Source of the DNA: Escherichia coli
Lineage (GTDB): Bacteria > Pseudomonadota > Gammaproteobacteria > Enterobacterales > Enterobacteriaceae
Assembly (NCBI RefSeq): GCF_003334335.1
Contig: NZ_QOWQ01000109.1
Direction: 5' to 3' (one strand)
Length of the DNA stretch: 1,340 nt
The position numbers were made by a program, and so were the translations under genes. A model generated the notes under the pieces. It did no database searches and was not told where the DNA came from. It worked only from the letters and a program-made list of their open reading frames with translations. Of the stretch, positions 1-1,340 are shown piece by piece (position 1 is the first letter of the stretch; the number at the start of each line of letters is the position of its first letter).

Positions 1-1
1 C

Positions 2-24
2 CATAAGCGCTAACTTAAGGGTTG
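2..24. repeat. Terminal inverted repeat, transposase-distal end (IRR), 23 bp
   Basis: Bases 2-24 are an exact reverse complement of 1318-1340. The match breaks immediately inward (gaacca on this side versus gtggta on the other). Confidence 0.9.
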
Positions 25-172
25 AACCATCTGAAGAATGCGACGCCTCGGTGCCTCGTTAAGACGATGCCTCGCGTTCTTCAATTGCGTTTTGTAGGCT
101 GTCAGGGATACTGTCCCACGAATGGCCACCTGTAAGCTCCAGATGACCATTTTTGTTATTCTCCACAACGAG

Positions 173-1285
173 TTAGTTCTTCTTTTCGGATCCGGCACTT
201 CTGGGGGGGAAATCCAGCGATGGCTGGATTATGTCGTCAATTAAAAATGCGGCGAGTAGATTAGCAAATATCCACGCTTTCGCGAGTTCAGGTTCCTTTG
301 CACGCAAAGCATCCAGGTGCAGCAAACTTTTGAGCCGCTTAAAAGCCAGTTCAATTTGCCATCGCAGACGGTAACAATCAGCCACTTGCTCTGCTGAATA
401 TTCATCTTCCGGTAATGATGTTAGCAATAGCACATGGCCCGCTGCTTCCAGCGTTTCCGCCTGAACTACTCGTCCTTTTCGACGATTCTCGCTGAGCAGT
501 CGGGTTTTACTGATTAATGCTTTTTCGGGAGGAAGTGATACGGCAATGAGACGTGCCGGAAAGGGAGCTCCGGCTTTTTTATTACCTGAATTGCCTATCA
601 TTACAGTGGTTTCACCGTTCTTACCGCAATCCAGCCCGCGCAGAAAACCCATCATGTCAAAGCGCATTCCTTCTGCAGTTAACCAGCGCAATCCTCGCCA
701 GTGAACCCGGACGATATAATCAGCTTCTCCAAAAGCAAGTGAGCGGATACATTCGGGACGCGAACCGAATCCCCGGTCAGCAATGCGTATCTCGTCTGCC
801 GTTTGCGCAAATCGGTCCAGCCGTTCAGCGTCTCTGCTGTCGGTTAGCTCAAAATCAGTGAACTGACAGGTATGAGGATCATATCCCATATGTAGTCGCC
901 ATTCAGCGCTGCCGCCCCCGGGCGCACTGATTGCTGTTCCATCGACAAGACGCAATCTCTTTCCGCTTGTACAACCCGTAACTGCGGCGCGTACAGCAAG
1001 TGTTTGTGCGGCAAGTATGCCAAACCAGTCGGCGGCATTCCGCAGCCGCTTCAGGAGAGCCACGTCAGATAATGTTGCAACGTCATGGAGCTGAGCCCAT
1101 GCAGTGACTTCACGTAATGACATCCCCCCGGGGCCGTAAGCCAGCCCCAGACGTAGCAGAGTTGCAGCATCACGAATTTCGCGGCGGCGGGTTAGAGCCC
1201 CGGCATTACGTGCCGAAGTATCCAGTTCTTCGGGCTTACCAATATGGGCCAGAATTGCTGACCAGTTATCGTGAGAGTAATTCAT
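173..1285 (-). CDS. insL: IS186 transposase InsL, IS4-family DDE transposase, 370 aa
   Basis: Continuous minus-strand ORF with TAA stop at 173-175. The track starts it at a GTG (1289-1291); I prefer the in-frame ATG at 1283-1285, which gives MNYSHDNW... and 370 aa. IS4-family motifs are present: VDGT (D codon 941-943), ADRGF (D codon 776-778), and YRLRWQIELAFKRLK (E codon 350-352). The ORF fills the space between the two terminal repeats. Confidence 0.93.
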   Translation of the reverse strand: MNYSHDNWSAILAHIGKPEELDTSARNAGALTRRREIRDAATLLRLGLAYGPGGMSLREVTAWAQLHDVATLSDVALLKRLRNAADWFGILAAQTLAVRAAVTGCTSGKRLRLVDGTAISAPGGGSAEWRLHMGYDPHTCQFTDFELTDSRDAERLDRFAQTADEIRIADRGFGSRPECIRSLAFGEADYIVRVHWRGLRWLTAEGMRFDMMGFLRGLDCGKNGETTVMIGNSGNKKAGAPFPARLIAVSLPPEKALISKTRLLSENRRKGRVVQAETLEAAGHVLLLTSLPEDEYSAEQVADCYRLRWQIELAFKRLKSLLHLDALRAKEPELAKAWIFANLLAAFLIDDIIQPSLDFPPRSAGSEKKN

Positions 1286-1296
1286 CGGCACGTTAA

Positions 1297-1327
1297 ATCA
1301 TATCAGGCGTAATACCACAACCCTTAA
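1297..1327 (-). promoter_or_regulatory. Candidate transposase promoter: extended -10 (TGaTATGAT) with weak -35 overlapping the terminal repeat
   Basis: On the minus strand, TATGAT (1302..1297) is immediately preceded by TGa (1305..1303), an extended -10 pattern about 11 bp upstream of the ATG. The only -35-like hexamers (TTAAGG at 1327..1322, AAGGGT at 1325..1320) are poor and lie inside the terminal repeat. No clear Shine-Dalgarno precedes the ATG. Prediction by eye only. Confidence 0.3.
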
Positions 1328-1340
1328 GTTAGCGCTTATG
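1318..1340. repeat. Terminal inverted repeat, transposase-proximal end (IRL), 23 bp
   Basis: Reverse complement of 1318-1340 is CATAAGCGCTAACTTAAGGGTTG, identical to 2-24. It lies 32 bp upstream of the transposase ATG on the minus strand. Confidence 0.9.

Follow-up and report, generated by a model that had tools for sequence, protein, structure and literature searches.

A complete, apparently functional copy of the insertion sequence IS186 in a 1,340-nucleotide stretch of Escherichia coli DNA

The stretch of Escherichia coli DNA analysed here (1,340 nucleotides in full, hereafter the window) carries one transposase gene read on the minus strand, with a short leader upstream and a longer non-coding tail downstream, the whole being enclosed by two inverted repeats (Table 1). 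The only long open reading frame (ORF) of the window extends over 173-1291 on the minus strand and would encode 372 amino acids from a GTG codon; the annotated ATG lies two codons downstream and delimits a gene of 370 codons. The two 23-bp arms stand at the termini and are by far the longest inverted repeat of the window. The initial annotation had described them as perfect, and they are indeed complementary at every position. It had also taken the whole window as element, which holds for positions 2-1340 but is wrong by one base, the repeat starting at position 2.

Table 1. Features of the window, with positions counted from its first nucleotide.
Feature	Position	Strand	Basis or remark
Flanking base C, outside the element	1-1		Beyond the perfect inverted repeat; C at 13 of 13 different genomic loci
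Terminal inverted repeat, transposase-distal, CATAAGCGCTAACTTAAGGGTTG	2-24		23 nt, 100% complementary to 1318-1340
Non-coding tail, 148 nt, from the insL stop codon to the inverted repeat, with stem-loops 25-91 and 121-151	25-172	-	Folding
insL, IS186 (IS186/IS421) DDE transposase, 370 aa	173-1285	-	ORF, family profiles, motifs, DNA identical to insL1, insL2 and insL3
Leader, 32 nt, from the inverted repeat to the insL ATG	1286-1317	-	In-frame GTG at 1291-1289
Terminal inverted repeat, transposase-proximal	1318-1340		Perfect partner of 2-24

Regarding the gene product, it matches the NCBIfam model NF033592 ("IS4 family transposase") with 133.2 bits, above the curated cut-off of 115 bits, and the Pfam domain PF01609 (DDE_Tnp_1) with an E-value of 3.7e-26 over model positions 2 to 200 of 200. 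The hallmarks of IS4-family transposases are the YREK signature and the absence of a frameshift (PMC2266710). Both are found here: the signature Y-(2)-R-(3)-E-(6)-K lies in region C1 as YRLRWQIELAFKRLK (residues 305-319, with Y305, R308, E312 and K319), and the gene is a single uninterrupted ORF. One long ORF together with an IS4 model above its cut-off bears out the earlier view of a single intact IS4-family transposase. From motif position and pattern, the DDE triad is predicted to consist of D115 (in LVDGT), D170 (in IADRGF) and E312. Among PDB chains, phmmer returned nothing significant for the protein (best E = 0.27), and a consensus scan of the window for terminators returned two terminator-like sites, both inside the gene and at the rate expected by chance.

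The identity of the element was settled by direct comparison. Positions 2-1340 of the window were aligned base by base with the three elements annotated IS186A, IS186B and IS186C (genes insL1, insL2 and insL3) in the E. coli K-12 MG1655 record NC_000913.3, and 0 mismatches were found over 1339 bp in each case. Moreover, the annotated insL coding sequence maps exactly to the minus-strand gene of the window, and the product is therefore InsL. In a megablast search of 5426 complete E. coli genomes, 100% identity over 1-1340 was obtained in many records, K-12 MG1655 included. The initial annotation had recognized IS186 with its InsL transposase and anticipated near-identity to the three K-12 copies; the comparison returned full identity with coinciding coordinates of the coding sequence, the best match was not another IS4 member with a different repeat, and its identification is thereby supported. 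We take positions 2-1340 of the window to be a complete and apparently functional IS186 (also labelled IS421), an element of E. coli and related Enterobacterales, with a probability of about 0.98. It shares with the K-12 element all 1339 bases, the 23-bp inverted repeats and the 370-aa InsL, as well as the target and duplication pattern, the latter as seen at other copies and not at the window's own. It differs from it in the drawn boundaries only: the repeat ends enclose 1339 bp, while the window has 1340 bp and the feature of NC_000913.3 has 1345 bp. The element is thus already known and holds no novelty, and the outcome is a negative result only, allowing the window to be removed from lists of candidate novel systems. 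Knowledge of IS186 goes back to the 1980s. Measurements of both its target preference and its rate of transposition have been published (PMC5009759).

The two names in use deserve a comment. The identical protein WP_001300563.1 is labelled "IS4-like element IS421 family transposase" by PGAP in most records, and fragments are labelled "IS186B family", so that one might read the window as IS421, a separate IS4-family element distinct from IS186. However, the same DNA is annotated, with zero mismatches, as IS186A, IS186B and IS186C in the K-12 reference, where the gene product is named "IS186/IS421 transposase", and the joint designation IS186/IS421 is found in papers too, which makes a separate element very improbable. 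As judged from these sequences and their annotations, IS186 and IS421 designate one and the same element or near-identical isoforms, and the difference is one of label only. The practical point is that automated annotation applies both names to one sequence.

Within the IS4 family, IS186 probably belongs to the IS231 subgroup, an assignment based on its end consensus, its duplication length and its YREK/DDE features together with its presumed placement in ISfinder. For IS231 members, De Palmenaer et al. (2008) give ends of the form CAT-------AA--TAA--- (their Table 1), direct repeats of 10-12 bp and a size of 1450-5400 bp, while IS186 is not named in the main text of that article (PMC2266710). 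The IS186 end CATAAGCGCTAACTTAAGGG fits every fixed position of this consensus, the single unframeshifted DDE transposase with its YREK signature agrees with the subgroup, and the IS186 duplications of 10-11 bp fall inside the 10-12 range. Weak tblastn matches to Bacillus IS231F-type transposases (about 24% identity, E = 3e-9) point in the same direction. With 1339 bp, IS186 differs from the subgroup in lying below 1450-5400 bp, this size range being descriptive and not a strict criterion.

A closer relative was found on a Rhizobium leguminosarum plasmid (NZ_CP121639.1; locus L021, 420-1772, 1353 bp), and the IS186 lineage therefore extends to Alphaproteobacteria. This element encodes a 370-aa transposase that is 42% identical to InsL and shares with it the DGT, ADR and YRxRWQIELAFKRxK motifs; its ends are related to those of IS186 (CATATGCGCTAGG in Rhizobium and CATAAGCGCTAAC in IS186), a duplication of 11 bp flanks it, and its gene is followed by some 170 nt of non-coding tail. 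It differs in that the duplication, AGCGTGACCCT, is without GG/CC bounds, the GGGG/CCCC target not being seen at this one copy, and in that no significant fold is predicted for its tail. IS10 and IS50 are studied members of the IS4 family which transpose by cut-and-paste through hairpin intermediates. Their transposases, those of Tn10 and Tn5, have the DDE/YREK catalytic architecture in common with InsL, whereas these elements make 9-bp duplications, have other end sequences and other target preferences, and are too distant from InsL for phmmer detection among PDB chains.

These comparisons bear on the exact limits of the element. The 13 different loci surveyed all contain the 1339-bp sequence without change, and their flanks agree as well, CC preceding CATAAG at one end and GG following CTTATG at the other. 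With a G/C palindrome as target, the invariant CC and GG of these 13 loci are compatible with an origin in the element or in the target. A true terminus at CAT, with a duplication of 10-11 bp, is favoured for three reasons: the Rhizobium relative has a CAT end and an 11-bp duplication without G/C bounds, the duplications of IS4-family elements are generally about 10 bp long (PMC2266710), and the end consensus of the IS231 subgroup starts with CAT (PMC2266710). With a CAT terminus, the left duplication ends on base 1 of the window and the element measures 1339 bp, not 1340. In NC_000913.3, the mobile-element features IS186A, IS186B and IS186C are 1345 bp long and overrun the inverted repeats by 3 bases on each side (locus L003, 201-1545), and the annotated boundaries therefore take in part of the target duplication. 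Published and annotated boundaries of IS186 disagree over a few bases, a consequence of the G/C-rich palindrome that serves as target.

The window itself has one flanking base only, so that the duplication of its own copy is not visible and no single genomic site can be assigned to it; the insertion history was therefore read from the 13 loci. The published target of IS186 is 5'-GGGG(N6/N7)CCCC-3' (PMC5009759). At 11 of the 13 loci, the element is bordered by a direct repeat GG(N6/7)CC of 10 or 11 bp within a target GGGG(N6/7)CCCC, in agreement with the duplication length of the IS4 family (about 10 bp). At the other two (L007 and L012), no target duplication is present and the flanks are halves of different GGGG...CCCC sites, which indicates that these loci were rearranged when two IS186 copies recombined. 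One site within the reverse-transcriptase gene of a group II intron has received the element in both orientations (L008 and L011), and a plasmid site, GAGGGGGGCAACCCCCCTC, located downstream of a plasmid-borne hok, has received it in three registers (L010, L014 and L015) with duplications of 10, 10 and 11 bp, respectively. The site used in both orientations and the one used in three registers are independent insertions into hot spots.

A coherent course of transposition can be drawn from these data. The identity with the reference, the intact gene with its motifs, the identical copies at different sites, their duplications and the target motif were all observed; the cut-and-paste chemistry and the catalytic roles are carried over from the family (IS10, IS50 and IS231A). 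InsL would bind both 23-bp terminal inverted repeats and, by analogy with these elements, excise IS186 from the donor DNA through DDE-catalysed cut-and-paste involving D115, D170 and E312. Insertion would then take place at GC-rich GGGG(N6/7)CCCC sites, the target being presumably cut with a stagger of 10-11 bp, and gap repair would generate the direct duplication GG(N6/7)CC.

IS186 is widespread. By megablast, 8692 places were counted in 2221 of the 5426 complete E. coli genomes. The median per genome is 3 places and the maximum 22, and 2147 of the 5426 contain a place with at least 80% query coverage; in 2725 of 2815 E. coli records, the best place has at least 99% identity. The element is also present in 1004 plasmid records, mostly of conjugative plasmids, from hosts including Escherichia, Salmonella, Klebsiella, Shigella, Enterobacter and Citrobacter among others. 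A decayed relative with 96-98% identity occurs on F- and I-type plasmids (L017, 601-1798; L018, 601-1816; L020, 446-1643): it has no counterpart of window positions 1-141, the distal repeat included, its remaining inverted repeat is altered by one substitution, and its version at L017 is frameshifted. On a Salmonella plasmid, another copy (L019, 446-1786) has a 1-bp insertion that alters the C-terminus of the transposase, the annotated ORF being of 376 aa.

The existence of such truncated and frameshifted relatives, together with a consensus scan of the whole window that found no recognisable sigma-70-like promoter, might suggest that the window copy is likewise a dead, immobile relic. This reading is exceedingly improbable, given that in the window copy the 370-aa ORF is uninterrupted, the inverted repeats are perfect and no family motif is missing, and that identical copies stand at many different sites with fresh duplications. 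Published data on K-12 in effect already show that this sequence transposes.

The non-coding tail raises the question of functions beyond the one of an apparently functional insertion sequence. On the transposase-sense strand, the fold of positions 1-175 reaches -55.7 kcal/mol (z -3.1 against shuffled sequence). The hairpin at 121-151 has a folding energy of -17.3 kcal/mol (z -4.9) on this strand versus -8.4 kcal/mol (z -1.2) on the other; its 12-bp stem is stable on the sense strand only, because two of its pairs are G-U there and become C-A mismatches on the opposite strand. The stem-loop at 25-91 is an imperfect palindrome and folds about equally on both strands. To our knowledge, no function has been described for either stem-loop. 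We regard it as unlikely that the tail (25-172) contains an undescribed functional RNA or DNA structure. If it did, the hairpin at 121-151 could stabilise the insL mRNA at its 3' end or be a site of its processing, and the palindrome at 25-91, as a subterminal site of binding or termination, could protect the element against transcription reading in from outside. The IS186 copies, being at least 99% similar, are too alike for covariation, and relatives with 60-90% identity, sought in order to follow the conservation of the tail hairpins, were absent among the matches listed; the candidates retrieved proved to be the near-identical Salmonella plasmid copy (L019) and the truncated relative (L020).

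More broadly, a second function besides transposition could be housed in an antisense ORF or in a structured RNA of the 148-nt tail. A 102-aa ORF (553-861, plus strand) runs antisense to insL, the tail has a better fold than shuffled sequence, and strand specificity is seen in one of its hairpins. On the other side, none of the six secondary ORFs (52-102 aa) matched PHROGs or NCBIfam, an Rfam search of the window (E <= 1) gave no match in the tail or elsewhere, and the tail of the 42%-identical Rhizobium relative has no significant fold (z -0.19), so that such a function appears quite unlikely. ARAGORN detected neither tRNA nor tmRNA in the window, Tandem Repeats Finder returned no CRISPR-like array but one weak two-copy 23-nt repeat inside insL, and no cargo gene was found in the window. 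The ORF, Rfam, tRNA and tandem-repeat scans are thus in line with the initial annotation, which had reported no cargo genes, no supported additional ORF, no RNA genes and no CRISPR repeats.

Finally, the surroundings of the IS186 copies offer some additional observations. Many of the targets form longer palindromes, rich in G/C and with a T-run behind them, and thus resemble the hairpins of intrinsic terminators (L001, 2975-3001 and 4341-4365; flanks of L003, L006, L010 and L016), an example being CCGGGGAATTATCCCCGG, which lies where the genes pdeA and nupC converge. Several targets lie directly downstream of hok toxin genes, namely hokC and hokE in K-12, the plasmid hok and a chromosomal hok beside cas3. 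In strain EA13, the IS186B copy beside hokE and entD is itself interrupted by IS1A (L002, 2001-4117).

Follow-up and report, generated by a model that had tools for sequence, protein, structure and literature searches.

What is the element that occupies this stretch of Escherichia coli DNA from end to end, and what can be said of the site into which such an element inserts when almost no flanking sequence accompanies it? We analyzed the stretch (assembly GCF_003334335.1, contig NZ_QOWQ01000109.1; 1,340 nucleotides), hereafter called the window, and compared it with copies of the same element in other genomes. An earlier note on this sequence had identified it as the insertion sequence IS186 and had given, following the literature, a target consisting of a G-run followed by a C-run, target duplications of around 10 bp, and a hot spot at the lon promoter. 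The IS186 element, its G/C-run target, and the lon promoter hot spot are all already known; the target and the hot spot have been in print since 1985–2001. Our comparison indicates, with a probability of about 97%, that the window is one intact, presumably active IS186 copy (IS421/IS186B isoform; IS4 family with IS231-type ends), cut at its own termini plus one extra base at the 5' end.

Organization of the window

The following features were located in the window (coordinates, strand, description).

1..1, no strand: the base C, not part of the inverted repeat; 38 of 38 copies have a C before CATAAG
2..1340, minus strand: complete IS186/IS421 insertion sequence, 1,339 bp, 100% identical to E. 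coli K-12 and BL21 copies
2..24, no strand: terminal inverted repeat downstream of the transposase gene (repeat pair I1)
10-150, minus strand: small ORF of 46 aa downstream of the transposase, called by some gene callers (e.g. locus L002, 3636-3776)
32..83, no strand: sub-terminal imperfect hairpin (repeat pair I2; 19-nt arms, 84% complementary)
173..1285, minus strand: transposase gene insL, an ORF of 370 aa plus stop, with a PGAP annotation at the same coordinates
553-858, plus strand: small ORF, treated here as a chance ORF
1318..1340, no strand: terminal inverted repeat upstream of the transposase gene (repeat pair I1)

The arms at 2-24 and 1318-1340 form a 23-nt inverted repeat, CATAAGCGCTAACTTAAGGGTTG, with 23 of 23 positions complementary; such a match lying exactly at both ends of the window is far beyond chance. 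The left arm starts at base 2, and the right arm runs up to the final base of the window. The conventional orientation of IS186 is the reverse complement of the window. The terminal bases CATAAGCGCTAACTTAAG carry CAT at positions 1-3, AA at 11-12, and TAA at 15-17, and the ends of IS186 agree with the IS231-subgroup consensus CAT-------AA--TAA. The length from repeat to repeat was 1,339 bp, equal to positions 2-1340 of the window, in all 38 complete copies that had flanks, so that the window is left with a single nucleotide of left flank and none on the right. The C at position 1 also stands before the element in all 38 copies, as the final base of the duplicated target, and in the window it is most likely such a base and thus flank rather than element; no matching G is found past base 1340. 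The statement of the earlier note that the window begins and ends at the element termini was borne out by the repeats and by the uniform length of the 38 copies, and its estimate of at most 1 bp of flank proved exact, with the C as the only base outside the repeats. Its view that the window does not allow target site or context to be assessed also holds, as neither a second copy of the duplication nor a neighboring gene lies within it.

Only one long ORF was present between the arms; it ends with the stop codon at 173-175 and encodes 370 aa if translation begins at the ATG at 1285, or 372 aa with a GTG start. The 370-aa product matched the NCBIfam model NF033592 (NF033592.1; IS4 family transposase) with 133.3 bits, compared with a curated cut-off of 115, and Pfam PF01609 (DDE_Tnp_1) with E = 3.6e-26, the match covering positions 2-200 of the 200 in the model. 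In PGAP annotation the protein is called 'IS4-like element IS421 family transposase'. The motifs VDGT and ADRGF were found, and residues 305-319, YRLRWQIELAFKRLK, form a complete Y-(2)-R-(3)-E-(6)-K signature (Y305-R308-E312-K319). The predicted catalytic residues, assigned from motifs and not from a structure, are D115 in VDGT (941-943), D170 in ADRGF (776-778), and E312 (350-352). A PDB sequence search with the transposase returned no solved relative (e.g. Tn5 transposase) and one irrelevant match with E = 0.27. The ORFs at 10-150 (minus strand) and 553-858 (plus strand) belonged to no PHROG family and were therefore treated as chance ORFs. The former also had no Pfam match, overlaps the hairpin at 32-83, and is probably not a gene.

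A non-coding stretch of 171 bp separates the transposase stop codon from the element end, and the hairpin at 32-83 lies within it. Its predicted fold has an energy of -26 kcal/mol (z = -2.7 on the plus strand and -3.0 on the minus strand), and a U-rich stretch follows it on the plus strand. The hairpin could block transcription coming in from the flank or stabilize the 3' end of the transposase mRNA. A terminator scan of the window did not call this hairpin; it reported two terminator-like sites, which does not exceed chance expectation. A sigma-70 promoter scan of the window called no promoter for the transposase, and an Rfam search of the window at E <= 1 gave no match.

Identity and abundance of the element

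Positions 2-1340 of the window were 100% identical to 'insertion sequence:IS186A' (insL1) of E. coli MG1655 (NC_000913.3), in agreement with the name given in the earlier note, and we found nothing that contradicts the identification as IS186. The presumed activity of this copy is suggested solely by its intact ORF and intact repeats. The duplication length also fits the IS4 family: other copies showed 10 or 11 bp, compared with 4-6 bp in IS701, ISH3, and IS1634. The complete YREK signature is the IS4-family criterion of De Palmenaer et al. 2008 (PMC2266710). According to Table 1 of the same paper, IS4-family ends begin with 5'-CA, and those of the IS231 subgroup start with 5'-CAT and are accompanied by duplications of 10-12 bp.

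A megablast search of 5,426 complete E. coli genomes located IS186 in 2,221 of them, at 8,692 places in total, with a median of 3 and a maximum of 22 places per genome; 863 of the places were on plasmids. The best place was at least 99% identical to the window in 2,725 records, and at least 80% of the window was covered in 2,694 records. The element was also found on 1,004 plasmids of PLSDB, most of which come from Escherichia; Salmonella accounts for 91, Klebsiella for 72, and Shigella for 48. Among the loci that we fetched, 17 carried an element identical to window positions 2-1340, in at least 12 different contexts. These included pdeA/nupC and dnaJ/hokC in K-12, the lon promoter in BL21, and dmsC, hokE/entD, cas3/cysH, hyfA/B, cynR, and a group II intron in other E. 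coli chromosomes, as well as plasmids of E. coli, S. Typhi (pHCM1), and K. pneumoniae. Since identical copies exist at thousands of loci, the gene or promoter affected by the present copy cannot be deduced from the window sequence, and similarity searching was rejected as a way to its locus; once a window is cut at the ends of a repeat element, it tells nothing about position.

Two kinds of unusual record were observed in these searches. In several genomes (e.g. NZ_CP069712.1, 3382106-3384222), the match to IS186 was split in two over a span of 2,117 bp, an IS1A transposase being annotated between the pieces. IS1 is 768 bp long, and the extra 777 bp correspond to IS1 plus a 9-bp duplication, so that by its length the two-piece arrangement is an IS1 nested inside IS186. 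The sole record labeled as phage that contained IS186 was OR844776.1 ('Escherichia phage ECO111 5-P', UNVERIFIED_ORG, 5,129 bp; locus L028), which has low coverage. Its IS186 occupies a group II intron reverse-transcriptase site that is also occupied in an E. coli chromosome (L023). This record is probably bacterial DNA in a phage preparation.

Target site and duplication

We analyzed by script 38 other full IS186 copies together with their flanks, and the target consensus was derived from those flanks. CC preceded and GG followed the element in all 38 copies (CC|IS|GG), and every site that was read consisted of a G-run, 6-7 nt, and a C-run. The target of IS186 is thus GGGG-N6/7-CCCC, with an invariant inner GG/CC and a slightly looser outer pair (e.g. 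at cynR and on pHCM1). In a symmetrized matrix of the 10-bp sites, G occupied the four G positions in 27-30 of 30 half-sites. Exact direct repeats of 10 or 11 bp flanked 33 of the 38 copies, three further copies had repeats with one mismatch, and two had unrelated flanks; the target with its duplication of about 10 bp was accordingly seen in 36 of 38, the two exceptions being put down to recombination. Two of the three one-mismatch copies were at hokE, where the repeat sequence also differs among strains, which fits an old shared insertion.

Most sites had a duplication of 10 bp (GG-N6-CC); at two, the lon promoter and the group II intron reverse-transcriptase gene, it was 11 bp (GG-N7-CC). 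The first base of the duplicated interval is the third G of the G-run, and the last is the second C of the C-run. A symmetric target allows a site to be used in either orientation, and insertions of both orientations, with the same bases duplicated, were seen at lon, hokC, hokE, pdeA/nupC, and the group II intron. Copies of opposite orientation at one site (L004 vs L007/L011, L003 vs L010, L013 vs L014, L023 vs L028, and L001 vs L031/L035) point to independent insertions at hot spots. IS186 has been called a 'GC-specific' element (Chong 1985, as cited in PMC3903273). The presence of CC|IS|GG in 38 of 38 copies with duplications of 10-11 bp is a clean and reproducible confirmation of the target rule.

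The two copies with unrelated flanks were L022 (plasmid p720632_94, 1502-2840) and L032 (GCA_041077845.1, 1446-2784), and they look like products of recombination or deletion between IS186 copies. L022 adjoins a truncated HNH endonuclease gene. L032 joins a hokC-side flank to an entD-side flank, and the same genome also has a normal hokC/dnaJ junction (L033).

We also considered whether the favored sites may be longer hairpin-forming palindromes of the form (C/G)(C/G)GGGG-N6-CCCC(C/G)(C/G), for example intrinsic terminators or the 3' stem-loops of hok toxin mRNAs, a proposal that we regard as doubtful. At least six complementary base pairs per arm were present at 6 of 14 distinct sites, and C stood directly outside the G-run in 24 of 30 half-sites. 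Independent support for the proposal is thin because four of those six sites are hok paralogues. If true, it would be a hint that structure assists target capture and that the link with hok loci is systematic.

The lon promoter and hok loci

In MG1655 the sequence GGGGGAAACATCCCC occurs once near lon (L012, 1387-1401), and the lon start codon follows 88 bp downstream of it. By the sigma-32 consensus, this site lies between the -35 element (TTGAAT) and the -10 element (CCCCATAT) of the lon heat-shock promoter. The junction predicted for an insertion here, namely flank + GGAAACATCC + element end, was built in both orientations and was found in 45 genomes in one orientation and in 7 in the other. 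The 45 were mostly laboratory strains of the B/BL21 lineage, so that this orientation largely reflects one ancestral event; the 7 comprised K-12 derivatives and clinical isolates. E. coli BL21(DE3) and strain FAHZZU7007 carry IS186 at lon in opposite orientations. Removal of the element together with exactly 11 bp restored the MG1655 sequence over 300 bp in both strains, and removal of 9, 10, or 12 bp in the same comparison did not. Repeated spontaneous insertion of IS186 at one position of the lon promoter, in either orientation, has been shown experimentally (PMC3045373), and the lon hot spot has also been cited elsewhere (bioRxiv 10.1101/527788). The statements of the earlier note on insertion were sound on all three points: every site that was read had the G-run followed by the C-run; the duplication was mostly 10 bp, with 11 bp at two sites, the longer value being confirmed by the empty lon site; and the hot spot was recovered in 45 + 7 genomes in agreement with PMC3045373.

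Many chromosomal copies of IS186 were located approximately 22 bp downstream of a hok-family toxin gene, namely hokC by dnaJ, hokE by entD, and a hok gene by cas3/cysH (L003, L004, L006-L011, L015, L029, L032-L034, L036, and L038-L045). In L007, for example, the gene occupies 2271-2423 and the IS end lies at 2446. The insertions at these sites sit in a GC-rich 3' stem-loop, GCGGGG-N6-CCCCGC. A copy on a Klebsiella plasmid (L027) had a 10-bp duplication identical to that of the hokC site. Pedersen and Gerdes reportedly described in 1999 that hok loci of K-12 are inactivated by IS186. The cas3/cysH case has been discussed (PMC3903273).

Occurrence outside E. coli

A scan for the 23-nt ends in one genome per species (100,044 species) returned seven stretches, of which the one in E. 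albertii, at the cas3/hok/cysH site, was the sole credible full native copy; the scan thus widened the range of sites very little. The stretches assigned to Marinobacter (L016), a Collinsella MAG (L017/L018), Bradyrhizobium (L020), and Kocuria (L021) were on contigs of 210 bp to 5.3 kb and had IS186 termini with 100% identity. The Kocuria contig contained the K-12 dnaJ-side flank, and the Marinobacter contig contained the last 9 bases of the GGATTACTCC repeat known from the hokE site. These fragments probably represent E. coli contamination or mis-binning.

Another of the seven stretches belonged to a different insertion sequence of approximately 1,341 bp in a Chloroflexi MAG (JAAENC010000225.1; L019, 119-1459). 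It shares no internal DNA similarity with IS186, and its transposase of 366 aa is 31% identical to that of IS186. Its termini matched the IS186 repeat at 18 of 23 and 23 of 23 positions, a notable conservation of the ends beside the low protein identity. The flanks were of the type G-run|IS|C-run, with no visible duplication.

Alternative readings of the window

Since the element is always flanked by C and G, its exact boundary is formally ambiguous. It would be possible to draw the true element longer than 2-1340, taking in the flanking C/CC and G/GG, in which case the duplication would be 8 or 6 bp and not 10. The invariant CC and GG outside the repeats of all 38 copies agree with such a boundary, the occupied sites and the empty-site comparison fit it as well as ours, the MG1655 record gives IS186A as 1,345 bp with 3 bp more per side (L029, 1388-2732; NC_000913.3, 15387-16731), and the window itself includes one of these flanking bases. 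Nevertheless, we consider the longer element unlikely. The Chloroflexi relative, 31% identical in its transposase, has CATAAGCGCTAACTTAAG at both ends but G before and C after them; with its flanking bases differing in this way, conservation starts at CAT. Ends starting with 5'-CAT and duplications of 10-12 bp are those tabulated for the IS231 subgroup of the IS4 family (PMC2266710, Table 1), and a C without a matching G is a better fit to a flank base than to the end of a symmetric element. The empty site was rejected as a means of fixing the boundary, as all boundary models predict the same empty site. The boundaries of IS186 in databases are inconsistent, with 1,339 bp from repeat to repeat, 1,340 bp in the present window, and 1,345 bp in the K-12 annotation.

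Taking 2-1340 as the element, the coincidence of both window ends with element termini, which would almost never occur in a random window, suggests that an annotation or a reference entry determined where the window was cut. The same coincidence could be read as the mark of an artificial or chimeric sequence, such as an assembly artefact or a stitched sequence. Cutting along an annotation does not make a sequence artificial, though, and the full 1,339 bp were uninterrupted and 100% identical in 17 loci of independent complete genomes and plasmids, with at least 80% of the element covered in 2,694 records; an artefact is thus scarcely credible. The copy might also be one arm of a larger mobile unit, either a composite transposon or a cargo-carrying element. 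IS186 is indeed carried on many plasmid records, including the 863 plasmid places of E. coli, and the two copies with unrelated flanks indicate that IS186 copies take part in rearrangements. This reading is nonetheless very improbable, given that 33 of 38 copies were single elements with their own exact 10-11-bp duplication and that no pair of copies bracketing cargo was seen among the copies examined.

Proposed mechanism of insertion

By analogy with IS10 and IS50, the transposase would bind both 23-bp repeats and excise the element by a cut-and-paste reaction, which may pass through a hairpin intermediate modeled on those two elements and suggested by family membership. The ends would then be joined to the palindromic GGGG-N6/7-CCCC target at two staggered positions separated by 10 or 11 bp, with cuts presumably falling between the second and third G of the run on each strand. 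Repair of the joints would leave GG-N6/7-CC duplicated on both sides, as is seen in the flanks.

Comparison with known systems

The element in the window is like IS186A, IS186B, and IS186C of E. coli K-12 (isoform IS421) throughout, with the same 23-bp repeats and the same 370-aa transposase, and the copy in the lon promoter of BL21 is 100% identical to window positions 2-1340. The window and the K-12 IS186A record differ in bookkeeping only, the former having 1 extra base and the latter, drawn as 1,345 bp, extending 3 bp further at either end.

Compared with IS10 and IS50, the elements of Tn10 and Tn5, IS186 shares membership in the IS4 family, the DDE transposase with YREK, and a staggered cut of about 9-10 bp. 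IS10 and IS50, however, have ends beginning with 5'-CT, 9-bp duplications, and other target consensus sequences, and the solved structures of Tn5 transposase had no detectable sequence match to the IS186 transposase.

The placement of IS186 in the IS231 subgroup would follow from the end consensus and from its reported listing in ISfinder. The main text of PMC2266710 does not include IS186. Like the members of this subgroup of the IS4 family, IS186 has a DDE transposase, the complete YREK signature, the end consensus, and direct repeats within 10-12 bp. At 1.34 kb it is below the typical sizes of the subgroup, 1,450-5,400 bp (PMC2266710), and its palindromic G/C target is unusually strict.

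Follow-up and report, generated by a model that had tools for sequence, protein, structure and literature searches.

Organization of the insL locus

The window, that is, the whole stretch of 1,340 nucleotides that was analysed, carries the transposase gene insL on its minus strand between two terminal inverted repeats. The gene occupies positions 176 to 1285, with its stop codon at 173-175, and comprises 370 codons running from the ATG at 1285-1283 to the codon at 176-178. When this frame was translated, neither internal stops nor frameshifts were found, in agreement with the initial annotation, which had been made from the letters of the sequence. The ORF finder lists the gene as 173-1291 (372 aa), starting from an in-frame GTG (1291) located two codons 5' of the ATG; in RefSeq and in the K-12 annotation the start is the ATG, giving a protein of 370 aa. 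The insL product is identical to K-12 InsL1 (NP_414557.1) and to WP_001300563.1.

The inverted repeat on the insL 3' side, CATAAGCGCTAACTTAAGGGTTG, is 23 nt long (positions 2-24) and is 100% complementary to positions 1318-1340, its perfect partner upstream of insL, from which the ATG lies 33 nt inward. Given these repeats at 2-24 and 1318-1340, the window corresponds to a whole mobile element essentially without flanks. It consists of 1339 nt reading CATAAG...CTTATG, preceded by one flanking C on the left (position 1) and followed by no flanking base on the right. In the MG1655 record, IS186 is annotated as 1345 nt, with three extra bases on each side.

Other features lie antisense within insL, on the plus strand. 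A terminator-like hairpin, GCCGGAAAGGGAGCTCCGGC followed by TTTTTTATTA, is located at 555-584 and covers codons ~234-244, in a region where the structural model described below has a stretch of lower confidence (residues 231-240, mean pLDDT 80). Two terminator-like sites were found in the window for 1.3 expected, which is the chance level. A 102-aa open frame spans 553-861 and is unannotated in the sampled RefSeq records. Finally, no Rfam RNA family was detected on either strand of the window.

Identity with IS186 and distribution of copies

Reverse-complemented, the window matches IS186A from E. coli K-12 MG1655 (NC_000913.3) with 0 differences over 1340 nt. IS186A, IS186B and IS186C of MG1655 are all identical to it over 1339 nt, from CATAAG to CTTATG. 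The three K-12 copies, encoding InsL1 to InsL3, thus agree with the window in nucleotide sequence, encoded protein, ends and target type; the window is oriented opposite to the K-12 IS186 annotation, the element itself being without differences. IS186, also called IS421, is a textbook insertion sequence of E. coli.

Of 5426 complete E. coli genomes searched by megablast, 2221 contain matches to IS186; these occupy 8692 places and almost all have at least 99% identity. Genomes with a match have a median of 3 copies and a maximum of 22, and about 3200 genomes have no match. The matched gene is annotated in these genomes as an IS4-like IS186B/IS421 family transposase. In several genomes, for example at 3382106-3384222 of NZ_CP069712.1, an IS1A is inserted into IS186 and splits the match in two pieces. 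IS186 is also present on 1004 plasmid records, 621 of which are predicted to be conjugative. These plasmids are mostly from Escherichia, others being from Salmonella, Klebsiella and Shigella, and conjugative plasmids carry IS186 into both Klebsiella and Salmonella.

InsL belongs to the IS4 family

To place InsL among the transposases, we compared it with family models. The Pfam model DDE_Tnp_1 matched InsL residues 107-348 with an E-value of 3.6e-26, from position 2 to position 200 of the 200 in the model. The NCBIfam model NF033592 (transpos_IS4_1) gave 133.3 bits for a curated cut-off of 115 and was the sole model above its cut-off, the IS1634 and IS701 models touching the C1 region only, with scores far below theirs. 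Because of the match to the full DDE_Tnp_1 model and of the transpos_IS4_1 score, the catalytic pattern of InsL is not a chance resemblance, and the assignment to the IS4 family proposed in the initial annotation holds.

The IS4 family is defined by a single unframeshifted gene and by the YREK signature (PMC2266710), and most of its subgroups have ~10-bp target duplications and CA ends (PMC2266710). The element has all of these characters. It encodes its transposase in one frame of 370 codons without programmed frameshift, and InsL carries a DDE triad in the N2, N3 and C1 regions of an RNase-H-fold domain. The motif Y-(2)-R-(3)-E-(6)-K, which includes the catalytic Glu, is found with exact spacing. 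The inverted repeats are perfect over 23 bp and begin with 5'-CA, as CATAAG. IS4 duplications cover about one helical turn (~8-13 bp) versus 4-6 bp in IS701, ISH3 and IS1634; direct repeats of 10-11 bp border 11 of 12 sampled copies of the element, provided that it is delimited as CATAAG...CTTATG. IS186 is listed under IS4/IS231 by Lee et al. (PMC5009759, Table 1). Neither IS186 nor IS421 is named in the text or supplements of the IS4-family review (PMC2266710).

Catalytic residues of InsL and their conservation

The first catalytic aspartate, D115, is encoded by the GAT codon at 941-943 (minus strand) and belongs to region N2, within the motif LVDGT (RLVDGTA). The second, D170, is encoded by the GAC at 776-778 (minus strand), in region N3, within IADRG (IADRGFG). 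The YREK motif of region C1 extends over 329-373 of the minus strand, with Y305 at 371-373, R308 at 362-364, E312 at 350-352 and K319 at 329-331, and its spacing, Y305-x2-R308-x3-E312-x6-K319, is exact. E312, the catalytic Glu, has the codon GAA and lies within YRLRWQIELAFKRLK. The aspartates at 941-943 and 776-778, the glutamate at 350-352 and the Y-R-E-K signature had all been called from motif resemblance in the initial annotation, and checking of the codons places them at these same residues. The interval of 350-943 given there does contain the triad; it leaves K319 19 nt outside, a trivial slip.

To assess the conservation of these residues, we searched 1.84 billion representative proteins and obtained 5136 relatives. 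InsL and 127 near-full-length relatives with 30-47% identity were gathered in a family alignment of 128 sequences. Eight residues, D115, E154, D170, R245, R308, W309, E312 and K319, are invariant (128/128), while Y305 and R193 are each kept in 127 of the 128. The two aspartates are 55 residues apart in InsL, and the 128 sequences have a median spacing of 55 with a range of 53-71. The corresponding distance is 91 in Tn5 transposase (D97-D188) and 91-103 in the Tn5 family. From D to E, the spacing is 142 in InsL versus 138 in Tn5, with a median of 139 in both families. The caveat raised in the initial annotation, that the D-D spacing is shorter than in Tn5, is therefore correct as a measurement, and, judging from the aligned relatives, this short spacing is a trait of the family and no sign of misassignment or decay.

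Alignment to Tn5 transposase and predicted structure

The residue assignment was then examined against Tn5 transposase, whose sequence was confirmed with chain 3ecp_A. With the single InsL sequence, phmmer found nothing significant in the PDB, returning one unrelated hit (1wty, E-value of 0.27). When the family profile was searched against all PDB sequences, the hits were confined to Tn5 transposase, including the inhibitor form (E-value of 0.008). This match pairs YRLRWQIELAFKRLK with Tn5 YTHRWRIEEFHKAWK, that is, with Y319/R322/E326/K333, and weakly aligns IADRG with VCDRE, which holds Tn5 D188. Aligned by hhalign to the single Tn5 sequence, the family profile covered the C1/YREK region only (51 columns, probability 71%). 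As this alignment stopped short of both aspartates, a Tn5-family alignment was needed, and one of 59 members was used. The profile-profile comparison (128 versus 59 sequences) extended over 275 columns with a probability of 90% and an E-value of 1.6e-6. It pairs LRLVDGT with LAIEDTT (D115-D97), IRIADRG with IAVCDRE (D170-D188), E312 with E326 and R193 with R210.

R193, encoded at 707-709 on the minus strand, thus corresponds to R210, the extra Arg by which the motif of Tn5 is extended to (R)YREK. In Tn5, R210 coordinates a phosphate of the non-transferred strand, and E326 is named as catalytic (PMC2566895). InsL is only remotely similar to Tn5 transposase, with 13-16% identity, and the D115-D97 pairing therefore rests on the profile-profile alignment together with the topology of the fold.

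This topology was obtained from an AlphaFold2 model built on the family alignment, with a mean pLDDT of 93.5 and a pTM of 0.90. In the model, D115 lies in the middle of the strand 110-119, D170 comes directly after the strand 165-169 and E312 is carried by the helix 309-322. In fold and topology, these predicted positions match the usual layout of a DDE triad in RNase-H-fold enzymes. With Foldseek, the top five matches of the model in the PDB were five Tn5 transposase entries (E-values of 3.7e-10 to 2e-8, TM ~0.5), followed by the piggyBac and ISCth4 transposases. Residues 1-105, encoded at 971-1285 of the minus strand, form an all-helical N-terminal region with six helices predicted at high confidence; it is presumably the end-binding domain, and its residues 46-105 align by hhalign with the N-terminal residues 1-74 of Tn5 transposase.

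A fourth invariant acidic residue, E154 (codon 824-826, minus strand), lies outside this triad. It might be argued that the catalytic residues are misassigned and that another invariant acidic residue, above all E154, takes part in the metal-binding triad, since E154 is kept in 128 of 128 sequences, sits between both aspartates in the loop that follows the modelled strand 141-149, and the two aspartates stand much closer together in sequence than those of Tn5. However, E154 aligns with Tn5 E161, which is invariant in the 59 members of the Tn5 family and yet is outside the D97/D188/E326 triad. In addition, D115, D170 and E312 each pair with a residue of the Tn5 triad and occupy canonical positions of the fold, and a spacing of 55 residues is a constant of the family. 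We consequently regard such a misassignment as highly improbable, and E154 was rejected as a catalytic residue. No description of a role for E154 or Tn5 E161 was found, including in the Tn5 study PMC2566895.

The D115/D170/E312 assignment is thus retained. With the Tn5 alignments in hand, none of the residues called in the initial annotation is displaced or substituted in this copy. This has some value for calibration: residue calls made from motifs only were exactly right, and the oddity of spacing that had been flagged turned out to be a family trait and no defect. We found nothing that counts against the residue assignment or against the identification of the element as IS186.

Ends, target sites and duplications

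A paper by saiSree et al. in 2001 reportedly dealt with the target consensus of IS186. The insertion motif of IS186 is given as 5'-GGGG(N6/N7)CCCC-3' (PMC5009759). As the window is essentially without flanks, we read target sites on 12 identical copies located elsewhere, on chromosomes and plasmids, several of which share one site across strains. Direct repeats of 10-11 bp were observed in 11 of the 12 copies, and a G-run and a C-run flank all 12, in keeping with the GGGG(N6/N7)CCCC type of target. At hokC, for instance, the site reads GGGGATCACTCCCC, and the one between nupC and pdeA reads GGGGATAATTCCCC.

All 12 sampled copies read CC|CATAAG...CTTATG|GG, forming a perfect palindrome at every site. 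From the sequences, the ends may accordingly be read in two ways: for an element of 1339 nt the duplication is 10-11 bp, and for one of 1343 nt it is 6-7 bp. The sampled sites fit both readings equally because every one of them carries the perfect palindrome. Lee et al. describe a duplicated core of 6-7 bp, with GG/CC counted with the ends (PMC5009759).

The copy on plasmid p720632_94 (locus L002, 580-601 and 1941-1962) has no target-site duplication. Its left flank, GGGGCATCGGCC, and its right flank, GGGTAAATCCCC, are unrelated, each being still of the target type, and the copy abuts a truncated HNH endonuclease gene. This arrangement is consistent with a deletion or recombination that the element would have mediated after its insertion.

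Several of the sampled insertions adjoin hok/mok toxin genes. The neighbours are the chromosomal hokC and hokE and, on two plasmids, one from Klebsiella and one from E. coli, genes of the Hok family, which suggests that hok loci may carry a GGGG(N6)CCCC target.

Transposition activity

The promoter of lon is a hot spot of insertion and the best-known case for IS186. New IS186 insertions have been reported there, at +12 bp (PMC3861542), and seven IS186 events were recorded in long-term evolution lines of E. coli B (PMC11708052). In mutation-accumulation lines derived from MG1655, there were 68 new IS186 insertions, that is, ~0.4e-4 per genome per generation (PMC5009759). These lines were founded from PFM2, whose IS content differs from that of MG1655 by two elements, one of them an extra IS186 (PMC5009759). 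Since every IS186 of MG1655 has the sequence of the window, it is the protein and the ends present in the window that made the observed insertions. On the basis of this literature and of sequence identity, the window sequence has already been shown to transpose in E. coli K-12, and the transposition competence suggested by the initial annotation is borne out.

A copy that looks intact could nevertheless be unable to move autonomously, owing to silencing, weak expression or faulty recognition of its ends, and be mobilised only by another copy. Intact catalytic motifs are by themselves no proof of activity, a sigma-70 consensus scan found no promoter-like sequence anywhere in the window, including 1286-1317, so that the insL promoter was not located, and no strong ribosome-binding site is obvious before the ATG. 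Yet a consensus scan of this kind is crude, transposases are commonly expressed at low levels, and all of the MG1655 copies, in whose derivatives the 68 insertions arose, have the sequence of the window. An inactive copy is hence a very unlikely explanation.

Taken together, the window is almost certainly a complete and functional IS186 of the IS4/IS231 group, encoding a 370-aa InsL with an RNase-H-fold DDE triad formed by D115, D170 and E312, the residues Y305-R308-E312-K319, and R193 in the role of Tn5 R210. Our analysis establishes which element this is, that its gene and its two 23-bp ends are intact, that its residues correspond one by one to the Tn5 active site, and that 10-11 bp direct repeats border its copies at G-run/C-run targets. 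IS186 has long been known and annotated; both its place in the IS4 family and its activity in vivo are on record in the literature and in RefSeq, and the find is in that sense correct but ordinary. For annotation, an IS186 copy is to be considered as a live mutagen that inactivates genes at GGGG(N6/7)CCCC sites.

Proposed mechanism and comparison with known transposases

In the literature consulted, no biochemistry or structure seems to be available for the IS186 transposase or its unusually specific target choice. By analogy, IS186 may move by a Tn5-like cut-and-paste reaction with a hairpin intermediate, an idea based on its place in the IS4 family and on the conserved (R)YREK residues; the roles of the latter in hairpin handling have been described for Tn5 (PMC2566895). 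If the reaction follows Tn5 and Tn10, two transposase molecules would pair the IS186 ends as a dimer, and the D115/D170/E312 triad would hold two Mg2+ ions for two-metal catalysis. The transferred strand would be nicked, exposing the 3'-OH of ...CTTATG, which would then attack the opposite strand to give a hairpin on the transposon end. This hairpin would in turn be hydrolysed, its formation and resolution being presumably helped by Y305, R308, R193 and K319. Finally, the target would be captured, and staggered strand transfer of the excised element followed by repair would generate the duplication.

The details of synapsis and of the hairpin may differ from those of Tn5, considering that the similarity is remote, that the C-terminal dimerisation domain is lacking and that W298 is replaced; the far tighter target specificity of IS186 likewise leaves the Tn5-type reading uncertain. 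Compared with Tn5/IS50 transposase (PDB 1MUH, 1MM8 and 3ECP), InsL is without a block of ~36 residues that Tn5 has between strands 3 and 4. It has 58 residues after the catalytic Glu versus 150 in Tn5, and is thus without the Tn5 C-terminal dimerisation domain. In Tn5 the flipped base stacks on W298, and the InsL residue aligned with W298 is V285. Next to V285, position 284 is of aromatic type (Y/F/W/H) in 124 of the 128 relatives and is His in IS186. The ends differ as well, IS186 starting with CA and Tn5 with CT. With respect to the target, Tn5 makes a duplication of 9 bp, whereas IS186 uses the specific GGGG(N6/N7)CCCC, far tighter than the target of Tn5, with a duplication of variable length.

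These differences raise the idea that the IS186 transposase assembles its synaptic complex and processes its ends in another way than Tn5. The idea draws on the missing dimerisation domain, on the ~36 residues fewer between the aspartates and on the lack of a Trp at the W298 position, as well as on a palindromic GGGG/CCCC target that is read with high specificity and a variable stagger. We consider it rather unlikely. If true, a compact IS4 enzyme of 370 aa with built-in target recognition would represent a distinct mechanistic variant, and the invariant E154 (Tn5 E161) would have a conserved, uncharacterised role.

A further comparison is with the IS231 subgroup, whose prototype is IS231A from Bacillus thuringiensis. 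For this subgroup, an end consensus of CAT-------AA--TAA---, direct repeats of 10-12 bp and a size of 1450-5400 bp are given (PMC2266710, Table 1). At ~1.34 kb, IS186 is under this size range, and its likeness to the subgroup is one of ends, direct repeats and published table: the ends of IS186 fit the IS231 consensus, and its direct repeats fall within the IS231 range.

Follow-up and report, generated by a model that had tools for sequence, protein, structure and literature searches.

The closest described counterpart of the site considered here lies in an IS630 element of Roseiflexus, in which, as far as the work is summarised in PMC5009743, the transposase arises from slippage at T5C5 that the hairpin GCGGGCgcaaGCCCGC, directly 5' of it, makes possible (Penno et al., 2015). 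A second kind of related site is CCC_UGA, which is documented as a +1 site in the tsh genes of Listeria phages and gives a shift of about 15% in Escherichia coli pheL, where the penultimate Phe matters (PMC5009743). No case of such CCC_UGA-type +1 ribosomal shifting is known in IS elements. The GeneTack study retained only clusters with A-rich heptamers, so that a C-rich site of the present type would have been missed. No description of the site was found in the literature on frameshifting or slippage in IS186 or the IS4 family, although an earlier mention is possible, ISfinder having been outside the search.

IS186 is a resident, active insertion sequence in E. coli K-12 and B, responsible for insertions into the lon promoter and for many of those seen in evolution experiments. 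For decades its transposase has been annotated as a single-ORF protein of 370 aa, with about 170 bp of "non-coding" DNA behind it. Comparison with relatives indicates that this stretch codes for a conserved domain, which would be reached only by recoding. We infer that programmed recoding at a C7 core makes a 424-aa IS186 transposase, and assign this reading a probability of about 0.8.

The IS186 element and its reading frames

The window, that is, the whole stretch of 1,340 nucleotides that was analysed, is IS186A of E. coli K-12 and is 100% identical to the MG1655 copy (Table 1). As in the IS4 family, its perfect 23-nt inverted repeats (CATAAGCGCTAACTTAAGGGTTG) start with 5'-CA and its transposase contains the signature Y-(2)-R-(3)-E-(6)-K (YRLRWQIELAFKRLK, residues 305-319). 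PF01609 is recorded for homologues of the transposase, which itself scores 132.7 bits against NCBIfam NF033592 (cut-off 115); the NCBIfam model for InsL stops at about residue 350. Target-site duplications in the IS4 family are about 10-13 bp long.

Table 1. Features of the IS186A window (positions in the 1,340-nt stretch; strand. where no strand applies).
Feature	Position	Strand	Remarks
Terminal inverted repeat, tail side	2..24	.	23 nt, 100% complementary to 1318-1340
+1-frame tail	10..201	-	63 codons (201-13) and TAG (10-12) inside the terminal inverted repeat; EVPDPKRRTNSLWRITKMVIWSLQVAIRGTVSLTAYKTQLKNARHRLNEAPRRRILQMVQPLS
Annotated insL ORF	173..1285	-	370 aa; ATG 1283-1285, TAA 173-175
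AGA, 0-frame codon after the run	200..202	-	After the shift, GAA (201-199) would be read instead
C7 run (G7 on the + strand)	203..209	-	Last base of Phe359 plus Pro360 and Pro361 (TTC CCC CCC); proposed slip site
Pyrimidine run U3C7	203..212	-	Member of the family T(n)C(m) motif
RNA hairpin AAUCCAGC-CAUC-GCUGGAUU	211..230	-	8 bp, tetraloop, directly 5' of UC7
Terminal inverted repeat, transposase-start side	1318..1340	.	23 nt, pairs with 2-24
Junction peptide of the predicted 424-aa fusion			...SLDFPPEVPDPK

The body of insL is homologous to its relatives up to Pro361 (203-205), and the last nine codons (176-202) are unconserved. On the minus strand the 0 frame ends with CTG GAT TTC CCC CCC AGA AGT GCC GGA TCC GAA AAG AAG AAC TAA, translated as LDFPPRSAGSEKKN*, the two Pro codons being followed by nine codons and the stop (173-175). 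A preliminary description of this DNA had placed G7 at 203-209, near the 3' end of the transposase gene and with C7 encoding two prolines, beside an open alternative frame on the minus strand. The coordinates are confirmed, and the second frame, which is +1, stays open between 228 and 13 before TAG (10-12) closes it. The same description expected either a frame shift or an indel in the tract to fuse a tail of about 65 residues to the protein. By conceptual translation this holds for a +1 shift or a 1-bp deletion, both of which replace the last 9 residues with 63 and give a product of 424 aa, but not for a 1-bp insertion, which leads into the remaining frame, with a tail of only 15 residues and a product of 376 aa. 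The 424-aa ORF created by deletion of one base (C6) is collinear with the single-ORF relatives.

Dinucleotide shuffles of the window contain G7 or C7 runs at a mean of 0.12, with at least one run in 15 of 200 shuffles, so the run alone is not significant. Within 150 kb of MG1655 the IS186A tract is the only G/C run of seven or more.

Conservation of the tail

When the conceptual 424-aa fusion is compared with single-ORF relatives by BLASTP, the alignment runs through the tail: Paracoccus P0183 is aligned over fusion residues 8-421 (E 3e-95) and Pseudovibrio P0162 over residues 7-420. The motifs SLWR, VAI.G and EPPRRR are common to the IS186 tail and the in-frame C-termini of the Paracoccus and Pseudovibrio proteins, and W374 and R415 of the tail are invariant in the alignment of relatives. 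Read in the +1 frame, the tail has a dN/dS of 0.14-0.37 (0.18-0.19 between IS186 and its closest relatives) vs. 0.8-3.4 for the same bases in the other two frames. An AlphaFold model of the fusion (pLDDT 84) includes confident tail helices at 373-389 and 394-408, and its best matches in the PDB are to Tn5 transposase, with about 475 aligned columns. Judging from these alignments, the alternative frame is the conserved C-terminal domain of this transposase family and not a chance ORF.

This bears on the proposal, made in the preliminary description, that the tract is a mutational hotspot at best. The tail would then be a relic or a chance ORF, the 370-aa protein would be the whole transposase, and changes in tract length would generate variant or dead copies. 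A relic, however, would not keep such low dN/dS values in one frame only, nor would W374 and R415 remain invariant or the frame stay open in elements from many phyla. The purifying selection specific to this frame leaves the earlier proposal unsupported.

Frame arrangement across relatives

The survey comprised 77 related loci from species-representative genomes, in which a profile of the tail was searched in all three frames; the loci were ranked by tblastn against the fusion, which gives a mild bias to elements with a recognisable tail. The tail was found in the +1 frame in 47 loci, in frame 0 in 12 and in the +2 frame in 2, and was undetected in 16, so that the +1 arrangement accounts for 47 of the 61 loci with a detectable tail. 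Complete conceptual fusions come from 43 elements of many phyla, with the tail open over 58-102 codons. The arrangement is spread over Alpha-, Beta- and Gammaproteobacteria, Bacillota, Verrucomicrobiota, Planctomycetota, Bacteroidota, Acidobacteriota and MAGs labelled archaeal. The Rhizobium group (L054, L060, L061, L067, L075, L079) gave only weak tail matches, in the +2 frame (E 0.002-0.08).

In relatives that are 54-85% identical, a 0-frame stop directly follows the invariant Pro (CCC CCC TGA or TCC CCC TGA), and the +1 frame carries the conserved tail on as far as the element's end. Among the related elements the frame change always falls on one invariant Pro codon: Pro361 is at least 90% conserved and is invariant in the 25-protein alignment A1. 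When the possible shift windows are intersected across the family, what is left is the pyrimidine run itself.

On this comparison of sequences, the +1 arrangement is ancestral to the IS186 clade. An origin of C7 as a 1-bp insertion into an ancestral fused gene was considered and rejected, because the nearest relatives share the +1 arrangement and because the T4C6 of E. albertii differs from the T3C7 of IS186 solely by a T-to-C substitution.

The conserved site and its hairpin

The 51 distinct sites have the consensus T-Y-T-Y-C-C CCC followed by T-G, with the highest information content at -6 to +7 relative to the Pro codon. This codon is CCC in 49 sites and the base after it is T in 46. In the shifted reading this T takes the third, synonymous place of the Pro codon, so that it is conserved at the nucleotide level. 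The upstream pyrimidine run measures 8-11 nt in 46 of the sites, in keeping with an XmYn slippage motif (about 9-10 nt), and its T/C boundary moves across the family (T6C3, T5C4, T4C5, T3C6, T3C7), many sites being TCTC6. The C run has a length of 5 (23 sites), 6 (17), 3-4 (6), 7 (2) or 8 (1); being usually 5-6 in relatives and as short as 3, it shows that homopolymer length itself is not the conserved feature. The next 0-frame codon is TGG (17 sites), TGA (16), AGA (2), GGA (1) or one of TGT, TGC, TCT, TCG and TAY (13). IS186 is unlike most of its relatives in that it has no 0-frame stop at the site, the next codon being AGA and not TGA. AGA is a rare codon in E. coli.

The positions 5' of the run are the arms of a hairpin (CCAGC/GCTGG and similar), which in IS186 has a dG of -10.8 kcal/mol and a z of -3.1. 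Of 49 loci, 34 have a hairpin on the 5' side of the run, as against 16.0 ± 3.1 in shuffles. Its arms are 85.4% paired (67.4% when shuffled; 0 of 500 shuffles as high), and its covariation score is 0.402 (0.136 shuffled; again 0 of 500 shuffles as high), with compensatory changes in four of the five pairs and no more than 44% pairing in slid controls. The window had no match in an Rfam scan, and a terminator scan did not flag the hairpin because the run that follows it is C-rich and not T-rich. With the criteria applied, a hairpin of at least 5 bp is missing from 15 of the 49 loci, among them about half of the distant TGG group and the Mesorhizobium/Rhizobium group, where CCC precedes TGT/TGG, so that one mechanism may not serve all members. 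In long-established fused lineages, neither hairpin nor pyrimidine run was found.

Tail homology, frame-specific selection, a conserved site and a covarying hairpin together form the signature of programmed recoding and not of a hotspot. The preliminary description had known of no evidence for programmed frameshifting in IS186; this no longer stands, as the same +1 arrangement, Pro codon, motif and covarying hairpin are found again in relatives of many phyla.

The conserved run and hairpin would be left unexplained if the tail were a separate small protein, made by internal initiation and acting in trans with the 370-aa protein. The ORF listing does include a 62-aa ORF at 10-198, initiated by GTG at 198, and in relatives gene callers give ORFs of 44-46 aa in this region. 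There is, however, no position-conserved start: 12 of 49 loci have no ATG, GTG or TTG before the conserved Trp, ATG occurs in 20 and a start with an SD-like sequence in 7, and in fused relatives the homologous region is covalently joined to the transposase. Independent initiation of the tail was rejected on the lack of a conserved start codon in the 49 loci, and a separate protein is regarded as highly improbable.

Possible mechanisms of the proposed recoding

Under programmed recoding, the 0 frame would provide the N-terminal region and the DDE catalytic body up to Pro361, and the +1 frame would add the 63-residue conserved C-terminal domain, with its two predicted helices, ending within the terminal inverted repeat. 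A fraction of expression events would pass from the 0 to the +1 frame at T3C7 and give the 424-aa full-length transposase; the remaining events would give the annotated 370-aa protein, truncated at Pro361 and carrying 9 unconserved residues. As for what the long and the short product do, synapsis or dimerisation may require the tail, by analogy with the C-terminal helix of Tn5 transposase.

Hairpin-dependent transcriptional slippage is the likeliest mechanism, with somewhat better than even odds overall. During transcription of the U/C run, a GC-rich hairpin in the nascent RNA would form just behind the RNA-DNA hybrid, the resulting mRNA would be one C short, and normal translation would then yield the fusion. 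Between the end of the stem and the Pro codon there are 6-9 nt, a spacing that would fit the RNA exit channel of RNA polymerase, whereas a ribosome decoding CCC would probably keep the stretch unfolded. It counts against slippage that many family sites read TCTCCCCCC and are not pure T(n)C(m), so that realignment there gives an rC:dA mismatch unless the upstream hybrid has melted.

The alternative is +1 programmed ribosomal frameshifting, which is itself a sub-case of recoding and a rival to the transcriptional mechanism only. After a Pro-Pro or Ser-Pro nascent end, peptidyl-tRNAPro would slip from CCC to CCU or CCA at a slow A-site codon (UGA, or AGA in IS186). The composition of the sites is in part what this model predicts: the P-site codon is almost always CCC, the T that usually follows would create CCU, readable by tRNAPro, and the A of IS186 would create CCA. 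Roughly a third of the sites have the stop TGA as 0-frame codon, and IS186 reads UUC CCC CCC AGA, CCC_UGA and CCC_AGA being classical +1 shift sites. Pro-Pro is also known to stall ribosomes. However, TGG is about as common as TGA at this position, and neither it nor TGT, TGC, TCT or TAY is obviously slow to decode. In addition, the logo of the 51 sites contains no GGAGG-like consensus that could act as a Shine-Dalgarno-like stimulator 5' of the site, and the covarying hairpin, which on a ribosome would presumably be held single-stranded so close to the P-site codon, would be left without explanation. Ribosomal shifting is thus kept as a possible mechanism, but a clearly less probable one than slippage. 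Slightly more doubtful still is the proposal that IS186 and its relatives use genuine tRNAPro +1 frameshifting and are the first IS group known to do so. If they do, transposase output in E. coli would be coupled to the supply of tRNAArg(UCU), to RF2 activity or to EF-P/TrmD status, and InsL as annotated, with its 370 aa, would be either a truncated regulator or a by-product.

Variation in tract length

The preliminary description had foreseen variation in tract length from copy to copy, and this is what the databases contain: among 2719 E. coli records (about 8400 copies), there are at least 146 with G6 and at least 42 with G8, counts that are inseparable from sequencing error. The exact 424-aa product is encoded on 130 contigs and the 376-aa product on 382, and PGAP calls the variant copies frameshifted pseudogenes. 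IS186 with C7 is mobile, with, for example, 7 events in an LTEE sample, which would be expected just as well if the 370-aa protein were sufficient. These are the observations that a simple hotspot would explain. Part of the G6 signal nevertheless resembles long-read error; one MG1655 assembly has G6 at IS186A where the MG1655 reference has G7, and the sizes of G6 contigs are bimodal (<2 kb or >1 Mb). Within the 150 kb of MG1655 examined, there was no G7/C7 run in an essential gene that could have provided a control for assembly error. The G6 and G8 variants are found at the percent level in E. coli assemblies, where they are inseparable from sequencing error, and at least part of them is assembly error. 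Taken with the conservation of the tail, a tract that is a hotspot and nothing else is considered improbable.

Variation of this kind could also act as a switch at the DNA level, in which replication slippage from G7 to G6 would turn copies into constitutive producers of the full-length protein, and these would be the source of active enzyme. Fused G6 copies do occur at several different chromosomal sites, and there are natural fused derivatives of split relatives (L007; L066 vs. L052). However, the great majority of the E. coli copies have G7, the G6 counts are confounded by sequencing error, and the hairpin would again be unexplained. The C runs of relatives are, moreover, too short for frequent replication slippage; across the family sites a long homopolymer is not conserved as such, as it would be in a contingency locus. 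Phase variation by this route is therefore seen as very unlikely, and recoding during expression remains the preferred reading.

Implications

If programmed recoding takes place as proposed, the functional transposase would be the 424-aa protein, and both the annotation of InsL1-3 and the NCBIfam model would describe a truncated product. Calls of "frameshifted" pseudogenes and of fused-ORF G6 "variants" need re-reading. The rate of the shift would be a candidate control point of IS186 transposition, and either a cassette of the Roseiflexus type or a type of frameshift new to IS elements would be widespread. Of the two hallmarks stated for the IS4 family, one would also be lost: the absence of a frameshift does not describe IS186 or the 47 related loci, among 61 with a detectable tail, that have the +1 arrangement. 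The frameshifted tails argue for revising the description of the family and not for removing IS186 from it.

Comparison with known systems

In its overall layout the IS186 site resembles that of Roseiflexus IS630, as the latter is summarised in the source available: both have a T(n)C(m) run with a GC-rich tetraloop hairpin directly 5' of it, and in both the loss of one base would lead to the +1 frame and the full-length transposase. The two differ in that IS186 belongs to the IS4 family (DDE_Tnp_1/YREK) and that the composition of its run varies among relatives (C3 to C8, often TCTC6). The Roseiflexus shift joins a DNA-binding OrfA to a catalytic OrfB, whereas that of IS186 would occur near the 3' end of the gene, after a complete catalytic domain, and would add 63 aa. 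Experimental documentation of such a cassette is so far limited to that one Roseiflexus element, and the likeness of IS186 to it is one of sequence.

In common with CCC_UGA sites and with prfB (CUU_UGA_C), the site has a P-site codon able to pair again in the +1 frame, with a stop or a rare codon after it in part of the family, and IS186, like pheL, has a Phe before the Pro codons. Unlike prfB, the IS186 family lacks a Shine-Dalgarno stimulator, and unlike CCC_UGA sites, a third of its members have TGG and no stop, together with a conserved 5' hairpin that is probably too close to fold on the ribosome.

As in the transposases of IS1, IS3, IS5 and IS630, two overlapping frames would be joined by recoding, with a short 0-frame product that is possibly regulatory. 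Those elements, however, use -1 frameshifting or slippage on A/T runs, with A-rich heptamers, and join DNA-binding and catalytic domains, whereas in IS186 the whole catalytic domain lies upstream of the shift. The structural reference of the IS4 family, Tn5 (IS50), is the best fold match of the 424-aa model over nearly its whole length, and the YREK signature is present. Tn5 transposase is encoded by a single ORF, and its regulator Inh, made from an alternative start, lacks the N-terminus; the short form of IS186 would instead be truncated at the C-terminus.

The tract and its reading frames

The G7 tract of IS186 is best explained as a programmed recoding cassette, at a probability of about 0.8, for which the expression side is read from comparative sequence. 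The preliminary description regarded the tract as slippage-prone and "most likely a mutational hotspot at best"; in view of frame-specific selection, conservation across phyla and an adjacent hairpin, this is not the best reading. Both the G7 run and the second open minus-strand frame of that description were confirmed, the run being read as C7 on the coding strand.

The window is identical over 1340 bases to IS186A of E. coli K-12 MG1655, in reverse orientation. The element shows the IS4-family traits of a YREK motif and terminal repeats beginning with CA, its transposase scores 132.7 bits with NF033592 (cut-off 115), and its family assignment remains IS4. This NCBIfam naming model (332 positions) stops at InsL residue ~350, so annotation pipelines take the 370-aa ORF as complete and cannot notice that a C-terminal domain is missing from it. 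The same blind spot covers hundreds of ~361-365-aa "complete" homologues in databases, and PGAP labels tail-frame fragments at contig ends "IS4 family transposase, partial".

Features of the window (coordinates on the + strand)
Feature	Position	Strand	Remarks
Terminal inverted repeats	2-24 and 1318-1340		23 nt, perfect
insL transposase ORF, annotated	1285 to 173	minus	370 aa (372 aa if from upstream GTG)
G7 run	203-209	+	C7 on coding strand
+1 frame, stop-free	228 down to 13	minus	stop TAG at 10-12, within terminal repeat
Terminator-like hairpin	555-580	+	GCCGGAAAGGGAGCTCCGGC then TTTTTT; antisense to transposase
Second homopolymer pair	1124-1133		C6 then G4 (CCCCCCGGGG)

Around the tract the coding strand reads CTG GAT TTC CCC CCC AGA AGT GCC GGA TCC GAA AAG AAG AAC TAA, and the 0-frame translation at the tract and gene end is LDFPPRSAGSEKKN*. 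With a +1 shift, or with one C deleted, the conceptual product is 424 aa long (the fusion): the 0-frame part up to Pro361 (the body) is followed by 63 new terminal residues (the tail) instead of the annotated last 9 (codons at 176-202). The earlier claim that an indel would produce a long tail therefore holds for one-C loss or a +1 shift, but not for the gain of one C, which gives a 376-aa protein. By chance a G7 run would be no great surprise (shuffles of the window average 0.12, and 15 of 200 have at least one), and that of IS186 is the sole G/C run of seven or more in the 150 kb of MG1655 examined.

Terminator-like sites in the window number 2, against 1.3 expected; the antisense hairpin could block outside transcription entering the element, or could be due to chance. 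The second homopolymer pair encodes, on the coding strand, GPGG within the conserved N-terminal LAYGPGGMSLR motif.

The tail as coding sequence

A search with the fusion retrieved distant transposases encoded by a single ORF, 425-442 aa long, whose alignments span 96-98% of the fusion. The alignment with the relative from Paracoccus aminovorans (P0183) covers residues 8-421 (E 3e-95), tail included, with the common motifs LAFPP/LDFPP, SLWR, VAI.G and EPPRRR, and that with the Pseudovibrio relative (P0162) likewise runs through the tail. Among 37 full-length proteins, natural or conceptual and 27-88% identical to IS186, W374 and R415 never vary, and R375, R413 and P361 hardly do. Pairwise dN/dS among seven elements, from IS186 to Agrobacterium, is 0.14-0.37 for the tail in the +1 frame, 0.8-3.4 for the same nucleotides in the other two frames and 0.05-0.24 for the last 57 codons of the body; between IS186 and its two nearest diverged relatives, the tail value is 0.18-0.19. 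The AlphaFold2 model built from the 37-protein alignment (pLDDT 84.2, pTM 0.81) predicts tail helices at 373-389 and 394-408 (pLDDT ~80-88) behind a flexible linker, and the top PDB matches of the modelled fusion are four Tn5 transposase entries (~475 columns aligned). By these comparative measures the tail is real coding sequence. A relic or chance ORF is ruled out by the frame-specific selection and the conservation across phyla.

Distribution of the split arrangement

In relatives 54-85% identical to IS186, which include enterobacterial metagenome contigs, Pseudaminobacter, Labrenzia and Agrobacterium, the 0-frame ORF meets its stop directly behind the invariant Pro, and +1 carries the tail on to the element end (e.g., CTG GAC TCT CCC CCC TGA GCC; GAC TCT TCC CCC TGA GGG). 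A family scan with one genome per species gave 79 loci, and the 77 with a YRLRWQ motif were analysed. A tail profile run in all three frames matched in +1 in 47, in frame 0 in 12 and in +2 in 2; a significant match was absent in 16 of the 77, several of which are truncated contigs. The +1 loci belong to Alpha-, Beta- and Gammaproteobacteria, Acidobacteriota, Verrucomicrobiota, Bacillota, Armatimonadota, Planctomycetota and Bacteroidota, with one in a MAG labelled Lokiarchaeota. In the complete conceptual fusions, available from 43 elements, the body measures 352-379 aa and the tail 58-102 aa. As judged from this sampling, the split arrangement has a long history and a wide distribution. The possibility that the C7 of IS186 is an insertion was rejected, since E. 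albertii keeps the same frames with GAT TTT CCC CCC AGA (GAT TTC CCC CCC AGA in E. coli).

Several loci stand apart. The Lokiarchaeota-labelled MAG carries, on a 2.2-kb contig, a complete +1 member (L095, TTT TCC CCG TGG), which could reflect horizontal transfer or a binning artefact. In a Rhizobium/Ensifer subgroup (L054, L060, L061, L067, L075, L079) the 0 frame ends ...PEAPDSLPLAA* and tail similarity is weak and in the +2 frame (E 0.002-0.08); the subgroup may have another arrangement or have lost the tail. The endosymbiont genome of Candidatus Erwinia dacicola holds several decayed copies of an IS186 relative (L021, L022, L024, L076), in which there are stops within the frame, the CCC of the site has become CTC and, in one copy, a C7 fuses the frames; they look like a natural series of dying elements. 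A protein 99% identical to IS186 on a 490-bp contig of Corallococcus aberystwythensis (L023, coverage 0.82) is most likely E. coli DNA contaminating a myxobacterial assembly.

Site motif and upstream hairpin

The consensus of 51 distinct sites is T-Y-T-Y-C-C, CCC, T-G-R, G, with CCC in 49 and T next in 46, and information content is at background beyond ~8 nt on both sides. Read in the shifted frame, this T is the third position of the Pro codon, so what is conserved is the nucleotide itself. Following CCC, the 0 frame has TGG in 17 sites, TGA in 16, TCT in 4, TGT in 3, TAC in 3, AGA in 2 and other codons in the rest. C runs are mostly 5 or 6 long in the family, and the pyrimidine run is kept while its T/C boundary shifts (TTT TTT CCC, TTT TTC CCC, TTT TCC CCC, TTT CCC CCC, TTC CCC CCC). 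As a rule the +1 ORF opens just 9-13 codons before the site (4 in locus L070) and many 0 frames end right behind CCC, which makes the run the sole place where all members could change frame.

Directly 5' of the run lies a GC-rich hairpin whose arms covary.

Hairpins 5' of the run in IS186 and related loci
Element	5' arm	Loop	3' arm
IS186	AATCCAGC	catc	GCTGGATT
L019	TCCGGC	ccgc	GCCGGA
L025	CCCCG	caagt	CGGGG
L034	CCCGG	attt	CCGGG
L047	GCCAGG	attt	CCTGGC
L068	TCCGGACC	gac	GGTCCGGA

A stem of at least 5 bp is present in 34 of 49 loci, against 16.0 +/- 3.1 in shuffles (maximum 24) and 33% at control positions in the same genes. An ungapped alignment of 26 sequences, 8 of them from members that lack an obvious hairpin, shows 85.4% of the cells of the 5-bp core paired (67.4 +/- 2.6% shuffled) and a covariation score of 0.402 (0.136 shuffled), values reached in 0 of 500 shuffles each; pairing in slid controls does not exceed 44%, and four of the five pairs show compensatory changes. 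The encoded residues vary (IQPSLD, VQHTLD, TRQLPD, IPDFRA and SQDFLA, among others), so the pairing is no by-product of protein conservation. The IS186 hairpin RNA has a dG of -10.8 kcal/mol (z -3.1). Long-fused lineages (Pseudovibrio, Anaerolineae) have neither hairpin nor pyrimidine run, and the hairpin is still present in the recently fused derivatives L007, L066 and L039. A DNA-level switch was rejected, as it leaves the hairpin and the short C runs of relatives unexplained.

Candidate mechanisms

Transcriptional slippage stands at about even odds as the mechanism: transcripts losing one C at the run, enabled by the nascent-RNA hairpin, would enter the +1 frame. The hairpin ends 6-9 nt ahead of the Pro codon, or 8-11 nt ahead of the last C, the spacing of a hairpin that acts where the transcript leaves RNA polymerase, at the RNA exit channel. 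When CCC occupies the ribosomal P site, this stretch would be kept unfolded, which speaks against a +1 ribosomal frameshift at CCC and, with the exit-channel geometry, ranks slippage first. However, many members have TCTCCCCCC in place of a pure T(n)C(m) tract, and in 15 of 49 loci a clear hairpin is missing; both count against slippage. The ribosomal shift is a tentative alternative. IS186 reads UUC CCC CCC AGA at the site, and AGA is a rare Arg codon in E. coli. Ribosomes are documented to shift +1 at CCC_UGA, described in a 2016 review as used in the tsh genes of Listeria phages and as shifting at ~15% in E. coli pheL, where the preceding Phe contributes (Atkins and colleagues, PMC5009743). 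Both mechanisms fit and would give the same protein. Production of the tail by independent initiation is unlikely, as no start before the conserved Trp is possible in 12 of 49 loci and an SD-like sequence occurs in only 7 of 49.

Tract length among copies

A query of 136 nt around the tract matched at 8430 positions, spread over 2167 of the 5426 complete E. coli genomes. With synthetic 70-72-nt queries, copies with one base fewer (G6) were matched exactly in at least 146 of 2719 records and those with one more (G8) in at least 42; PGAP annotates both as "frameshifted" pseudogenes. The copy-to-copy variation held possible in the preliminary description exists, but does not make a hotspot the best reading. 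Exact protein look-up found the 424-aa (G6) product on 130 contigs, the 376-aa (G8) product on 382 and the 370-aa product on at least 1000. At IS186A, for which the reference shows G7, one assembly of MG1655 gives G6. G8 contigs are mostly of 10-200 kb, and G6 contigs are bimodal in size (<2 kb or >1 Mb), the pattern expected of long-read homopolymer errors; part of the variation is error. The MG1655 regions examined contain no G7 run in an essential gene and therefore provide no error baseline for assemblies. Apparent length variants occur at the percent level among E. coli records.

On one E. coli chromosome (CP057075.1) the G8 variant is present at four or more separate loci (L114-L117); either the elements were mobilised, perhaps in trans, or the assembly systematically miscounted the run. 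Near-identical elements in MAGs labelled Asaia (L065) and Nitrosovibrio (L071) have C8 and C9 at the site, which shifts the tail from the +1 to the +2 frame and could be true variation or assembly error.

Comparison with known recoding systems

No paper on recoding in IS186 or the IS4 family was found in the literature searched, and an earlier mention elsewhere is possible. The nearest parallel is a Roseiflexus IS630 element that, in the review's account of it, needs transcripts with one C fewer at T5C5 for its transposase, the slippage being enabled by a 5'-adjacent nascent-RNA hairpin (GCGGGCgcaaGCCCGC) and one rU:dG pair being tolerated (PMC5009743). All three parts recur in the IS186 family, arranged in that order and with the same +1 outcome. 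In contrast to recoding as known from IS1, IS3 and IS630, a shift in IS186 would come after a complete catalytic domain and append a small C-terminal domain, giving a fusion whose predicted fold, as modelled, is similar to that of the Tn5 transposase.

Follow-up and report, generated by a model that had tools for sequence, protein, structure and literature searches.

Where does transcription of the IS186 transposase gene start, and which sequences in the short leader between the element tip and the start codon set that start? The DNA studied here (the window, meaning the whole stretch of 1,340 nt that was analysed) is one complete copy of IS186/IS421, an insertion sequence of the IS4 family. 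IS186 is among the active insertion sequences in laboratory and clinical E. coli, and it is known, for example, from insertions in the lon promoter. Over its 1340 nt the window has 100% identity with numerous copies from E. coli genomes and plasmids, annotated as IS186B/IS421. It also matches K-12 IS186A (insL1), where the leader is identical at 100/100 nt. In K-12 MG1655 the insL1 coding sequence is at 15445..16557, and MG1655 position 15445 corresponds to window position 1285. The transposase matches PF01609 (E = 3.6e-26) and is of the DDE type, encoded between terminal inverted repeats. These repeats are perfect over 23 bp, and 1318-1340 pairs with 2-24. The parts of the element to which the following text refers are:

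173..1285, minus strand: the transposase gene insL (370 aa, DDE_Tnp_1), with the ATG at 1285 and the stop at 173
1283..1285, minus strand: the ATG start codon, whose A (1285) is the mapped transcription start
1318..1340, minus strand: the transposase-proximal terminal inverted repeat, CATAAGCGCTAACTTAAGGGTTG, covering -55 to -33 when counted from the mapped start
2..24, plus strand: the transposase-distal terminal inverted repeat, with neither a TGATT block nor a -35-like hexamer after it
1297..1305, minus strand: the TGaTATGAT motif, whose hexamer stops 12 nt short of +1, not in register with this mapped start

The leader is 1286-1340, which is 55 nt from the element tip to the ATG of the transposase. 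Read on the minus strand from 1340 to 1283, it consists of the terminal repeat CATAAGCGCTAACTTAAGGGTTG and the internal part TGGTATTACGCCTGATATGATTTAACGTGCCG, and it is followed by ATG. An earlier note on this DNA had described an extended -10 of the form TGnTATGAT in this leader, and the sequence was read correctly: TGATATGAT is present at 1305..1297 on the minus strand, with its TG at 1305..1304. The pattern TGNTATGAT has a single match in the window (1297-1305, minus strand) while 0.05 are expected by chance, and 9/200 shuffles of the window contain at least one match. The looser pattern TGNTANNNT has 5 matches against 2.0 expected. The candidate -35 hexamers were said to be poor and to lie in the terminal repeat. 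Indeed, spacers of 16-18 nt from TATGAT lead to AAGGGT, TAAGGG, or AGGGTT, all of which are in the repeat. A two-hexamer promoter scan, which needs A at -11 and T at -7, found no promoter anywhere in the window. The note had also seen no ribosome-binding site, and we found no anti-Shine-Dalgarno complementarity in the 35 nt before the ATG; the strongest such duplexes (-5.0 kcal/mol) fall in the terminal repeat itself.

The mapped start of the transposase transcript

Since the K-12 leader is identical to that of the window, the published start maps of K-12 apply to the window directly. Two such maps were used, both from one laboratory. The first is the Cappable-seq list of transcription start sites of E. 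coli K-12, which contains 5'-triphosphate ends only (Ettwiller et al. 2016, PMC4782308, Additional file 1). The sole plus strand start in this list within 15080-15859 is 15445, the A of the insL1 ATG, with a relative read score (RRS) of 10.0 and a log2 enrichment of 4.15 (PMC4782308). In the second plus strand copy the start falls on the A of the insL2 ATG (607288) and has an equal score (PMC4782308). Equal scores are to be expected, because reads inside IS186 are shared among copies: they were multi-mapped, and all three K-12 copies receive them. The second map comes from an independent method, SMRT-Cappable-seq, which uses full-length long reads and gives b0016 a monocistronic transcript that begins at 15444 (Yan et al. 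2018, PMC6131387, Supplementary Data 2). This table is 0-based, as seen from 8190/8191, 12047/12048, and 17453/17454 when compared with the Cappable-seq list, so its 15444 is the same position as 15445.

The transcript therefore starts exactly on the A of the ATG, at window position 1285, and has no 5' untranslated region. With this start the IS186 transposase mRNA is leaderless and not short-leadered. The earlier note had placed the start a few bases before the ATG and had called the mRNA near-leaderless; the near-leaderless part stood, but the leader of a few bases is zero bases long. A search of the literature on the IS186 promoter, the insL1 transcription start, and leaderless insL found no description of IS186 expression signals. 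We found no paper that describes the leaderless start of the IS186 transposase, although its position stands in public tables. Leaderless transcripts are a rare class in E. coli (82 start sites, 0.4%), and to this small set IS186 adds a multi-copy gene.

A 5' end at an ATG might also be a processing product or noise, with expression mainly due to read-in from neighbouring genes. Transcripts from the dnaK and dnaJ promoters do run into insL1 in the SMRT-Cappable-seq data (PMC6131387), and Kim et al. 2012 give insL upstream, external starts only. Several results make this explanation very improbable. Cappable-seq takes 5'-triphosphate ends only, and the log2 value of 4.15 is similar to the values that genuine promoters have in this list (thrL 3.6, talB 4.2). 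The long reads call the same start for a monocistronic insL1 transcript, while Kim et al. could not place reads within a repeated element. Moreover, read-in would leave unexplained why the promoter geometry is conserved across phyla, as described below. Thus, a start with a 5'-triphosphate maps inside the element, as it should if the 55-bp leader contains a promoter, and expression by read-in only does not fit the data.

The promoter register

Starts of sigma-70 promoters lie about 6-10 nt past the -10 hexamer, mostly 7-8 nt. From TATGAT (1302..1297) to the mapped start at 1285, however, there are 12 nt. The other TATGAT on the minus strand, at 883..878, occupies -12..-7 of a Cappable-seq start at 871, which is a canonical 7 nt downstream. 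The third mapped start in IS186, at 251, is preceded by TGcTAATCT in the canonical register. To fit the mapped start, TGnTATGAT in the leader would have to lie 5 bp further downstream, and this argues against its being the extended -10 that sets the start. In the register counted from 1285, the leader contains the following:

1315..1320, minus strand: a -35-like hexamer, TTGTGG, at -35..-30; the final 3 bp of the terminal repeat supply its TTG, and a spacer of 17 nt separates it from TTTAAC
1299..1302, minus strand: TATG, an extended -10 motif of the TRTG type, at -17..-14, with the TG (1300..1299) at -15/-14
1292..1297, minus strand: TTTAAC, a proposed non-canonical -10, at -12..-7, chosen from the mapped start, its conservation, and the hexamers of distant relatives
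1286..1291, minus strand: a 6-nt discriminator, GTGCCG, constant in length and variable in sequence among relatives

Probably, then, the minus strand of 1286-1340 is a self-contained promoter of the IS186 transposase gene, with a leaderless start at 1285 and a non-canonical register. RNA polymerase would initiate at 1285, the A of the ATG, from a promoter composed of TTGTGG as the -35, a 17-nt spacer ending in TATGa (TRTGn, 1302..1298), TTTAAC as the -10, six nucleotides, and +1. TGnTATGAT would overlap this promoter, and its TATG would double as the TRTG motif. Together with the TGA that precedes it, TTTAAC belongs to a block conserved in the family, TGATT(T/C)AAC. Relative to the mapped start, a TG is found at -15/-14 as in extended -10 promoters, and the -10 hexamer TTTAAC has neither A at -11 nor T at -7. 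We infer the use of TTTAAC by sigma-70 from its register and its conservation. Without A-11 and T-7, the output of the promoter would be expected to be modest. The weak -35 overlapping the repeat holds in this register too, since TTGTGG reaches into the terminal repeat at its inner edge.

There are counterpoints. A hexamer such as TTTAAC, without the two most important -10 bases, predicts a very weak start, and the read score at 1285 is moderate. Also, TGaTATGAT matches the consensus far better than anything else in the leader.

The latter raises the alternative that TGaTATGAT is itself a functional extended -10. It would then direct a start at 1291-1289 and a leader of 4-6 nt, or an unusually distant start at 1285. 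It is the only exact match to its pattern in the window, and the identical hexamer drives the mapped internal start at 871. In the Cappable-seq list, starts were clustered within 5 nt and only the strongest was kept, so that a weaker, minor start near 1290 could be masked. However, both data sets place the dominant start at 1285. Pyrimidine-purine start sites are available near 1290 (C-G at 1292/1291 and T-G at 1290/1289), and although they are favourable the reported start is not there. We consider this alternative unlikely, and the related elements described below also bear on it. Within E. coli the leader is near-invariant (at least 99% identical in 2714/2781 records), and variation within the species therefore cannot separate the two -10 registers.

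If initiation occurs at 1285 as we propose, the element tip is at -55, and polymerase and transposase probably could not share this end. It had been suggested that the transposase occludes its own promoter by binding to the terminal repeat. This is plausible from the geometry, as a polymerase at the start would cover the whole repeat.

Other candidate signals in the leader were rejected. A second TGn motif, TGGTATTAC (1317..1309), predicts a start near 1302, where none is mapped. By inspection, the likeness of GCCGATGA to a sigma-28 -10, of TGG..CTGA to a sigma-54 promoter, and of AACTT to a sigma-E -35 each comes without a partner element or spacing that would suit a start at 1285, and the relatives conserve none of the three. 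GTGCC, which is equidistant from both tips, is present only in IS186 and in one relative (L002), and was treated as chance.

The leader in related elements

Homologous transposases were collected and their loci were fetched from representative genomes and metagenomes. All of the aligned homologues (17/17) start at a methionine that aligns with the ATG of IS186. In the four close relatives (79-88% amino acid identity) the leader is again 55 nt. They carry the block TGATTTAAC (TGGTTTAAC in one of them) 6 nt before the ATG, and those 6 nt vary freely. The TG of TGnTATGAT is lost in three of the close relatives (L083, L084, and L085), and TATGAT becomes TATGGT or TGTGAT among them.

We also built a profile anchored at the ATG from 50 distinct leaders, whose transposases are 31-88% identical to that of IS186. 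The peak of information is T-17 R-16 T-15 G-14 A-13 T-12 T-11 C-10 A-9, with T-17 in 36/50, R-16 in 39/50, and T-15 and G-14 each in 41/50. TGA[TC]T is found exactly at -15 in 34/50 relatives, and TGATT(C/T)A occupies -15..-9. Thus, the TG at 1304-1305, proposed earlier as a promoter element, is kept in only one of the four close relatives, whereas the TG at 1300..1299 is kept in 41/50.

These comparisons also bear on TGaTATGAT as a functional -10. TATGAT or TACGAT does occur at the equivalent place in about one third of the relatives, but at its second position the hexamer has G in 24/50 and A in 15/50. In most alphaproteobacterial relatives, a hexamer T(T/G/A)GAC(A/G) is found 15 nt upstream of the conserved TG. 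At this spacing it could serve the hexamer at -12..-7 as a -35, whereas TATGAT is too close to it (12-13 nt) for that.

In some distant relatives from other phyla, the -10 hexamer in this register is a canonical one. L053 has TGgCATAAT-agaggg-ATG, with a canonical -10 placed 6 nt before the ATG. Others are TTGCGG-17-TATCAT-6-ATG (L060), TTGACG-17-CATATT-6-ATG (L074), TTGACG-17-TAAGGT-6-ATG (L048), TACACT-6-ATG (L040), and TATGCT-7-ATG (L072). As judged from these aligned leaders, a -10, six bases, and an ATG form a geometry that is a property of the whole clade, and it agrees with the leaderless start in E. coli. The same geometry suggests that the transposase mRNAs of the relatives are leaderless as well.

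Both ends were recovered for 58 elements. The two ends of an element are alike over just 16-24 bp, and the TGATT block and the -35-like hexamer are confined to the transposase-proximal end. This restriction to one end indicates that the two are expression signals and not end-recognition signals. The flanks of relatives are G/C-rich beside the element tip, as would fit the target-site duplication in G+C-rich DNA that marks IS186/IS421; the window itself stops at the tips.

The TGATT(T/C)A block might instead be a subterminal site for the transposase or for a host factor (IHF-like) that acts in transposition, or the operator of a repressor. TGAnTCA reads as a short palindrome, inverted repeats of the form GAATC-N5-7-GATTC that resemble a dimer-binding site occur in many of the alphaproteobacterial relatives, and IS10, also of the IS4 family, has an IHF site beside its terminal repeat. 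However, a transposition signal would be expected at both ends, and in 58/58 elements the transposase-distal end lacks the block. It also lies at -15..-9 of a mapped start, and no match to the IHF consensus was found in the leader by inspection. A role as operator would add to the promoter role and would not replace it. We therefore give this explanation little credence.

The core TGATTC that is conserved in the family includes GANTC, the site that CcrM methylates in Alphaproteobacteria. Among the distinct alphaproteobacterial leaders, 22/27 have GANTC exactly at -14, sometimes with a different middle base (GACTC), and a second GANTC is often found at -26 or -24, that is, 10-12 nt upstream. 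The exceptions to GANTC at -14 are mostly offsets in the choice of ATG. GANTC has a density of 2.85 per 100 nt in the leaders versus 0.16 per 100 nt elsewhere in the same elements, although these counts come from sequences related by descent and are not independent events. At -14 the site is present in 3/16 relatives from other phyla and in 0/4 members of the enterobacterial clade. The IS186 leader contains 0 GANTC sites and has GATTT at the homologous place.

In their leader sequences, the alphaproteobacterial relatives resemble the CcrM/GcrA-dependent methylated promoters of Alphaproteobacteria (Haakonsen 2015, PMC4647560): they carry TGATTCA at -15..-9, and a second GANTC is frequent. The recognition motif of GcrA is "TGATTCG or, more broadly, YGAKTCK" (PMC4647560); TGATTCA matches 6/7 positions of YGAKTCK, with A in place of G/T at the seventh. 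By acting on region 2 of sigma-70, GcrA aids promoter opening, which could offset a -10 without A-11 in the relatives. In a Caulobacter ccrM mutant, three transposases are over-expressed (Gonzalez and Collier 2015). These likenesses suggest that Alphaproteobacteria may tolerate a hexamer without A-11 since the promoter there would rely on CcrM or GcrA. The conserved TG in the relatives could then belong to a GANTC/GcrA-type motif instead of an extended -10.

IS186 differs from CcrM/GcrA promoters in having GATTT and not GANTC, and its host E. coli has, to our knowledge, neither CcrM nor GcrA. The sequences suggest that IS186 lost GANTC on entering the enterobacteria. We put forward, tentatively and as less probable than the leaderless promoter of IS186 itself, that the whole clade shares a leaderless design, that the GANTC core promoters of its alphaproteobacterial members are gated by CcrM methylation, by GcrA, or by both, and that IS186 has lost the site. 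Transposase transcription in those members would follow replication and the cell cycle, a counterpart of the Dam/GATC control in IS10 and IS50. A single C-to-T change at -10 (window 1295), in a host without CcrM or GcrA, would have removed the site in IS186, and the same change would improve the match to the -10. The family comparison thus suggests that methylation control by CcrM/GcrA could be linked to transposition in Alphaproteobacteria, a connection that can be tested.

Translation, insulation, and known systems

An AUG at the 5' end of an mRNA is a recognised signal for leaderless translation. IS186 has an AUG start codon (ATG, 1285..1283) at the mapped 5' end and no Shine-Dalgarno sequence. 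It had been proposed that the mRNA is poorly translated, but with an AUG at its 5' end, a specific signal of leaderless translation, poor translation is not established. Only transcripts from 1285 carry a 5'-terminal AUG, and thus only they would be able to use leaderless translation. In read-in RNA the AUG is internal and has no Shine-Dalgarno sequence, and such RNA should therefore be translated poorly. Transcription from outside would then add little transposase. A leaderless transposase mRNA would be a simple insulation from read-in, unlike the Dam, antisense-RNA, and fold-back devices of the IS4-family cousins of IS186.

Fold-back and Dam control were also considered for IS186. An inverted repeat, 1293..1280 with 1221..1208, covers the AUG, and its 5' arm extends upstream of +1, where only read-in RNA contains it. 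The pairing of 1293..1285 with 1216..1208 has an energy of -17.1 kcal/mol (z = -3.4). However, minimum free energy folds omit the pairing, their stability is no better than that of shuffles (z -0.56 and +0.11), and seven relatives have neither the pairing nor compensatory changes. Fold-back inhibition was thus rejected for the family and is kept solely as a possibility specific to IS186. There is no GATC in 1286-1340 (the only GATC sites of the window are 189-192 and 877-880), and Dam control of the leader was rejected. No Rfam family matched the window at E <= 1.

IS186 is a fresh example of two known kinds, the leaderless mRNA and the insertion-sequence promoter embedded in the element end. 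The studied members of the IS4 family are IS10 and IS50. They have a DDE_Tnp_1 transposase, as IS186 has, and its expression is low and insulated from outside transcription, as that of IS186 would be. IS10 (of Tn10, promoter pIN) and IS50 (of Tn5) also have, as IS186 has, a weak transposase promoter within about 100 bp of one end. The mRNAs of IS10 and IS50 have leaders with ribosome-binding sites, their promoters contain Dam GATC sites, and read-in transcripts are inhibited by fold-back; IS10 also carries an antisense RNA, RNA-OUT. IS186, in contrast, has no GATC in the leader, no Rfam match, no conserved fold-back, and a start at the AUG.

The genes of lambda cI (from PRM) and Tn1721 tetR, like that of IS186, are transcribed from the A of the AUG and have no Shine-Dalgarno sequence. 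Those two are repressor genes, whereas the gene of IS186 encodes a transposase, with a leaderless geometry that appears to be clade-wide across several phyla. Extended -10 promoters of sigma-70 (TGn or TRTGn) resemble the IS186 promoter in having T-17 A-16 T-15 G-14 before the hexamer and a weak -35. Known promoters of this type keep a good -10 with A-11 and T-7, and TTTAAC has neither. IS186 would therefore offer a natural case of a sigma-70 start from a hexamer without A-11 or T-7. In IS1 (InsA), IS2, and IS30, as in IS186, the transposase promoter overlaps the terminal repeat. In those elements the promoter is repressed by a protein that the element encodes, and the likeness of IS186 to them is one of geometry only.

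Internal sense starts and transcription from outside

Two transcription start sites (TSSs) lie inside the transposase gene in the sense direction, and one terminator-like hairpin faces the opposite way:

Window 871, minus strand: internal sense TSS (Cappable-seq; positions 15859 and 607702 in K-12)
Window 251 (251-266 with the promoter motif), minus strand: second internal sense TSS (16479 and 608322 in K-12)
Window 555-574, plus strand: terminator-like hairpin, GCCGGAAAGGGAGCTCCGGC then TTTTTTATTA, antisense to the transposase gene

Counted from the transposase ATG, the Cappable-seq start at 871 is at +414. It has TATGAT at -12 to -7. Motif and start together span window 871-883 on the minus strand, and there is an overlap (TATGATCC) between this -10 element and a Dam site (GATC) at 877-880, one of only two in IS186. 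The RNA begins at transposase codon 139; reading on from there, the first in-frame Met is met at residue 207. Its product could be a transposase truncated by an N-terminal deletion, for which Tn5 Inh offers a comparison. The start could also reflect pervasive intragenic initiation.

The TSS at 251 (+1034) is preceded by an extended -10, TGcTAATCT, in the canonical register. Some 250 nt separate it from the transposase-distal end, towards which it is directed outward, and transcription from it could extend into genes flanking IS186. Terminator-like sites number two in the window, near the shuffle expectation of 1.3.

Transcripts also enter the K-12 copy IS186A from outside. SMRT-Cappable-seq gave dnaK-dnaJ-insL1 and dnaJ-insL1 read-through transcripts (MG1655 12122 and 13112, outside the window), and thus this copy shares transcripts with the heat-shock operon that precedes it. 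A 14-nt inverted repeat spans the transposase start codon (window 1280-1293 with 1208-1221, 12/14 complementary), and its 9-bp core duplex has an energy of -17.1 kcal/mol (z = -3.4). Since the 5' arm is upstream of the mapped start, it would be present only in read-in RNA. The pairing was not conserved in the comparison with relatives, and it was not part of the MFE fold.

GANTC sites in alphaproteobacterial promoters

In the alphaproteobacterial relatives (loci L003-L076), a pair of GANTC sites is kept at -26 to -10 from the ATG as a GAATC-N5-7-GATTC inverted repeat. Both sites fall within the core promoter, where GANTC density is 18-fold above that in the remainder of the element, and TGATTCA in these promoters resembles the GcrA motif YGAKTCK. 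The pair has been lost in the enterobacterial clade, including the window's own IS186.

Terminal repeats and target flanks

The terminal repeat (window 1318-1340 and 2-24) contains two 6-bp palindromes, AGCGCT and CTTAAG. Its initial 15-18 nt (CATAGGCGCTAACTTAAG) are near-invariant among relatives from several phyla, and are conserved far beyond the transposase protein (31-45% identity).

IS186 prefers G+C-rich targets. Adjoining the proximal tip, the flank (10-20 nt outside) is G-rich and then C-rich in six relatives (L082-L085, L002, and L005), as in gcggggatgtaaccc followed by CATAAG. These flanks are consistent with the IS186 target preference, and suggest that it is common to relatives down to 66% identity.
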